This document shows, in pieces, positions 1 to 64,000 of a DNA stretch of 64,000 bases. Each line of letters opens with the position of its first letter. The first letter of the stretch is position 1. Source of the DNA: Candidatus Marinacidobacterales bacterium. GTDB lineage: Bacteria > Acidobacteriota > Vicinamibacteria > Marinacidobacterales > SMYC01. The stretch lies in the NCBI GenBank assembly GCA_965224085.1, contig CBDCYI010000009.1:384001-448000 (forward strand), written 5' to 3'. The notes under the pieces are model-generated. The model saw only the letters and a program-made list of their open reading frames with translations. It did not search any database and was not told the origin of the DNA. The position numbers and the translations under genes are program-made.

Positions 1-1
1 C

Positions 2-172
2 CGCTCGGTCGCCAACTTGACGCGCGCCGACGGCGAGGCGTTCCTCCGGCTCGCACCTCGGGTCCCGGTGCGGACGGAAGTGCAGACCTTCCCGTTGACT
101 GATGCGAACCGGGCACTCGAAGATCTTCGCGCGGGGCGCATCCAGGGCGCGGCGGTGCTGACTCTGGCGTAG
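2..172 (+). CDS. Zinc-dependent alcohol dehydrogenase family protein, C-terminal end (partial at window edge)
   Basis: Manual translation from base 2: RSVANLTRADGEAFLRLAPRVPVRTEVQTFPLTDANRALEDLRAGRIQGAAVLTLA*, a typical MDR/ADH C-terminus. Confidence 0.8.
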   Translation, partial: RSVANLTRADGEAFLRLAPRVPVRTEVQTFPLTDANRALEDLRAGRIQGAAVLTLA

Positions 173-173
173 C

Positions 174-830
174 CTATTTCAGCTGTCGTACGGTGCGCTG
201 CAGATCTTGTCGGTGCACCACGTCGAGGACCTCGAGCTCTTCGTCGGTCATGCGGAACAGCATGCGATAATCTTTCCCCACGCGTTGCCGCCAAACAGTT
301 CGGTCGGTTGCGAGTCGCCGCGTTCCACGAAGGGCGGCGTGGTCGCCGGCTGCGATACGGCTCACCAGAACGAGTGCGTGTCGCTTCGTCGCGTCCGGCA
401 AATGCTGCAGCGAAGCGCGAACGCGTTTGGTGAACACGGGAATACGAAACCGTGTCGACTCCGAGAGGTCCACGTCGTCCGGCTCGCTCTCGGCGTCATC
501 GACGGGCGTCGTCTGCGGCGACGCCTCCTGCTCGGCCTCGAGGACGTGCACTCTCTTTCGCTCGCGCTCGAGCTGTCGTCGCAAATCGTTGCGCTCGGTA
601 TGGCGCTGATTGAGCTCGCCCTTCAAGCTGTTGACGCGATGTTTGAGCGTCGCGAGGCGGCCGGGTTCCGGATCTTCGCTCTTTCGCTCGGGCTCGTGGG
701 ACTCTGGGACCGCCGGCGGCTCGGAAGGCTCTTGGCTCCCGATCTGCTCGCGGAGTCCTGAAAGTTCTTTTCGCAGCCGGCCGAGCTCGTCTTCTTTGGC
801 GTCGAGCTGAGCCTGCACTGAGCCTGACAC
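174..830 (-). CDS. Coiled-coil protein with C-terminal RelE/ParE-like domain
   Basis: Heptad-rich N-terminal part followed by VFTKRVRASLQHLP...WRQRVGKDYRMLFRMTDEELEVLDVVHRQDL, the RelE-like R-V-G-x-Y-R / V-x-H-R pattern. Confidence 0.6.
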   Translation of the reverse strand: MSGSVQAQLDAKEDELGRLRKELSGLREQIGSQEPSEPPAVPESHEPERKSEDPEPGRLATLKHRVNSLKGELNQRHTERNDLRRQLERERKRVHVLEAEQEASPQTTPVDDAESEPDDVDLSESTRFRIPVFTKRVRASLQHLPDATKRHALVLVSRIAAGDHAALRGTRRLATDRTVWRQRVGKDYRMLFRMTDEELEVLDVVHRQDLQRTVRQLK

Positions 831-842
831 ATCTTGACGTGT

Positions 843-1196
843 TTAGGGTGCCGTGCGGGTGGAGGTACCGGACGCCCAATCGGCGTCGTCGTCGAGCTCG
901 TCCCGCCATCCCCAGAGATCCAGCGTGTCCTCGATGGGGTCGAGCACCGCCATGTCGAGACGGTCCCGCCTACGTCCGAGCTCGACGAGCAGCGTGTCTA
1001 GATCATACAAAGGAACATGAGGCGCCACCCCGCGAGCTACAAGAATACCGAGATGGGGCCACGGGCTCTTGAGTAGGTCGATCGCAAAATCGCAACTGCC
1101 GTCATCGATGAACATGCTGGCCTCACCATTCAAGATGTCGAGAGCCTCGACCTCCTGGATCCCCGTTTGAGGAACCGAAACGGAAACCCGACCCAC
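843..1196 (-). CDS. Hypothetical acidic protein, co-oriented directly upstream of the RelE-like gene
   Basis: 117-aa ORF preceded by GGAGG on the minus strand; very Asp/Glu-rich; 12-bp gap to the next ORF. Confidence 0.45.
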   Translation of the reverse strand: MGRVSVSVPQTGIQEVEALDILNGEASMFIDDGSCDFAIDLLKSPWPHLGILVARGVAPHVPLYDLDTLLVELGRRRDRLDMAVLDPIEDTLDLWGWRDELDDDADWASGTSTRTAP

Positions 1197-1274
1197 GGTT
1201 CCTCCGGTGCGTCACGTCGCTAGCCAGCCGAGCCTAGCAGACGATGCCGGATAGGAGAGCGCCGCCTCGAATCC

Positions 1275-2267
1275 CTACTCGCTCGGCTCGGGAACGTCCT
1301 TGATGATCTCTTTCAAGATATCGTCGGTGTCGATATGGTCCGCCTCGCCCTCGAAGTTCAAGAGCAGGCGATGCCGCAACGCTGGGTAGGCGACCGCGCG
1401 GACATCCTCGCACGAGACGTGCACCCGGTCGTTCAGGAGCGCTTGCATTTTGCCACCGAGCACGAGCGCCTGCGTTCCGCGTGGGCTCGCGCCGAAGCGG
1501 ACATATTTGTTCGCGAGCGGATGGGAGTGGGGCGCGTTGGGATGGGTCCCGAGCGTTAGGCGGATAGCGTAGTCCTGGACCGGTCTCGCGATCGGAACGG
1601 ACAACACCGTTTCTCGCATTTGGAGCACTTCTCCCTGTTCCAGGACCGCTGTCGCTTGCGCCATTCCGACTTGCGTCGTGCGGTCCATGATGTCGTGCAT
1701 CTCGTCGCTGGTGGGATATTCGATCTTGAGCTTGAAGAGGAACCGATCCATTTGCGCTTCGGGAAGCGGGTAGGTGCCTTCGAGCTCGATCGGGTTCTGG
1801 GTGGCCATTACGAAGAACGGCTCGTCGAGCTTGTGCGTGATGTTTCCGACGGAAACGCTCTTCTCCTGCATCGCTTCGAGAAGTGCGGATTGCGATTTCG
1901 GGGTCGCGCGGTTGACTTCGTCGGCGAGCATCAAGTTGCAGAAGATGGGGCCTTGTTGGAACTCGAGATATTTCTCGCCATCTTCGGTCTCCCGAAGGAC
2001 GTTCGTGCCGATGAGGTCGCCCGGCATGAGGTCCGGGGTGAACTGAATCCTATTGAAATCGAGGTTCAGGACGTCGGCCAGTGTCTGGACGATCAACGTC
2101 TTTCCCAAGCCCGGGATGCCTTCGAGAAGCACGTGGCCTCGTGTGAGGAGGCACGACAGGATGCTGCCGATAACTTCCCGGTTTCCAACGACGACCCGGC
2201 TCATCTCCTCCTGGACAGCGTTATACTGTTTGTGAAACTGGCCGATTTCTTTCTCGATCGCGATCAT
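1275..2267 (-). CDS. moxR: MoxR family AAA+ ATPase
   Basis: HVLLEGIPGLGKT Walker A, RIQFTPDLMPGD, ADEVNRA, ATQNPIELEGTYPLPEAQMDRF, GASPRG, LRHR motifs. Confidence 0.95.
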   Translation of the reverse strand: MIAIEKEIGQFHKQYNAVQEEMSRVVVGNREVIGSILSCLLTRGHVLLEGIPGLGKTLIVQTLADVLNLDFNRIQFTPDLMPGDLIGTNVLRETEDGEKYLEFQQGPIFCNLMLADEVNRATPKSQSALLEAMQEKSVSVGNITHKLDEPFFVMATQNPIELEGTYPLPEAQMDRFLFKLKIEYPTSDEMHDIMDRTTQVGMAQATAVLEQGEVLQMRETVLSVPIARPVQDYAIRLTLGTHPNAPHSHPLANKYVRFGASPRGTQALVLGGKMQALLNDRVHVSCEDVRAVAYPALRHRLLLNFEGEADHIDTDDILKEIIKDVPEPSE

Positions 2268-3847
2268 GGCTCTGGGCTCGTCTCCGTACTGGTAAGAATG
2301 GATAAGAAATAGCGCTTCACCAACGAGCGATATTGCCAGGGCACACCCTCGCGCTCCATGGCGCTCTCCTCGGCGTAGTCCCCACGCTGCTGAATGTCTT
2401 CGTAATTGAGGGTGGACTTCTCTTCTCTAGACAGTCTTTCGAAAATCTCTTCCGGGATAGGCTCCCCTTGTTCTTGCTGGGCGAGCATCTCGAGCTCGAG
2501 CTGAACTTCGAGGCTCGTCGCCTCCCCAAAAACTTGTTCGTCACTGCCGCCACCCGGGCCGGTCGTATCCCCGGCCGGCCCCGCATCCACGGGCACCGCG
2601 CTCGAGGGGTCGCCCTGCATCTGAGCCATCTGCGTTTGATTGCTCATCATGCCTTGCGCGCTTTGCATCGCCTGCCCGGAAGCCTCTTGCTGCTGCCCAG
2701 ATTGCTGTTGCTCGCCGGCTTGCTGTTGACCCATCGACGCTTGCAGCTGCTGCACTTCTTGGCCCATCTGGTCCATGTCCCGCTGAGCCATCTGCTGCCC
2801 CATGCTCTCGAGCTGCTCGGCCATCGCTTCGAGGCTTTGCGCCATCTTGGCGAGGTCCTCCGGCGACAGGTCACCGGCGGCCTGCTGGAGGTTCTCCATC
2901 ATCTCCGCGAGCTCTTGATTCTGAACGTTGGCGTTTTGCAGGGATTCGAGCAGCGCTTGAAGCTCTTCGGAAGTTTCGGCGTTCGCGAGACGCTCCGCGA
3001 GCTCTCGAAGAAGCTGGGCGGCTTCCTCCGTGTTTTGATTCTTCAGAGCTTCCGCGAGATCCGCGAGCGCAGCCGACGACTCGAGCTGGGCGGCAAGCTC
3101 CTCGAGATCCATGGAGAGCTGCTCCATGTCCACCTGACTCGCTGCAAGCGCGTCTTGGGCCTCGCTCAACGCCTGAAGACTCTCCGAAAGCTCGATGTCC
3201 CTCCGGCGCAGCCGGTCCAGAGCCTCCGAGAACTCTTGCAGCTTTTCTTCCTCAGGGGCCAGAGCTGCGGCTTGGTCGAGTAGCTCTTCGACGGCCTCCT
3301 CTTCCTGCTGCGCAGAAGCCGTAAAGAAATCGGCGTTCTGGAGCTCCTGAAACCAGCCAGGGTTCCATGAGAACAGGGTAAAGAGAACGACGCCGATGCC
3401 CGACGCATAATAAAGGTTGGTGGGGACGACGGTCGGGGCCATCTCCGCGGGCGAAAGCTTCGAGGCGGCGTCCGCGCTTCGCGCGATTTGCAGCTCCATC
3501 CACTCGGACGTTTGCTCGAGCCCGAGAAAAGCAAGGGCGCTCTTGAGCGCGTCTTTCAAATCACCGCCCCGGTCGGCGATTACGGCCGAGCGCGCGAGAC
3601 TCCGCCGCTCCAGGTAGTTCCACACGACCCATGCGGCGACTCCGGCGGCCGCGAGCACGAGCATGACGGTGCGCGCAGTGGCGAAGCTCCAGAGCCCGGT
3701 GAGCTTGAGCAAGAGCAGCGCCGACACAAATGCCCATAAACCTTGCGTCAAGTGCGTCAAGGCGTCGTTTCGGCGGAGACGTCGGTCGACCGAGCCGAGA
3801 AAGTCGAGGATCCGGTCGCGGTTTTTGGTGCCGTGCTCAGAATGCAT
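2264..3847 (-). CDS. Membrane-anchored Gln/Glu-rich coiled-coil protein (MoxR-associated)
   Basis: Three N-terminal TM segments, long Q/E-rich coiled coil, C-terminal VPWQYRSLVKRYF motif; 4-bp overlap with moxR. Confidence 0.8.
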   Translation of the reverse strand: MHSEHGTKNRDRILDFLGSVDRRLRRNDALTHLTQGLWAFVSALLLLKLTGLWSFATARTVMLVLAAAGVAAWVVWNYLERRSLARSAVIADRGGDLKDALKSALAFLGLEQTSEWMELQIARSADAASKLSPAEMAPTVVPTNLYYASGIGVVLFTLFSWNPGWFQELQNADFFTASAQQEEEAVEELLDQAAALAPEEEKLQEFSEALDRLRRRDIELSESLQALSEAQDALAASQVDMEQLSMDLEELAAQLESSAALADLAEALKNQNTEEAAQLLRELAERLANAETSEELQALLESLQNANVQNQELAEMMENLQQAAGDLSPEDLAKMAQSLEAMAEQLESMGQQMAQRDMDQMGQEVQQLQASMGQQQAGEQQQSGQQQEASGQAMQSAQGMMSNQTQMAQMQGDPSSAVPVDAGPAGDTTGPGGGSDEQVFGEATSLEVQLELEMLAQQEQGEPIPEEIFERLSREEKSTLNYEDIQQRGDYAEESAMEREGVPWQYRSLVKRYFLSILTSTETSPEP

Positions 3848-3949
3848 CTACCGGCAAACGACCTCTCCTATCTTTAACTGCCTTTTGGCCGGAGAACGAC
3901 CGGTCATTAGGACGGTCGCATTCTACACTATTCTGATAATCTCTGACGG

Positions 3950-4708
3950 ATGCGTGCTCTCCCGTGGACTCTCGTGGCCCTGCTTGTGTCGGCCTGCGAG
4001 ACGGGACAGACGCCCGCGACCCCTCAAAAGCCCGCGGCACCCGCGGCCTCCACGCCCTCCACCCCCTCTACCGGCGCCGCCGAGATGCCGCTCGTGCGCA
4101 TCATGCCGCTCGGCGACTCCATCACTCAGGGCGACTCGGTCCACAACAGTTACCGGCGCCCTCTGTGGAAGAGCCTGCAAGCCGAGGGTTACATCGTCGA
4201 TTTCGTCGGCAGCCTCCGCGTCAACCACCGCGGTCCGCCGCCAAACGACGATTTCGATCGCGATCACGAGGGACATTGGGGCTGGCGCGTCGACGAGATT
4301 CTCGGCGATATCCACCGATGGGCCGAAGAGCACCAGCCGGACGTCGTGCTCGTTCACCTCGGATCGAACGACGTTTTCCAGCGCCAGAGTCTCGAGAGCA
4401 CGCTCGACGAGCTCGGCGAGCTCATCGACGCCGTGCGCGAGGTGCAGCCGCAGGCGACGTTCCTCCTCGCCCAAATCATCCCGACGGACAGCCCCGCGGC
4501 CAATACGCGCATTCGAAATCTAAACGCGCGGGTCCCGGAGCTCGCCGCGGCCAAGTCCACCGCGATGTCCCGCGTGCTCGTCGTCGATCACTTCACTGGT
4601 TTCGACCCTCTGTCGCAAACATACGACGGTGTCCATCCGAACGCCGACGGTGAGACCCATCTGTCCGATCGGTGGCTCCAGACACTGCTTCTGGTGCTGT
4701 CGCCATGA
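3950..4708 (+). CDS. SGNH/GDSL hydrolase lipoprotein
   Basis: Lipobox LVSAC, P/T/S linker, RIMPLGDSIT, HEGHWG, LGSND, DGVHPN blocks. Confidence 0.9.
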   Translation: MRALPWTLVALLVSACETGQTPATPQKPAAPAASTPSTPSTGAAEMPLVRIMPLGDSITQGDSVHNSYRRPLWKSLQAEGYIVDFVGSLRVNHRGPPPNDDFDRDHEGHWGWRVDEILGDIHRWAEEHQPDVVLVHLGSNDVFQRQSLESTLDELGELIDAVREVQPQATFLLAQIIPTDSPAANTRIRNLNARVPELAAAKSTAMSRVLVVDHFTGFDPLSQTYDGVHPNADGETHLSDRWLQTLLLVLSP

Positions 4709-5751
4709 AGGCCATCACGTTCCGCGGTAGCGAGAGCGTCGCGCTCGAGACCGTTTCCGATCCGAAGATCGAAGCCTCCACGGACGTTATCGTCAAGAAC
4801 CGCCTCACGGCGATCTGCGGCTCGGACTTGCACCTCTATTTTGGACGGGAGACGGGAAACGATCCCGGAACGCCGATGGGCCATGAGTTTCTCGGCGAAG
4901 TGGTCGAAGTCGGAAGCGCCGTCGGTATGTTGTCGCCCGGAGACGTTGTCGTGTCGCCTTTTACGTCCAACTGCGGCACGTGCTTTTATTGCAAGCAAGG
5001 ACTCACCTGCCGTTGCACACGCGGCCAACTCTTCGGTTGGGTCGAAAACGGCAAGGGCCTAGCGGGTGTGCAGGCGGAATACGCGCGCGTGCCGCTCGCG
5101 GACGCCACCGCGTTCAAGATTCCGGAAGGCATCGAAGACGAGCCAGCTTTGTTTCTCGGGGACGTCCTCGCGACCGGTTTTTTCTGCGCGGACATGGCGG
5201 GCGTCAAGCCAGGCGGCATCTACGCGGTAGTCGGCTGCGGGCCGGTCGGCCTTCTCGCAATCGTCGGGGCGCGTGAGCTCGGGGCGGAGACTTTGTTCGC
5301 CATCGATAGGCTTCCCGAGCGGCTCGAGCTCGCGAAGGGGTTCGGCGCCACGCCCGTGCACGCCGTCGATGAAGATGCCAGATCCGTCCTCGATGAGGCC
5401 ACGCGCGGCCGCGGCGCGGATGCGGTGCTCGAAGTGGTCGGAAGCCCGGAGGCCACCCGCCTCGCCGTCGATCTCGTCCGTCCCGGCGGCGTGATCTCCG
5501 CGGTGGGCGTCCACACCGAATCGAGCTTCGCCTTCTCGCCTGGCGAAGCCTACGACAAAAACCTCACCTACCGCGCCGGCCGCTGCCCGGTGCGTCATTA
5601 TATGGAGCGGCTTCTCCCGCTCGCACGCGACGGGAAGTACGATCTGAGCGCGATTGTTTCCCACCGGCTTCCCCTCGAGGACGGTGTGCGCGGCTACGAG
5701 CTGTTCGCCAATAAGCTCGATGCGTGCACAAAAGTCACGCTCATGCCTTGA
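4705..5751 (+). CDS. Zinc-dependent alcohol dehydrogenase (FDH-like MDR)
   Basis: ICGSDLH, GHEFLG, CGTCFYC..C structural Zn site, GCGPVG; ATGA overlap with the upstream gene. Confidence 0.92.
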   Translation: MKAITFRGSESVALETVSDPKIEASTDVIVKNRLTAICGSDLHLYFGRETGNDPGTPMGHEFLGEVVEVGSAVGMLSPGDVVVSPFTSNCGTCFYCKQGLTCRCTRGQLFGWVENGKGLAGVQAEYARVPLADATAFKIPEGIEDEPALFLGDVLATGFFCADMAGVKPGGIYAVVGCGPVGLLAIVGARELGAETLFAIDRLPERLELAKGFGATPVHAVDEDARSVLDEATRGRGADAVLEVVGSPEATRLAVDLVRPGGVISAVGVHTESSFAFSPGEAYDKNLTYRAGRCPVRHYMERLLPLARDGKYDLSAIVSHRLPLEDGVRGYELFANKLDACTKVTLMP

Positions 5752-5822
5752 CTTTGCTCTCAATATGAGAATAACTGAACCTTTGGCGGGAGCCATGCGT
5801 ATCCTTATTTATAGGTAAACTC

Positions 5823-6083
5823 ATGAACCACACGATTTTTCAGATTTTGTTGAGTCTCAATGACGATCCGCGAGACGCCGACGGCGTCCTCGAGGCGATG
5901 CGCACGCTCGGCGGCAAGCAGGCTGTGCCCGCGCTCGCCTCTTTCTACCGGGGGCTCAAAAAGGCCTCGGATTCCGGTTTCATCCGCGTGCTCGACGCCA
6001 CCAAAGGCCGGCGTCGGGGCCGGCCGCGCCAGCGCTACCAGATGACCCGATCGGGACGCTACGCGCTGCGTACGGAAGCCCGG
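5823..6083 (+). pseudogene. PadR-like transcriptional regulator truncated by an IS5-family element
   Basis: FQILLSL...LASFYRGLKK...GFI...RPRQRYQMTRSGRYALRTEAR winged-helix pattern; runs into the IS left inverted repeat at 6084. Confidence 0.7.
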
Positions 6084-7114
6084 TGCCTTGGTGCACAACT
6101 CGCGATCTCGGTCCACAATTGTCCTGTACTCGCGGATACGAGGTTCCCCATGAGCATTTCAAACGCACTCAGCGGAAGTATGTGAAGAAGGCCTATCGCG
6201 TGAGGAATTGGCGTGAATATGAGGCGGGTCTACGCAACCGCGGGAGCCTGACCGTCTGGATCTCGCTCACCGCCGGCAAGCTTGTGAACTGGGACGCGCC
6301 CCGGCCAAGGAGGAGGAAACCGGGCCGTCAACGCAAGTACTCGAACCACGCCATCGAGACGGCTGTCACCCTGGGCATGGTGTTTCATCTGTCGTCTAGG
6401 CAGAGCGAGGGATTGCTGCGATCGTTGTTCGCTCTGATGAAGCTAGACAATGATGTGCCCGATCACACCACGATCTCGAGGCGCAAGGCGAAGCTGGGTA
6501 AGGTCCCCTTCTACCAAGACAAGCAGAAGACGCCGTTGCACATCTTGATCGACAGCAGCGGTCTCGCTGTCCACGCCGGCCAGCTGCGCAGAGCACCAAA
6601 TAGCAGGGACTATCGCAAGCTCCATCTGTGTGTCGACGAGCAGAGTGGCGAAGTCGTCGCCGGCGAGCTGACGAGCAAAAGAGCCCGCGATTCATCGCGG
6701 GTTGCATCGCTTGTCAGACAGAGCGACAGTCCCATCTCATCGGCCAGAGCTGACACCGCATACGACGCCAGCGGCGTCTATGAGGCAATCGAGAATCACA
6801 GCGCTCATCGCTCGCCGAGGGTGCTGATACCGCCGCGCAAGGGCGCCCTGCTCGCATCGGGGCCGGCGAGCAGCCGACAGCGCAATCGCAACATTGCAGC
6901 ACAAGCTCGGCTCGGCAAACGAAAGTGGCACACAGAATCGGGCTACAGCAAACGGAGCAAAGTCGAGACAACGTTCCATCGCTACAAGGCTATCGTGGGC
7001 TCAGCGATGCGAGCGAGAGGGTTGGCGGCACAGAGAGTCGAGGCAAGGATCGGGTGCAAGATTCTCCACACCATGACGGCGCTCGGGATGCCTGATAGCG
7101 AGATGATCGGATGA
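6083..7114 (+). CDS. IS5-family transposase (true start probably near 6140-6180)
   Basis: NWREYEAGLRNRGSLTVW, PDHTTISRR, IDSSGL, RKLHL, ADTAYD, GYSKRSKVETTFHRYK. Confidence 0.92.
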   Translation: MPWCTTRDLGPQLSCTRGYEVPHEHFKRTQRKYVKKAYRVRNWREYEAGLRNRGSLTVWISLTAGKLVNWDAPRPRRRKPGRQRKYSNHAIETAVTLGMVFHLSSRQSEGLLRSLFALMKLDNDVPDHTTISRRKAKLGKVPFYQDKQKTPLHILIDSSGLAVHAGQLRRAPNSRDYRKLHLCVDEQSGEVVAGELTSKRARDSSRVASLVRQSDSPISSARADTAYDASGVYEAIENHSAHRSPRVLIPPRKGALLASGPASSRQRNRNIAAQARLGKRKWHTESGYSKRSKVETTFHRYKAIVGSAMRARGLAAQRVEARIGCKILHTMTALGMPDSEMIG

Positions 7115-7169
7115 TGGGAGTCGGGGCCAAGCGAGCTCTCGGCCTCTATCGGAGTTGTGCACCAAGGCA
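6084..7169 (+). mobile_element. IS5-family (IS903-like) insertion sequence
   Basis: Perfect 18-bp terminal inverted repeats TGCCTTGGTGCACAACTC (6084-6101 and 7152-7169); no target duplication in the flanks. Confidence 0.9.
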
Positions 7170-7535
7170 GCGCGCAAGCGACTTCAGGCATTGGTGTCGT
7201 GGCTCGAGCGAAACGGCTACGACGAAGCTTCCGGAAGCCTTCGTGAAGGGATGGAAGAGACACTCACGGTCGTGAAGCTCGCGCTGCCCGCCTTACTTCG
7301 CCAGTCTCTTGCCACGACGAACGCCATTGAGAATCTCAACGGAACCATTCGCAGAGTATCGAGAAACGTCAAGCGTTGGAAGAGTCCTTCCATGGTTCGC
7401 CGATGGACCGCTCTTGGCGTCGTCACCGCGCAGAAAGAGTTCCGGCGTATCAAAGGCTATCGCCATATGGGCGCTCTCGTTCACGCGCTTAGAAGCAAAC
7501 AGAAATCTCTTGACAGCGATGAGTTTGCTGCCTAA
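7170..7535 (+). pseudogene. IS256-family transposase, C-terminal fragment
   Basis: SLREGMEETLTV...SLATTNAIENLNGTIRRVSRNVKRW...KEFRRIKGY; the 5' part is replaced by the IS5 element. Confidence 0.85.
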
Positions 7536-7559
7536 GAGTATTCACAGGTGCCGCCGCTA

Positions 7560-7586
7560 CCCGACCAAATTCAACAGCGGCCGGGA
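7560..7586 (+). repeat. IS256 right terminal sequence, split by the outer intron (continues as CATCCC at 11513)
   Basis: AAATTCAACAGCGGCCGGGA joined to CATCCC after intron removal resembles an IS256-type end. The left end is absent, so the inverted repeat cannot be confirmed here. Confidence 0.65.
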
Positions 7587-7982
7587 GTGCGCTGGGCTAA
7601 CTGAAAGGAGCCTATGGGTGGAAGTCCAATCCGACCAAAAGTCGTAGCGGACAGGTCGGGACCGAGTCTTGCGGGCGTCGTGGCAACGCGGGGTCCGAAG
7701 CGTAGACAGGGGTCGTGCAGGGTGTGTGAATGTAGCCTCGAAATGCTGAATATCGCGGAAGGCCGAGTTGATTCCCGTCAATGAAGGCAGCATGTGGGCC
7801 ATCGCTATCGCGAGATGGTTACGCTCCGCCGGGGTCGTGGACCACATCACGTACGAAGAGTTCCTTTCGGGACCCAGGAGGTCCGGCCGGGTCCATCGGA
7901 ATGGTCACCGATGGGGGCGTCGCGCAAGGGAAAACCGAAGCGCGGTGCTGAGCTGAGGCCGGAAGTCGGACCGATTCATAGT

Positions 7983-10015
7983 GTGTGCTGGGCAGCGTCC
8001 AGATCAGGAAGGTTGAAGTCCCTCTGGTGCTCGGATGAGGAGCGCCATATCCAAAAGCGGGGGTAACGCCTCGCTGGCCGGGGAACGCGGATAAGGAGAA
8101 CCCTAAACGGGCACGAAGTTGGAAACGATGGCTACTGCCAAGGGGATGTACCTAAGTTCGGGTTCTGTCCACTGGACAACTGGAGGACAGGGTGTCCACC
8201 GCGAGGTGGAATCTGAAGGGTATGCGGAGCAGTACCGGGCCGTAATCGAGGGGGCGACCCCGTTGATGAACCGGTCGGCCAAAGGTGGGGCAAGGTCGAG
8301 CCTGCACTATGGAGGCGAAGGCGTTCTCATTCACCCACCGAATCAAGGTGTTTGCGGACGGCACGGTACGGAAGATCTGGACGTGACCCCAGGAGGGCTC
8401 ATTGGGTTCCCGAGTGGCGTCGGGATAAGCGACCCTATAAGCGAGAGCGAAATGGGAAGTGAAGCCGGGTGAGTCGTCGGACAGCCCAATAGTACCTGAA
8501 GCGCGGTGAAAGTCGTGTGATCGAGAGATCGGCAGCCGAGTGGGCTGGGGAAGGGGGCTGGCAAAGGTGGTTGGTGACAACAAGGATGACAGACGAGTAA
8601 GGGCGATGACGCGGATAAGTTCCTTTAGTGAAAGACCCAGAAGTGATCGTCCGAGGAAACTGTCGGCCTGGTTGAACCCAACGGGTGAGAGGAAGGTCCA
8701 CTCTCTGGTGGACAAGATATACAAGCGGAAGAACTTGGAGCTGGCCTGGAACCGAGTGAAGCGGAACAAGGGTGCCGGTGGCATCGATGGACAAACTCTG
8801 GACGAGTTTGAGGAGCAGCTTGATGCGCACCTCAACCGACTCCATGAGGAGCTCAAGACCGATGCCTATCGTCCACTACCTGTTCGGCAGAAACTCATTC
8901 CCAAGGCTGGACAACCGGGAAAGTTCCGCCCGCTCGGCATTCCGGCCGTTTATGACCGCGTGTGTCAGCAGGCACTGCAGAACCGGTTGGAACCGATCTT
9001 CGAGCAGGTGTTCGATGCCGCCAGCTTCGGATATCGACGAGGAAGATCGACAAAGGATGCTTTACGCAAGATCTGGCAAGAGATCGAAGAGGGTTACGAG
9101 TGGATCGTGGATGCGGATCTTTCCAATTTCTTTGGGACTGTGGACCATGAGAAGCTCCTCGCTCTTGTTGCCAAGCGAGTGTCGGATGGTCGCGTCCTTC
9201 GTCTTATTCGCAGCATGCTCAAAGCAGGCTGCATGGCGGAGGGGAGACGGCTCCCGACCGAGCAAGGTGCACCGCAAGGCGGTGTGGTCTCACCGATCTT
9301 AAGTAACGTCCTTTTGACTCCGTTTGATCGGGAGATGCGCCATCGTGGCTATCGCCTGACGCGGTATGCCGACGACTGGGTCGTGACATGCTGCACCAAG
9401 GCAGAGGCCCAGAAGGTGCTGGCCGAAGCCCGGATGATCCTTACGACGTTGGGTGTAACCTTGAACGTGGAGAAGACTCGTATCGTTCACGTTGCACACG
9501 GCTTCGAGTTCTTGGGATACAAGATCAAGCGGGGTAGTCGCCCTTTGGCCCTACCCTCACACAAGATCCGTACGGGTGTCCGCAAGGGTGACCTGTACGC
9601 GTACCCTCGACAGAAGTCGCTCCAGCACTTCAAGGATCAGATTCGGCGACGGACCTGTCGCAAAGCTCCTGTGAGTACGCAGCAGCTAATCGACGAGATC
9701 AACCCGGTTATTCGCGGTTGGGGTCTTTACTATCATAAAGCTCACGTCCGCAAGCTCTTCGCGCGTCTCGATCGTTGGATCCTGCGACGTATCTGGTCGC
9801 ATCGGTTCAAACGCTGGCGCTGTCGGGGGTGGAAGCAGCTCCCGGAGCGTCAGCTCTACGATGAGATGGGCCTCGTACGCTTTGTCTTCCTGATTCCTTC
9901 CATCAAGCCGCGATGAATAATCCAACCTTTGTGAAAGCCGGATACGGGAAAACTGTATGTCCGGTTTGAGCGGCGGACGGGGGTCAGCGCTGCGGTGCGC
10001 CCCCTCCGACCCGAC
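7983..10015 (+). mobile_element. Group II intron (inner intron) inserted in domain III of the outer intron
   Basis: 5' GTGTG at 7983; domain V AAGCCGGATACGGGAAAACTGTATGTCCGGTT (~9935-9966); 3' end GACCCGAC; EBS1 ACTATG (8306-8311) complementary to the flanking CATAGT; removal restores TTCATAGTACTGAGGAAGC. Confidence 0.9.
8540..9916 (+). CDS. ltrA: Group II intron reverse transcriptase/maturase of the inner intron (start may be ATG 8606)
   Basis: GAGGIDG, RPLGIP, SFGYR, DADLSNFF, GAPQGGVVSPIL, RYADD, FEFLGY, INPVIRGW; no HNH endonuclease domain. Confidence 0.95.
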   Translation: MGWGRGLAKVVGDNKDDRRVRAMTRISSFSERPRSDRPRKLSAWLNPTGERKVHSLVDKIYKRKNLELAWNRVKRNKGAGGIDGQTLDEFEEQLDAHLNRLHEELKTDAYRPLPVRQKLIPKAGQPGKFRPLGIPAVYDRVCQQALQNRLEPIFEQVFDAASFGYRRGRSTKDALRKIWQEIEEGYEWIVDADLSNFFGTVDHEKLLALVAKRVSDGRVLRLIRSMLKAGCMAEGRRLPTEQGAPQGGVVSPILSNVLLTPFDREMRHRGYRLTRYADDWVVTCCTKAEAQKVLAEARMILTTLGVTLNVEKTRIVHVAHGFEFLGYKIKRGSRPLALPSHKIRTGVRKGDLYAYPRQKSLQHFKDQIRRRTCRKAPVSTQQLIDEINPVIRGWGLYYHKAHVRKLFARLDRWILRRIWSHRFKRWRCRGWKQLPERQLYDEMGLVRFVFLIPSIKPR

Positions 10016-10042
10016 ACTGAGGAAGCTATCGAAGGCAACGAG

Positions 10043-11422
10043 ATGGTGGAGGGAAGGGATCGGCCTGGAGGGAACCCACGGGAGAGGGCTAAGGTCCGGA
10101 CACAGCGCCGGGTCGCCTTACCGCCAAATCTCACGCGGGTGAACGAAGCAGCGAAGCGAGATAGAAAGGCTCGGTTCACTGCGTTGCTGCATCACGTGGA
10201 TCACGAAGCGCTCTATCGAGCGTTTCGTCGGTTGAAGCGCAGCGCAAGCGCTGGTGTCGACGGAGAGACTGTCGCCGATTACGAGAAGAACTTCGTGAGC
10301 AACATCAAGGATCTTTGCTCGCGGGTACACGCCGGTCGCTACCGACCACTACCGGTGCGGCGCGTGTACATTCCTAAGTCGGATGGCGGAAAGCGCCCTC
10401 TTGGCATCCCCGCACTGGAAGACAAGATTGTCCAAGGAGCGGTAGCCGAGGTTTTGAGCGCCGTCTACGAAGTCGATTTCATCGGGTTCTCGTACGGGTT
10501 TCGGCCCGGACGGAGCCCGCACCAAGCGTTGCACGCGCTCCACACCGCGCTCATGACGCAACGCGTGAACTGGGTTCTCGACGCGGACATCCGCAAGTTC
10601 TTCGACTCGGTGGACCACGAGTGGTTGATGCGGATGCTTTCGCACCGGGTCGCCGACAAACGCATCCTTCGACTCATCCGTCAGTGGTTGCGAGCCGGCG
10701 TACTGGAGAAAGGAGAGTGGAGCGAGACAACTGAAGGGACACCGCAAGGGGCAGGTGTGAGCCCGCTCTTGGCTAACGTCTTTCTGCACTACGTTCTAGA
10801 TCTGTGGGTTCATCGATGGCGCCGGCTCGAAGCACAAGGCCGTATTTCCATCGTGCGATACGCTGACGACTTCGTCATGGGCTTCCAGCATCGGACCGAT
10901 GCCAGCAGGATGATGAGAGCGCTCAAGGAGCGACTAGCCCGATTCGGGCTTGCGCTCCACGAGAACAAGACCCGTTTGCTCGAGTTCGGGAGATTACCTT
11001 CCTTGTCACGCGAGCAACGGGGCCTTCGGCGGTGTGCGACGTTCGCTTTCCTGGGTTTCACTCATTATTGTGGGAGAACCCGCGATGGCCGTTTCGTCGT
11101 GAAGCGCAAAACGCAGAGCCAGCGGCTACGAGCCAAACTCAAGTCGCTACGGCTTCGCGCGAAGCAACGTATGCATGCTCCAGTCGCCGTCCAGCATCGC
11201 TGGCTTTGCCAGGTGCTGCGCGGTCACTACGCGTACTACGGACTTCCCAGCAACATCCGCTCTCTCCAATCCTTTTCTGAGGAGGTGACACGGTTGTGGT
11301 TTCGAAGCCTTCGTCGGCGGAGTCAGCGCCGAATGACCTGGCCTCGTTTTCACTTGTTGTTGGAGCGCTTTCCCCTACCAGTCCCTCACCTCACTCCGTC
11401 CCGACTACCTTGCCTTGTCTGA
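10043..11422 (+). CDS. ltrA: Group II intron reverse transcriptase/maturase of the outer intron (start uncertain, must lie after 10015)
   Basis: RFTALLHHV, SAGVDG, RPLGIPALEDK, SYGFRPGRS, GTPQGAGVSPLLAN, RYADDF, FLGFTH, LRGHYAYY; no endonuclease domain. Confidence 0.95.
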   Translation: MVEGRDRPGGNPRERAKVRTQRRVALPPNLTRVNEAAKRDRKARFTALLHHVDHEALYRAFRRLKRSASAGVDGETVADYEKNFVSNIKDLCSRVHAGRYRPLPVRRVYIPKSDGGKRPLGIPALEDKIVQGAVAEVLSAVYEVDFIGFSYGFRPGRSPHQALHALHTALMTQRVNWVLDADIRKFFDSVDHEWLMRMLSHRVADKRILRLIRQWLRAGVLEKGEWSETTEGTPQGAGVSPLLANVFLHYVLDLWVHRWRRLEAQGRISIVRYADDFVMGFQHRTDASRMMRALKERLARFGLALHENKTRLLEFGRLPSLSREQRGLRRCATFAFLGFTHYCGRTRDGRFVVKRKTQSQRLRAKLKSLRLRAKQRMHAPVAVQHRWLCQVLRGHYAYYGLPSNIRSLQSFSEEVTRLWFRSLRRRSQRRMTWPRFHLLLERFPLPVPHLTPSRLPCLV

Positions 11423-12081
11423 TTTCGGGTATACCTTCAGGAGGAGCCGAGTGCGGGAAAGCCGCACGCTCGGATCTGTGAGGGCGAAAGCCGAATGGCT
11501 GAGCTACTCGACCATCCCCGGTTCGACCCAAATCACGGTATTTCATATTTCACCTGCTTGGCTGTAAAGCCGGCATCCACGGTCACCAGTGTGCCGGTCA
11601 TATAGCTGGCATCAGCTGAAGCCAAAAATACAACAACACGAGCAATTTCGGGGATATCCTGAATCTAGTTGAAATCGGTGAGTGACTCCGTTCAGATCGT
11701 CGGTCAAAGCTGGCGATCAAAAAGAAAGGAGCCACCCGGTGAGAGCAGATACGAAGAAGAGAAAGAATGCAACACAGATGCTGAGGGCGACGCAGGAGCA
11801 AGAGTGGTGGGCGGATCAAGTTGTGCATGTTTACCTCTTCTTTCACTTGACGGACGTGGTACAAATGCGCGCTGACCAAGAACTTACGAGAAACTTCTTG
11901 AAGTAGTTTCTGAGCTCCAGCGTGTTCTTGGCGAACGTGACGGCAACGATGAGTTTCCCTTGTCAAGCCTCAGAAGAAATGACACTATCGGCCCCGAGGC
12001 GCGGAGAGTCCCCACGAGCCTTCGCCCCTGAATAGCAATCCATAGAACAGAGCCCTTTTCTGGGGAGAAAGGCGGGTTAAG

Positions 12082-13923
12082 GTGTTCAACGACCGTTTCA
12101 TTCGCCGTCGTGCGCTGATTGCATGGGCGTCGGTTCCTTTCATCATGTTCGCCGCGCCGCCGCTGGCCCAGCCAGGACAGCAGGCTTGGAGTCCGGTCGA
12201 CATACCCGGTCCCGATGAACATCCTGCCGAGTTGATCCAGCTCACAGAGGAGTTTCGCACCATCCTCGGATGGGGAAGCGGGGTTCCCGATTACGCTGGG
12301 ACAGTGGGGCGTCAAAAGGAGAAGCTCCCCGAGTTCCGTGCTCGCCTGGAATCACTGGACACCTCCGACTGGTCGGTTCACGAGAAGATCGACTACCTGC
12401 TGCTGCGCTCTGAGATGGACCGCCTCGAGTTCGACCTTTACGTCTGGCGACAGACAAGCCGCAACCCGAGCTTTTACGTTGCTCAGGCGATTCGGAACGT
12501 GGGCCGGCACTTGACCGGCGGCAGGCGCATGTACGTGCCGGAGCTGATGCCGTACACCAAGAAGCGTGCTCAGACCATCCTGCAAGCGCTGGCCGACACC
12601 CCAAAGTTCGTGGCCCAAGGTCGTCGGAACCTCACGGAGATGGTTCCGGCGCTGGCCGACATGGCGCTGCGGAATCCCGGGAGCTCAATCGATACCGATG
12701 ATCTGGACAACATCGTGGTGAACTACCGCAAGTGGGCCGAGGTCACTGCCGAGCATTTTCCCGAGCCCGAGGCGAGTCAACTTGTGTCCGCTGCAGAGGA
12801 GGCGGCACGACATTTGCTCGAGTTCGGCAACTGGCTCAAGGAAAACCGCGACGACATGCCCGGGAAGTACTACATCTCCGAGGAGGCTATTGACTGGTAT
12901 CACCGCCACGTTTTCTTGATGCCCTACACAACCGACGAACTCAGGCTGATGGCGGAGATGGAGCGCGCTCGCTCGCTTTCATACCTGCAGTTCGAGATGC
13001 ACAAGAACCGGAATCTGCCCAAGATCGGGCCGGCGGAGACGGTCGATGAGTACACAGCCTGGGATGACGAGACCGAGCTGATCATCCGGCGATGGTATAC
13101 AGAGAGCGGCCAGGACATCCTCAGCGACCGGGAGTACATGCTCAACAAAGATGTTCGAGTTGAGGAAGCCGTCCTCCTGCCTCCGTTCGGCCGGCTGGCG
13201 TTTCCTTACCAGGAGAAGCCAGATACCTGGCGAATCTTGATCGTACCCGATGATCACTGGCGCGCCAAAGATTCGAACATGGGATTCCGAACTGACCCCG
13301 GGGTGCTGTCCGCCCACGAATGGTGGCCCGGCCATACCTATGAAAGGGAGGTGCACCGGCGCAACCCATGCCCGATCCGCCGCGGTCATCGCGATAATGC
13401 ACACAGCCAGGGATGGTGCTTCTATCTCGCTGAGGAGCTTCTGGTAGCCATGGACTTTCCATTCGTGAGAGGCCCGCGTGCGCGGGAACTCCCGTACATC
13501 AACATGCTCCAGCGAGCCGAGCGAGTCTCCATGGGACTCGACCTGCTCACGGGCCAGATCACTCCCGAGGAGGCGTACATTGCTTTCCGCAAAAACGTCC
13601 CTCTCCTGGGATCGGGCCTGGGTGCAAGCGAATACGAAGCCTTTGAAGAGATGGGGGGAGTGCTGGTCCGGGGCCTGGATCACTGCCAAACCGGGAAGCT
13701 TCAGATCTTCAAGTTGTTAGCGGATCGCAAGATGCAGCTGAAGGAGAACTTCGACCTCAAGGAGTTTCACGATCAGGTCATCAGCCTTGGATCGGTGCCG
13801 ATTTCTCTCCTGAGGTGGGAAATCGCACGGCTGGACGATGAGGTCAAAGAGCTTTGGGAGCCGGTAAGGTTGGCTTCGGTCCTGCAGACGTTAGCGGAGA
13901 CGGATGGCGGCGAGAGCCAGTAG
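12082..13923 (+). CDS. DUF885 family protein (exported, metallopeptidase-like), copy 1
   Basis: Signal peptide, HEWWPGH, GWCFY..E, GKLQI..L...K..L.E.FDLKEFHD..I..GSVPISLLRWE. Confidence 0.85.
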   Translation: MFNDRFIRRRALIAWASVPFIMFAAPPLAQPGQQAWSPVDIPGPDEHPAELIQLTEEFRTILGWGSGVPDYAGTVGRQKEKLPEFRARLESLDTSDWSVHEKIDYLLLRSEMDRLEFDLYVWRQTSRNPSFYVAQAIRNVGRHLTGGRRMYVPELMPYTKKRAQTILQALADTPKFVAQGRRNLTEMVPALADMALRNPGSSIDTDDLDNIVVNYRKWAEVTAEHFPEPEASQLVSAAEEAARHLLEFGNWLKENRDDMPGKYYISEEAIDWYHRHVFLMPYTTDELRLMAEMERARSLSYLQFEMHKNRNLPKIGPAETVDEYTAWDDETELIIRRWYTESGQDILSDREYMLNKDVRVEEAVLLPPFGRLAFPYQEKPDTWRILIVPDDHWRAKDSNMGFRTDPGVLSAHEWWPGHTYEREVHRRNPCPIRRGHRDNAHSQGWCFYLAEELLVAMDFPFVRGPRARELPYINMLQRAERVSMGLDLLTGQITPEEAYIAFRKNVPLLGSGLGASEYEAFEEMGGVLVRGLDHCQTGKLQIFKLLADRKMQLKENFDLKEFHDQVISLGSVPISLLRWEIARLDDEVKELWEPVRLASVLQTLAETDGGESQ

Positions 13924-16478
13924 GGGGCTCCTTCATGGCGGACGTGGGTCTACGCTGGTCGTCTTTGACGAAAGCCGTTGGGCTTTGGCTGCATCCTTTA
14001 ATCTACGGCATCCATTGATAAATTGATGTCACGGTTTGCCATCAACCTTCAACAACAAGGAGTGTGAACATGAACAAGCTCTCGCGGGTGATCTCGCCTG
14101 GCGCTGTCATTTTGGTAGTCGGGATCCTTCTCGTCTCGCTTCCCGCTGGACTCAAAGCCCAAGGGGAAGCGTGGAGTCCGGTCGACATACCCGGTCCCGA
14201 TGAACATCCTGCCGAGTTGATCCAGCTCACAGAGGAGTTTCGCGCCATCCTCGGATGGGGAAGCGGGGTTCCCGATTACGCTGGGACAGTGGGGCGTCAA
14301 AAGGAGAAGCTCCCCGAGTTCCGTGCTCGCCTGGAAGCACTGGACACCTCCGACTGGTCGGTTCACGAGAAGATCGACTACCTGCTACTGCGCTCTGAGA
14401 TGGACCGCCTCGAGTTCGACCTTTACGTCTGGCGACAGACAAGCCGCAACCCGAGCTTTTACGTTGCTCAGGCGATTCGGAACGTAAGCCGGCACTTGAC
14501 CGGCAGCATCCGCATGTACGTGCCGGAGCTGATGCCGTACACCAAGGAGCGTGCCCAGACCATCCTGCAAGCGCTGGCCGACACCCCAAAGATCGTGGCC
14601 CAAGGTCGTCGGAACCTCACGGAGATGGTTCCGGCGCTGGCCGACATGGCGCTGCGGAATCCCGGGGGCGGAATCGATCAGGAAGGCGATGATCTGGACA
14701 ACATCGTGGTGAACTACCGCAAGTGGGCCGAGGTCACTGCCGAGCATTTTCCCGAGCCCGAGGCGAGTCAACTTGTGTCCGCTGCAGAGGAGGCGGCACG
14801 ACATTTGCTCGAGTTCGGCAACTGGCTCAAGGAAAACCGCGACGACATGCCCGGGAAGTACTACATCTCCGAGGAGGCTATTGACTGGTATCACCGCCAC
14901 GTTTTCTTGATGCCCTACACAACCGACGAACTCAGGCTGATGGCGGAGATGGAGCGCGCTCGCTCGCTTTCATACCTGCAGTTCGAGATGCACAAGAACC
15001 GGAACCTGCCGAAGATCGGGCCAGCGGAGACGATCGATAAGTACACAGCCTGGGATGACGAGACCGAGCTGATCATCCGGCGATGGTATACAAAGAGCGG
15101 CCAGGACATCCTCAGCGACCGGGAGTACATGCTCAACAAAGATGTTCGAGTTGAGGAAGGCGTCAGCCTGCCTCCGTTCGGCCGGCTGGCGTTTCCTTAC
15201 CAGGAGAAGCCAGATACCTGGCGAATCTTGATCGTACCCGATGATCACTGGCGCGCCAGATATTCGAACATGGGATTCCGAACTGACCCCGGGGTGCTGG
15301 CCGCCCACGAATGGTGGCCCGGCCATACCTATGAAGGGGAGGTGCGCGGGCACATCCCGTGCCCGATCCGCCGCGTTCATCGCGATAATGGCCACAGCCA
15401 GGGATGGTGCTTCTATCTCGCTGAGGAGCTTCTGGTAGCCATGGACTTTCCATTCGTGAGAGGCCCGCGTGCGCGGGAACTCCCGTACATCAACATGCTC
15501 CAGCGAGCCGAGCGAATCTCCATGGGACTCGACCTGCTCACGGGTCAGATCACTCCCGAGGAGGCGTACATTGCTTTCCGCAAAAACGTCCCTCCCCTGG
15601 GATCGGGCCTGGGTGCAAGCGATTTCGAAGCCCTTGAAGAGATGGGGGGAGTGCTGGTCCGGGGCCTGGATCACTGCCAAACCGGGAAGCTTCAGATCTT
15701 CAAGTTGTTGGCGGATCGCAAGATGCAGCTGAAGGAGAACTTCGACCTCAAGGAGTTTCACGATCAGGTCATCAGCCTTGGATCGGTGCCGATTTCTCTC
15801 CTGAGGTGGGAAATCGCACGGCTGGACGATGAGGTCAAAGAGCTTTGGGAGCCGGTAAGGTTGGCTTCGGTCCTGCAGACGTTAGCGGGGACGGATGGCG
15901 GCGAGAGCCAGTAGGGGGCGGCCGCGGCACGAAGCGACGGCCTCCTTCATGGCGGACGGTGGGCTACGCTGGTCGTCTTTGACGAAAGCCGTTGGGCTTT
16001 GGTTTGCATCCTTTAATCTACGGCATCCATTGATAAATTGATGTCAAGGTTTGCCATTAACCTTCAACAACAAGGAGTGTGAACATGAACAAGCTCTCGC
16101 GGGTGATCTCGCCTGGCGCTGTCATTTTGGTAGTCGGGATCCTTCTCGTCTCGCTTCCCGCTGGACTCAAAGCCCAAGGGGAAGCGTGGAGTCCGGTCGA
16201 CGTACCCGGTCCCGATGAACATCCTGCCGAGTTGATCCAGCTCACAGAGGAGTTTCGCGCCATCCTCGGATGGGGAAGCGGGGTTCCCGATTACGCTGGG
16301 ACAGCGGGGCGTCAAAAGGAGAAGCTCCCCGAGTTCCGTGCTCGCCTGGAAGCACTGGACACCTCCGACTGGTCGGTTCACGAGAAGATCGACTACCTGC
16401 TACTGCGCTCTGAGATGGACCGCCTCGAGTTCGACCTTTACGTCTGGCGACAGACAAGCCGCAACCCGAGCTTTTACG
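12187..16478 (+). repeat. Tandem duplication with a period of about 2.0 kb
   Basis: 12187-14465 aligns with 14172-16478, including the intergenic spacers (13928-14069 and 15942-16084). Confidence 0.9.
14070..15914 (+). CDS. DUF885 family protein, copy 2
   Basis: Near-identical to copy 1 over the mature region; signal peptide identical to copy 3; RBS AAGGAG. Confidence 0.85.
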   Translation: MNKLSRVISPGAVILVVGILLVSLPAGLKAQGEAWSPVDIPGPDEHPAELIQLTEEFRAILGWGSGVPDYAGTVGRQKEKLPEFRARLEALDTSDWSVHEKIDYLLLRSEMDRLEFDLYVWRQTSRNPSFYVAQAIRNVSRHLTGSIRMYVPELMPYTKERAQTILQALADTPKIVAQGRRNLTEMVPALADMALRNPGGGIDQEGDDLDNIVVNYRKWAEVTAEHFPEPEASQLVSAAEEAARHLLEFGNWLKENRDDMPGKYYISEEAIDWYHRHVFLMPYTTDELRLMAEMERARSLSYLQFEMHKNRNLPKIGPAETIDKYTAWDDETELIIRRWYTKSGQDILSDREYMLNKDVRVEEGVSLPPFGRLAFPYQEKPDTWRILIVPDDHWRARYSNMGFRTDPGVLAAHEWWPGHTYEGEVRGHIPCPIRRVHRDNGHSQGWCFYLAEELLVAMDFPFVRGPRARELPYINMLQRAERISMGLDLLTGQITPEEAYIAFRKNVPPLGSGLGASDFEALEEMGGVLVRGLDHCQTGKLQIFKLLADRKMQLKENFDLKEFHDQVISLGSVPISLLRWEIARLDDEVKELWEPVRLASVLQTLAGTDGGESQ

Positions 16479-17929
16479 TGAACCAGGCCATTCGGAACGT
16501 TGGCCGACATCTGACGGGAGGCCGCCGGATGTATGTTCCCGAGCTAATGCCTTACACCGGGGAGCGGGCGCGAGCGATCCTGAAGGCGCTGGCGGATACG
16601 GAGAGCATATTGAATCAAGGGAGGCGGAACTTGACAGAGCCGGTTCCCGAGCTGGCCGACATTGCACTTCGCCATCCGGGAGGCGGTTACTACACGGAAG
16701 GGGGTGAGCTCGAGCATATCGTTTCCAACTCTCGAAAGTGGGCGGAGCTCACCGCCGAGCATTTTCCCGAGCCCGAGGCTGGCGAGCTCGTCTCCGCTGC
16801 GGTGGAGGCGGCAAAGCATCTGCTCGATTTCGGCAACTGGCTCGAACAGAGCCGCGATCGGATGACCGGTCGGTATTTCCTCGACGAAAGGTTGATCAAC
16901 TGGTACGAGCGGCACGTTCATCTCGTTCCATACACGACCGGCGAGCTCCGGTTGATGGCCGAGATGGAGCGGGCTCGCTCGCTCTCCTACCTCCAGTTCG
17001 AGAAGCACAAGAACAGACACCTGCCGAACATCGCGCCGGCGAAGACTTACGAGGAGTATCTCGCCTGGGATGACGAGACCGGGCTGATGCTTCGGCGCTG
17101 GTACAAGGAGCATGGTGAAGACCTCCTCAGTGACCGGGACTACCTCCGGGAAATTCGTTCTGAAGACGGCCTCTATCTCATGCCTTTCGGTCTCATTGCC
17201 TTCCCCTATGAAGAGAAGCCGGGGGTCGATCGCATTCTCCTCGTGCCGGCGGACCACTGGCGGGCCCGGATGTCCAACATGGGATTCCGAACCGATCCTG
17301 GCGTCCTGCACGGCCATGAGTACTGGCCCGGCCATACCTATGAGGGGGAAATCCACCGGCGGAACCCGTGTCCCGTTCGCCGCGGCCATCGTGACGGCGT
17401 CCACAGCCAGGGTTGGTGCTTCTACCACGAGGAGCTGCCCGTGGCCCTCGACTTTCCCTTCGTGCGGGGACCGCGAGCTCGCGAGCTCCCCTACATCAAC
17501 ATGCTGCAGCGGGCGGAGCGAATCTTGCTGGGGTTGGAGCTTCTCACGGGCAAAATAACAACCGACGAAGCCTTCGTCGCTTTTCAGGAACGGGTTCCCC
17601 CTCTCGCCTCGGGTTTGGGCGCGGCAAGGGAAGAGGCCTTCGAGGAGATGGAAGGAGTCCTGGTGCGCGGGCTGGACCACTGTCAAACGGGCAAGCTACA
17701 GATCTTCAAGCTGCTGGCAGATCGCAAGATGCAACTCAAGGACCAGTTCAATCTCAAGACTTTCCACGATGAGCTCATCACGCTGGGCTCGGTGCCCATT
17801 TCTTTGCTGAGATGGGAGATAGCTGGACTCGACGACGAGGTTCAAAAAGTATGGGAGCCGACGAGACTCTCTGTGGTGTTGCAGGCCCGATCGGCGGACA
17901 ACGCTAACGGCGGCCCTGCCAGCAGGTGA
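16085..17929 (+). CDS. DUF885 family protein, copy 3
   Basis: First ~130 codons near-identical to copy 2, diverged afterwards; HEYWPGH. Confidence 0.85.
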   Translation: MNKLSRVISPGAVILVVGILLVSLPAGLKAQGEAWSPVDVPGPDEHPAELIQLTEEFRAILGWGSGVPDYAGTAGRQKEKLPEFRARLEALDTSDWSVHEKIDYLLLRSEMDRLEFDLYVWRQTSRNPSFYVNQAIRNVGRHLTGGRRMYVPELMPYTGERARAILKALADTESILNQGRRNLTEPVPELADIALRHPGGGYYTEGGELEHIVSNSRKWAELTAEHFPEPEAGELVSAAVEAAKHLLDFGNWLEQSRDRMTGRYFLDERLINWYERHVHLVPYTTGELRLMAEMERARSLSYLQFEKHKNRHLPNIAPAKTYEEYLAWDDETGLMLRRWYKEHGEDLLSDRDYLREIRSEDGLYLMPFGLIAFPYEEKPGVDRILLVPADHWRARMSNMGFRTDPGVLHGHEYWPGHTYEGEIHRRNPCPVRRGHRDGVHSQGWCFYHEELPVALDFPFVRGPRARELPYINMLQRAERILLGLELLTGKITTDEAFVAFQERVPPLASGLGAAREEAFEEMEGVLVRGLDHCQTGKLQIFKLLADRKMQLKDQFNLKTFHDELITLGSVPISLLRWEIAGLDDEVQKVWEPTRLSVVLQARSADNANGGPASR

Positions 17930-18143
17930 AGACAAGCGCGAGCGCGCGATCCAGAGCTGACGGGGCCTGAAAACCCTGGCCAAGACAGAGGTCAACCGGG
18001 CGGCGTCGCGTCGGAGAGCCATGGGGTCCGCCAGCTCACGCTCGTTTCCACCCATGCACGATGCTCACCGAACGACCTTGGAAAAGAACAGGTTAGCCCA
18101 AAACAATCTCGCCACTTCGACGGTCGCCACAAAGTAACAACGC

Positions 18144-20129
18144 ATGACGGGCCAAAGAGACGGAGCTCTCGAGAAAAGCAAGATCCCAGGCACGCAGAAG
18201 GACCTGAAGCCAAGCCAGCAGAGAAAGCTGACCGGCGTTTACGCTCGGGTGGCGTGGACCTGCGCGGTGTCCTTGCCGGTACTGACCCTCTGGTGCGCGT
18301 TCTCCGGCTGGTGGGACGCCATGACCCGGAGCGCCGGCCACCTCATGATCGCCGTCCCGCTCGTTTATCTGTACTACCCCGCGAGAAAACGCAGCTTTGA
18401 TCGGGTCACTGCCGTCGACGTCTTCCTTGCCGCTCTCAGTTTTGTGGCTTTTGGTTGGATCGTCGTCAGCCAAAACAGGCTGATGTGGCGTCTCGTCTAC
18501 GTGGATCCTCTCACTTGGCCCGACTTCATACTGGGAATCGCGGCGATCGTAGTGGTGCTCGAAGCGACACGACGAATTATCGGTTGGGCTCTCGTGATCA
18601 CGGCGCTCGTGTTTCTGTTCTACGCTCTCGCCGGCCCCATCATGCCGGGAGTGCTCCAACACCAAGGGGTGCGCCTGTCGCTGCTGATCGACCATCTCTA
18701 CATGGTACCGGAAGGATTGTTCAACATCCTCATGGGCATCATGGCGACCTATTTGTTTACCTTTCTTACTTTCGCGAGCCTTTTGCAAGTAGCAGGCGGA
18801 ACCCGCATCGTGATGGACTTGGCGGTAGCTCTAGGAGGCAGTTTCGTGGGCGGGCCGGCCAAGGTGGCGGTGGTGAGCAGCGCAATGATGGGCATGGTGT
18901 CGGGAAGCACTAGTGCCAACGCGGTGACCACCGGCTCGATCACCATCCCGCTGATGAAACGTCATGGATTCCGCCCGGTGGAGGCGGGGGCGGTCGAGAC
19001 CGCCTCCGGCGTCGGCGGTGCCCTGATGCCTCCCATCATGGGTGCGGGCGTGTTCATCATGTCGGAGCTCACCGGTATTCCTCTTCTTACTATCCTCTTG
19101 TACTCGATCCTTCCCGCCATACTCTATTTTGGCAGTGTCTTTGCCTATGTCCACATCAAAGCCGCCAAGCGGGGCTTGGCAGGCTCCGATTCCGCGGCAG
19201 CGATCACGGTAACATCCGCGCTCAAACAAGGCGCGCATCTGATCGTTCCTCTGGGGCTTTTGGTATGGATGCTGGTGGCGGGCTACACCCCCTTCTACGC
19301 TTCCTCGGTGAGTGTCTTGGCACTGATAGCTATCAGTTTCCTTCGCGAAGATACTCGGCTCACTCCCACTCGTCTAGCTAAGGGCTTCGAGCTTACCACC
19401 CGAGGTGCCTTCATTCTTTCAGTCATGTCGGCCGTCGCCGCCACGGTGATGGGCGTCATAACCAGCACGGGATTGATGTTGAAGATCACCTCCATCACCC
19501 TGGCTTTCTCCAATGGGTCGCTACTGATCGGGACCCTTCTCGTGGCCTTCATCTCCTTCATCATCGGCATGGGCCTTCCGGTAACGATGGGTTACATCCT
19601 CATTTCGACCCTGGCTGCTCCGGCACTGAGCGATCTGGGCGCCTCCTTACTGGTTGCTCATCTAGTGATCTTCTGGTTCTCACAAGTGGCTACCATCACG
19701 CCTCCCCTGTGCAACACCGCTTTTGTTGCTGCGGCGATCGCCCGCGCTCCGCCCATGCGCACCGGGTGGGAAGCGCTTCGGGTCGCCAAAGCGCTCTACG
19801 TGATACCGTTCATGCTTGTGTACTCGCACCTGATCACCGGCAGTATTGCCTCGATTCTCTACGACTTTGTGGCGGCATTTCTAGCCCTAGGACTCCTGCC
19901 GTCCATAGAAATGGGCTACCTTCACGGTCCTCTCTCAATGCCGGCGAGGACGACACTGGCGGCGGCAGCAGCCATGTCTCTCGTCGCCTGCTTCGCGCCG
20001 ACGATGGCGGCTAGCGCCCCATGGATGATCGGAGGTCTGCTGCTTTCTGTAGGAGTTTTTATCTATCAACACCGCGTGGGAACGGTCGCTGCCATGGACG
20101 CGGCCGCGGATTCTTACCCGGATCGTTGA
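18144..20129 (+). CDS. TRAP transporter fused permease (TAXI type, 4TM/12TM)
   Basis: LEATRR..GW, GGPAKVAVVSS..MG..SGS..ANAVTTGSITIPLMK, MPPIMGAG, GMGLP, ITPP. Confidence 0.95.
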   Translation: MTGQRDGALEKSKIPGTQKDLKPSQQRKLTGVYARVAWTCAVSLPVLTLWCAFSGWWDAMTRSAGHLMIAVPLVYLYYPARKRSFDRVTAVDVFLAALSFVAFGWIVVSQNRLMWRLVYVDPLTWPDFILGIAAIVVVLEATRRIIGWALVITALVFLFYALAGPIMPGVLQHQGVRLSLLIDHLYMVPEGLFNILMGIMATYLFTFLTFASLLQVAGGTRIVMDLAVALGGSFVGGPAKVAVVSSAMMGMVSGSTSANAVTTGSITIPLMKRHGFRPVEAGAVETASGVGGALMPPIMGAGVFIMSELTGIPLLTILLYSILPAILYFGSVFAYVHIKAAKRGLAGSDSAAAITVTSALKQGAHLIVPLGLLVWMLVAGYTPFYASSVSVLALIAISFLREDTRLTPTRLAKGFELTTRGAFILSVMSAVAATVMGVITSTGLMLKITSITLAFSNGSLLIGTLLVAFISFIIGMGLPVTMGYILISTLAAPALSDLGASLLVAHLVIFWFSQVATITPPLCNTAFVAAAIARAPPMRTGWEALRVAKALYVIPFMLVYSHLITGSIASILYDFVAAFLALGLLPSIEMGYLHGPLSMPARTTLAAAAAMSLVACFAPTMAASAPWMIGGLLLSVGVFIYQHRVGTVAAMDAAADSYPDR

Positions 20130-20153
20130 CATGAAACCAACGTAGGAGCAAAG

Positions 20154-21454
20154 ATGTCCAAGCCCAGGCGAAGTATCTGCGTGTTGACTCTCATGGCCGT
20201 GTGGATCATGACCGGCGCGGCGAGCGGGAGCCCCTCTCAGCCGGACGCGACGTTGGACGATGTGCTGAATCACATCACCAAAGACCAGGTCATCGAGTTG
20301 ACGCGCTCGCTCATCAAGATCCTCAGCGACTACAGTGAAGGTACCGCTGCCAATCATAACGAGATAGCCGACTACCTGGCCGAAAGGCTCAGGGGTATGG
20401 ATGTGAAGATCCTCGAACCGGAGCCTCATTACCCGATCGTCATAGGTCGGTTGAAGGGCTCTACGGGCAAGCCGGTGCTGGGGGTCATGGGGCACTACAA
20501 TACGGTTCCGGTGGGTGATCGGGAGCGCTGGACTTTCGATCCCTTTGAGGGCGTGATCAAAGGCAACAAACTGTATGGTCGGGGCGCCGCCGATCAAAAA
20601 GGCGGCATTGCCGCGGTGCTCGTGGCCACCCAGGCGATTCTCGATGCCGGTGTCCCGCTTCGGGGAGACCTGGTCCATGCCTATATACCCGGCGAAGGCG
20701 CCCAGGATCACGTGCTTCCCCACGTCGTAGACAATCAACCCGAGCTCATCAAGACCGATTGGTACCTGGACACCGACGGTGGGCCCGATATCATTCAGAT
20801 CGCAGCGGGGCACATCTGGCTCAAGATGACCGTCGAGGGCAAGTCGGCTCACCCCGGAGGCAGCCAACCTTGGGTGAATGCAGCCCTACAAGCTAGCCAA
20901 GGTGCTGATCGCCATCGAGGATATCGATAGCTGTGACGTACGAGCAGCATCCCCTTTTTACCAGCTTGGAGGGCAAACCTCGCGTCCAAGTCGGAACTCT
21001 GAACGCGGGCACGGCGGTCAACCAAATCCCCGACGTCGCGGAAGCGCAGATTGACATCCGTCTCAATCCGAAACAGACCGTAGAGGGCGTGATGGGCGAG
21101 CTCAATGGCGTTCTCGATAGACTGAAAAAGGAAGACCCCGAGCTCGAATTGACCCTCGAGAAGCTACCGGGAACGCAGCACGTTCCTTACCACCACTGGG
21201 CAGCCATCACCCCGGACGAGCCGCTGGTCAAGGTGATCCGTGAGATCGCGGCCGCACGAATGGGACGCGAGCCCGGCTTTCGGGGGAGTCGGGGCGGCGG
21301 CCGACCTGACCTATGGCGTATTGGCACCAAATGGATCAGCTGGAGCGCCAACGTGGGTGAGAACGAACATGCGCCGGACGAGTGGGTCGACATCGACGCG
21401 CTGTATCGCTCCGCTCAGATCTACGCCGAGATTATCTTGAGAATGGTGCAGTGA
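20154..21454 (+). pseudogene. M20/ArgE-DapE family metallohydrolase with signal peptide, frameshifted near 20886-20932
   Basis: GHYNTVP, DPF.G....KLYGRGAADQKGG, GKSAH, NQIPD...DIR, HAPDEWV; a middle frame reads YKLAKVLIAIEDIDS. Confidence 0.8.
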
Positions 21455-21455
21455 A

Positions 21456-22613
21456 GTGAGTCCGACTGCCCCAAAGCCGCCACGGGACGTACCTGCTGAC
21501 GTGCACATTCGCAGCGTCTCGGTAACGCCCTATCGTATCCCGTACCGTCGCGTTCACTGGCAAGCCATAGGATCTCTGAATGCCATGGAGAACGTACTCA
21601 TCCGCATCGAGACCGACGTCGGTGTCACCGGAATCGGGGAGGCTCTCTCAACCAACAAATTCAATTCGAACACCCTCATGGGTACGGCGGTTGCGATCCG
21701 CGACTGCCTGGGCCCGGCGATTGTCGGCGAGAACCCGTTCAATGTCGCAGACATATGGGAGCGCATGAATCGTGCCCGGATCGGAGAGCTCTTCGCCAAG
21801 GGCGGGATAGACATGGCGCTTTACGACCTAATGGGCAAGCTCCTGGGTGTTCCGGTGTGGGTGCTTCTGGGTGGTAGCGTAGTCGATTCAATCGACGTCG
21901 AAGGACCCGGGTATGGGATCGGCATCATGTCCCCGGAGGAAATGGCGGAAGCGGCGCGTCGTGCCGTCGACCATGGCCTCCACCAAATCGAGATCAAGAT
22001 CTCCGGAAATTTTCAGGATGACGTAGAGCGCCTTCGAAAGGTGAGACAAGCGATCGGCCCGGGACCTTCTTTGAAAATCGATATGACCGAGGGGTACTCC
22101 GTAAAAGAGGCCATTCGAGCTATCCGTGCTCTCGAGGAACATGGGGTCGATTGGATCGAACAGCCGGTTCATCACACGCTTCTAGATGGGCTGAGGGAGA
22201 TACGGCAATCCGTCACCGCGCCCATCGTCGTGGATGAAAGCGCCACGACTCTCGAGGACCTCCTGGCGGTGATTCGAGCCGGAGCTGCCGACGGAGTCCA
22301 CATCAAACTGCCGGTGGTGGGCGGCTTCACCATGGCCCAAAAGATGCTCGCCTTGACCGAGGCCGCCCAACTAAAGGCGCTTCCGGGAAGCGACACCGCC
22401 TCGGGAATCGGCATCGCCGCGGTCAGACACTTCGCCGCATCATCGCCATTGTTTTGTCGCGGTATTCATGGCTCGCCCCTCGCTCGGACGACGCACGACC
22501 TGGTCCGGGATCCGATTCCGGAAAGCGCCACCAAGCTGAGCGTGCCCAAAGACTCGGGGCTTGGGGTGGAGCTGGACGAAGAAAAGCTCGAAAGGTTTTC
22601 GGTCACGTTCTAA
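21456..22613 (+). CDS. Mandelate racemase/muconate lactonising enzyme family protein
   Basis: IETDVGVTGIGE, IDMALYDLMGK, EQP, DES, IK..VGG, GLGVELDEE. Confidence 0.92.
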   Translation: MSPTAPKPPRDVPADVHIRSVSVTPYRIPYRRVHWQAIGSLNAMENVLIRIETDVGVTGIGEALSTNKFNSNTLMGTAVAIRDCLGPAIVGENPFNVADIWERMNRARIGELFAKGGIDMALYDLMGKLLGVPVWVLLGGSVVDSIDVEGPGYGIGIMSPEEMAEAARRAVDHGLHQIEIKISGNFQDDVERLRKVRQAIGPGPSLKIDMTEGYSVKEAIRAIRALEEHGVDWIEQPVHHTLLDGLREIRQSVTAPIVVDESATTLEDLLAVIRAGAADGVHIKLPVVGGFTMAQKMLALTEAAQLKALPGSDTASGIGIAAVRHFAASSPLFCRGIHGSPLARTTHDLVRDPIPESATKLSVPKDSGLGVELDEEKLERFSVTF

Positions 22614-22619
22614 TACGCT

Positions 22620-23636
22620 ATGCACAACCTTTTGCTCTCCCTTCTAGCCGCTATTGGCATCTTGGCCTTAGCGTGCGACCAAGCGACTCGAGACGGGAAA
22701 CCCCCGCCACCTCGCACCAACATCATCACCGGGAGTACCGGAAGCACCTGGTATACCATCGGTTCCGGCCTGGCGGAAAAAGCCAACCTTTCTTTTGATG
22801 GACACCCGATTACCGCCGTTCCCGGCGCCGGTGGTGTGTCCAACCCGGTCCGCGTTTCAATGACCGGCATGGATCTCGGCATCTCCTACGGTCCGTTCCT
22901 TCAAGGGGCCTACCGTGGGGAGCCCCCTTTTCGTGAGGCCTATCCCGAGCTCCGTTTGGTGGCCAAACTGATCGTGAACACATTGCACCTCTTCGCCAAC
23001 CCAAAGCTGAACCTTGAGACGGCTGCCGACATAAAGACATTGGATGGAAGTGCGAGGATCGGTAGCGGATTGCCGGGGTCGGGTGAGCTTTTCTGCTTGA
23101 GAGCCGTTTTGAGCGTGCTCGGCGCCGACTTAGAGGAGTGGCAGGTCGACGGCCCGGTGCTGAGGCTGGCGGCGACTAGTCAGAGGTTCAACGATTGGAA
23201 AGATGGGCGTCTCGAGCTTGCCATGACTTTCGTGAACGATCCCTCCCCGCCTCTGACCGAGCTCATGTTCACGCGGCCCGGACGGTTTCTAGCCATGCCG
23301 GAAGAGCTTCTCCCTGTCCTTCGACAGCGGTGGGGTTTCGTCGAAATCCTGGTGCCGGCTGGCGCCTACCCAAACCAGGAGCACGAGGTAAGGACAGTTG
23401 GCTTACCCAGCATTCTTTTTACCGTCAAGGATGTGGATGACGAAATCGTATACGCCGCAACGAAAGCGCTCTACGAGAACCAAGCTTATATGAAGAAAGT
23501 ACACCCGGGATTCGAGCACTGGGAGCCTGCTGATTTGCCCGCGGACGTTGAGGTTCCCTTCCATGCTGGTGCGATTCAGTACTACCAGGAGCGGGGCTTA
23601 ATGGATATCGACCCGCAAAATCTCGAGGAAAACTAG
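22620..23636 (+). CDS. TAXI family TRAP solute-binding lipoprotein
   Basis: Lipobox LALAC, TGSTGSTWY..G, GGVSN, GSG, VPAGAYP, VPFHAGAIQYYQERG. Confidence 0.92.
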   Translation: MHNLLLSLLAAIGILALACDQATRDGKPPPPRTNIITGSTGSTWYTIGSGLAEKANLSFDGHPITAVPGAGGVSNPVRVSMTGMDLGISYGPFLQGAYRGEPPFREAYPELRLVAKLIVNTLHLFANPKLNLETAADIKTLDGSARIGSGLPGSGELFCLRAVLSVLGADLEEWQVDGPVLRLAATSQRFNDWKDGRLELAMTFVNDPSPPLTELMFTRPGRFLAMPEELLPVLRQRWGFVEILVPAGAYPNQEHEVRTVGLPSILFTVKDVDDEIVYAATKALYENQAYMKKVHPGFEHWEPADLPADVEVPFHAGAIQYYQERGLMDIDPQNLEEN

Positions 23637-23821
23637 TGTTTCTCGCGATCCATGACGCCGCCATGGGCAAAGAGCTTAGGGTCGAACTCATCGAACCTGA
23701 CGGTAACACTGCTTGGGCTGACTTTGGCCACGGCGACGACGGCTTCTGTAATACGTCTCGCCAACTCTCGCCTCTGCTCGTCAGAGCGCGTGTTGAACCA
23801 CTCAACCCTGATTCGTGGCAT
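23633..23821 (-). CDS. 4-oxalocrotonate tautomerase family protein
   Basis: 62 aa, N-terminal Pro, RSDEQRRELARRITEAVV, C-terminal AHGG; RBS GGAGGAG. Confidence 0.85.
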   Translation of the reverse strand: MPRIRVEWFNTRSDEQRRELARRITEAVVAVAKVSPSSVTVRFDEFDPKLFAHGGVMDREKH

Positions 23822-23904
23822 CGCTCCTCCCCCCTGGTGTCCAAGCGGTTCAGGGTAGCACGACTATGATTTCTTGCACAAGAGATCTCTTGAGGAGGCA
23901 AACC

Positions 23905-24699
23905 ATGGAAATTTATCCATTCAAGGTACGATTCATCCTATTGGCAGTGGCTGGGTGCGCGCTTGTGGGGTCCGACCCGGCTCGGGCTCAGTGCCGGAAC
24001 GGGGCGTGGAAAGTCGAAAAGAAAAATCTAAGCAGCGGCTCGGTCAACCCGGGAGAGAGATTGGATATTTTCTACGGCTCGTACTGGGCGCACCTAGGGC
24101 TTTCCGGCGAAGCGCGTATCTCAGAGCTTCGCTTCGTCGAAGAACCAGGTAAGTTCAAGCTGGTACATAGTTGGCATCCGGAGCGCGTGGGCGAAGTCCG
24201 GGATCGAAGCACTGGATGGGAGGAGACTTGCAAAGGCAATCGGATGGTGCAGACCAGCCTTCAAGAGCCAATGGAAGGAGGCAGAGACAAAGTCCAATAC
24301 GTTTATACACGACTGCCAACTCGACCGAGCAGTCTCGACGGCGTCTGGAAAGTGCAAATCGAGAACAAGAGCAGTCAATCACGGCTGCACAACGAGATCA
24401 CCGTGATTCGCTTTGGAAACCACGTGGCTTGGTTCCACCAACCCGAGGGGGAGGCGCTCACATCGGCTCTCGTCCAATTGGTCTCGGCGAACAAATGGAA
24501 GGTTCTGCTCAGCACCCAAGAGACAGATGTAAATAGCACCGTAGATCTCTCCATCGACCGTGGCGAAGAACATCGAGCCTCAGCACGGATCATTCAGTGG
24601 ACCGCAGCCAGTGATTTTCAGCTGGGGATGTTTACGATCAAGAAAGGAGATCGCGTCTCAGCCACGTGCTCGCCAGTGGACGATGAGGCCCAAGAGTGA
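23905..24699 (+). CDS. Hypothetical exported protein with two internal beta-rich repeats
   Basis: RBS GAGGAGG, signal peptide ending ARA; repeats start NGAWKV and DGVWKV. Confidence 0.7.
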   Translation: MEIYPFKVRFILLAVAGCALVGSDPARAQCRNGAWKVEKKNLSSGSVNPGERLDIFYGSYWAHLGLSGEARISELRFVEEPGKFKLVHSWHPERVGEVRDRSTGWEETCKGNRMVQTSLQEPMEGGRDKVQYVYTRLPTRPSSLDGVWKVQIENKSSQSRLHNEITVIRFGNHVAWFHQPEGEALTSALVQLVSANKWKVLLSTQETDVNSTVDLSIDRGEEHRASARIIQWTAASDFQLGMFTIKKGDRVSATCSPVDDEAQE

Positions 24700-24821
24700 A
24701 ATCCGCTCTCAGCCCTTTACGGAAACGCGGCGCATGAACGCCTTCATGCGCTTAGCCGCTCCCTTCCCCGCGGAAGTTTGGCACACTTCTTTATTTCTCT
24801 GTAAACGAGAGGAGGAATGAA

Positions 24822-25577
24822 ATGAGATTTTTTCTTAGTGGGTCTTTTACCCTAACTGCTGTGCTTTTCTGCTTCCACTTGTTGAAAGCACAGGACGAAA
24901 CCACGAACCCGAACGGCGTTTTCCGATACGACATCAAGAATCTGACCACGGGAAAAGTGGAGGTGGAAAACGCAAAGTCGATTGTCTACGGTCGCTACCG
25001 TGCCTACTTCGGGCACGGTCCCGCCGGCCTGTATCATCAAAAAGCTCCACACAAGGATTTTCGGTTGATGCATACGAGCCCGGAACAGGTAGGACAACCT
25101 CTGGACATGTCCCGGGACTATAAAGAAAGATGGGAGGGACATGGAAAGCTGATAATCACTCACACGGGCATCGCGGGCAGGCGTGAAGGTCAAAGTATTC
25201 AGCGAACCTTGAGACGCATTCCGTCCCTATCTAGCGAAATCGACGGTGCGTGGCGAGTCGAGGTCAAAGACCTGACGGAACCGTCCGTAAAAGCAGGGGA
25301 GCACGTGGTGGTGAGAATGGGCGAATACGCGGGATTTTTTGTGCAAAACGAGGGTGCTCCTCTACATGCCATATATGCAGAGGAGGTCTCGCCCAACAAA
25401 TACCGCGTACTGTTCAGCACGCAAAGTGAAGAATCAGGAAGTTACCTGAACTTCTCAAAGGAGTATGACGGCCACTGGAGTGACCATAGATGGGTAGAGA
25501 ACTTCGTTGCCGCAGGTACTTTTCTTGGTCACCCGGGACACAGGATCCAACGCACTTACTCCCGTATGCCGAATTGA
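24822..25577 (+). CDS. Hypothetical exported protein, paralogue of 23905-24699
   Basis: RBS GAGGAGG, signal peptide ending LKA; repeats start NGVFRY and DGAWRV and end RRIP / SRMP. Confidence 0.75.
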   Translation: MRFFLSGSFTLTAVLFCFHLLKAQDETTNPNGVFRYDIKNLTTGKVEVENAKSIVYGRYRAYFGHGPAGLYHQKAPHKDFRLMHTSPEQVGQPLDMSRDYKERWEGHGKLIITHTGIAGRREGQSIQRTLRRIPSLSSEIDGAWRVEVKDLTEPSVKAGEHVVVRMGEYAGFFVQNEGAPLHAIYAEEVSPNKYRVLFSTQSEESGSYLNFSKEYDGHWSDHRWVENFVAAGTFLGHPGHRIQRTYSRMPN

Positions 25578-25796
25578 GATGGCTTTTGCTCTTGTTCTGT
25601 TTCATCCGCATTCGTAGTGAGGTAGACATACGAAGGTCCTTTCGTGGGATTTCGTGTTCGTTTTGCAAACCCACGTTAACCCGGTGACCAGCACTCGCGG
25701 GAACCTGGCGACGACCCGCCCCAAGCTCCGCACAATAGAGAAACCGATGAGACGCGCTATTCTGCTAGCTATCTTCGCCTAGTAAAGATCGGGCGT

Positions 25797-26824
25797 TTGC
25801 CCGTAAGAGACACCGACGAGAGGCGATCAGTGAAGGTACAATCGCTGCTCCAGACTGGAGGCCATCATGAAGCTCCGGTATTCATCGAACCCTTCGCCGT
25901 CACCCTTGTCCTTGGCGGGTGCTTGCTCGTCACCATGAGCGTCGAGGCGCAAGAGGCGACAACGTCGGCAGAGTACGACTACACCCGAGATGCGGAACTG
26001 GCGTCGCGGCTCGATCTCGACAACCCGGATCCGGACGAGATTCGGCGCATCTTCGCGCGTCGGCGGGCACGCGTGCTCCACGCCATTCCCGACGGAGCGA
26101 TGCTCGTGTTCTCCGCCGAACGATCCCAGCCGAGGCGGCTCGAGTTTCAGGTGCCCCACAGCGAGAATCACGACTTCATCTTCCTGACTGACGTCGAAGG
26201 ACTCGACAGCTACGACTCGGCGATTCTCCTCGTTCCCACCGAGGAGAAGGACTGGGTGGTTCTGTACACGTCGGCCGATGTCGAAGCCATGCGGTCGGTC
26301 ATTGGCATCGAGGAGGTTCGCCCTTTTCCGGAGCTCGAAGAAGACCTCTCGGTGGCGCTCACCGACTACCGCGACTGGCGCATCACCCAGATCCGCCGGT
26401 GGCCGCTTCCCGCCGCGCTCTCGAAGACCTGGAGTCGTGACGGCACGGTCCTCTATCTCAACTATCCGCGCTTCCTGCGACTGGGGATGCCCGCGGCTCG
26501 CGTACTTCGAGAGGCTGAAGCGATTCTCGCCCGAGCTCGACATTCGCGATTCGGGCGACATCCTGGACGCGGTCCGGATGCTCCACGACGCCTACGGCCT
26601 CGCCTCGCTCCGGCGCGCGGTGGCGATCACCGGGAAAGGGATCGTCGAGGGTTTGCGGGCGATGCGCCCCGGCCTTACCGAAAAGCACGTCATGGAGATC
26701 ATGGACTTCGTCTACCGGTATCGGGGAGGGATCCTGGGATTCCCGACCGCGGTCCGAAAAATGCCGATGGCCGGTCCGAAGCACCGCCGGGCGGTTCCCG
26801 ATGGCTTCATCCAGTTCGTTCCCC
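25797..26824 (+). pseudogene. Aminopeptidase P (M24) family, N-terminal part; frameshifted near 26490 and truncated by an IS fragment
   Basis: FARRRARV...DFIFLTDVE AMP_N-like region, then LRRAVAITGKGI....MRPGLTE; ends at the ISAzo13 relic. Confidence 0.7.
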
Positions 26825-27135
26825 GCGTTTTTTTTGGACGGCACGCCGTCCGCCACCCTTTCGCCGAACCCCGTCGAGCGCAACATTTCTCGTTAGCAAT
26901 TCCCTACGACCTCTGGCTACCGTGCTCGGATCCATCCCGAGCAGTTCGGCAATCTGTTGGTCGCCACCGTGACCGAGCTTCATGGCCTCGACTCCCGCGT
27001 ACAGACGGCGCTGCTTTTCATCGAGCAGGCTGTAGAAAAGAACGATCGCAGCCTTCAACTCCGCGGGGAGCACGCGGACTCCCCCGACCCAGCCCAGCGT
27101 GGACGGTGCCGCCAAGATGTCGAGCTCCACATTTC
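26825..27135 (-). mobile_element. ISAzo13-family transposase N-terminal fragment
   Basis: LLDEKQRRLYAGVEAMKLGHGG...TVARGRREL...VRRKGGGRR, ending at an A8C run. Confidence 0.8.
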
Positions 27136-27459
27136 GGTGGCACCCTCCGCGCTGTCGCTTTCATCTTCAAACAGAAAGTCATTCGAAAAATTATGGATCA
27201 TCCGAAAACGTCCAAGACCCACTCCCGAGCTCCTCCTCAGCCTTAGCTTCGGCCTCTCAATTTCTTTTCCCCTGTGCGATTTCTCTCGCAACGCGACGCC
27301 ATACCTGTGTCTTCCCCGCTTGAACTCCCTCCCCTTCACCACCTTGTCTTGCTACGTACCTTTTGCTAACGTCACCGACATTTAATGACGTGACGCCACG
27401 TCGGCCATACTGGAGAAATCCAAGAAAACGCCTCGAGGAGGTTTTGGAATTCCCTATCC
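27136..27459 (+). mobile_element. IS91-like element relic (transposase tail plus oriIS-like end)
   Basis: GGTLRAVAFI...VIRKIMDH...SRAPP matches the transposase tail at 63460-63570; ends GGTTTTGGAATTCCCTATCC. Confidence 0.6.
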
Positions 27460-27477
27460 TTTCATCGAGAGGAGAAG

Positions 27478-28950
27478 ATGATGATGCTTCGAGCGATGTT
27501 TATCTTGATTTCTGTGACGCTCTCGTCCGCTTTCGCCAATGCGCAGCTGGGGGTGCATACGTCGAAGACCGGCGGGGAAGTTCTTCGTCTGATCCGAAAG
27601 GACAAGCTCGATCTCATTCTGCCGGGGGCCATGCGCGACAATGGCGTGGACATGTGGATTCATGTCACGCGTCACGGAGATCCCGATCCTATGGCTCAGT
27701 ACTTCGGAACAACCTACGGGTACTTGGTTTTTACCGACGTCGGCGACAAGATCGAGCGGGCTGCGTTTGGTGCAGCGGGAGCCGTCGAGAATATCGATGT
27801 ACGCGGCTCTGACGCTTTCGCGCGGGCTATTTCCAGTTATGACCGCGGATATCGCATGGCGTTCGGCTATGGCGATGAAGTCTACGACGAATTCAGAGAG
27901 TTCGTTGCTGAACGTGATCCAAAAACAATCGCAGTCAATACATCGGATTGGCTCGCCGAGGCAGATGGAATTTCACATTCTTCCTATCTGAAACTGGTAA
28001 AAACTCTAGGCCCCAAATATTCCGAGAGAATCGTGTCTGCAGAGAATGTCATTACAGACTTCGTGGTGCGAAGAACGCTCCAGGAGGTGACAGCACAGGC
28101 CAATACATTGGAAATAGCTCGTCAGATCCATGCTGAGGCTCTATCTCGTATCGAGCCGGGTGTAACGACGATAAGGGACATAACCTGGTGGGCCAAGGAG
28201 GAAGCATACAAGCGACATTTGGCGGGATACAGTACGTGGTCCCGAGGTGGAATCCGGGTCTACTACTCAGCATTGTCCGAACGCCCCCCCTATCCACCTG
28301 ACGCACGATATTGGATCTGGCACGGAGACTACGTTTTTCAGCGCGGCGATTTTTTCGCCTTTAATGTTGGCGTCAACTATATGGGCTTTGGGACGGACAC
28401 GAAGACGCACGCGTACATTCTGAGAGAAGGGGAAACGAGTGTTCCCGAGAGCATCCAGCGCCTCTTTGATCTGGCGGTCGCAGGCCAATGGATCATGCGG
28501 GATCACATGAAAGTCGGTATGACCGCGAAGGAGTCTCTCGACGCTATGGTTTCAGCAATGGAACAGGCGGGCTACATCTATACGCCCTTTGTCAATTCGG
28601 GGATCCAAGGAACGGGGCGCACCGCTGACGGCAAAGGAAATATCGACTACGTGATGATACAAAAGGCGCTCGCTAATACCGATGAGCCAGGATTCGCAAT
28701 CGATAATCATGCCTTCGGTAGTGTTGGCACCGGCACGCTCGGGCCCTCGATGACGAATTTTCGGGCAGACAGGCATCATTTGTTGATTCAAGAGAATCAT
28801 ATGTTTGCTTTCGAATACATGGTCCATATGAACATTCCCGAAAGGCCCGGGTTTCCGCTCGCCATTAATATTTCGAATCCTCAAATCGTAACCAGCCGAG
28901 GAGTTGAATGGCTCCAGCCTCCAAATGAGAGAATCGTGCTGATTCATTGA
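27478..28950 (+). CDS. M24 (Xaa-Pro peptidase/creatinase-like) family protein with signal peptide
   Basis: LILPGAMRDNGVDMWI, DPKTIAVN, DGISHS, IEPGVTT, QRGD, GTD....YILREGE, GVEWL.P. Confidence 0.8.
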   Translation: MMMLRAMFILISVTLSSAFANAQLGVHTSKTGGEVLRLIRKDKLDLILPGAMRDNGVDMWIHVTRHGDPDPMAQYFGTTYGYLVFTDVGDKIERAAFGAAGAVENIDVRGSDAFARAISSYDRGYRMAFGYGDEVYDEFREFVAERDPKTIAVNTSDWLAEADGISHSSYLKLVKTLGPKYSERIVSAENVITDFVVRRTLQEVTAQANTLEIARQIHAEALSRIEPGVTTIRDITWWAKEEAYKRHLAGYSTWSRGGIRVYYSALSERPPYPPDARYWIWHGDYVFQRGDFFAFNVGVNYMGFGTDTKTHAYILREGETSVPESIQRLFDLAVAGQWIMRDHMKVGMTAKESLDAMVSAMEQAGYIYTPFVNSGIQGTGRTADGKGNIDYVMIQKALANTDEPGFAIDNHAFGSVGTGTLGPSMTNFRADRHHLLIQENHMFAFEYMVHMNIPERPGFPLAINISNPQIVTSRGVEWLQPPNERIVLIH

Positions 28951-29020
28951 CTTCATCGGGTACCCCGATCTGGCGCCACGGGTATCCGACTGGCTTAAAG
29001 CCGAGGGAAAGGGTCAGTTT

Positions 29021-29206
29021 TGATGCATCTCGCTCTTCCAGCGTGTCCAGAGAAAGAAAGACGTCTCTCTGCTTCTCAGTAATGATGTAGACCACCTCTT
29101 GCTCGAGCCACTTGAGACGTTCGGCAGACAGCTTGTCCAGCCGTTCATCACCAAACGCGTTAACTGCGAGGGAGATGATAACGGTCATCAATGCGTTCCG
29201 TTTCAT
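29021..29206 (-). pseudogene. 5' fragment of a GWxTD-domain protein gene
   Basis: ERLDKLSAERLKWLEQEVVYIITEKQRDVFLSLDTLE aligns with ERLDRLTPEKRKWLEEEVVYIISEVEREVFLSIETLE of the gene at 54885. Confidence 0.75.
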
Positions 29207-29342
29207 CAACCACCTCCTGGAGAAAGTTCGTAAGCCGCCGCGACTGCCTTCGAGCTTAGTCGTAAGCCGATTCGCGTTCAAGTGAGACCGTACGACGCCC
29301 TGGTCCTTCGAAGACCCCTCGAAAGGCAAGGAACCGACGCTG

Positions 29343-31883
29343 TTAGGGAGGGTCGTTCGAATCCTGAGCGAGTTCGGCGAAGGCCTGCCGACCCCGGCGC
29401 CAGAGTTGGACGACTTCTTCTTTTTGCGCTGGACTATCGAAAGCTTGGGAGGCTTCCAGCAGCTCCAGCACCCGCTCGGTCCACTTCAGAAAATAGCGGG
29501 CATCCTCCAGCGAACTCGGCGCCTGGTTGCCTTTGGTAACGTACACTGGGTTCGTATGGGCGTACACATAACTATCCATGAGCAGGTGCAGCTCCTCCGG
29601 CCCGGTCACCCGGGCCGCCACCCACCCGCTGCGGGCGATCGGCACGGTGGTATTGACTTTGATGTGGTACGGATCTTCCGGCTTCTTCGAAAAAACAACA
29701 TCACCGTTCACGATAATGTCCAGAGTATCCATGGGGAAGATGGAGCTTGCTTCCGCCTCCACCTGCAGCTGGCCGGGATCCCGACCCGGCATGCGCAGCT
29801 CGTCACCCGGCTCCCGCCCCTCCACACGCAACAACAGTAAAGGCCCGTTGGTAACGAACGAGCGCCCCAAGGTCAGGCCGCGGATCCAGTTTCCATAGTC
29901 CAGCGGAGAGCCCGATTTCACATACACCCGCGTGGTACCGATCGCGGGGGCACGCCAATAGTTCGTCATCGCGTCGGTGCCGGCAGAGGCGGGAACCCGG
30001 AAGCCCAAGTTGAGCACTCGATACCAAACGTCCGCCGAGACGTACTCGTCGCTCCAAATGCACATGACGTCGTAGTAGTCGATGTTACCCAGGGCAGCGT
30101 TGACGGGAAACTCTCGTGCCCCGCGGTAGTCGTTCTCGGAAGGATCCTGGTTGCGGCTGAGAAAGGGATGCACGTAGCCGGCAACGCCCCCCTGGGCGTG
30201 TGCGGCGTCCAGCACCTGTGAGTTTGTGGGGTAATGGGCGGCCACCGATGTGCCCTGGTAGCCATCGAATTGAGGGAAGAAAAACTCCTTTAGATTCAGC
30301 AGGGCCATATGGCCGGCAAAGCTGGGGCGATACTCCTCGTTGAAATAAAGCAACCGATTCGGCTTCGAGAGGGCGTTCAGCTTGCCTTCGAAATACTTTA
30401 GATCGTGTATGCGGGTTCCCCACTGATTGGCCACCAGGTCGTTGATGACGTGAAGATCCTCCGCATCGGCCTCGAGCAGCAGCGATTGGGGAGTCGCTTC
30501 GAAGATGCCCCCATAATTCATGTGGATATGGTTGTCGCCGGAGTACCAACCTCGCGCCGGCAGATCGATGAACCGCTCCAGCGTGAGCTCCAGCTCCTCA
30601 GTTTCGCCCGGCGCGATGTTCACCTGCTTTGTTTGAGGCCGGTACTCGAAGCCTTTGGTGACCTCCACCGTGACTTCTCCCACCGGTAGATCCACGGCGA
30701 AGCTCCCCTCGGTATGAAAGTAGTGATCGTCCGTGACCACGACCATTCGGTGAAAGTCAGCCAAAGGTGTATACGACTTCCCGTCAGCCGCTTTCAGGTA
30801 CACGCGGGCTTGGGTCTCGTCGCCGGTAGCCGCGTCCCGGACCACGACCTTTAGGCGACCCACCGGATACCGGTGCTTCAGGCCGGAGATCCCGACTTCG
30901 GACGGCATGCCGCCCACGCTAGCGATGGTCCAAAGAGTGAACTTGCCCCCCGAGTTCGAGATGTAAGCGAGTTTCCGACTGTCGGGTGACCAGGCAGGGG
31001 TGAAGACTTCGCCGTCCACAAAGGTGAGCCGCAAGGGGTTACCGTCGGTCGCCGACATTACCCACAACTGATTGTGCCCGCTACGGAATGACGCGTAGGC
31101 AACTTTGAGACCGTCCGGCGACCAGGCCGGGCGGGCGTGCCAGACCGTCTCCTCGGGCAGCAGTATCGTGGGGTGCTCGGCGCCGGAACGATACTTCCAG
31201 ATTCCGCCCGTGCCTTGGATCGGCCGGCCGTTCCAGGGCCGGTTGCTGACGAAAACGACCTCGTCGCCGTCGGGCGACCAGCTCGCGGTGATGTTTTGAT
31301 ACGCGTCTGCCAGCACGGGTTGAACCGTCCCCTCTTTGACCGATATGGACCAGAGTCCGAGCGCCTCGCCTTTGTCCATCGACTCGTAGAGAATGGTTCT
31401 TCCATCCGGAGACCAGCGGGGGTTGACGCTGAACGCAATGCTCTTGGTGAGCTGGCGAGGACTGGCTCCATCGGCACCGACCACCCATATGTCAATCACT
31501 TGACCGGTGTCGCGAGTGAATGCGATCTGTCCGCCGTCGGGCGACCAATCCGGCTCGGAGTCATAGTGGGGTCCCGACGTGAGCTGCACCGCCTCTCCCC
31601 CCTGGGCGAGGATCTTCCAGAGACTCCCTTGCATGGCGAACACGATCTCCCGTCCATCCGGAGACCAGGCCGGCGACCAAGGCCCCGTAGTCACCGGCGG
31701 CAGGTACATGCTCTCCATATACATCCCTCCACCGCCGCCAAAGATGTGACGGTAGGCGAGCGGAATCTGCGGAGCGTGCGCAAACAGCGGCACCGCGGAA
31801 AGCATGCAAGTCAAGGTCAACAAGGTCAACCAGAACAGGGCTGTAGCTGAGCGCTTGCGAGCGAAAGGTTGCATCATCATCAC
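29343..31883 (-). CDS. TolB-like PD40 propeller fused to a CehA/McbA-type PHP metallohydrolase
   Basis: Six WSPD(G/S) repeats, then GWYSGDNHIH, NEEYR...GH, YVHP, SAGTDA, GRSFVTNGP, AHTNPVY. Confidence 0.88.
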   Translation of the reverse strand: MMMMQPFARKRSATALFWLTLLTLTCMLSAVPLFAHAPQIPLAYRHIFGGGGGMYMESMYLPPVTTGPWSPAWSPDGREIVFAMQGSLWKILAQGGEAVQLTSGPHYDSEPDWSPDGGQIAFTRDTGQVIDIWVVGADGASPRQLTKSIAFSVNPRWSPDGRTILYESMDKGEALGLWSISVKEGTVQPVLADAYQNITASWSPDGDEVVFVSNRPWNGRPIQGTGGIWKYRSGAEHPTILLPEETVWHARPAWSPDGLKVAYASFRSGHNQLWVMSATDGNPLRLTFVDGEVFTPAWSPDSRKLAYISNSGGKFTLWTIASVGGMPSEVGISGLKHRYPVGRLKVVVRDAATGDETQARVYLKAADGKSYTPLADFHRMVVVTDDHYFHTEGSFAVDLPVGEVTVEVTKGFEYRPQTKQVNIAPGETEELELTLERFIDLPARGWYSGDNHIHMNYGGIFEATPQSLLLEADAEDLHVINDLVANQWGTRIHDLKYFEGKLNALSKPNRLLYFNEEYRPSFAGHMALLNLKEFFFPQFDGYQGTSVAAHYPTNSQVLDAAHAQGGVAGYVHPFLSRNQDPSENDYRGAREFPVNAALGNIDYYDVMCIWSDEYVSADVWYRVLNLGFRVPASAGTDAMTNYWRAPAIGTTRVYVKSGSPLDYGNWIRGLTLGRSFVTNGPLLLLRVEGREPGDELRMPGRDPGQLQVEAEASSIFPMDTLDIIVNGDVVFSKKPEDPYHIKVNTTVPIARSGWVAARVTGPEELHLLMDSYVYAHTNPVYVTKGNQAPSSLEDARYFLKWTERVLELLEASQAFDSPAQKEEVVQLWRRGRQAFAELAQDSNDPP

Positions 31884-31936
31884 TCCTCCTCATCGCCGGG
31901 CTGTGTACGAGCGGAGGGCCAGCCGTGCGGCTCAGT

Positions 31937-33343
31937 CTATTTACTGGATGTCGGAGACGCCATGGCCGGGCCGCCCTTGTACACTTTGCCGTCCTTGACG
32001 ACGACTTCGACGTCGGCCAAGGCCATGATGTTGAAAAGAGGGTCGCCGTTGACGACGATGATATCCGCGATCTTGCCCACTTCGATAGTTCCCAAATCGT
32101 CTCTGCGCCCCAGGATCCGTGCATTGACTCGAGTGGTCGCCGAGATGGCCCGTTGGGGGCTCATGCCCAGATCTACGAAGGCCTTGATCTCTCGCCACAA
32201 CGCTTCCGTATGGAAGTTCAACGGGGTGCCGGAATCCGTGCCCATGCCCACGACCGCGCCCGAATCGATCCACTGCTTGAGCGAGGCGTCGCCAAACAAC
32301 ATCTGCCGCGGTGTCGTGGAGAAGTATCGAAGGGTATGCCAGTTCTCGAAGCTGTTCTGCACCTCCTCGTAGATCTCGGGCGGGAAATCCCTCTTCAGCT
32401 GCGGGTCCTGCAAGCGCTCCGGAAACGCGACCGTCGCCGGAAACACCCATACGCGATGCGCTCCAGTGACGACGACCGGCCTCCCGCTCACAACGATGTC
32501 TTCGAGGAGCTCCGCATCGTAGGGGGGTGTGCCGGCGGAGCCCACGTGCTGCAGCACGTCCACCCCGGCCTCGAGTGCGTCTCGAACTGCCTGAGGACTG
32601 TAGACGTGCGCGTGCACTCGAATGTCGTACCGGTGCGCTGCCTCCACGATGGCCTCGTAATGCGCTCGGTTCAGGCCGGCCCAGGCCTTGATGACGTCGA
32701 CGCCCGCCTTGGCCAGATCCTCGGTGGCCTTCCCGGCCTCCTCGGGCGTTTTGATCCCGATCTGAGACTCGGCCGGAAAAATAGGCCAGACGCGTCCCGT
32801 CACCCAAGCGCCACTCATCCACATTCTAGGGCCAGGGATCTCGCCGCGGTTGATCCGATCTCGCACCGTGATGCTATCGTCGAGCGTCGCCCCCAAATCC
32901 ACCGCCGAGGTCACGCCGGCCATCAGCAACTGTCGAGCTGAGATCTCCATGACCTGCTGGATAGGTGTCCCGGTTTTCTCAAGCCAGGGGAACCAGGTGG
33001 CATAGTCACCGTGGCCCAGGATCATGAGGTGAGCATGTAGGTCGATGAGTCCCGGCAGCATCGTCCGGCCCTGCGTATCGATGACGGTGTAGCCTTGCGG
33101 GATCTCGATCTCGGGGGCCCTACCGACGGCGACAATACGGTCGCTCTCGATGAGAACGGCCGCGTTGTGGAGCGGCGGTACCTCATATCCATCCAGCAGC
33201 ATGCCGCCCACGAGGGCGAGCTTGCTGTTTGGCTGCGCCGACGCTGCGCCTGCGAACACTATCAGCGAGACGGCCGCGGCCAGGAGCGTACCTGCCATTG
33301 GGAACGAGACCCGGCTTTTGCTTCTGTTCATTTTTCTCTCCAT
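31937..33343 (-). CDS. Exported amidohydrolase family protein (paralogue A1)
   Basis: PGLIDLHAH, VIKA, HAH, LQH, GTDSG, GTIEVGKIADII; signal peptide. Confidence 0.93.
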   Translation of the reverse strand: MERKMNRSKSRVSFPMAGTLLAAAVSLIVFAGAASAQPNSKLALVGGMLLDGYEVPPLHNAAVLIESDRIVAVGRAPEIEIPQGYTVIDTQGRTMLPGLIDLHAHLMILGHGDYATWFPWLEKTGTPIQQVMEISARQLLMAGVTSAVDLGATLDDSITVRDRINRGEIPGPRMWMSGAWVTGRVWPIFPAESQIGIKTPEEAGKATEDLAKAGVDVIKAWAGLNRAHYEAIVEAAHRYDIRVHAHVYSPQAVRDALEAGVDVLQHVGSAGTPPYDAELLEDIVVSGRPVVVTGAHRVWVFPATVAFPERLQDPQLKRDFPPEIYEEVQNSFENWHTLRYFSTTPRQMLFGDASLKQWIDSGAVVGMGTDSGTPLNFHTEALWREIKAFVDLGMSPQRAISATTRVNARILGRRDDLGTIEVGKIADIIVVNGDPLFNIMALADVEVVVKDGKVYKGGPAMASPTSSK

Positions 33344-33499
33344 GAGGTGCCCTCCGCTCGTCTGCGCGCGGATCCCTCGACGAGATCGAGCAGCTCCCGG
33401 TCGATGGGAGCCAGATTTCGTATGGCCCTGAGATCGTTGATGCATTTGCAGAGGCTCGCCGACGTTCGTGCGCCCCCGTGTGCTCGAGGCCCTCGGGCT

Positions 33500-33740
33500 T
33501 GTCGTGCTGCCACTAATTGTCGCCATCGATGTCGAAGCCCAAGCTACGGGCGAGAGTCCGAATGTGAACGCCCACGCGGATCGTTTTGTTCGTTCGATAA
33601 AACATGAACGCCTCGAACGGATGGTTCCGCTCGGGGAGAATATTCTTCGCACGGTTGTTCGCGCTTACGCCGCCCATGACAACCACCAAGGTCTCGACAG
33701 CGGGCTGGTCTTCCCAGTGCAGGAAAGTCGCGGGGCGAGA
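33500..33740 (+). pseudogene. Integrase-core (DDE) transposase remnant
   Basis: SPNVNAHADRFVRSIKHERLERMVPLGENILR....NHQGLD. Confidence 0.7.
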
Positions 33741-33772
33741 CTCATTGTGTCCCTCCGGCCGGAGCCAGCTGG

Positions 33773-35218
33773 CTACCGGCCGGTCGGCCCGCCCTTGTAG
33801 ACGACGCCGTCCTTGACGACCACTTCCACGTCGGCCAGCGCCATGATGTTGAACAGCGGATTGCCCCGCACCACGATGATGTCGGCCAGCTTGCCCGGCT
33901 CGATCGTCCCGAGGTCGCTCCCTCTGCCCAGGATCCGCGCGTTGATGCGCGTCGCCGCCGAAATGGCGCGCTGCGGCGACATCCCCATGTCCACGTGCGC
34001 CTTGATCTCCCGCCACAGTGCCTCGGTGTTGAAATTCGCTGGAGAGGGGTCGGTGCCCATGCCCATCACCGCGCCCGCTTCGATGAACTGCTTCAACCCG
34101 CGCTCGCGGAAGAACATCTCCCGGTCAACCCGCTGAAAGTAGCTGATCGTATGCCACTGCTCGAGCGAGGACTGCACTTCCTCCCATAGGCCGGGTATCG
34201 CGGCGAAGTCTTCCTTCAGCTGGGGGTCCTGCAGCCGTTCCGGAAACCCCACCGTGGCCGGAAAAATCCACGAACGGTGGGTGGCGGTGATCACCACCGG
34301 CCGCCCCGCGTTCACGACGTCGCGAATCAGCTCCGGAGTGTACGGCGGCGTGGTCCCGGCCGAGCCCGTATGCGTGAGGACGTCCACTCCGGCCTCGAGC
34401 GCGTTGCGCACGTCCTGCTCGTCGTACACGTGCGCGTGCACCCGGAGGTTGTGGCGATGCGCCGTCTCGAGGATCGCCCGGTAGTGCGCGGGCGTGAGGT
34501 TCGTGTATGCCTTGATGACGTCGACGCCTGCCCGGGCCAGTTCGTCGGTAACGCGCGCGGCGTCTTCGGGCGTGTCGATCGTCCCCGGCGGGTAGGCCCA
34601 CCACTCCTCGCCGGATCGAAACGGGCGCTTCTGGTTCCCCATCTGCGGATCAGGTCTCCCGAACGAGCCACGGAGCTCGATGTCGCCGCTTATCTCACCC
34701 TTCCGCGGGATCACCAATCCGGCCATCCACAGCCGCGGCCCCGGAATCTCGCCGCGGGCGACCCGATCGCGCACTCGCAAGCTCTCTTCGAGCGGCGACC
34801 CGAGATCGACCACCGAGGTAACGCCGGCCCTCAGCAGCTGTTTGGCCGACAGCTCCATGACGGCGTCCAGGACGTCTCGCTCGCGCACCCACTGCCACCA
34901 GCGCGGGTAGGCCGAGCCGAGCAGCGACAGATGGCCGTGCAGGTCGATGAGGCCCGGTAGCATGACCCGTCCTCTCGTGTCGATCACCGTCGCGTCCGAC
35001 GGAATCGTGGCCTCGGCGGCCCGGCCCACCCAGACAATCGTGTTGCCTTCGATGAGCACCGCCGCATGGTGCAGCGGCGGCACCTCGTAGCCGTCCAGGA
35101 GCATGCCGCCCACCAGCGCCACGCGCGTGGGCGTCTGCGCCCGCAGCTCCGCTGGGGTGCCAAGCAGCACGAGCGCCAGCACGACAACACCGTATGCGTA
35201 GTTTTTCGTGACTCTCAT
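33773..35218 (-). CDS. Exported amidohydrolase family protein (paralogue A2)
   Basis: PGLIDLHGH, VIKAY, HAH, LTH, GTD; signal peptide. Confidence 0.93.
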   Translation of the reverse strand: MRVTKNYAYGVVVLALVLLGTPAELRAQTPTRVALVGGMLLDGYEVPPLHHAAVLIEGNTIVWVGRAAEATIPSDATVIDTRGRVMLPGLIDLHGHLSLLGSAYPRWWQWVRERDVLDAVMELSAKQLLRAGVTSVVDLGSPLEESLRVRDRVARGEIPGPRLWMAGLVIPRKGEISGDIELRGSFGRPDPQMGNQKRPFRSGEEWWAYPPGTIDTPEDAARVTDELARAGVDVIKAYTNLTPAHYRAILETAHRHNLRVHAHVYDEQDVRNALEAGVDVLTHTGSAGTTPPYTPELIRDVVNAGRPVVITATHRSWIFPATVGFPERLQDPQLKEDFAAIPGLWEEVQSSLEQWHTISYFQRVDREMFFRERGLKQFIEAGAVMGMGTDPSPANFNTEALWREIKAHVDMGMSPQRAISAATRINARILGRGSDLGTIEPGKLADIIVVRGNPLFNIMALADVEVVVKDGVVYKGGPTGR

Positions 35219-35252
35219 GATTCGCTCTCCCTCTTCGGGCCTTCTCTGTGCG

Positions 35253-36617
35253 CTAACGGCGCGCCGGCCCACCCTTGTAGACGACGCCGTCCTTGACGAC
35301 CACTTCCACGTCGGCCAGCGCCATGATATTGAACAGCGGATTACCCCGCACCACGATGATGTCGGCCAGCTTGCCCGGCTCGATCGTGCCCAGATCCTGC
35401 CCGCGGCCGAGAATGCGAGCACCGATGCGCGTTGCGGCCGAAATCGCCCGCTGCGGCGACATCCCCATGTCCACGTGCGCCTTGATCTCCCGCCACATCG
35501 CCTCCGGATTGAAGTTCATCGGCGAGCCCGAGTCCGTCCCGATGCCCAGCACGGCGCCGGCCTCGATGAACTGCTTCAGCCCCCGCTCCCGAAAGAACAT
35601 CTCGCGGTCGACCTGCTGGAAGTACCCGAGCGTGTGCCAGTGCTCGAACGACTTCTGCACCAGCTCCCAGAGGCCGGGCTCGGCGCCGAAGTCGGCTTTG
35701 AGCTGTGGATCCTGTAGCCGCTCCGGGAAGTCGACCGTGGCTGGGAAGATCCACGTCCGGTGTGTGCCGGTGACGACGACCGGTCGCCCGGCGTTAACGA
35801 TGTCGCGAATCAGCTCCGGAGTGTACGGCGGGGTGCGCCCGGCTGAACCCGCATGGGTCAGCACGTCCACGCCGGCTTCGAGCGCGTTCCGCACGTCTTT
35901 TTCGTCGTACACGTGCGCGTGCACAAGGAGGTTGCGGCGATGTGCGGCCTCGACGATCGCCTGGTAATGCGCCGGCGTCAGGTTCGTGCGCACCTTGATG
36001 ACGTCCACGCCCGCTCCGGCCAGTTCCTCGGTGATGCGCGCGGCGTCTTCGGGCGTATCGATCCGGTCCGGGTGGACTGCCGGCCACGCGTTCGGGCCGG
36101 GAGGGCCGCCCCGCTGAATGACGAACCCGCTCACGAACAGCCGCGCCCCCGGGACCTCGCCCCGCGCGACCCGTTCGCGCACGTTGAGACTCTCCTCGAG
36201 CGGTCCACCGAGATCGACGACCGAAGTGACGCCGGCCATCAGGAACTGCCTGGCGGAGATCTCTATGACTCGCTCCATCAGGCCTTTCTCGGCCGCCCAT
36301 TCCCACAAGGGCGCGTACTTCGACCCCAGGTGCATCAGGTGCGCGTGCAGCTCGATCATCCCCGGCATCATCACGCGACCTCTGGTGTCGATCACGGTGG
36401 CGTCGGGCGGAATCGTGGCCTCGGCGGCGCGGCCAACCCACTTGATGGTGTCGCCCTCGATAAGCACGGCCGCATGGTGCAGCGGCGGCACCTCGTACCC
36501 GTCCAGCAGCATCCCGCCCACGAGCGCCAGCTGCTCGGGCGCCTGCGCCCACAGCTCCGCTGACGCGCCCGCCAGAACGAGCGTCCACGCAACGATGATA
36601 TTCGCGCGTCTTTTCAT
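35253..36617 (-). CDS. Exported amidohydrolase family protein (paralogue A3)
   Basis: PGMIELHAH, VIKV, HAH, LTH, GTDSG; RBS GGAGG; signal peptide. Confidence 0.93.
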   Translation of the reverse strand: MKRRANIIVAWTLVLAGASAELWAQAPEQLALVGGMLLDGYEVPPLHHAAVLIEGDTIKWVGRAAEATIPPDATVIDTRGRVMMPGMIELHAHLMHLGSKYAPLWEWAAEKGLMERVIEISARQFLMAGVTSVVDLGGPLEESLNVRERVARGEVPGARLFVSGFVIQRGGPPGPNAWPAVHPDRIDTPEDAARITEELAGAGVDVIKVRTNLTPAHYQAIVEAAHRRNLLVHAHVYDEKDVRNALEAGVDVLTHAGSAGRTPPYTPELIRDIVNAGRPVVVTGTHRTWIFPATVDFPERLQDPQLKADFGAEPGLWELVQKSFEHWHTLGYFQQVDREMFFRERGLKQFIEAGAVLGIGTDSGSPMNFNPEAMWREIKAHVDMGMSPQRAISAATRIGARILGRGQDLGTIEPGKLADIIVVRGNPLFNIMALADVEVVVKDGVVYKGGPARR

Positions 36618-36709
36618 GAGTCGTCCTCCATCAGCCAGCGATCGGCACCGTCGCTTCGGCGGAATCTTAGCCTCCGCGATCCCCGCCGTTGAAACGGCCG
36701 AGTCACGAC

Positions 36710-36959
36710 CTAGAACGCGAGGTTCGCGTTCACGAGCGGCCAATGGCCTGTGGCCATGAAGACCCGCGTCCGCGGCCCCTCGCCGAAGACATACAAGCCC
36801 GGGACGTCGAACCACGCCTTCTCGCACTTGATCTCCCCGCCCGCTATCGTCACGCTCACGCGCTCGCGCATCGTAAGCAGCGCCTCGTCCAGCACGCTGC
36901 GGATCGGCGGACGGATGCCTCGACTTGATCTCGTCCAGCAGCGTCTTGCAGGTCGGCAT
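36710..36959 (-). pseudogene. Small hypothetical gene, apparently frameshifted near 36915
   Basis: MPTCKTLLDEIKSR in one frame and IRSVLDEALLTMRERVSVTIAGGEIKCEKAWFDVPGLYVFGEGP... in another, both protein-like. Confidence 0.35.
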
Positions 36960-37237
36960 CGTGGCGAGAGAGCATAGCACAAAGAGAGCCGATAGGGGGG
37001 CGCACGGCCCAGGGACAGGAGCCGTGGTGCTAGACCTGCCTAGCATCGATTTACTTGAGAAAGACCCGAAGTTATGCTTTGGAATGCGAGACCGCGTTAT
37101 GATATCCATCGTAGGAGGAAACGGGGCAGAAGGATCGTCCCACCTTCTGCCCCTGATTTGGGCTCTGGAACATCCCAGTCCGTGCCGGCACGTGAGGGGA
37201 ACAGCCGTGTGAGCACAGAAAGGAGTCTGGTATAGAC

Positions 37238-38158
37238 ATGGACGGTCGTAGAGGCTCCGGCTCGTGGTGGCACGCCGTGGTGTTGTCCGGGTTTTTGCTG
37301 GTGTGCCTTACTCCAGGACATGCCGCGGCGCTCCAAAACACCGTTAAGGGCCGAGTTACTGACGAGGACGGCAACCCTCTCGAAGGCGCCGCCTGTACCT
37401 TCACGCAGCGGGCTCAAAATTTGACGGTCCGGGTCAAGTCCGGCAAGGACGGACGTTTCCTCCGAGCGGGGATACGGAGCGGCCAGTACCGCATCGTCTG
37501 TGAGCTTACCCGATACGCCCACGAGCCCATGGTCACTCAGATTGGAGGCGGGGGCACGGGTTCACTCGAGTTGCGGATGGTCAAGACGGAATCCACCTAT
37601 TACGAGGAGGGATTTCAGGCGTTCTCCGACGGGCGCTTCGAGGAGGCTGTCTCTCTGATGAAGCTTGCCTTGGCCGACGACCCCGACGACGCCCGAGCAG
37701 AATACATCTTGGGCCTCAGCCTAACCGATCTGGGGAAGTACGACGAAGCGCTGGAGCATCTGACGCGTGTGGCAAGCTCTGAAAGCGAGCTGGCGACGAG
37801 CGCCATGCTCAACCTCAGCCTCGGCCAGACGTACCTCCTGATGGGCGATGAAGAGACTGCCGAGAAATACATCCAGAAAGCGGGTAACCCCGCGGCGATA
37901 TCCTCCATGGTTGCCAACGCCGGGACCTGGGCCTTCAACCGCGGACAGTTGGAAAAGGCGGAACGGTATTTCCAGAGGGCACTCCAGGCGAACCCACAAA
38001 ATGTGGACGCGTTATACGGCCTCGGCGTTTGCCACATCAAGGCCAAGCGGACAGATGAGGCCTTGGAAGTCCTCAAAACCCTCCTCTCGACCGCGCCGGA
38101 GCACGAAAAGGCGAAACAAGCGGAAGTTCTCGTCAAGAAGCTCGAAGCTGAACGCTAG
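37238..38158 (+). CDS. Exported carboxypeptidase-regulatory-like domain + TPR protein
   Basis: VKGRVTDEDGNPLEGA...DGRF...GQYRI, followed by several TPR repeats. Confidence 0.88.
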   Translation: MDGRRGSGSWWHAVVLSGFLLVCLTPGHAAALQNTVKGRVTDEDGNPLEGAACTFTQRAQNLTVRVKSGKDGRFLRAGIRSGQYRIVCELTRYAHEPMVTQIGGGGTGSLELRMVKTESTYYEEGFQAFSDGRFEEAVSLMKLALADDPDDARAEYILGLSLTDLGKYDEALEHLTRVASSESELATSAMLNLSLGQTYLLMGDEETAEKYIQKAGNPAAISSMVANAGTWAFNRGQLEKAERYFQRALQANPQNVDALYGLGVCHIKAKRTDEALEVLKTLLSTAPEHEKAKQAEVLVKKLEAER

Positions 38159-38367
38159 GGAACGACCCGCTCGGTTGCCTTCTATCGGGCCAAGCTGGTC
38201 ACATAGTGTCGACGTTAGTTTAGAACCGGTCAGGTCTATCCCAGTGCTTCAAAGGACCAATGGAGCGAGTATGGTTTGGAACACGTCTCGCAGCGGGTCC
38301 CGTCCCCTGAGCGTCTGTGGGAAAAAACGACGCGATTCCCCTGGATGTAGCATGAAAATTGTGGCTC

Positions 38368-39696
38368 TTACCTGAAACTCAAGTCGCTATAATTTCTTCC
38401 GCCGACCATCAAGAAGTTCACGTTCCTCAAATCCCGGATGTTTTCGTCAGGCTTTCCCTGTATGGATATGATATCCGCGTATTTTCCCTTCTCGATGGTT
38501 CCTACATCGGCATCGATTCCGACGACCTGCGCGTTGATCCCAGTGGCAGCAGTAATCGCCTCCAAAGGGCTGAAGCCGGCTTTGACGAGGTTCTCCATTT
38601 CGAGCGCCATTAGACCATGCATGCTGTCCGTTCCGATGCCAACGAGGACCCCTTTTTCCTTCGCTCTTTTCAGCTGGCTCCAACGTTGCTTGACGCGACT
38701 GGCCCTTCGTTCGCTTTCGGCAATCGCTTCCTGATGAACTTTTGCGCATCTGTCGATCCACGCCTCGATACTCCGGGCCTCGTTGTCCAAAAACTCCCAT
38801 TCGTCGAATACCCTTTGGAAGCCGATCGTATACGTGTTCACGAATCCAACGCTCCGGTCCACCAAAAGATTCATAAGATCTTCATTGAGCCCTCCCCCGT
38901 GCTGGATCGAATCGACACCGGCTTCCACCGCCAGCCGAATCGACTCGCCGTTTGCGTGCGCCGTCGCTTCTATCCCGAGGCGGTGCAGCTCACCGATGGC
39001 TGCCTCGATCTCTTCCGTCGTATAGTTGGACTCTCCCGGGGCGTAGGGTGTACCGGTGTTCGGGCCGACCCGTGCCCGATCGGTGACCGTCAGCTTCATG
39101 TGGTGAGCGCCCATCTCGTAATTTTTGCGGACAAAGACCCTCATCTCCCAAGGCCCATTTGTCGTTCGATACTCGGCGGGTCCATGACCAGCGGTAGTCG
39201 AAATAAAGTTTCCGCTTGGGTAGATCCGAGGACCCGCAATAATTCCGTCATCCACCGCTTCGCTGGCATGTATGTCGTTGTAGTGGACTTCGCCCACAAC
39301 GTAGAGGCTGGTTACACCTGACAGCAGTTGCACCCGTATATCGCGAACGATTCGTGCCATTTGTTTGGCGTCAGCCTGGGTCATGCCCTCGAGCTGGCCT
39401 TGCAAAGTGCGGGTATCTGGGCGAATGGACAAGTGAGCGTGGGCGTCCACGATACCGGGCATCACAGTCTCCTGGCTCAGGTCTATGATTCGTGCCCCCT
39501 GGGGAACGGAAATGGCCCTTCCCACCGCCTCGATGCGATCTCCTCTAATAATGATGACGGCATTCTCGACCGCAGGCGCCCCCGAACCGTCAATCAACCG
39601 ACCTGCCCGGATCGCCGTCACTTCTTGCCCACTGACCATTGCCGTGCAAAGAATGAGGACGGAACTCAGCAAGAAAGATCCAGTCATGATTCGCAT
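38368..39696 (-). CDS. Exported amidohydrolase (Xaa-Pro dipeptidase-like subtype)
   Basis: AIRAGRLIDG, PGIVDAHAH, TAGHG, MKL, AHA, IQHG, GTDS, GTIEKGKYADII. Confidence 0.93.
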   Translation of the reverse strand: MRIMTGSFLLSSVLILCTAMVSGQEVTAIRAGRLIDGSGAPAVENAVIIIRGDRIEAVGRAISVPQGARIIDLSQETVMPGIVDAHAHLSIRPDTRTLQGQLEGMTQADAKQMARIVRDIRVQLLSGVTSLYVVGEVHYNDIHASEAVDDGIIAGPRIYPSGNFISTTAGHGPAEYRTTNGPWEMRVFVRKNYEMGAHHMKLTVTDRARVGPNTGTPYAPGESNYTTEEIEAAIGELHRLGIEATAHANGESIRLAVEAGVDSIQHGGGLNEDLMNLLVDRSVGFVNTYTIGFQRVFDEWEFLDNEARSIEAWIDRCAKVHQEAIAESERRASRVKQRWSQLKRAKEKGVLVGIGTDSMHGLMALEMENLVKAGFSPLEAITAATGINAQVVGIDADVGTIEKGKYADIISIQGKPDENIRDLRNVNFLMVGGRNYSDLSFR

Positions 39697-40055
39697 AATT
39701 CCCTCTCCTTACTCAAAAATGAATATAGTAATAACCAAGAGCTGTGAATTGGCTGATTGAACAAAGGCGATATATCCGCGCACGAACTCTGAAACGGAAA
39801 CCCGGTTTGCCGAAGCGGAGGAAGAAGGCGCCATCGGTGCTGAGGATACAAGATCCATCCAAGGAAAAGAGGAGAATTTCGATGGACCGGAGCGCGGGAA
39901 AAACCTCGGCGCGTGCTGGTCGAGGCAGTCGAGATGGGCTGCGGCGCGAGACACGGCGGGTGAATGACAAACCAGTGATCGACAAAGAACAGGAACCATC
40001 GTTTCTTTCGAAACGGGCGCGGTCGAGCAGAGCGAAAAGACAGGAGATTTAGAAG

Positions 40056-41730
40056 ATGCTTTACGATCGCCCTTTGAACCCGAACAAGACCAATCCGAAC
40101 CGGCACCTGCTCCTCCTCATCGTGTTCGCCAGCTTCCCGCTCGTGTCGGTTTGTTGCTCTTATCCGGAGGCGGAATCGGCGCGAGAAGCCTACCAATACG
40201 ATCTCTTGCTCAAGGGCGGAACCGTCGTAGACGGATCGGGTTCGTCCCGTTTTCAAGCGGACGTCGGAGTCCGGGGGGACAGGATTGTGCGCGTCGACCG
40301 GGACGGAATTCCGCCCGACGAAGCCGCACGGGTGCTGGATGCCGAAGGCCTGATTGTAGCACCTGGCTTTCTCGACCATCATGCCCACATTCAGGTGCGA
40401 ATCCATGAACATCCTCTGGCGGAAAATTTTATCCGCCAGGGAATCACCACGATTCTTGCCTCTTTGCACAGCGGTCGCCAACCTTATCCACTTGACGAGT
40501 ATGCGCGTTCTTTGAAGATTGCACCGAATGTGGGGTTTTTTGCGGGTCACAGCTGGACCCGCCGTCAGGTGCTCGGCATGGATAACCGGGAGCCCACTTC
40601 GGAGGAGTTCGAGCGCATGAAAGGGCTTGTCGAAGAGTCGATGCAGCAGGGCGCTTTGGGACTCTCCACCGGTCTCCTTTATGTACCGGCCAATTACGCC
40701 AAGACCGGGGAAGTTATAGAACTGGCGAAGGTCGCGGCACGCTATGGAGGCGTCTACTACACGCACATGAGAGACGAGGGACGCGGGCTTTTGGATGCCG
40801 TCGCCGAGGCCATCAGAATTGGGAGAGAAGCGGGGATTCCCGTGGAGATACAGCATCACAAGGCGATGGGTGCGGCTCAATGGGGTTGGACTGAGAAGAC
40901 GCTAGCCATGATCGATAAAGCCCGCGAAGAAGGCTTGGACGTCAAACATGATCTCTATCCCTACACTGCCGGAAGCACCGGATCGAGTGTGCTTTTCCCT
41001 CAGTGGTCTTTGGCCGGAGGTCCGGAGAAGTTTCGGGAACGCATTGAAGAACCGGAAACTCGTGCCCGCATCGAAGCCAAAATGAAAGAGATGTTCGAGA
41101 CCGAGTGGGTGGGCGACGATCTGGCGCGGATCCAGTTCCGACGCCTCCGTTCGGACCCACGATACGACGGTAAGACGCTGGCCGACTTGGCTGCCCATCG
41201 CGGGATGCCCAACACGGTTGCGTCGGGAATCCAGCTGGTCATCGAGCTCCAGCTCGCGGGCGGGTTCAGCGCCATTTACCACTTTATGGACGAAGAGGAC
41301 GTCAAGAGAGTGATGCGCCATCCCTTCGCGATGTTCCAGACTGACGGGGATCCGACCAGCTACGGCAAGGGTTTTCCGCATCCCCGGAGCTATGGCGCTT
41401 TTCCTCGGGTGCTGGCGCGATTTGTTCGCGAGCTCGGTGTGCTGGAGCTCGAAGATGCCATCCGGCGCATGACCCATGCCTCGATGATGCAGATTGGTCA
41501 GACGGAGAGGGGCTTGATCAAGGAAGGAATGTACGCAGACATTACCGTCTTTGACTTTGATCGGATTCAGGATCTGGCCACTTATACTGATCCTCACCGC
41601 TACTTCGGTGGGAATCGAGCATGTCATCGTCAACGGTGTCCCGATTATCGACGGCGCTCGATTGACCGGCGAGAAACCTGGGCGAGTTTTGGTAGGACCG
41701 GCGAGACCAAAAGATCCCGGCAAGACCTAG
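40056..41730 (+). CDS. N-acyl-D-amino-acid deacylase (D-aminoacylase) with a +1 frameshift near 41606
   Basis: APGFLDHHAH, GLSTGLLYVP, YYTHMRDE, HHKA, YPYTAGST, PHPRSYGAFPRVL; the tail GIEHVIVNG...GEKPGRVL is in another frame. Confidence 0.88.
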
Positions 41731-41895
41731 CTTAGTGACTTAACTAACTAGTACCCGTCCTGACAGGTGTAAGAGGTTGAGAAAAAAGGGGTAATCGCAA
41801 ATTTAGGGCTAGCCTTCTGAGGGAGTGTCGTTTAGTATCGAGTCGACAAAAACGCAGATTCTAAACGACTTAACTCCAAAGGAGACCAGCCCTAA

Positions 41896-43035
41896 ATGCG
41901 AAAAACGATCAACCCACAACCAAGCCTTCGCGAGCCCTGGCTGGAGCTGGAGTACGCACGCGAGCTCGAAACGATATCATCGCTGCTCGATGCCCATCCT
42001 AAGCTCAATGAGCTGGTACTGCAAGACCTGAGGTCGGTCACCCCATCGGCAGGGAGCGATGTTGGTCGTGGGGGAATGAGCGCGGAGCAGGTTCTCCGGG
42101 CGTTGTTGGTCAAGCAGCTGAATCAGTTCACCTATCGGGAGCTGGCGTTTCACTTGGCAGACTCTCGAAGCTATCGGACGTTTTGCCAGCTCGGCATCAT
42201 AGAGCCGAGCCCGTCGAAGTCGACCCTAGCAGCAAACATCAAAGCCGTGAAGTTCGAAACGCTGGAGAAAATCAACCGAGAGTTGGTGAGTGTTGCCGAG
42301 AAGACCGCGATCGAAAAAGGAAGAAAAGTACGAGTGGACTGCACGGTAGTGGAGTCGAATATTCATTCTCCTACGGACTCCGAGCTTCTTTATGACTGCG
42401 TCCGAGTTCTCACTCGCCTCATGTGCCGAACTCGCGAACTGCTGGGTACAGTAGTGGTCTTCGGCAATCGAACGCGTCGAGCGAAGAGACGTCGACTGGG
42501 AGTTCTAAACGCGAAGGATAAGGAACAAAGGCGTCGCGTCTATCGAGATCTACTGAAGGTGTCGGAAGAAACCTATCGCTCCGCTCAACGCGTTGCAGAC
42601 CAGTTGGACGAGTCCGGCTTGACCGAGCCGGTGAAGCGAGCGAGTGCGGAGAAGATCGCCGCGGATTTTAAGCACTTTCTCATCCTCACCGAAAAAGTCA
42701 TCAACCAAACTCGGCGTAGAGTGATTGATGAAGAGCGTGTGCCTGCGGAGGAAAATGTCGTTTCGATCTTCGAAGAACACACCGACATTATTCGCAAAGA
42801 CCGGCGCGAGACTCTCTACGGTCACAAGGTGTGTTTGACTGGTGGCTCGTCCTCGATGATTTTGGATTGCGTGATCTTGGATGGGAATCCGTCCGATTCA
42901 ACTCTCGCGGAAACCATGATCGACCGTCAAGTCGAACTCTACGAACGGGCCCCGATTGCTGACGATTCGCCTCTCGTTTCGTCCAAGATTTTCATTCGCT
43001 TCCGAGCCTACGAGGTGCCGACTGAAAACGTATAA
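41896..43035 (+). pseudogene. ISNCY-family transposase, C-terminally truncated
   Basis: GMSAEQVLR, YRELAFHL.DS, VRVDCTVVESNIH.PTDS.LL, VSIFE.HTDIIRK, GHKV, GNP.D; homology appears lost after ~42955. Confidence 0.8.
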
Positions 43036-43094
43036 TACCCACATCTTCGATAGGCCTCTCGTACACCACAAGTTATGGTGTTTCTGGACAGGAA

Positions 43095-43634
43095 GTGAAC
43101 AACCACCGCCTAGAAGGCGGTGGCTTCAAGGGCTGTCAATTGGAAATTGACTGTCGTCGTGAAGAGGCTCGCCATCCTGGGAGTCTATGTACTCCTTTAC
43201 CATCTCGTCCGTTATGCTTCCTGAACTCACCGCCAGATATCCTCGGGCCCAGAAGTGCCGGCCCCAAAACTTCTTCCTCAGGTGAGCAAACTCCTGAAGG
43301 AGTACTCGGGAGCTTATTCCTTTTAGCCACTGCACGATCGTACTCAGGTCCTGGTGTGGTCGGTAGGATACGAACACGTGGACGTGGTCGCGTGCAACCT
43401 TACCCGAGATTATGTGCAGCTCATGTTCCATCGCGATCTGACGAATCAGATCGCGCACACGAACCGCTACTGGACCGATCAAAACCTTTTTACGATATTT
43501 CGGTATCCAAACGATGTGCGCTTTTAGGTCCGTTTTCGTGTGCGCTCCGTGCCTGTAGTGACGCACGCGACCACAATACCACGATCTTCTCTTCGCCTAA
43601 AGGCGAGGGGTTTCGACCATCCCCGGAAGAGACA
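43095..43634 (-). mobile_element. IS200-like element (tnpA only), copy 1
   Basis: Ends defined by comparison with the copy at 57779-58319; hairpin CCACCGCCTAGAAGGCGGTGG; TTAG 5' of the left end; right end TCAC. Confidence 0.9.
43126..43566 (-). CDS. tnpA: IS200/IS605 Y1 HUH transposase
   Basis: HIVWIPKYRK, DHVH, LKGISS, FWARGY, EYI..Q. Confidence 0.95.
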   Translation of the reverse strand: MRHYRHGAHTKTDLKAHIVWIPKYRKKVLIGPVAVRVRDLIRQIAMEHELHIISGKVARDHVHVFVSYRPHQDLSTIVQWLKGISSRVLLQEFAHLRKKFWGRHFWARGYLAVSSGSITDEMVKEYIDSQDGEPLHDDSQFPIDSP

Positions 43635-43885
43635 CTAAACTAACCAGCTTCACACGGGGCGGTTCCGGCTACGTCATCAAAAAAAAATAACCACTCTGGT
43701 AGTGCAAAGTGGCAGGATCCCCGCCGGTTCGTTGAATCGGGATCCTGGATTGAAGGAGATCCACGTTGTTGGATCAAGAATCCGTAACTTTGGAGATATT
43801 CGAATGAACACCCACCAACTGTCGCTTTGGACGGCGTATCTTATTGAAAAATCTACTCAAACTAATCTCAACGGAGAAGTCTTGA

Positions 43886-43904
43886 ATCGGAACAGGGCTT
43901 GCAT
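43886..43904 (+). promoter_or_regulatory. Candidate sigma54 promoter upstream of the TonB-dependent receptor
   Basis: CGGAACAGGGCTTGCA, GG-N10-GC spacing, about 100 bp upstream of the start codon. Confidence 0.4.
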
Positions 43905-44004
43905 GCCAGATTCTTCTTTAGTATCGATATCGTATCCGACGGCATCGACACGTCCCGGCCCAGGGACCACGGAGCCCCAGAAGCCGAGACTAAGGAGTAC
44001 GTAA

Positions 44005-46815
44005 ATGAGACGTTATATCACTTTCCCACAAATTTTTACAGCACTTATAGCGTTGGCGACCTGCGTCAGCTTGACGCCAGCGCTTTACGCTCAAGTGGCA
44101 TCGTCCGGGGTCTCGGGAAGGGTCACGGACGACACCGGAGGGCTCCTCCCCGGCGTGTCGCTGACCCTGACCAACGTGGCCACCAACCAGTCGCTAACGG
44201 TGGTAACCAATCAGGACGGATTCTATCGGTTTGGGAACCTTACGCCCGGCAACTACACGTTCGTGGCCGAACTCACCGGGTTTGCCACGTACAACCGTGA
44301 CGAGTTCATGGTCAATGTCGGAGGGGGGGTCGACCTGAGCTTCGTGATGCAGCTCTCATCCGTCGAGGAAACGGTGACGGTCACCGGCGAATCGCCGATC
44401 ATCGAGATCGCGAAAACAGACATGAGCACCGTCATTGGCTTGCAGGAAATCGAGACCCTCCCCACCAGCAGCCGGAATTACCTCGACTTCGCGCTCCTCA
44501 CCCCGGGCTCGGTGGAGAACAACAGCACGACCGGGCAGGGCATTGGTTTGAACATTGGCGGTGCCCGCGCCAAGGAGGGTGCCCTCCTGGTGGACGGATT
44601 CTGGAACACGGACGAGTCCTTCACCTTCGTGCGGCTCAAGTATAGCCAGGACTCGATTGCCGAGTTCGAGGTCGTCACCTTGGGAGCTCAGGCCGAGTAC
44701 GGTCGTGCCATCGGCGGCATCATCAACGCTGTCACGAAACAGGGCGGCAATCTGGTCACCGGCTCGGGATACGGGTTTTTCCGGAACAAGAGCTTCAACT
44801 CACAGGATCCCCTGTCGCGAGATCGGGGCGCCGAGAAGGCGGAGTTCGACCGCCAGCTCTATGGGGCAAGCTTCGGAGGCCCCATCGTCCGCGATCGCAC
44901 CTTCTTTTTCGGCTCGGTGGAGCGCGTACAGCAGGATACGCCGCTGGACAACAGCATCACCGCAGAGAATGCGGCCATTATCGGCTTGCCCGCGGAAGAC
45001 GTGGGCTCCATCGACAGGCCCCTCCGGGACACGTTCTTTATGGGGAAGGTCACCCACCAATTGAACCAAAATCATTCGATTCAGGGCAGCTACGTCTATA
45101 CCAAGGACTCGTTTATCTGCTGCTCAAACGCTTTTCGCACGCGATCGCAGACCTTCAATCTGAGGTCAACGGACCAGGCCTTTCAATTCCAATGGACCGG
45201 CGTCACGCGGGAAGGTAACTGGCTGCATCAGCTCCGGGCCTCTTACTTTCCGCGCGATTACAATCTGCAAAACCCCGACCTAGGCGGCCCTCCGCTGACG
45301 GCGGACGGGGAGCTCAGGTCAAGCTTCGCCCCGTCCGTGAACATCTCGAGTGTGGCTCGGTTCGGTAGCGGCAAATTCACCCTCGCCATGGAGACGCGCC
45401 CTTACCACATTACCTACAACTCCACCATCTTCAAGGACAATCATAGCTGGAAGTTCGGAGTGGACGGTATGTTCGTGGGCTTCGACTACATCCGCAATCC
45501 GGGACCGCAAACGGGATCTTACACCTTTCGCAATATCGATGATTTTCAACGAGGCGCGTACAGCCGTTACACTCAGCAGTTCGGGGAGCCGCTGGTGGAG
45601 CGCTATCACTCGTACGTTGCTTTGTTCCTGCAGGATACGTGGAACGTGAACGACCGCCTGACCTTGAACTATGGCATTCGCTACGACGTGGAGTTTCTCT
45701 CCGAGTTCAAGGGCCAGAATTACGGCGAAGACTACGGCAACATCGGTCCGCGGTTCGGCCTCTCTTACGACCTCACGGGCGAAGCGAAGACCCTGTTCAA
45801 GTTTGGCGCCGGCCTCTACTACGATCGGATATTCCAGAATCCCATCACGCCTACTTACTTCGACAACAAGGAAGTGGGTATCCAGGTGGGGGCCACCTGG
45901 ACCCCAGGCACGCCCGGCGCTCCTACCTATCCCAACACGTTTCCCAACGATTTGCTTGCCAGCGGGACGCTTCCGCTGAACGTGCGGAACGTGCACATCG
46001 TTCCCCCACCGGGCGGCGAGCCGGGCAACATGCAAGTGCCGACCTCTTTTCAGCTGATCACCACGGTGGACCATGCCTGGAATGACAACTTCGCTTCCAG
46101 CGTGAGCTTCGCCTATACCGACTCCTGGGACAAAGAGCTCTTCTTCGATCGAAACTTGGCGTTCGACGAGGCAGCAGGCCAGTTCATCCGGCCCGACCCC
46201 AACTTTCGAAGGATTAACCAGTATGTCTATTCCGGAATAGCGGAGTATTTCGGTCTCATCCTGGAATCGAAGTATCGCGCCCGCAATTTTCGAATCGGCG
46301 GCCACGTGACCTTCGCGGACGCGACGGACCAGCTCCAGAATGCAATCAGGGTCCCGATCAACGACGTTCGTTTTCCGGAGTTAGATATCGGCCCGATGGC
46401 CGACACCCCCACCGTCCGAGCCGTGGTCTACGGCAGCTGGGATATCAACACCTACAACGCGGTCTCTTTCATCTATCAGGGTCGTACCGGCTATCGGATC
46501 GACCCGCGTGTAGGCGGTGGGTTCGACCCGAACGGCGACGGAACATTCAACGATCGCACCCCGGGGCTTTTGCGGAATAGCTTTACGGGAGGTGGCGTTC
46601 AACATGTATCCGCCCGTTACACTCTTAAGGTTCCCATCGACAGGGGGCGGGTGGAGTTCACGGTCGAGGCGTTCAATCTCTTCAACCGGGATAACCCACT
46701 TGGATTCAACAGCCAGTATGGGCTAGACGCCGCCAATCCGCTCCCGCAGTTCGGAACCACGACGGCTTTCTTGAACCCCCGGGAAATCCAGCTCGGCGTC
46801 CGGATCGCTTTCTAG
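44005..46815 (+). CDS. TonB-dependent receptor (Oar-like, N-terminal carboxypeptidase-regulatory domain)
   Basis: VSGRVTDDTGG.LPGV, ETVTVTGESP, RNY..FALLTPG, AEYGRA.GG, QDTW...RLTLNYGIRYD, C-terminal PREIQLGVRIAF. Confidence 0.95.
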   Translation: MRRYITFPQIFTALIALATCVSLTPALYAQVASSGVSGRVTDDTGGLLPGVSLTLTNVATNQSLTVVTNQDGFYRFGNLTPGNYTFVAELTGFATYNRDEFMVNVGGGVDLSFVMQLSSVEETVTVTGESPIIEIAKTDMSTVIGLQEIETLPTSSRNYLDFALLTPGSVENNSTTGQGIGLNIGGARAKEGALLVDGFWNTDESFTFVRLKYSQDSIAEFEVVTLGAQAEYGRAIGGIINAVTKQGGNLVTGSGYGFFRNKSFNSQDPLSRDRGAEKAEFDRQLYGASFGGPIVRDRTFFFGSVERVQQDTPLDNSITAENAAIIGLPAEDVGSIDRPLRDTFFMGKVTHQLNQNHSIQGSYVYTKDSFICCSNAFRTRSQTFNLRSTDQAFQFQWTGVTREGNWLHQLRASYFPRDYNLQNPDLGGPPLTADGELRSSFAPSVNISSVARFGSGKFTLAMETRPYHITYNSTIFKDNHSWKFGVDGMFVGFDYIRNPGPQTGSYTFRNIDDFQRGAYSRYTQQFGEPLVERYHSYVALFLQDTWNVNDRLTLNYGIRYDVEFLSEFKGQNYGEDYGNIGPRFGLSYDLTGEAKTLFKFGAGLYYDRIFQNPITPTYFDNKEVGIQVGATWTPGTPGAPTYPNTFPNDLLASGTLPLNVRNVHIVPPPGGEPGNMQVPTSFQLITTVDHAWNDNFASSVSFAYTDSWDKELFFDRNLAFDEAAGQFIRPDPNFRRINQYVYSGIAEYFGLILESKYRARNFRIGGHVTFADATDQLQNAIRVPINDVRFPELDIGPMADTPTVRAVVYGSWDINTYNAVSFIYQGRTGYRIDPRVGGGFDPNGDGTFNDRTPGLLRNSFTGGGVQHVSARYTLKVPIDRGRVEFTVEAFNLFNRDNPLGFNSQYGLDAANPLPQFGTTTAFLNPREIQLGVRIAF

Positions 46816-46846
46816 GAGCTCTTGGTTGGGTTGAAGGGAGGTCGTC

Positions 46847-47244
46847 ATGCCGGTCACGCGCCGCAGGTTTCTCACGGCGGCCGGCGTGATACCTCCCTTC
46901 GACGATCTCACCTCCTCTGACCGGGCCGGCGGCCAGCTTCTCGAGGAAAGCTTCGAAAGCGGAACGAGGCCGAGATCGTGCTGACCCTCGTCGGGGATTT
47001 TTACCTGATGAGGGAGTTTCCCGATCATGAGGAGGCCGCCGCGGAACAGGGTTTTGACCTGTTCCCAGGGTCGCACCTTGCCTTCATAAGCCTCGGGAAC
47101 GGTCTTTCCACGGCGGAGGCGAGTGGGTTTCCGAGCGTCGATTGGGGAGGCGGTCTGCGGGTCCCGTCGCTTCGCGGCCACCCCTCGTTCGTCAAAGAGC
47201 TGACCTGGTCCGGTGTCAACGCCGTTGCGCTTGCCAACCATCAC
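46847..47244 (+). pseudogene. Degenerate 5' duplicate of the CapA-family gene at 49078
   Basis: Aligns with 49078-49500 with small deletions; stops after ANHH. Confidence 0.85.
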
Positions 47245-47280
47245 CCGGGAAACACATGAAATGGCAGGTTAGTGAGGACA

Positions 47281-47481
47281 TGGTCGTGGTAGGGTAACCC
47301 GCTGTTCAACATCGTGGCGCTGGCGGACGTGGAAATCGTTGTCAAAGACGGAGTCGTGTACAAGGGCGGTCCCGGAGGCCGGGGGCGGGTGACCGAGAGC
47401 GAGCCATAAAGAGCTTGGTCCGCGGAGCGGAAAGCGGCGGTCATGTCACCCAGCCAAGTATCAGCCAAGCCATGAAAATGC
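47281..47481 (+). repeat. Duplicate of the amidohydrolase A4 3' end and downstream spacer
   Basis: GNPLFNIVALADVEIVVKDGVVYKGGPGGRGRVTESEP* plus spacer matches ~48797-48997. Confidence 0.85.
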
Positions 47482-47548
47482 AAGGTCCGTGAAAGAGCCG
47501 ATATTTGGATGCGGTTTCGGTGGAGCTTTCCGGAGAGGAGGAAGCACG

Positions 47549-48925
47549 ATGAGGAGAGAACTTAGGCGCCTATGGCTGTCTCCGTTGATGGTGTTCATCT
47601 CGGTGGCCGCCATTCAGGCTCAGCCGACGAAGAAGCTAGCGCTTGTTGGCGGGATGCTGCTGGATGGGTACGAAGTGCCACCGGTACACCATGCCGCCAT
47701 CCTGGTTGAAGACAACAAGATCGTCGAAGTCGGGCGCGCCGCGGAGATGACCATTCCGCCCGACGCCACGGTGATTGACACGCGCGGCCGGGTGATGATG
47801 CCGGGGCTCATCGAGCTCCATGCACATCTGATGCTCCTCGGGCATGGGAACTACGCGCGGTGGTTCCCGTGGCAAGCGGAGCAGGGGCTCGGCGAGCGCA
47901 CGATGGAGATCTCCGCCAAGCAGTTGCTGATGGCGGGAATTACCTCGGCGGCGGATATCGGAGGTCCGCTGAAGGAGAGCTTGAGCGTCCGCGACCGCAT
48001 CAACAAGGGGGAGATTCCGGGGCCGCGGATGTGGATGAGTGGCCCCTGGATCTCAACCACACCCTGGCGGCTTGGGGGTTTGTCCATGACGTGGCCGGGC
48101 ATCGAGACCCCGGAAGACGCGGCACGGGCGACGGAGGAGCTAGTGAGAGCGGGTGTCGATCTGATCAAGGGGCAAAGTGGCCTGTCCTTCGAGTACTACA
48201 AAGCCATGGTCGAGGTAGCGCACAAACACGGCTTGAAGGTCCACGCGCACGTGAACATGCCGCAGGAGGCGCGCGACGCGGTCGATGCCGGGTGCGATGT
48301 CCTGACCCACGTCGGCTACGACAGGCCGGCTTACGATCCCGAGCTGGTGAAGGACATCGTGGTGAAGGGTATTCCCGTCAATGTCACGGCAGCCTTCCGC
48401 GCCTGGGTGTTTCCGGCGACGATTGATTTTCCGGAACGGCTCCAGGACCCACAGCTGAAGAAGGACTTCGGGCCCGAGATTTACCAAGAGGTGCAGGATT
48501 CCTTCAAGAGCTTTCATACGCTGAGCTACTTCCGCACCACCAGCGAGCGGGAGATGTTGTTCAGAGAAGCCTCTGTGAAGCAGTGGATCGATTCCGGGGC
48601 GGTGGTCGGCATGGGCACGGATTCCGGAACACCCATGAACTTCCATACCGAAGCGCTGTGGCGGGAGATGAAGGCGTTCGTCGATCTCGGGATGTCGCGG
48701 CAGCGGGCCATTTCTGCGGCGACGCGCATCAACGCGCGGATCCTGGGCAGAGGGAGCGACCTCGGGACGATCGAGGCGGGCAAGCTGGCGGACATCATCG
48801 TGGTGAAAGGCAACCCGCTGTTCAACATTATGGCGCTGGCGGACGTGGAAGTCGTTGTCAAAGACGGGGTCGTGTACAAGGGCGGTCCCGAAGGCCGGGG
48901 GCGGGTGACCGAGAGCGAGCCATAA
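47549..48925 (+). CDS. Exported amidohydrolase family protein (paralogue A4)
   Basis: PGLIELHAH, LIKG, HAH, LTH, GTDSG; RBS GAGGAGG; signal peptide. Confidence 0.93.
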   Translation: MRRELRRLWLSPLMVFISVAAIQAQPTKKLALVGGMLLDGYEVPPVHHAAILVEDNKIVEVGRAAEMTIPPDATVIDTRGRVMMPGLIELHAHLMLLGHGNYARWFPWQAEQGLGERTMEISAKQLLMAGITSAADIGGPLKESLSVRDRINKGEIPGPRMWMSGPWISTTPWRLGGLSMTWPGIETPEDAARATEELVRAGVDLIKGQSGLSFEYYKAMVEVAHKHGLKVHAHVNMPQEARDAVDAGCDVLTHVGYDRPAYDPELVKDIVVKGIPVNVTAAFRAWVFPATIDFPERLQDPQLKKDFGPEIYQEVQDSFKSFHTLSYFRTTSEREMLFREASVKQWIDSGAVVGMGTDSGTPMNFHTEALWREMKAFVDLGMSRQRAISAATRINARILGRGSDLGTIEAGKLADIIVVKGNPLFNIMALADVEVVVKDGVVYKGGPEGRGRVTESEP

Positions 48926-49077
48926 AGAGGTTCGTCCACCGGGCGGAAGAGGCAGTCATGTCATTCCAGCCAAGTATTCGCGTAGCCATGAAAATGCTAG
49001 TTCGGTCCCCAAGGAAATCGCGTTCCGTATCCGGGTCGCTTTCTAGAGGCTGTCGGTAGGGTTGAAGGGAGGTCGTC

Positions 49078-50376
49078 ATGCCGTTCTCACGCCGCAGGTT
49101 CCTCGAGGCCACCGCCGCGGGCGTGATACCTCCCGTCGCCGGAATCACCTCCTCTGGCCGGGCCGGCGGCCAGCTTCCCGGGGAAAGCTTCGAAAAGCTC
49201 CGAAAGCGGAACGAGGGCGAGACCGTGCTCACCTTCGTCGGGGATTTTTTCCTGATGAGGGAGTTGCCCGATCACGAGGCGGCCGAAGCCGAACAGGTTT
49301 TCGACCTGTTACGAGAGTCGGACCTTGCCTTCGCAAACCTCGAAAACGGCCTTTCCACGGTCGGTTCGCCAGAGGCGAGCGGCTTTCCCAGCGTCGACTG
49401 GGGGGGCGGCTTGCGCGGCCCGTCGCTGCGCGGCCACCCCTCGCTCGTCAAAGAGCTAACCTGGGCTGGTGTGAATGCCGTTTCGCTGGCCAACAATCAC
49501 ACGGGAAACTACGGTCGAGACGCGCTCCTGGAAACCATGACGACGCTGGACGGAGCCGGCATCCGCTACGCCGGCGCGGGACGGAACGTGGAGGAAGCTT
49601 TTGCGCCTGCATACCTCAGCGTGGGCGGCTTGACCGTGGCATTTCTATCTCTCTACAGCTATTACTACCAGTATGGTGCGGACGAGGTCGCAAGCTCGAC
49701 CGAGGCCGGTGTCGCCTCCTCGCGGACCTTTGATGTCCTGCTGCAGGTGCCCTCGGGTCTCGAGAGCAGGTATGTGAATCCGAACCATGACGATCCGCCC
49801 TACCAGCTTGGTCTCCAGCCGGGCGGCTCGCACGCCGTGTTGGCTCCACTCAAGGAAGATATCGATCGCATGAGGGACGCGATCTCCCAGGCCCAGGCCC
49901 GAGCGGATTTCACTATCTTGTCGGTGCACTTGCACTGGGGCCGGAGCGGCAAGCATGACCTCCCCTTTCAACAACGGGTGCTGGTCCAGGCGGCAATCGA
50001 CGCGGGCGTGGACCTCTTCGTGGGGCATGGCCCCCACGTGCTGGGGGGAGTGGAGACCTTTCGCGGAAAGGCCATTGCTTACAGTATGGGGAACTTCATG
50101 CTCTCACGCGCGAGCGCGCCCGAGCAGAGCGGGAAGCTCTCGTGGGCTGCCCTAGAAGGGCAGCCCACGCGCCAGAGCGTGGTGCTGCGAGCAACGGTGA
50201 AGAAGAAAGAGGTCGTTGCCCTCGAGCTTCTGCCCATTGTGATTGGCGCCGACGGCCGACCGCGCTTCGCGAGGGGTGCGGGCGGTCAGCGCATCGTCCA
50301 AAAGCTCATCGGTCTCTCTGCTCAACTTGGAACCGAGATAGAAGAGACGGACTGGTTTGGGAACGTCCGTGTATGA
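49078..50376 (+). CDS. CapA family (PgsA-like) metallophosphoesterase with Tat signal
   Basis: SRRRFL, VGD, ANLE, SLANNH, HWG, GHGPHV, YSMGNF. Confidence 0.9.
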   Translation: MPFSRRRFLEATAAGVIPPVAGITSSGRAGGQLPGESFEKLRKRNEGETVLTFVGDFFLMRELPDHEAAEAEQVFDLLRESDLAFANLENGLSTVGSPEASGFPSVDWGGGLRGPSLRGHPSLVKELTWAGVNAVSLANNHTGNYGRDALLETMTTLDGAGIRYAGAGRNVEEAFAPAYLSVGGLTVAFLSLYSYYYQYGADEVASSTEAGVASSRTFDVLLQVPSGLESRYVNPNHDDPPYQLGLQPGGSHAVLAPLKEDIDRMRDAISQAQARADFTILSVHLHWGRSGKHDLPFQQRVLVQAAIDAGVDLFVGHGPHVLGGVETFRGKAIAYSMGNFMLSRASAPEQSGKLSWAALEGQPTRQSVVLRATVKKKEVVALELLPIVIGADGRPRFARGAGGQRIVQKLIGLSAQLGTEIEETDWFGNVRV

Positions 50377-50425
50377 CCCGCTGCAAGCGGGAGACGAAAT
50401 CTTAACAAGGAGGAGGGGAGAGAAG

Positions 50426-51793
50426 ATGCGAGTAACGATTCGACGAATGTGGATGTTTGTATTTGTTTTTCTGTTCTCCGTTGCAACGCTGTTGGCGCAG
50501 CCGAAAAAGCTGGCACTCGTGGGCGGCATGCTCTTGGACGGGTACGACGTGCCGCCCGTGCACCACGCCGCGATCCTCATCGAGGGCAACAAAATCGTAG
50601 AAGTGGGACGCGCCGCCGAAATGAGTATTCCAAGCGACGCCACGGTGATCGACACCAGCGGCCGTGTGATGATGCCCGGTCTCATCGACCTCCACGCGCA
50701 TTTGATGATCCTGGGGCACGGGAACTACGCGCGGTGGTTTCCCTGGCTCGCCGAGCACGGAGCGCAGCGAGTGATGGAGGTCTCCGCCAAGCAATTACTG
50801 ATGGCTGGCATCACTTCAGCGGTCGATCTGGCCGGTCCACTGGAGGAGAGTCTCGCCGTGAGGGACCGAATCAACAGGAATGAGATCCCCGGCCCGCGCA
50901 TGTGGATGAGCGGCCCTTGGGTCACGCGTTCTTTGGGCCGCTATCCTCCCGTGCCTGCGTTTCAGATCAAGGCGGAGACCCCGCAAGAGGCTGCCGCCGC
51001 CACGGAGAGGCTGGCAGAGGCCGGAGTCGACCTGATCAAGGCCTACCCCATGAGCTTGGAATCCTACAAGGCTGTCGTAGAAGCTGCCCACAAGCACAAC
51101 CTGAAGGTGCACGCCCACGTTTACCGTCCCCAAAACATCCGCGATGCAGTGGATGCTGGGGTCGACGTTCTCACTCATGTCGGCTCAGCCGGAAACCCCA
51201 CCTATCCCCCAGAACTGGTGAAGGATATCGTCGTGAAGGGGATTCCGGTCAACGTCACCGCGGCGCACCGGGTGTGGGTGTTTCCGGCGACCGTCGATTT
51301 CCCGGAACGTTTGCAGGACCCGCAGCTCAAGAGGGACTTCCCACCGGACATTTACGAGGAGGTCGAGAACTCTCTCGAGAACTGGCACACCCTGCCCTAC
51401 TTCCAGACGTCCGACCGGCAGATTTTCTTTGGGAAAGCGGCGCTCAAGCAGTGGGTTGATTCTGGCGCCGTCATGGGAATGGGCACAGATTCGGGAACAC
51501 CGATGAATTTCCACACTGAGGCTCTGTGGCGCGAGATCGTCGCACACGTGGATGTAGGCATGTCTCCCGAGCGAGCCATCTCCGCCACAACGCGGATCAA
51601 TGCACGGATCCTGGGGAGGGGAAGCGACCTGGGCACCATCGAAACTGGCAAGCTGGCCGACATCATCGTGGTGAAGGGAAATCCCCTGTTCGACATCATG
51701 GCCTTGGCGAACGTCGAAGTCGTTGTCAAGGACGGGGTCGTTTACAAGGGCCGCCCTGGCATCGGGAAACGACGACCGACCAGCGCGCAATAA
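50426..51793 (+). CDS. Exported amidohydrolase family protein (paralogue A5)
   Basis: PGLIDLHAH, LIKAY, HAH, LTH, GTDSG; signal peptide. Confidence 0.93.
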   Translation: MRVTIRRMWMFVFVFLFSVATLLAQPKKLALVGGMLLDGYDVPPVHHAAILIEGNKIVEVGRAAEMSIPSDATVIDTSGRVMMPGLIDLHAHLMILGHGNYARWFPWLAEHGAQRVMEVSAKQLLMAGITSAVDLAGPLEESLAVRDRINRNEIPGPRMWMSGPWVTRSLGRYPPVPAFQIKAETPQEAAAATERLAEAGVDLIKAYPMSLESYKAVVEAAHKHNLKVHAHVYRPQNIRDAVDAGVDVLTHVGSAGNPTYPPELVKDIVVKGIPVNVTAAHRVWVFPATVDFPERLQDPQLKRDFPPDIYEEVENSLENWHTLPYFQTSDRQIFFGKAALKQWVDSGAVMGMGTDSGTPMNFHTEALWREIVAHVDVGMSPERAISATTRINARILGRGSDLGTIETGKLADIIVVKGNPLFDIMALANVEVVVKDGVVYKGRPGIGKRRPTSAQ

Positions 51794-51967
51794 TTTGAAA
51801 GCTCAGTGTACCGCGGCGGTTCCAGTAGCGTTGGGGACGCGGTGGTTTACAAGGGGGGGCCCCGCAAGGCCAGCGCAGGTGACGGATAACGCTAGAAGTA
51901 AGAGCAGTCGCAACATAGGTCGGGCGAGAGGTCTTGTCCGGAACTTCTTAGAAGAGGAGGAAATCTG

Positions 51968-53362
51968 ATGCATGGAGAAACGAGGCGATCATGGTTTTTG
52001 CTACTCGTGCTAATGGTGGTCTGCGTGGCGGCAGCGCAGGCCCAGCCGGCGAAAAAGTTGGCGCTGGTGGGTGGCATGTTGCTGGATGGATACGAAGTAC
52101 CGCCGCTTCATCACGCCGCGGTTTTGATCGAGGGGAACAAGATCGTGGAGGTCGGGCGCGCTGCCGAGATCACCATCCCCGCTGACGCGACGGTGATCGA
52201 TACGCGCGGCCGAACGATGCTGCCGGGGCTCATCGAAGCTCATGCCCACATGGGGCTTCTCGGGCACGGCAACTACGCCAGGTGGTTCCCGTGGAAGCGC
52301 GAGCACAACCTCGAGGAACGGGTGTGGGAGATCTCGTCGAAGCAATTCATCAACGCCGGAATCACATCTGCAATCGACCTGGGAGGTCCTCTAGATGTTA
52401 GTCTCCGCGTCCGCGATCGGATCAACCGGGGAGAACTCGTCGGACCGCGCTTGCTGGTAAGCGGCCCTATGTTGAGAGGTGGGGAAGAGGCCATGCCCGG
52501 GATGGGCAAGGTCGATACCCCGGAAGCCGCGGCAAGGAACGCCGAGGCGTTGGCGAAGGCCGGAGTGGATGTCATCAAGGCCCAGATTGGCATCAATGAT
52601 GAGCTCTACGTAGCCATCGTCGAGACGGCCCACAAGTACGGCAAAAAGGTTCACGCACACGTTTACTTCCCGGATAAAGTCAAAGCCGCTCTCGATGCCG
52701 GCGTGGACGTCTTAACGCACGTGGGATCCGCCGGGACGCCCCCATACACTCCCGAGTTGATGAGGGAGATTGTGGTAAGCGGACGCCCCGTGGTGCCCAC
52801 CGGTGCGCACCGGGTGTGGGTGGTCCCAGCCACGATCAATTTTCCCGAGCGTCTCCAAGACCCACAGCTGAAAGAATATTTCGGACCCATGATTTACGAG
52901 GAGGTACAGGATTCTTTCAAGAACTGGCATACGCTACCGTATTTTGGGCCGCTCATCGGTCTCGGTGACACGCCTCGACAGATGTTCTTCGGCGACGCAT
53001 CTCTGAAGCAGTGGATTGACTCCGGTGCCGTGGTAGGAATGGGCACCGATTCCGGAACGCCGATGAACTTCAATACCGAGGCGCTCTGGCGCGAAATGAA
53101 GGCTTTCGTCGACCTGGGCATGTCTCCTCAGCGAACCATATCGGCGGCGACCCGTATCAACGCGCGCATCATGGGAATGGGGCGCGAGCTTGGAACCATC
53201 GAACCGGGAAAGCTCGCCGACATCATCGTCGTCAAAGGCGACCCCTTGTTCAACATCATGGCACTTGCCGATGTCGAAGTAGTCGTAAAGGACGGCGTTG
53301 TGTTGAAGGGCGGCCCCGGATCTGCCAGGCGACCAACATCCGATGGCGGATTTTGTAACTGA
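51968..53362 (+). CDS. Exported amidohydrolase family protein (paralogue A6)
   Basis: PGLIEAHAH, VIKA, HAH, LTH, GTDSG; RBS GAGGAGG. Confidence 0.93.
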   Translation: MHGETRRSWFLLLVLMVVCVAAAQAQPAKKLALVGGMLLDGYEVPPLHHAAVLIEGNKIVEVGRAAEITIPADATVIDTRGRTMLPGLIEAHAHMGLLGHGNYARWFPWKREHNLEERVWEISSKQFINAGITSAIDLGGPLDVSLRVRDRINRGELVGPRLLVSGPMLRGGEEAMPGMGKVDTPEAAARNAEALAKAGVDVIKAQIGINDELYVAIVETAHKYGKKVHAHVYFPDKVKAALDAGVDVLTHVGSAGTPPYTPELMREIVVSGRPVVPTGAHRVWVVPATINFPERLQDPQLKEYFGPMIYEEVQDSFKNWHTLPYFGPLIGLGDTPRQMFFGDASLKQWIDSGAVVGMGTDSGTPMNFNTEALWREMKAFVDLGMSPQRTISAATRINARIMGMGRELGTIEPGKLADIIVVKGDPLFNIMALADVEVVVKDGVVLKGGPGSARRPTSDGGFCN

Positions 53363-53495
53363 CGACAAGGAAGCTCAGGCTGTTGGATCAATATATTAGA
53401 TATTAGCGGAGCCTAGCTCCACATTGGCCTGGGGTCACCGTTTTGCGCGGCTCCAGGCCCGCTTAGATTCTATGTGAATACTCAAGGAGGGTTAT

Positions 53496-54758
53496 ATGCG
53501 AATCCCGCGATTCGTTTTGATGGCGGTTTTCATCTCTTCCGCATTTGCCGGCGCCCAGCAGGCTCCTACCGTGCTGAGCGTCACCACCGTGCTCGACGGG
53601 AGGGGTGGCATCGTCCGAGATACCAAGCTCGTCGTCGAAGGATCGCGGATCGTGGCAATCGATCCGGATGCCCAAGGCGTTACTTATGACCTCACCGGCC
53701 TCACCGTGATGCCTGGTTGGATTGATACACACGTTCACAGCAACCATCACTTCGATCGAGAGACGGGTAGAGCCCAGTTCGGGGGCGCCCCGTCCGAGGC
53801 GGACGAGGCCCTGCGGTGGGCTTCACAGGGGGCACTCTACGAGATGCAGAACCTTTACGCGACGCTCATGGCCGGCTTCACCACGGTGCAGAGCCTTGGG
53901 TCGTCCCGTTTCGATATCGACTTCCGCGATTGGATTGCCGAGGGCAGGATACCGGGCCCCAGGCTTCTGACGTGCATTCGACCGGTCCGCGAAACGACTG
54001 GCAGTCCCGACGAGATCCGGGCGTTTGTGCGGCAACTAGTTGCCGAGGGCGCGGACGTCATCAAAATTCGAGCTACCGCCAGCATCCGTGACGGCGGCGC
54101 TCAGACGATGACCGATGAGCAGATCCAAGCTGCTTGCGGCGAGGCAACGGTTCTGGGAAGGCGTTCGGCCGTTCATGCGCAGGCACCCGAAGGCGCCAAA
54201 GCGGCCGTCCTCGCCGGTTGCACCACCATCGAGCACGGGAACCGGCTGACCGACGAGGTCCTGGATCTGATGGTCCAGCATGGGACGTACCTCGATACCC
54301 ACAATGGAATACTGCTCCACAACTACCTTGAGAACAAGCACAGGTATCTCGGCATCGGCAACTGGGACGAGGAAGGCTTTGCCTACATGGAAAAGGGGGT
54401 TGCCATCGGGATCGAAACATTCGAGCGGGCTTTGAGAAAGGACGTGAAGATTGTCTTCGGAACCGACGCGGTTGCGGGTATCCACGGACGGAATTTCGAG
54501 GAGTTCGTCTATCGGGTGCGCGACGGCGGACAAGATCCAATGGAGGCCATCGTAAGTGCCACCTCGCTCGCGGCAGAGTCGCTAGGCATGCAAGACAAGA
54601 TTGGCACAATTGCACCCGGTATGGAGGCTGATATCATTGCCCTCGACGGCGATCCACTGCGGGATATCACAGCCGTCCGGCGAGTCGTCTTTGTCATGAA
54701 GGGCGGTAGGATATTCAAGAATGAATCCCTGAACGTCGGCGACAAGGTTAGTGAGTGA
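53496..54758 (+). CDS. Exported amidohydrolase (Xaa-Pro dipeptidase-like subtype)
   Basis: PGWIDTHVH, VIKI, VHA, IEHG, GTDAVAG, GTIAPG.EADII. Confidence 0.93.
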   Translation: MRIPRFVLMAVFISSAFAGAQQAPTVLSVTTVLDGRGGIVRDTKLVVEGSRIVAIDPDAQGVTYDLTGLTVMPGWIDTHVHSNHHFDRETGRAQFGGAPSEADEALRWASQGALYEMQNLYATLMAGFTTVQSLGSSRFDIDFRDWIAEGRIPGPRLLTCIRPVRETTGSPDEIRAFVRQLVAEGADVIKIRATASIRDGGAQTMTDEQIQAACGEATVLGRRSAVHAQAPEGAKAAVLAGCTTIEHGNRLTDEVLDLMVQHGTYLDTHNGILLHNYLENKHRYLGIGNWDEEGFAYMEKGVAIGIETFERALRKDVKIVFGTDAVAGIHGRNFEEFVYRVRDGGQDPMEAIVSATSLAAESLGMQDKIGTIAPGMEADIIALDGDPLRDITAVRRVVFVMKGGRIFKNESLNVGDKVSE

Positions 54759-54884
54759 GTGAGGCAAGAAGGCACTGGCGATACTCCCCCCTTCGATGTG
54801 CTCAGCCGAGGAGTTGACCGGTCAGGTCGCAGTGGCAAGCCATGCCGGCTCGCTTTGGCCGGCTCGCTTTGGAAAGTGCAGCTC

Positions 54885-56960
54885 GTGAATCGGCTTCGGT
54901 GGCTTTCGCTGCTCCTGGCCTTCTCGGTCAGTGCGCTCGCTCAAAACGAGCGTTTAGACAGGCTAACGCCGGAAAAGCGCAAGTGGTTGGAGGAGGAGGT
55001 CGTCTATATTATCAGCGAAGTGGAGAGGGAGGTCTTTCTTTCGATCGAGACTCTCGAAGCAGGCGATCATTTCGTCGAGGCCTTCTGGAGGCGGCGCGAC
55101 CCGAATCCCGCCACTCCTCAAAACGAATTCAAGCAGGAGCACTACCGTCGCTTCGACTACGCCAACAGATTCCTTGGGCGGGAGACGTCCATCCCCGGGT
55201 GGAGGACGGATCGGGGACGCATGTACATCATCCTCGGCGAGCCCCGCGAAAAGCAGGTCTTCGTGGGGTTGAACGAGCTGGTTTCCAGCGAAATGTGGTT
55301 CTATCAGGGAGACGTGGAAAAGGGACTCCCCCCCTTCTTTTATCTGATGTTCTTCAAGAAACAAGATCTGGGTGACTTCCAGCTCTACAGTCCCATCGCT
55401 GACGGACCAAGGGCGCTTCTCCAAAACCAGTACGCCTTTCGCGAGGACGATCGCCAAGCTTTCGCCCGACTGCGGGAGATTTCGCCCGAGCTGGCACGGG
55501 TCTCGCTGTCACTCGACCCCAGCGATCCCGGCGACTACGAGAGGGGCGATGTATCACTTGGTGCCGACCTGTTGATTTCCCGGATCGAGGAATCAGCTAC
55601 CCGAGCCACCCGCAACGATCATGCCTGGGCCTGGCTTCGTTACGGCAGGAAGGTGGCGTCGGAATATTCCTTCAACTTCGTCCCCAGCCGGATCTTTTTC
55701 GCGGTCTTGCCAGGTCCAGAAGCGACTTCCTTCGTTCATTACAGCATCGAGCTCGACTCCGAGAACTTCACTATGGAAACGGATGAGCGTGGCACTCGCT
55801 TCTACACCACCCTCGACGTCAGTCTGGAAGTCACTGAGCCAGGGGGCACCGTAGTGGAGGCCTCTGATAAAGAAGTCTATGTAGAGCTCACTGCCGCCGC
55901 GGCCAGCCAGGTTGGTGCTTCTCCCTTCGCTTTCCAGGAAGCGTTCCCGCTCATCCCTGGAGACTATAAGGTCACGGTGATTTTGAGGAACCGCGTCGTC
56001 AAGCAATACACGGTAGCCGAGCACGAGGTGAGGGTGGCGCCCATTCCAGTCGAAAAACCGGGGCTAAGCGAGATCATCCTCGGGTACCGCAGTGAGCCGG
56101 TGGGCGACGCAAAAGGAGGAGAGCTACGCGCTTTCCAAATCGGCGGCTACCGTGTCTATCCCGCAGCGGAAGGGATTTTCGCCTCGGAGGACGATGCCCG
56201 TGTAGCCTTTCAAGTCATGGGAAGCAGACCCGACGACCGGCTGGATATTGCACTGCTCAACGGCAAGCAGAAGCTCCAAGAGCGTTCCATCTCGTTGGAC
56301 GCGCATCCCAACGGGCTAATTAACGAAGTCTTTCCGTTGCGAGAAACGGTCGGCGGCCGCTACGAGCTTCGTGTGCAGCTCATCGATCCCTCGGGTAGTT
56401 CCGTTGCTGAGAGCTCCGCCAGCCTTGTGGTTTCACCCCGGTCGATAATATCTCGTCCAGGTTTCTACAGCCGAAGGGCTTTCGACGCCGCTAGGCCCGG
56501 GCTGCTCTCTCTGGCCCGCGGTTCTCAGCTGCTAAACTTGAAGCGCACCGAGCAAGCGCGGCTGGAACTGGAAAAAGCTGTGGCTGTCAATCCCGAGCTC
56601 GGCGTCGCGCAGTGGGGACTCGCCTGGATCTTCATCCGACAGAGAGAGGCAGAGCGAGCACTACATCTTCTGCTTCCCTTGGAAGCGAATTTCCCCCGCC
56701 AGTACGAGGTGGTGGCGGGAATCGGGTTTGCCTCCTACCTCAACCACGATTTCTCGCGAGCGGCGCAGTACCTGGAGCAGGCGATGTCCATCCGAATGCC
56801 CGATACGGTGCTTCTCAACATGCTAGGAGACAGCTATCAGCAGTTGGGGCGCCTGAACGAGGCCGAGGAGGCATTCGAACGCTCCCTAGAGCTCCGACCC
56901 CAGCAGAAGGATATAAAAGAGCGCCTGTCTGCCATCGGGCGGGACAAAGTCTCACGGTGA
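54885..56960 (+). CDS. GWxTD domain protein with C-terminal TPR repeats (start uncertain)
   Basis: KWLEEEVVYII, FWRRRDPNP.TP.NEFK.EHYRR, PGWRTDRGRMYIILGEP; C-terminal TPRs. Confidence 0.92.
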   Translation: MNRLRWLSLLLAFSVSALAQNERLDRLTPEKRKWLEEEVVYIISEVEREVFLSIETLEAGDHFVEAFWRRRDPNPATPQNEFKQEHYRRFDYANRFLGRETSIPGWRTDRGRMYIILGEPREKQVFVGLNELVSSEMWFYQGDVEKGLPPFFYLMFFKKQDLGDFQLYSPIADGPRALLQNQYAFREDDRQAFARLREISPELARVSLSLDPSDPGDYERGDVSLGADLLISRIEESATRATRNDHAWAWLRYGRKVASEYSFNFVPSRIFFAVLPGPEATSFVHYSIELDSENFTMETDERGTRFYTTLDVSLEVTEPGGTVVEASDKEVYVELTAAAASQVGASPFAFQEAFPLIPGDYKVTVILRNRVVKQYTVAEHEVRVAPIPVEKPGLSEIILGYRSEPVGDAKGGELRAFQIGGYRVYPAAEGIFASEDDARVAFQVMGSRPDDRLDIALLNGKQKLQERSISLDAHPNGLINEVFPLRETVGGRYELRVQLIDPSGSSVAESSASLVVSPRSIISRPGFYSRRAFDAARPGLLSLARGSQLLNLKRTEQARLELEKAVAVNPELGVAQWGLAWIFIRQREAERALHLLLPLEANFPRQYEVVAGIGFASYLNHDFSRAAQYLEQAMSIRMPDTVLLNMLGDSYQQLGRLNEAEEAFERSLELRPQQKDIKERLSAIGRDKVSR

Positions 56961-57464
56961 GTCCAGGAAGCGGTCGGAGGCCGAGCCGTTTCTCGTGCCG
57001 ACAGTATGCTCGGGTGAGGAGGCGGAAATTTCATAGCCGGTAGGGTCGACGGCGGCCTGAGGAACTGGCTGCGCAGTTTTTGCAAATCGAGTTGGCCCCA
57101 TCGTGGCGCGGGTTTTACGCTGGGTGGCGTTGAGCTCGTTGTCGTCGCGGGGTAAAGAAGAAAGCGGCGGAGTTGCTGGGCTTGAAGCCCACGATGATGT
57201 GTGACCAACCAACGCCGGCCCGGGGGAAGAATTAGAAACGCCGCAGCGGCGGCCGTCCATGTGATACCCACGCCGATCGCCGCATAGGTTTTGAGTGGGT
57301 CCATTTCAACGTCGCGAACTTGGGTTCCGACGATGCCAACGGCGAATAGGAGGCCAACTTGGAAACAACTGGAGGGCCCAAACAAAGACCGGCCAAAAGC
57401 GGGAGGTAGCGTCTTGTATAGTCTTTCGCTTGTCGATTTTAGCAGGTCGGCAGGCGGGCCGGGG

Positions 57465-57508
57465 AAGAATAGGAAAAATCACGCTGGTCGAGCGCGCGAA
57501 GATTAGTC
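57465..57508 (-). repeat. Orphan 44-bp copy of the IS91-like oriIS end
   Basis: 43/44 identical to 63230-63273, same orientation. Confidence 0.8.
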
Positions 57509-57511
57509 CGC

Positions 57512-58680
57512 TAATAAACCCGCCGCCTTTGGCGGCGTGACCCGAAGAGCTTCGAGCGATGCGGCGTGTGCTAGGTTCCCCCCCCCCCGGAAGACCCTGT
57601 GGGGGCCTCCGAAAGGAGAACCTGCATGCACGAATGGAAAAGCCTGTCGCAAGTGCGATGGGAATGCAAGTAGCACGTGGTGATCATCCCCAAGTATCGT
57701 AGAAGGGTGTTATATGGGGACCTTCGTCGCCGCGTGGGGCGAATTCTTCGAGAGCTTTGTGAGCAGAGAGGAGTAGAAGTGAACAACCACCGCCTAGAAG
57801 GCGGTGGCTTCAAGGGCTGTCAATTGGAAATTGACTGTCGTCGTGAAGAGGCTCGCCATCCTGGGAGTCTATGTACTCCTTTACCATCTCGTCCGTTATG
57901 CTTCCTGAACTCACCGCCAGATATCCTCGGGCCCAGAAGTGCCGGCCCCAAAACTTCTTCCTCAGGTGAGCAAACTCCTGAAGGAGTACTCGGGAGCTTA
58001 TTCCTTTTAGCCACTGCACGATCGTACTCAAGGTCCTGGTGTGGTCGGTAGGATACGAACACGTGGACGTGGTCGCGTGCAACCTTACCCGAGATTATGT
58101 GCAGCTCATGTTCCATCGCGATCTGACGAATCAGATCGCGCACACGAACCGCTACTGGACCGATCAAAACCTTTTTACGATATTTCGGTATCCAAACGAT
58201 GTGCGCTTTTAGGTCCGTTTTCGTGTGCGCTCCGTGCCTGTAGTGACGCACGCGACCACAATACCACGATCTTCTCTTCGCCTAAAGGCGAGGGGTTTCG
58301 ACCATCCCCGGAAGAGACACTAATAGAAGGCAACGCGCAACCGGACCACATCCACCTGTGTATGAGCATACCTCCCAAGTACAGCGTATCTCACACGATC
58401 GGTTTTCTGAAAGGGAAGAGTGCAGTACGCATCCATCGAGAATTGCTGAAAGAACGCCGGATGAGGGGCTTGCATTTTTGGGCGAAGGGGTACTGTGTGA
58501 GTACGATTTGGCCTTGACGAGGAGCGAATAAGAAAGTACATCCGGGAGCAAGAAAAGCTTGAGTCTCGCCAAGGTGATCTCGACCTGAGTTAACGAGAGA
58601 CGGCCCCAACGGGGCCTTCCCAACATCATCGGCCCCCTCGGGGGGCCTTCCTAAACCCACGCCCTATGGGCGTGGTCGGT
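57512..58680 (+). mobile_element. Host IS200-like element; tnpA (57626-58593) inactivated by a stop, a nested IS200 and a frameshift
   Basis: MHEWKSLSQVRWECK*HVVIIPKYR...GVE|LIEG...DHIH...FWAKGY; terminal hairpins CGCCGCCTTTGGCGGCG and CCACGCCCTATGGGCGTGG. Confidence 0.85.
57779..58319 (-). mobile_element. IS200-like element, copy 2 (1-bp insertion near 58030 frameshifts tnpA)
   Basis: Matches 43095-43634 except for one extra A; removal restores the host reading frame GTA GAA CTA ATA. Confidence 0.92.
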
Positions 58681-58811
58681 GTTTGACGGACCCGCGTAGC
58701 TGGCAAATGTCTACGGTCGACACGTCGGGCTCCCTTACATATCGGTCGATCGGTTCAACTTCCTGAAACCAGGCTAGTTCCACGCTTCGCGCGCGGTGAG
58801 CCGCCACGGCC

Positions 58812-58909
58812 CGTCGGAACCTTTTACAATGTCTTCCCCCACGTAAAACGCACATGACTCCTAAATCATTGAGAGGACGCCGGTTGCTTTATAGGCATTC
58901 ATTTTGCAT
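58812..58909 (+). promoter_or_regulatory. PEP-CTERM-box-like enhancer plus sigma54 promoter
   Basis: CGTCGGAACCTTTTACA (58812-58828) and TAGGCATTCATTTTGCA (GG 58894, GC 58906) upstream of a PEP-CTERM gene. Confidence 0.7.
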
Positions 58910-58965
58910 CTGAGATCGAGGGCTGCGACGTGTCGTCGCAGGGCGAATGGGCGAAGGTCAATCGA

Positions 58966-59142
58966 ATGAGGAACGTCATGGGCGCACTGGTTAGGCTAGT
59001 CATCTATCTCTTAGCGATTCCAGCGATCGCACTCGCTGAGATTCCAGGACCGGCCGTCCCTGAGCCCGGCACCATGGCGCTTATCGCGCTCGGCGCCGTC
59101 ATCGGCATCGGCGTCAGGAGTTTGCGCCGCAGGCGCAAGTAA
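58966..59142 (+). CDS. Minimal PEP-CTERM protein
   Basis: Signal peptide ending ALA, then EIPGPA, VPEPGT, a TM helix and RRRRK. Confidence 0.85.
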   Translation: MRNVMGALVRLVIYLLAIPAIALAEIPGPAVPEPGTMALIALGAVIGIGVRSLRRRRK

Positions 59143-59307
59143 CGCCTGGATCGCTGCGCCGGGATCAGTGCGGCGCAGACACGGATTGCAAGACGAGGCT
59201 ACCTTTTTCGTCATGACACGATCGACGACGGCCGCTCTCCAACGGGACGAGCGGGATTAGATGCTACAGAGTACGAGTGGAGACGAGTTCCTGCCTCGCC
59301 TGAGGAG

Positions 59308-60390
59308 CTATCGACTGGCCCGGACGTCGTCGTATGTTTGCTGTACGAACCCGCTCTGGTCGAGTTCGCGCAGGATACGATCGTCGTAGAAATCCTCCGG
59401 CTCGTACTTCCGCATCTCGTGGGAGTCGTAGACCTCCATCGTCCGGCGAATACCGTCGTAGCATGGAAACGGTATTCGGGGAATCGCCGAAAGGTCATAC
59501 ATGAGCTCTGCATACCAGAGCGGAACGCCGTTCCAACGCTGAGCGACGTCCAGCGCGAGACCCCGATCCTCATGAAAGAGAGCAATCCCCTCGACAAGGG
59601 CTTTCAGGAAGCGGCGCATGGCTTCCTCATGCTCCGCGTCGTCTAGCCAGCGCCTCACGACTCGGACGCTGTTTCCGCCTACGGGGAGGTCACCCCAGCT
59701 CCGGGTATCCAGAAGTACTGGAAATCCTTCTTTTTGCGCCTCCGCATAGCGCCTCTCCCGTGCCACGATCGCATCCACTCGTCCTGCACGAAGATCGCTC
59801 ACCTCCGCTCCGTTGAGAATGATCGAGATGTCATTCACTGGGTCCCATCCCATCCGGTCGGCCAACTCGAGCACCACATATGCGGTGATGTTGTGCATCA
59901 GGCCCGACACGCCGATTCGCTTGCCCTTCAACTCTTCCAGACGCTCTATGCCGTGCGCGGCAACGATATGAGACCGGACGACGCAGTCCGTCGAGGCGAG
60001 CAGCACCAGCCCTCGATAGTCTAGATCGTTCACGCTCGCCACAACCTCCGGGGTGGCACCGTTCACAGTCACCTCTGGGCGCCATGGCCTTTGAAGGAGA
60101 CGATCCAATGCTCGCCGGACGAGAGAGCGTTCGCCTAGACCTCCTTCGAAATCTGGGGGTGGCATCCTGAGCTCGACGTCCAGACCGTACTTCGCGTACA
60201 GACCTTGGTCGGCCGCGATCAAGAAGGGGAGCTTGCTCACGGCCCGTGAGCCAAGTTCGACCTGCAGGGGCAGAGCATCGCTTGGCGCCAGCACGGTCCA
60301 GGCCCCGATACCGAGAGCGATTGATCCGACGACCGCAACCCCGAGTCGAACTCGCGATCTCACGGTCGGGGTCATTCGGCGCTCAATCAT
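59308..60390 (-). CDS. ABC transporter substrate-binding protein (NMT1/SsuA-like), orphan
   Basis: LPFLIAADQGLYAKYGLDVE, LEELKGKRIGV, LRAGRVDA, RRFLKALVEG. Confidence 0.85.
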   Translation of the reverse strand: MIERRMTPTVRSRVRLGVAVVGSIALGIGAWTVLAPSDALPLQVELGSRAVSKLPFLIAADQGLYAKYGLDVELRMPPPDFEGGLGERSLVRRALDRLLQRPWRPEVTVNGATPEVVASVNDLDYRGLVLLASTDCVVRSHIVAAHGIERLEELKGKRIGVSGLMHNITAYVVLELADRMGWDPVNDISIILNGAEVSDLRAGRVDAIVARERRYAEAQKEGFPVLLDTRSWGDLPVGGNSVRVVRRWLDDAEHEEAMRRFLKALVEGIALFHEDRGLALDVAQRWNGVPLWYAELMYDLSAIPRIPFPCYDGIRRTMEVYDSHEMRKYEPEDFYDDRILRELDQSGFVQQTYDDVRASR

Positions 60391-60688
60391 CGGCTAGGAT
60401 ATCTTGGAGCTAGGGCGACAAAAATCGCTACACCGGGTGACTCCTCCAAGTCTCGCTCCGGCACAGTCAAGTGTCCGGTCTGTTATCGCGCGGTTGCTCA
60501 GCCCGTTCGTAGAATGCGGAATTGATACTATACACTACAGTTGTTGGTCGAGAGTTTGCTCACCGGAAGCGCTGAGCGACGGGCGCTGCGGATCGGGGCC
60601 GGCCCGCAATTGTGGAGGGTTTTATCTGTCCTCGGCAGAGTCCACGATAGATAGCTTTGGAAATCATGGCGTGAACACCCCCGTACCT

Positions 60689-62410
60689 CTAGCGATTCGT
60701 CGGCACCCGTCGTTGCAGCTGCTTGAGCCAGCCGGTCGCGACTTTCAAGCGCGCTTTCGATTCGCTCCCGGGAAGAATCATCAGGAACCGCTGCCCGTCC
60801 GGAGCGACGTCGTATGATGGATTGCCATAAGCGTTCGTGCGATAGACTCCCTCGAACAACACTTGTGGCTCCCCCACCTCGAGCTCGGGCTCCGACGCGA
60901 TGGAAACCCTCATCAACCAGCTCCCCTCTCGATAGAAGAGCTCCGAGCCGTCTGGCCCCCAGACTGCCTCGGCCCCGCCCGCGGTCGTGATCTGGACCGG
61001 CTCACCGGGCCCGGGAAACGGGAGCAGGTAGACCTCATTCCGGCCGGAGCGGTTCGACACGAAGGCAATCCATCGGCCGTCCGGCGAGAACATGGGGGCT
61101 AGCTCGTTGAAGGGAGTCACCACGAGAGGTCTCGGTTGACGCTCACCCTCCATGGGAAGGACCCAGATATCCCGTTGCGTGGACGGATGGACTTCGTACA
61201 ACGCGAGGAACCGGCCGTCGCGCGACCACGAACCGGGTACCTGTTGGTTGTCTCGAGACAGGAGCTTTTCGGTAGCGCCTCCCTCCACCGCTCTCGAATA
61301 GAGACCCAGGCTTCCTTCCCGCTCCGAGTTGAACGTCACCCGCTTCCCGTCCGGCGTCCAGGCCGGGAAGAGGTTCTCGCCCTCGTACGTGGGAATCAAC
61401 CGGCGACGTTTCTCCCCCTCGTAGATCCAGATGTCGCGGCGGCCGCTCTCCTCGACGATGCGCACCGCGATCCGTCCGTCCGGGGAAACGCGTGGATACC
61501 AGAAGTCCTGACGGAGATCGGACACCGGCGTCGACTTCCCGCGCCGATCGACCCAGACGAGCAGGTGGTCCGCAGCTATCCCTCTCTCGACGTAGACGAG
61601 AGCCCCATTGCGAGCGATCGCGAAGTTCGCGACTCCAGAGACCGGATGAGCCGGGACCTTCTGCGGCAACGCCGTCTCGGGGCCGACCACGCGAAGGGCC
61701 TCGAGGTCGAACGGAACCGCAAAGAGTCCCGCGAGCTTTGCGTACACGAGGTGCCCGGTCGGTGCGTAGCGGGCGTCTGTACCTCCGCGAAGAAGCCGTT
61801 TGCGCTCCCCCGTTTCGAGGGAGAGCACTGCGATGGGCGCGTCCTTCGCCTCGTAGCTTCCCCATACGGTGAACAGAACGTTCTTTCCGCCCGGCAGGAT
61901 TTCGGGCCAACGGTGACTGTGCTCACCCTGATCGGATTCGGGAGTTGTCAGTACCGTGGGCGCACCTCCATCTGCGGAGACTCGATGGAGGCCCGACGCA
62001 CCACTGGGAGCGAACACGATGTAGTCGTCAGGGCCCCAGGCCGCGCCCCGGCTGTCGGCAGGCGCCTGGCAAATCGTATGGGACGACCCTCGGGTCAGCT
62101 CGATCTTTCTCAGCTCGCCGTCGGCAAAGAAACCGATCCACTTGCCATCGGGAGAGAAGAACGGATTTTGGGCTCCCTCGCTGCCGGGAATCGGGCGGGC
62201 ATCGAAACGATCGAGCTCTCCGACGTAGAGCCGTGTCGATCCGTGCTCGAAAGCAGCAACGACCAAAAGCGCCCCGTCCGGCGAGATGGCCAGAGGCCGG
62301 GAGGATCCCGTTTGCAGGGAGCTGACGTTCAGCTCGATCACGGAGCCTCCTGAAGTTTGTACCGGTGACGCCAGGACATGGCCACCCAGAAACGCTGCCC
62401 CCACGGCCAT
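60689..62410 (-). CDS. TolB/PD40 double beta-propeller protein (start uncertain, ORF open to 62572)
   Basis: ISPDG, PFFSPDGKWIGFF, HRWP..LPGG, PRVSPDG, WTPDG, FSPDGRWIAF, YDVAPDGQRFL. Confidence 0.85.
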   Translation of the reverse strand: MAVGAAFLGGHVLASPVQTSGGSVIELNVSSLQTGSSRPLAISPDGALLVVAAFEHGSTRLYVGELDRFDARPIPGSEGAQNPFFSPDGKWIGFFADGELRKIELTRGSSHTICQAPADSRGAAWGPDDYIVFAPSGASGLHRVSADGGAPTVLTTPESDQGEHSHRWPEILPGGKNVLFTVWGSYEAKDAPIAVLSLETGERKRLLRGGTDARYAPTGHLVYAKLAGLFAVPFDLEALRVVGPETALPQKVPAHPVSGVANFAIARNGALVYVERGIAADHLLVWVDRRGKSTPVSDLRQDFWYPRVSPDGRIAVRIVEESGRRDIWIYEGEKRRRLIPTYEGENLFPAWTPDGKRVTFNSEREGSLGLYSRAVEGGATEKLLSRDNQQVPGSWSRDGRFLALYEVHPSTQRDIWVLPMEGERQPRPLVVTPFNELAPMFSPDGRWIAFVSNRSGRNEVYLLPFPGPGEPVQITTAGGAEAVWGPDGSELFYREGSWLMRVSIASEPELEVGEPQVLFEGVYRTNAYGNPSYDVAPDGQRFLMILPGSESKARLKVATGWLKQLQRRVPTNR

Positions 62411-62929
62411 TGCCAGAGGACTCCGGCCGTTTTTTCCTCCCCGAAGGGGCTTTTCCTGTCCGCGGCGAAGCTCACGGCTCGTCAAACCCATCCCTCTTCC
62501 GCGATGACGGACGTCTGCAACGTAGCCATGAGCATGAGCAGGACGATGGCTAGAGTTCCCAGGCACTCCCAACTCTGCCGCATGGGCTTCTCCTTTCCGG
62601 ACCGGGCGCTCAAGCTTGCAAACACCTGGTAGCGTATATTAGCCCCGATCGGAAATAAAGTCTCTATTCGACAGGCCGTAATGGAAGAATTTCGGATCTA
62701 CCTCGAGAAGCGGAGACGCTCGCCGTTCGGGAGCTTGGCACGATCGGACCGAGTGGCGCCTCCCAACCACATATCGACCTGGCGATCGGACGGCGCCGCC
62801 ATCTTCTTCGTCGCCGACCCCGACGACTGTTATCGCCTCGACGAGCTGATTGGGAAACGGAGACGATCTCCTTTCGCGGCCGGTGAGAGGGTCACACTCC
62901 GACCGCTCGCGCTAATGACGTCCCGGCCC

Positions 62930-63229
62930 GGGGGTCAGAACGGCTCGTCGCCGGCGACGGTCGTGCGGTACATACGCGCCGGTACCTCTCTTCGTCGAAG
63001 GGCGTGGCGCAATGCATGGTCGAGCGGTTGTCCCACAGGATGGCGTCGCCCACCCTGCACTTGTGCCGGTAGACGAAGCGTGACTGGATGGCGAACTCCC
63101 GGAGCTCACGAATCAGGGCCCGACCTTCTTCTTCGTGCATTCCCACGATCTCCCAGGCGACGTTGAGCCCCTCGATCTTCCGCTTCGTCACCTCGGGCAG
63201 TGCGTCGTAGGCGGCGAAGAGATTGGTGA
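62930..63229 (-). pseudogene. TauD/TfdA dioxygenase remnant, internally deleted
   Basis: FTNLFAAYDALP....KIEGL joined to VYRHK..VGD.ILWDNRSTMH.A; cut by the IS91-like end. Confidence 0.75.
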
Positions 63230-64000
63230 AAGAATAGGAAAAATAACGCTGGTCGAGCGCGCGAAGATTAGTCGAAAGTTCGTTTGCAGGGGCTGCGGGC
63301 CGTGAAAAGGTGAAGGCCGTTGTGAGCGGAGGGATCGTTGAGCGACTAGCCGGACGAAAAAAAGGGGTTGTTGCGTGAAGTTGGACGCAGGAAGATCGTT
63401 TGAACGAGGAGCGAGACAAGCTCGGCTCTCGCGCCGTGGAAAGCGGAGTCAAAGTTCTAGGGGGGGGAGGAGCGCGAGCGTCCCGTCGGTTCAAGTGTTC
63501 GACAATTTTGGTAATCACCTTGGGATCGGTGATGAAGGCAAGGACGCGAAAACTTCCGCCGCAATCGCAAAGGAGCGGGTCGGTCTTGAAAACCCTCTGA
63601 GTCGCGCTCGTCCGGAGATTCAGGTCCAATTTTGAGATTGTCCTGTTTTCTCAGAGCACGCGCCCTGGAGGAATAGAAGCCGTAGTAATGGATGTTATGT
63701 TTTCGAGGCTCTGGGATCTGGATGATGACGCGAGCGATAAATTCGAAGACATCGAAGGTCTCCCCATCGGGATGGTTGAGCAAACTCAACTGGGGGTCGT
63801 CGTGCGAGGATTTTCCTTGGTAGAAAAGGGTGCGTGCGCCGGGGGTCCAATGGATGCGGGACAAAGAGAGGGGGCACCGTAACATGTAGCGGCCGATTCT
63901 CTCGAGTCCTTCGGAGTCTTGAGGCCAAACGGTGGGAGACGTGTCGACGGAGAAACCTGAATGTCGAAACGAATCGAGTAGGTCTATGCGTTGTTCACCC
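63230..64000 (-). mobile_element. IS91-family (Y2 rolling-circle) element: transposase 3' part in several frames plus oriIS end (partial)
   Basis: ERIGRYMLRCPLSL.R, EFIARV..QIP.PR.H.IHYYGFYS, DPLLCDCGG..RVLAFITD..VI.KI..HL..RAPP; terminal GCGTTATTTTTCCTATTC. Confidence 0.85.

What the first reader, a model, noticed from the sequence alone, without database searches (positions are those of the whole stretch)
7587..11512. Group II twintron: the inner intron appears built to target the conserved domain-III motif of other group II introns
Seen: the inner intron (7983-10015, GTGTG...CCCGAC) interrupts the outer intron at TTCATAGT/ACTGAGGAAG. The flanking arms CCGATTC and GGGATCGG pair once it is removed. 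The inner intron's D1 loop (GCCT-GC-ACTATG-G-AGGC, 8300-8316) is exactly complementary to the CATAGT just upstream of the insertion. Known: the AUAGUA internal loop of domain III is highly conserved in group II ribozymes, and EBS1-IBS1 pairing sets target choice. Inference: this is a hyperparasitic intron lineage that homes into other introns' ribozyme cores, so the host intron can only fold and splice after the inner one has spliced. Twintrons are known; whether a D3-targeting lineage has been described needs checking.
Basis: partly seen in the sequence, partly recalled or inferred. Interest (0 to 1): 0.85.

Follow-up and report, generated by a model that had tools for sequence, protein, structure and literature searches.

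The report
Intron that homes into other introns
The inner element is a mobile group II intron from a widespread bacterial lineage that inserts almost only into one conserved spot (domain III) of other group II introns, making it a parasite of parasites.

Summary
The outer intron is 7587-11512. It is split at TTCATAGT|ACTGAGG by a complete inner intron, 7983-10015.

The own genome holds 7 identical inner copies. Six lie at this site of the outer intron and one lies at the equivalent site of a different, ORF-less intron. Empty copies of both hosts exist.

Searches with the inner RT brought in 78 loci from several phyla and from metagenomes. Counting the 2 own-genome contexts, 48 captured 5' junctions were examined and 46 end in C[A/G]UAGU or a one-base variant. 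Of 57 captured 3' flanks, 55 start with A.

Host introns belong to four Rfam domain-I families. The Rfam RF01998 consensus places an upper-case CAUAGU in the internal loop of the stem that I read as domain III.

The ACUAUG loop (8306-8311) sits in a hairpin supported by covariation, and it changes together with the target. Two relatives that are not in domain III have matching new loops.

The claim that the host cannot splice until the inner intron has left is untested, because the only RNA joint found also exists as DNA. The recognition beyond these 7 bases is unknown.

Introns that home into introns are known, with targets in domain IV or the ORF. I found no description of a cross-class lineage that targets domain III, but key older papers were not readable.

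The parts
7155..7586 (+). Right end of an IS256-like insertion sequence. It holds the C-terminal part of a Mutator-family transposase and the terminal inverted repeat, up to the homing site of the outer intron (5' exon ...CGGGA).
   Evidence: Pfam Transposase_mut at E 1.7e-6. The same 5' flank lies next to 10 intron copies and 2 empty ends in the genome.
7587..7982 (+). Outer (host) group II intron, 5' segment: domain I, domain II and the 5' strand of domain III. The candidate EBS1 UCCCG at 7773-7777 faces IBS1 CGGGA at 7582-7586.
   Evidence: RF02005 at 7621-7844, 140.9 bits. There are 11 copies at 100% identity in the genome. Fold. The EBS1 candidate was read from the sequence and the Rfam loop.
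7977..7982 (+). IBS1 of the inner intron. This is CAUAGU, the 5' strand of the internal loop of the host's domain III. The C at 7977 closes the basal stem.
   Evidence: profile: -6 C, -5 R, -4 U, -3 A, -2 G, -1 U.
7983..10015 (+). Inner group II intron. It is complete and there are 7 identical copies in the genome.
   Evidence: An exact excision joint 7982->10016 is seen in contigs and in the empty genomic copies.
8300..8316 (+). EBS1 hairpin of the inner intron. The stem is GCCU/AGGC and the loop is GCACUAUGG. EBS1 is ACUAUG at 8306-8311.
   Evidence: Covariation of the closing pairs in 29 sequences. The weak RF02001 alignment puts it in a hairpin loop.
8488..8494 (+). The inner intron's own domain-III motif, AAUAGU|A. 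It differs from its own target by one base.
   Evidence: Alignment of 10 lineage members and the sequence itself.
8540..9916 (+). Reverse transcriptase/maturase ORF of the inner intron. The likely start is the ATG at 8606. Pfam found no endonuclease domain.
   Evidence: RVT_1 and GIIM, translation, ATG checked.
9933..10015 (+). Domains V and VI of the inner intron.
   Evidence: RF00029 at 41.3 bits, cut-off 40.
10016..10066 (+). Rest of the host's domain III: A(+1), the distal hairpin, the GGAGGGAAG strand, and the 3' strand of the basal stem (GGGAUCGG, 10056-10063).
   Evidence: Fold of the uninterrupted copy. The same layout appears in other hosts.
10043..11422 (+). RT ORF of the outer intron. 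The listed ORF runs 9995-11422 and begins inside the inner intron. The first ATG downstream of the inner intron is at 10043.
   Evidence: RVT_1 at 4.6e-39, translation, ATG checked.
11442..11512 (+). Domains V and VI of the outer intron.
   Evidence: RF00029 at 53.2 bits.
11513..11519 (+). The last 7 bases of the IS (CATCCCC), which form the 3' exon of the outer intron. Sequence beyond this point differs between copies.
   Evidence: All 12 3' flanks begin with CATCCCC and then diverge, apart from two copies on C5 whose flanks are identical. Two empty ends read ...CGGGACATCCCC.

Best explanation
The inner element (7983-10015) is an autonomous and recently active group II intron. It encodes an RT with a maturase domain, and Pfam finds no endonuclease domain. 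It belongs to a clade found in several bacterial phyla that is specialised to retrohome into other group II introns.

Its EBS1 loop, ACUAUG, pairs with C(A/G)UAGU. That sequence is the 5' strand of the conserved internal loop of domain III. The base after the insertion point is always A, presumably read by EBS3. Because the motif is held constant by the host ribozyme's own needs, the same intron can enter hosts of at least four structural families.

Here it sits in an intron that itself sits in the inverted repeats of an IS256-like element, giving three layers of mobile elements.

Shown:
- discrete insertion with empty and filled alleles;
- the same site in 46 of 48 captured junctions;
- EBS1-IBS1 complementarity with co-variation;
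- diversity of hosts;
- two retargeted relatives whose loops match their new sites.

Inferred from the known group II mechanism:
- reverse splicing into DNA, with cDNA priming at replication forks because no endonuclease domain is present;
- restoration of the host ribozyme by precise splicing of the inner intron;
- impairment of the host while it is occupied.
For: 1. Own genome. There are 7 inner copies at 100% identity. Six lie in host 1 and one lies in a different, ORF-less host (RF02003 domain I) at ...GGUAGU|AGCG. Empty alleles exist: 5 copies of host 1 (4 full-length, 1 truncated) and one 99% paralogue of host 2 with the site intact.

2. Relatives. Searches with the inner RT gave 11 genome loci and 67 metagenome loci. 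Together with the 2 own contexts, 48 have a captured 5' junction:
- CATAGT 21, CGTAGT 18, CATATT 2;
- GGTAGT, CGAAGT, CGTAAT, CACAGT and CATGGT, 1 each;
- 2 unrelated sites.
Of 57 captured 3' flanks, 55 start with A. There are 34 non-redundant 5' contexts and 32 are of this type.

3. Hosts. A host domain I lies 80-400 nt upstream of the insertion. It is RF02005 in 7 cases, RF02003 in 7, RF02001 in 5 and RF01999 in 2.

4. RT tree. One well-supported clade with branch lengths of 0.016-0.069 holds members from hosts of three of these families: L043, L046, and L034, whose RT is identical to that of L036.

5. Domain III. RF01998 on an uninterrupted copy reads gGc[<<<] CAUAGU[------] distal stem, GAAG[----] GgC[>>>]. 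Nine natural uninterrupted copies give 6 predicted pairs, 5 of them with compensatory changes. Of 6 unrelated plasmid introns, 5 carry [CUG][AG]UAGU just upstream of the RT ORF.

6. EBS1. Of the 46 loci with a captured 5' junction, a loop could be read in 30. With G-U allowed, 26 have no mismatch to their IBS1 and 4 have one. Loop and target pairs:
- ACUACG with CGUAGU;
- AUUAUG with CGUAAU;
- ACUUUG with CGAAGU;
- L060: UUCAUU with AAUGAA, 6 of 6;
- L058: CGUAUG with CCUACG, 5 of 6.

7. Examples in cultured strains on plasmids: Paraburkholderia hospita, Bradyrhizobium barranii and Cupriavidus necator N-1.
Against: - No splicing or mobility was observed. The exact joint 7982->10016 in an RNA-library contig (X15) is also present in two runs whose kind is not on record (X2, X3) and as empty copies in the genome, so it does not show splicing.
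- Seven bases cannot explain the specificity. The genome has 145 CATAGTA, 425 CGTAGTA and 306 GGTAGTA. No consistent EBS2 was found; the best candidate fits 19 of 41.
- Four full-length empty host-1 copies, one truncated empty copy and one empty host-2 paralogue with matching sites remain uninvaded.
- Five loops (AGUAUG type) were noted; the two with a captured junction (L036, L061) show one mismatch, G opposite G at -2 (L061 read by eye).
- The test of basal-stem complementarity against mismatched hosts was only modest: 74% against 43% reach a helix of 6 or more pairs.
- The six copies in host 1 may not be independent events.
- Three loci have unclear 3' flanks: L010 and L026 look unlike domain III and L027 fits only loosely.
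- The tree's outgroup branch is very long, so the rooting, and with it the order of events, is unsure.
Confidence: 0.82

Rival explanations
1. Composite unit. The twintron is one inherited or co-mobile element. A single old insertion into domain III was carried along as the host intron family diversified, so no lineage aims at domain III.
For: All six twintron copies in the own genome are identical, so they could be copies of one event. The copying could have been retromobility of the composite or transposition of the IS that carries it.
Against: Hosts fall into four Rfam domain-I families and include ORF-less forms. Nearly identical inner RTs lie in hosts of three families. Precise empty alleles of two different hosts lie in the same genome. 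EBS1 tracks the local variants of the site.
Confidence: 0.05
2. Survivorship. The intron recognises only about 7 bases (CRUAGU|A) and inserts widely. Copies in genes are purged, so insertions in dispensable DNA such as other introns are what remain. The apparent specialisation would then be a filter of selection.
For: No EBS2 was found. The recognised motif is short. Group II introns are generally found in other mobile elements (passages of PMC7306698; Introduction of PMC12584367).
Against: Of 48 junctions, 46 are in the same structural position of an intron. None is in intergenic DNA, an IS or a prophage, where insertion would be equally harmless. None of the other roughly 860 matching 7-mers in the own genome is occupied. 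The flanks are also moderately conserved at -21, -18, -16, -14 and +7 to +10, although that may simply reflect host constraints.
Confidence: 0.1
3. Regulatory or mutualistic insert. The inner intron acts as a switch or brake on the host intron, or on the IS that the host intron occupies, and is kept for that effect.
For: Its position in a ribozyme domain would make host activity depend on splicing of the inner intron (inference). The host intron itself sits in both inverted repeats of an IS.
Against: No evidence of selection for such a role. Empty and filled copies coexist. The pattern across phyla looks like selfish spread.
Confidence: 0.03

Closest known systems
Thermosynechococcus elongatus twintrons, in which F3 ORF-less introns sit in F1 introns (Mohr et al. 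2010, PMC2882425; passages read)
   Same: [quoted passage not shown] The inner and outer introns are mobilised independently.
   Different: There the site is in domain IV, between two ATGs of the ORF. The hosts are close relatives in one species, and the inner introns are ORF-less and borrow the host's protein. Here the site is a ribozyme motif of domain III, the inner intron has its own RT, and the hosts span four structural families and several phyla.
Nested introns of Methanosarcina acetivorans (Dai & Zimmerly 2003; known to me only from passages of the review PMC4424553; the paper itself is not held)
   Same: Repeated site-specific homing into other group II introns. The review describes this as a 'perpetual homing site'.
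   Different: By the paper's title the targets are ORFs of related introns, and the case is one archaeal genome. Here the target is a conserved RNA motif of domain III shared across classes.
Sequentially spliced twintrons of Trichodesmium (PMC4649490, passages) and of Euglena plastids (from the review)
   Same: An intron within an intron. In those cases the inner intron often has to be removed before the outer one folds.
   Different: Those are single loci or one organelle system, with splicing shown by experiment. Here a whole lineage shares one target, and splicing order is not shown.
Specialised bacterial lineages: IIC introns behind terminators and hairpins, and IIB1 introns at start or stop codons (Introduction of PMC12584367)
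   Same: A clade defined by an unusual, conserved kind of target.
   Different: Those targets are host-genome features. Here the target is another intron's catalytic RNA. That Introduction does not list such a lineage.
Homing endonuclease genes, inteins and group I introns that sit in highly conserved sites of essential genes
   Same: The logic of choosing a target that cannot easily mutate away.
   Different: Different machinery, and those targets are cellular genes rather than another selfish element.

Membership tests
Mobile group II intron (inner element) | Canonical ends (5' GUGYG, 3' AY) with domains V and VI | tested here: met
   GTGTG at 7983 and ...CCCGAC ending at 10015. RF00029 scores 41.3 bits against a cut-off of 40.
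Mobile group II intron (inner element) | Intron-encoded reverse transcriptase with a maturase (X) domain in domain IV | tested here: met
   RVT_1 at 1e-42 and GIIM at 1.4e-15.
Mobile group II intron (inner element) | A domain-I fold recognised by a curated model | tested here: inconclusive
   RF02001 gives 27.9 bits (L008 copy) and 30.8 bits (L011), both below the cut-off of 32. The alignment places the EBS1 loop correctly.
Mobile group II intron (inner element) | EBS1-IBS1 pairing with the 5' exon | tested here: met
   6 of 6 pairs in the window. 26 of 30 relatives have no mismatch, and the retargeted relatives co-vary. Hairpin covariation.
Mobile group II intron (inner element) | Self-splicing and retrohoming activity | not testable with these tools
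   Only indirect signs: 7 identical copies plus empty and filled alleles. The RNA-library joint is ambiguous.
Twintron | A complete intron nested inside another intron that also exists uninterrupted | tested here: met
   There are 5 contiguous copies of the outer intron (4 full-length, 1 truncated) and 6 interrupted ones, which differ exactly by 7983-10015.
Twintron | Sequential splicing, inner before outer | tested here: inconclusive
   The joint 7982->10016 is in an RNA-library contig but also in runs of unrecorded kind and in genomic DNA. No joint for excision of the outer intron was seen.
Intron-homing introns of the T. elongatus / M. acetivorans kind | Site-specific insertion into another group II intron | tested here: met
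   46 of 48 junctions. Host domain-I hits.
Intron-homing introns of the T. elongatus / M. acetivorans kind | Target in domain IV or the ORF of a closely related intron | tested here: not met
   The target is the internal loop of domain III. Hosts come from four Rfam families. The inner and outer RTs are 34% identical.
IIC (class C) intron, considered for the outer intron only | Short IBS1 behind a DNA hairpin, with no EBS2 | tested here: inconclusive
   UCCCG (7773-7777) faces CGGGA (7582-7586). A possible stem CCGCCG/CGGCGG lies in the IS inverted repeat just upstream. The class was not established.

The most novel reading that the evidence does not exclude
A cross-phylum clade of group II introns lives as an obligate hyperparasite of other group II introns. 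It aims its EBS1 at the domain-III internal loop, a motif that the host ribozyme cannot freely change. This gives it a host range spanning intron classes, and the site is itself mobile and multi-copy.

The site variants CGUAAU, CGAAGU and CAUAUU, the matching changes of EBS1, and uninvaded paralogues with -2 variants would then be traces of an arms race between two layers of retroelements. Occupancy would throttle the host intron and, here, the IS beneath it.
Probability: 0.55. Interest if true: 0.85.

Novelty: new variant of a known kind. Interest (0 to 1): 0.78.

Why it matters
It would add a new target strategy to retroelement biology. Instead of a host-genome feature, the intron recognises a functionally constrained motif of another ribozyme, which lets one intron lineage parasitise several intron classes across phyla.

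It also gives a natural system for studying conflict between selfish elements, for asking how far domain III can be interrupted, and for finding what beyond EBS1 directs a group II RNP to its target.

There is a practical point as well. Pipelines that catalogue bacterial introns set twintrons aside (PMC4028801 passages; PMC8919778 passages), so this lineage is likely under-counted.

Tried and rejected
- EBS2 search. I scanned every 5-nt window of a 41-sequence domain-I alignment against offsets -7 to -18 of each intron's own 5' flank. Nothing was consistent. The best candidate, CUGGC at intron position 92 against GUCRG, fits 19 of 41 and pairs two conserved motifs, so I make no claim from it.
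- Basal-stem test. I compared each host's 9-mer with its own and with other hosts' 3' flanks (23 hosts). The difference was modest (mean helix 6.2 against 5.4), because the stems are G/C-rich in all hosts.
- Energy of the folds. The z-scores of the joined flanks and of the uninterrupted outer intron (-0.4) are not significant. I rely on comparative evidence instead.
- Reads. Two sponge metatranscriptome libraries hold contigs identical to parts of both introns, and one holds the exact inner-intron joint. DNA can be present in such libraries and empty copies exist, so this shows neither transcription nor splicing. No contig joined across the outer intron.
[quoted passage not shown] S. meliloti pSymB is at 35.5%. 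The class is therefore not assigned.
- My motif regex for the 3' strand matched 43 of 57 flanks. Of the 14 misses:
  - 8 show the same GGAG..GAAGG strand by eye (L011, L012, L021, L025, L037, L063, L064, L085);
  - L027 fits loosely;
  - L010 and L026 are unclear;
  - L058, L060 and L075 are not in domain III.
- Rows left out of the tree. 32 of 77 loci had an RT match that was too short (under 370 residues) or contained stops, and 4 were duplicates.
- Literature. Eight full-text searches found no lineage that targets domain III. Passages were read in PMC4424553, PMC4649490, PMC8919778, PMC7306698, PMC7049729, PMC2882425, PMC4028801, PMC3245105 and PMC4476101. For PMC12584367 I read the outline, the Introduction and passages. 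PMC3552965 had no hit for the terms. Not held, and so unseen: Dai & Zimmerly 2002 and 2003, and Simon et al. 2008. Michel et al. 2007 was recalled only and was not looked up. Supplements were not opened. Any of these may describe such insertions.

Full report
**What is in the window**

The stretch 7587-11512 is a group II intron.
- It starts with GTGCG at 7587.
- Rfam gives RF02005 (domain I) at 7621-7844 with 140.9 bits, and RF00029 (domains V/VI) at 11442-11512 with 53.2 bits.
- Its RT ORF ends at 11422.

A second, complete group II intron interrupts it at 7983-10015.
- It runs from GTGTG to CCCGAC.
- RF00029 matches 9933-10015 at 41.3 bits.
- Its RT ORF 8540-9916 carries RVT_1 and GIIM.

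**A discrete, recently mobile insertion**

A BLAST search of the whole genome finds 7 copies of the inner intron, all 100% identical over 2033 nt. The 5' segment of the outer intron occurs 11 times at 100% identity.
- In 6 copies it is followed by the inner intron.
- In 5 copies it runs straight into the outer 3' segment. Four of these are full-length and one is truncated.

Empty and filled alleles therefore differ by exactly 7983-10015.

The seventh inner copy (C9:853583-855615) lies in a different intron.
- That host has an RF02003-type domain I at 120 bits.
- It has only ORF remnants and a weak domain V/VI match.
- The junction reads ...GGGUCGGUAGU|AGCGUUGAA....
- A 99% paralogue of that host on C4 carries the same site uninterrupted.

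This gives at least two independent insertion events in one genome, into two unrelated hosts, at what looks like the same structural position.

I used the inner RT as the query.
- The search for related loci returned 11 loci from species-representative genomes: a Planctomycetota MAG, Singulisphaera (4 loci in 2 genomes), a Myxococcales MAG, Ectothiorhodospiraceae and Gammaproteobacteria MAGs, Caballeronia, Paraburkholderia and an Acetobacteraceae MAG.
- It returned 67 loci from metagenomes. Identity was 34-92%, and above 59% for nearly all.
- The query takes no account of flanks, so the sample is not biased towards any target.

I placed the intron ends by BLAST with the first 110 and last 90 nt of the inner intron.

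With the two own-genome contexts added, 48 cases have a captured 5' junction with at least 6 nt of flank:

| 5' flank | number |
|---|---|
| CATAGT | 21 |
| CGTAGT | 18 |
| CATATT | 2 |
| GGTAGT, CGAAGT, CGTAAT, CACAGT, CATGGT | 1 each |
| unrelated (L058 CCTACG, L060 AATGAA) | 2 |

- 57 cases have a 3' flank of at least 40 nt. 55 start with A. The two that start with T are L058 and L075.
- The 5' flanks fall into 34 non-redundant contexts, and 32 are of the intron type.
- The remaining 32 loci had no captured 5' junction, because the contig ended or the copy was truncated.
- In 37 non-redundant 5' flanks and 47 non-redundant 3' flanks, the profile is -6 C, -5 R, -4 U, -3 A, -2 G, -1 U, +1 A. 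There is weaker conservation at -21, -18, -16, -14 and at +7 to +10 (GAAG).
- Plasmids of cultured strains show the same junctions: Paraburkholderia hospita mHSR1, Bradyrhizobium barranii CC829, and Cupriavidus necator N-1 (3' side only).

**The hosts are introns, and diverse ones**

Rfam places a host domain I 80-400 nt upstream of the insertion.

| Rfam family | hosts |
|---|---|
| RF02005 | window, L013, L014, L016, L025, L048, L077 |
| RF02003 | own host 2, L024, L037, L043, L051, L053, L061 |
| RF02001 | L033, L046, L056, L074, L083 |
| RF01999 | L036, L076 |

- In one search, 16 of the 20 loci scanned gave such a hit. In one search, 4 of 11 did, counting RF01998 in L011.
- A host domain V/VI follows downstream in at least 9 loci.
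- Some hosts are ORF-less (L011 and own host 2).

I built an RT tree of 43 rows with a quick IQ-TREE run.
- The 39 rows labelled as domain-III targeters make up nearly the whole family.
- L058 and L060 form one small clade (SH-aLRT 92) nested inside it.
- One tight clade (support 98, branch lengths 0.016-0.069) includes L043 (RF02003 host), L046 (RF02001 host) and L034, whose RT is identical to that of L036 (RF01999 host).
- So near-identical inner introns sit in structurally different hosts.
- The outgroup is the outer RT. Its branch is very long, so the root is unsure.

**The site is the internal loop of domain III**

- In the uninterrupted outer intron the site lies in the last stem-loop before the ORF-bearing domain, after a branched domain II. 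The layout is a basal stem CCGAUUC/GGGAUCGG, then AUAGUA..., a distal hairpin, GGAGGGAA, and the basal stem again.
- Rfam RF01998 ('D1-D4-1') matches an uninterrupted copy in L046. Its curated consensus reads AGAAgUCAGCAGA gGc[<<<] CAUAGU[------] Agccgc[<<<<<<] ... [>>>>>>] GAAG[----] GgC[>>>]. The upper-case CAUAGU is the 5' strand of the internal loop, and the insertion point is at its 3' edge.
- Nine natural uninterrupted copies give 6 predicted pairs, 5 with compensatory changes. They comprise host 1, three host-2 paralogues, L046 and four unrelated plasmid introns. The alignment is rough.
- Folding the joined flanks gives the same layout in most hosts, with basal stems of different sequence.
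- In a small neutral sample of 6 unrelated plasmid introns, 5 carry [C/U/G][A/G]UAGU just upstream of the RT ORF, followed by A in 4 and by G in 1. Three are exactly C[A/G]UAGU|A.
- The inner lineage has the motif in its own domain III (AAUAGU|A at 8488-8494).
- The motif is therefore conserved well beyond one family. I did not test organellar or IIA introns as such.
- That domain III supports domain V is taken from a passage in PMC4476101 that cites Robart et al. 2014. Its description as an effector rather than an essential domain is from general knowledge (recalled).

**EBS1**

- The loop GCACUAUGG sits on a 4-bp stem. Its two inner pairs covary in 29 sequences: column 15-27 is CG 20 / UA 5 / UG 4, and column 16-26 is UA 11 / GC 9 / CG 7.
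- The weak RF02001 alignment puts it in the hairpin loop where that family has its EBS1-type loop.
- Of the 46 loci with a captured 5' junction, a loop could be read in 30. With G-U allowed, 26 have no mismatch to their own IBS1 and 4 have one.
- Changes go together:
  - ACUACG with CGUAGU (L051-53, L085);
  - AUUAUG with CGUAAU (L041);
  - ACUUUG with CGAAGU (L033).
- The two relatives outside introns have new loops that fit their new sites: L060 UUCAUU with AAUGAA (6 of 6) and L058 CGUAUG with CCUACG (5 of 6).
- This is the behaviour expected of a true EBS1. It shows that target choice in this family follows the loop.

**What is not explained**

- Seven bases cannot give the observed specificity. 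The own genome has 145 CATAGTA, 425 CGTAGTA and 306 GGTAGTA, yet all 7 copies are in domain III of an intron.
- I found no consistent EBS2. Recognition of J2/3 and the flanking stems by the protein, or of DNA structure, remains open.
- Four full-length empty host-1 copies and one host-2 paralogue with matching sites are uninvaded.
- Two further host-2-like paralogues carry CGUAAU and CAUAUU and are also empty.
- No member was seen inside another member, although their own domain III is at most one base from the target. L011's own domain III reads CAUAGUA.

**Consequence for the host**

The inference that the outer intron must wait for the inner one is reasonable but untested.
- An RNA-library contig (X15, 533 nt) joins 7982 to 10016 exactly.
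- The same joint is in two runs of unrecorded kind (X2, X3) and in the genome's empty copies.
- No contig showed excision of the outer intron.

**Surroundings**

- The outer intron sits in both terminal inverted repeats of an IS256-like element, 7 bp from the tip (...CGGGA|CATCCCC).
- This produces head-to-head intron pairs 1446 bp apart at three loci.
- A pattern scan finds 10 occupied ends, 2 empty ends and 1 other.
- In the window the IS transposase is itself broken by another IS (ORF 6083-7114, DDE_Tnp_1).

**Comparison with what is known**

Twintrons and introns that home into introns are established.
- Mohr et al. 2010 describe T. elongatus introns that insert at a conserved site in domain IV of related introns, and they state the general idea.
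- The review by Zimmerly and Semper describes M. acetivorans introns that home into other introns as a 'perpetual homing site'.
- A 2025 Introduction that lists specialised bacterial lineages names IIC and the start/stop-codon IIB1 clade only.
- Cataloguing pipelines exclude twintrons.

Eight full-text searches found no lineage that targets domain III. Several key older papers were not held and supplements were closed, so prior mention cannot be excluded.

**Verdict**

- I rate it a new variant of a known kind: intron-homing introns, but aimed at a conserved ribozyme motif and with a host range across intron classes.
- Interest is high for mobile-element and ribozyme specialists.

Noticed in passing
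window 7540-7586 and 11513-11519; genome C4, C5, C11: The outer intron is inserted in both terminal inverted repeats of an IS256-like element, 7 bp from the tip (...CGGGA|CATCCCC). This gives head-to-head intron pairs exactly 1446 bp apart at three loci. A pattern scan finds 10 occupied ends, 2 empty ends (C4:~895320, C7:~299) and 1 other.
   Followed up: partly
window 7575-7581 and the same place in 10 other copies: The bases at -6, -8 and -10 upstream of the outer intron differ between IS copies (AGCGGC, TCCGGC, GCCGGC, GCCGCC, TCCGAC before GGGA). The rest of the repeat and the intron are identical. Alternative stems with GCCGCCGCU seem possible.
   Followed up: no
window 6083-7535: The IS256-like transposase survives only as a C-terminal fragment (ORF 7155-7535, Transposase_mut). 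An ORF with DDE_Tnp_1_5/DDE_Tnp_1 domains (6083-7114) lies just upstream, so another IS seems to have inserted into it. This adds a further layer of nesting.
   Followed up: no
G000 C9:853100-856119 (L008), C4:1590845-1591737, C5:~970707-971463, C11:1238946-1239513: The second host is an ORF-deleted intron that keeps short remnants of an RT ORF. It has paralogues of 99%, about 80% and about 73% identity. Their domain-III motifs read GGTAGT, CGTAAT and CATATT, and none is invaded.
   Followed up: partly
window 8488-8494; alignment: The inner lineage's own domain III carries AAUAGU|A (CAUAGUA in L011, CAUAUU in L010), at most one base from its own target. No member was found nested in another member among the 46 domain-III insertions.
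   Followed up: partly
L046:127-213 and 824; L051:4132-4273; L024:24-114 and 4362-4452: Some metagenome contigs hold further intron pieces around the twintron. L046 has an uninvaded RF01998 domain III 640 nt upstream of the invaded one. L051 has a second RF02003 domain I 70 nt after the inner intron's 3' end. L024 has identical domain V/VI hits on both sides. Deeper or tandem nests seem likely.
   Followed up: no
window 7300-11800 in runs X11 and X15: Two sponge metatranscriptome libraries contain short contigs identical to parts of both introns' RT genes. Depth peaks at 8206-8356, the conserved EBS1 region, where many variant letters show that relatives from other organisms pile up.
   Followed up: partly
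L024:234-279: An Acido-Lenti-1 RNA match (RF01687, 47.2 bits, cut-off 37) lies between an intron 3' end and the next host intron on this metagenome contig.
   Followed up: no
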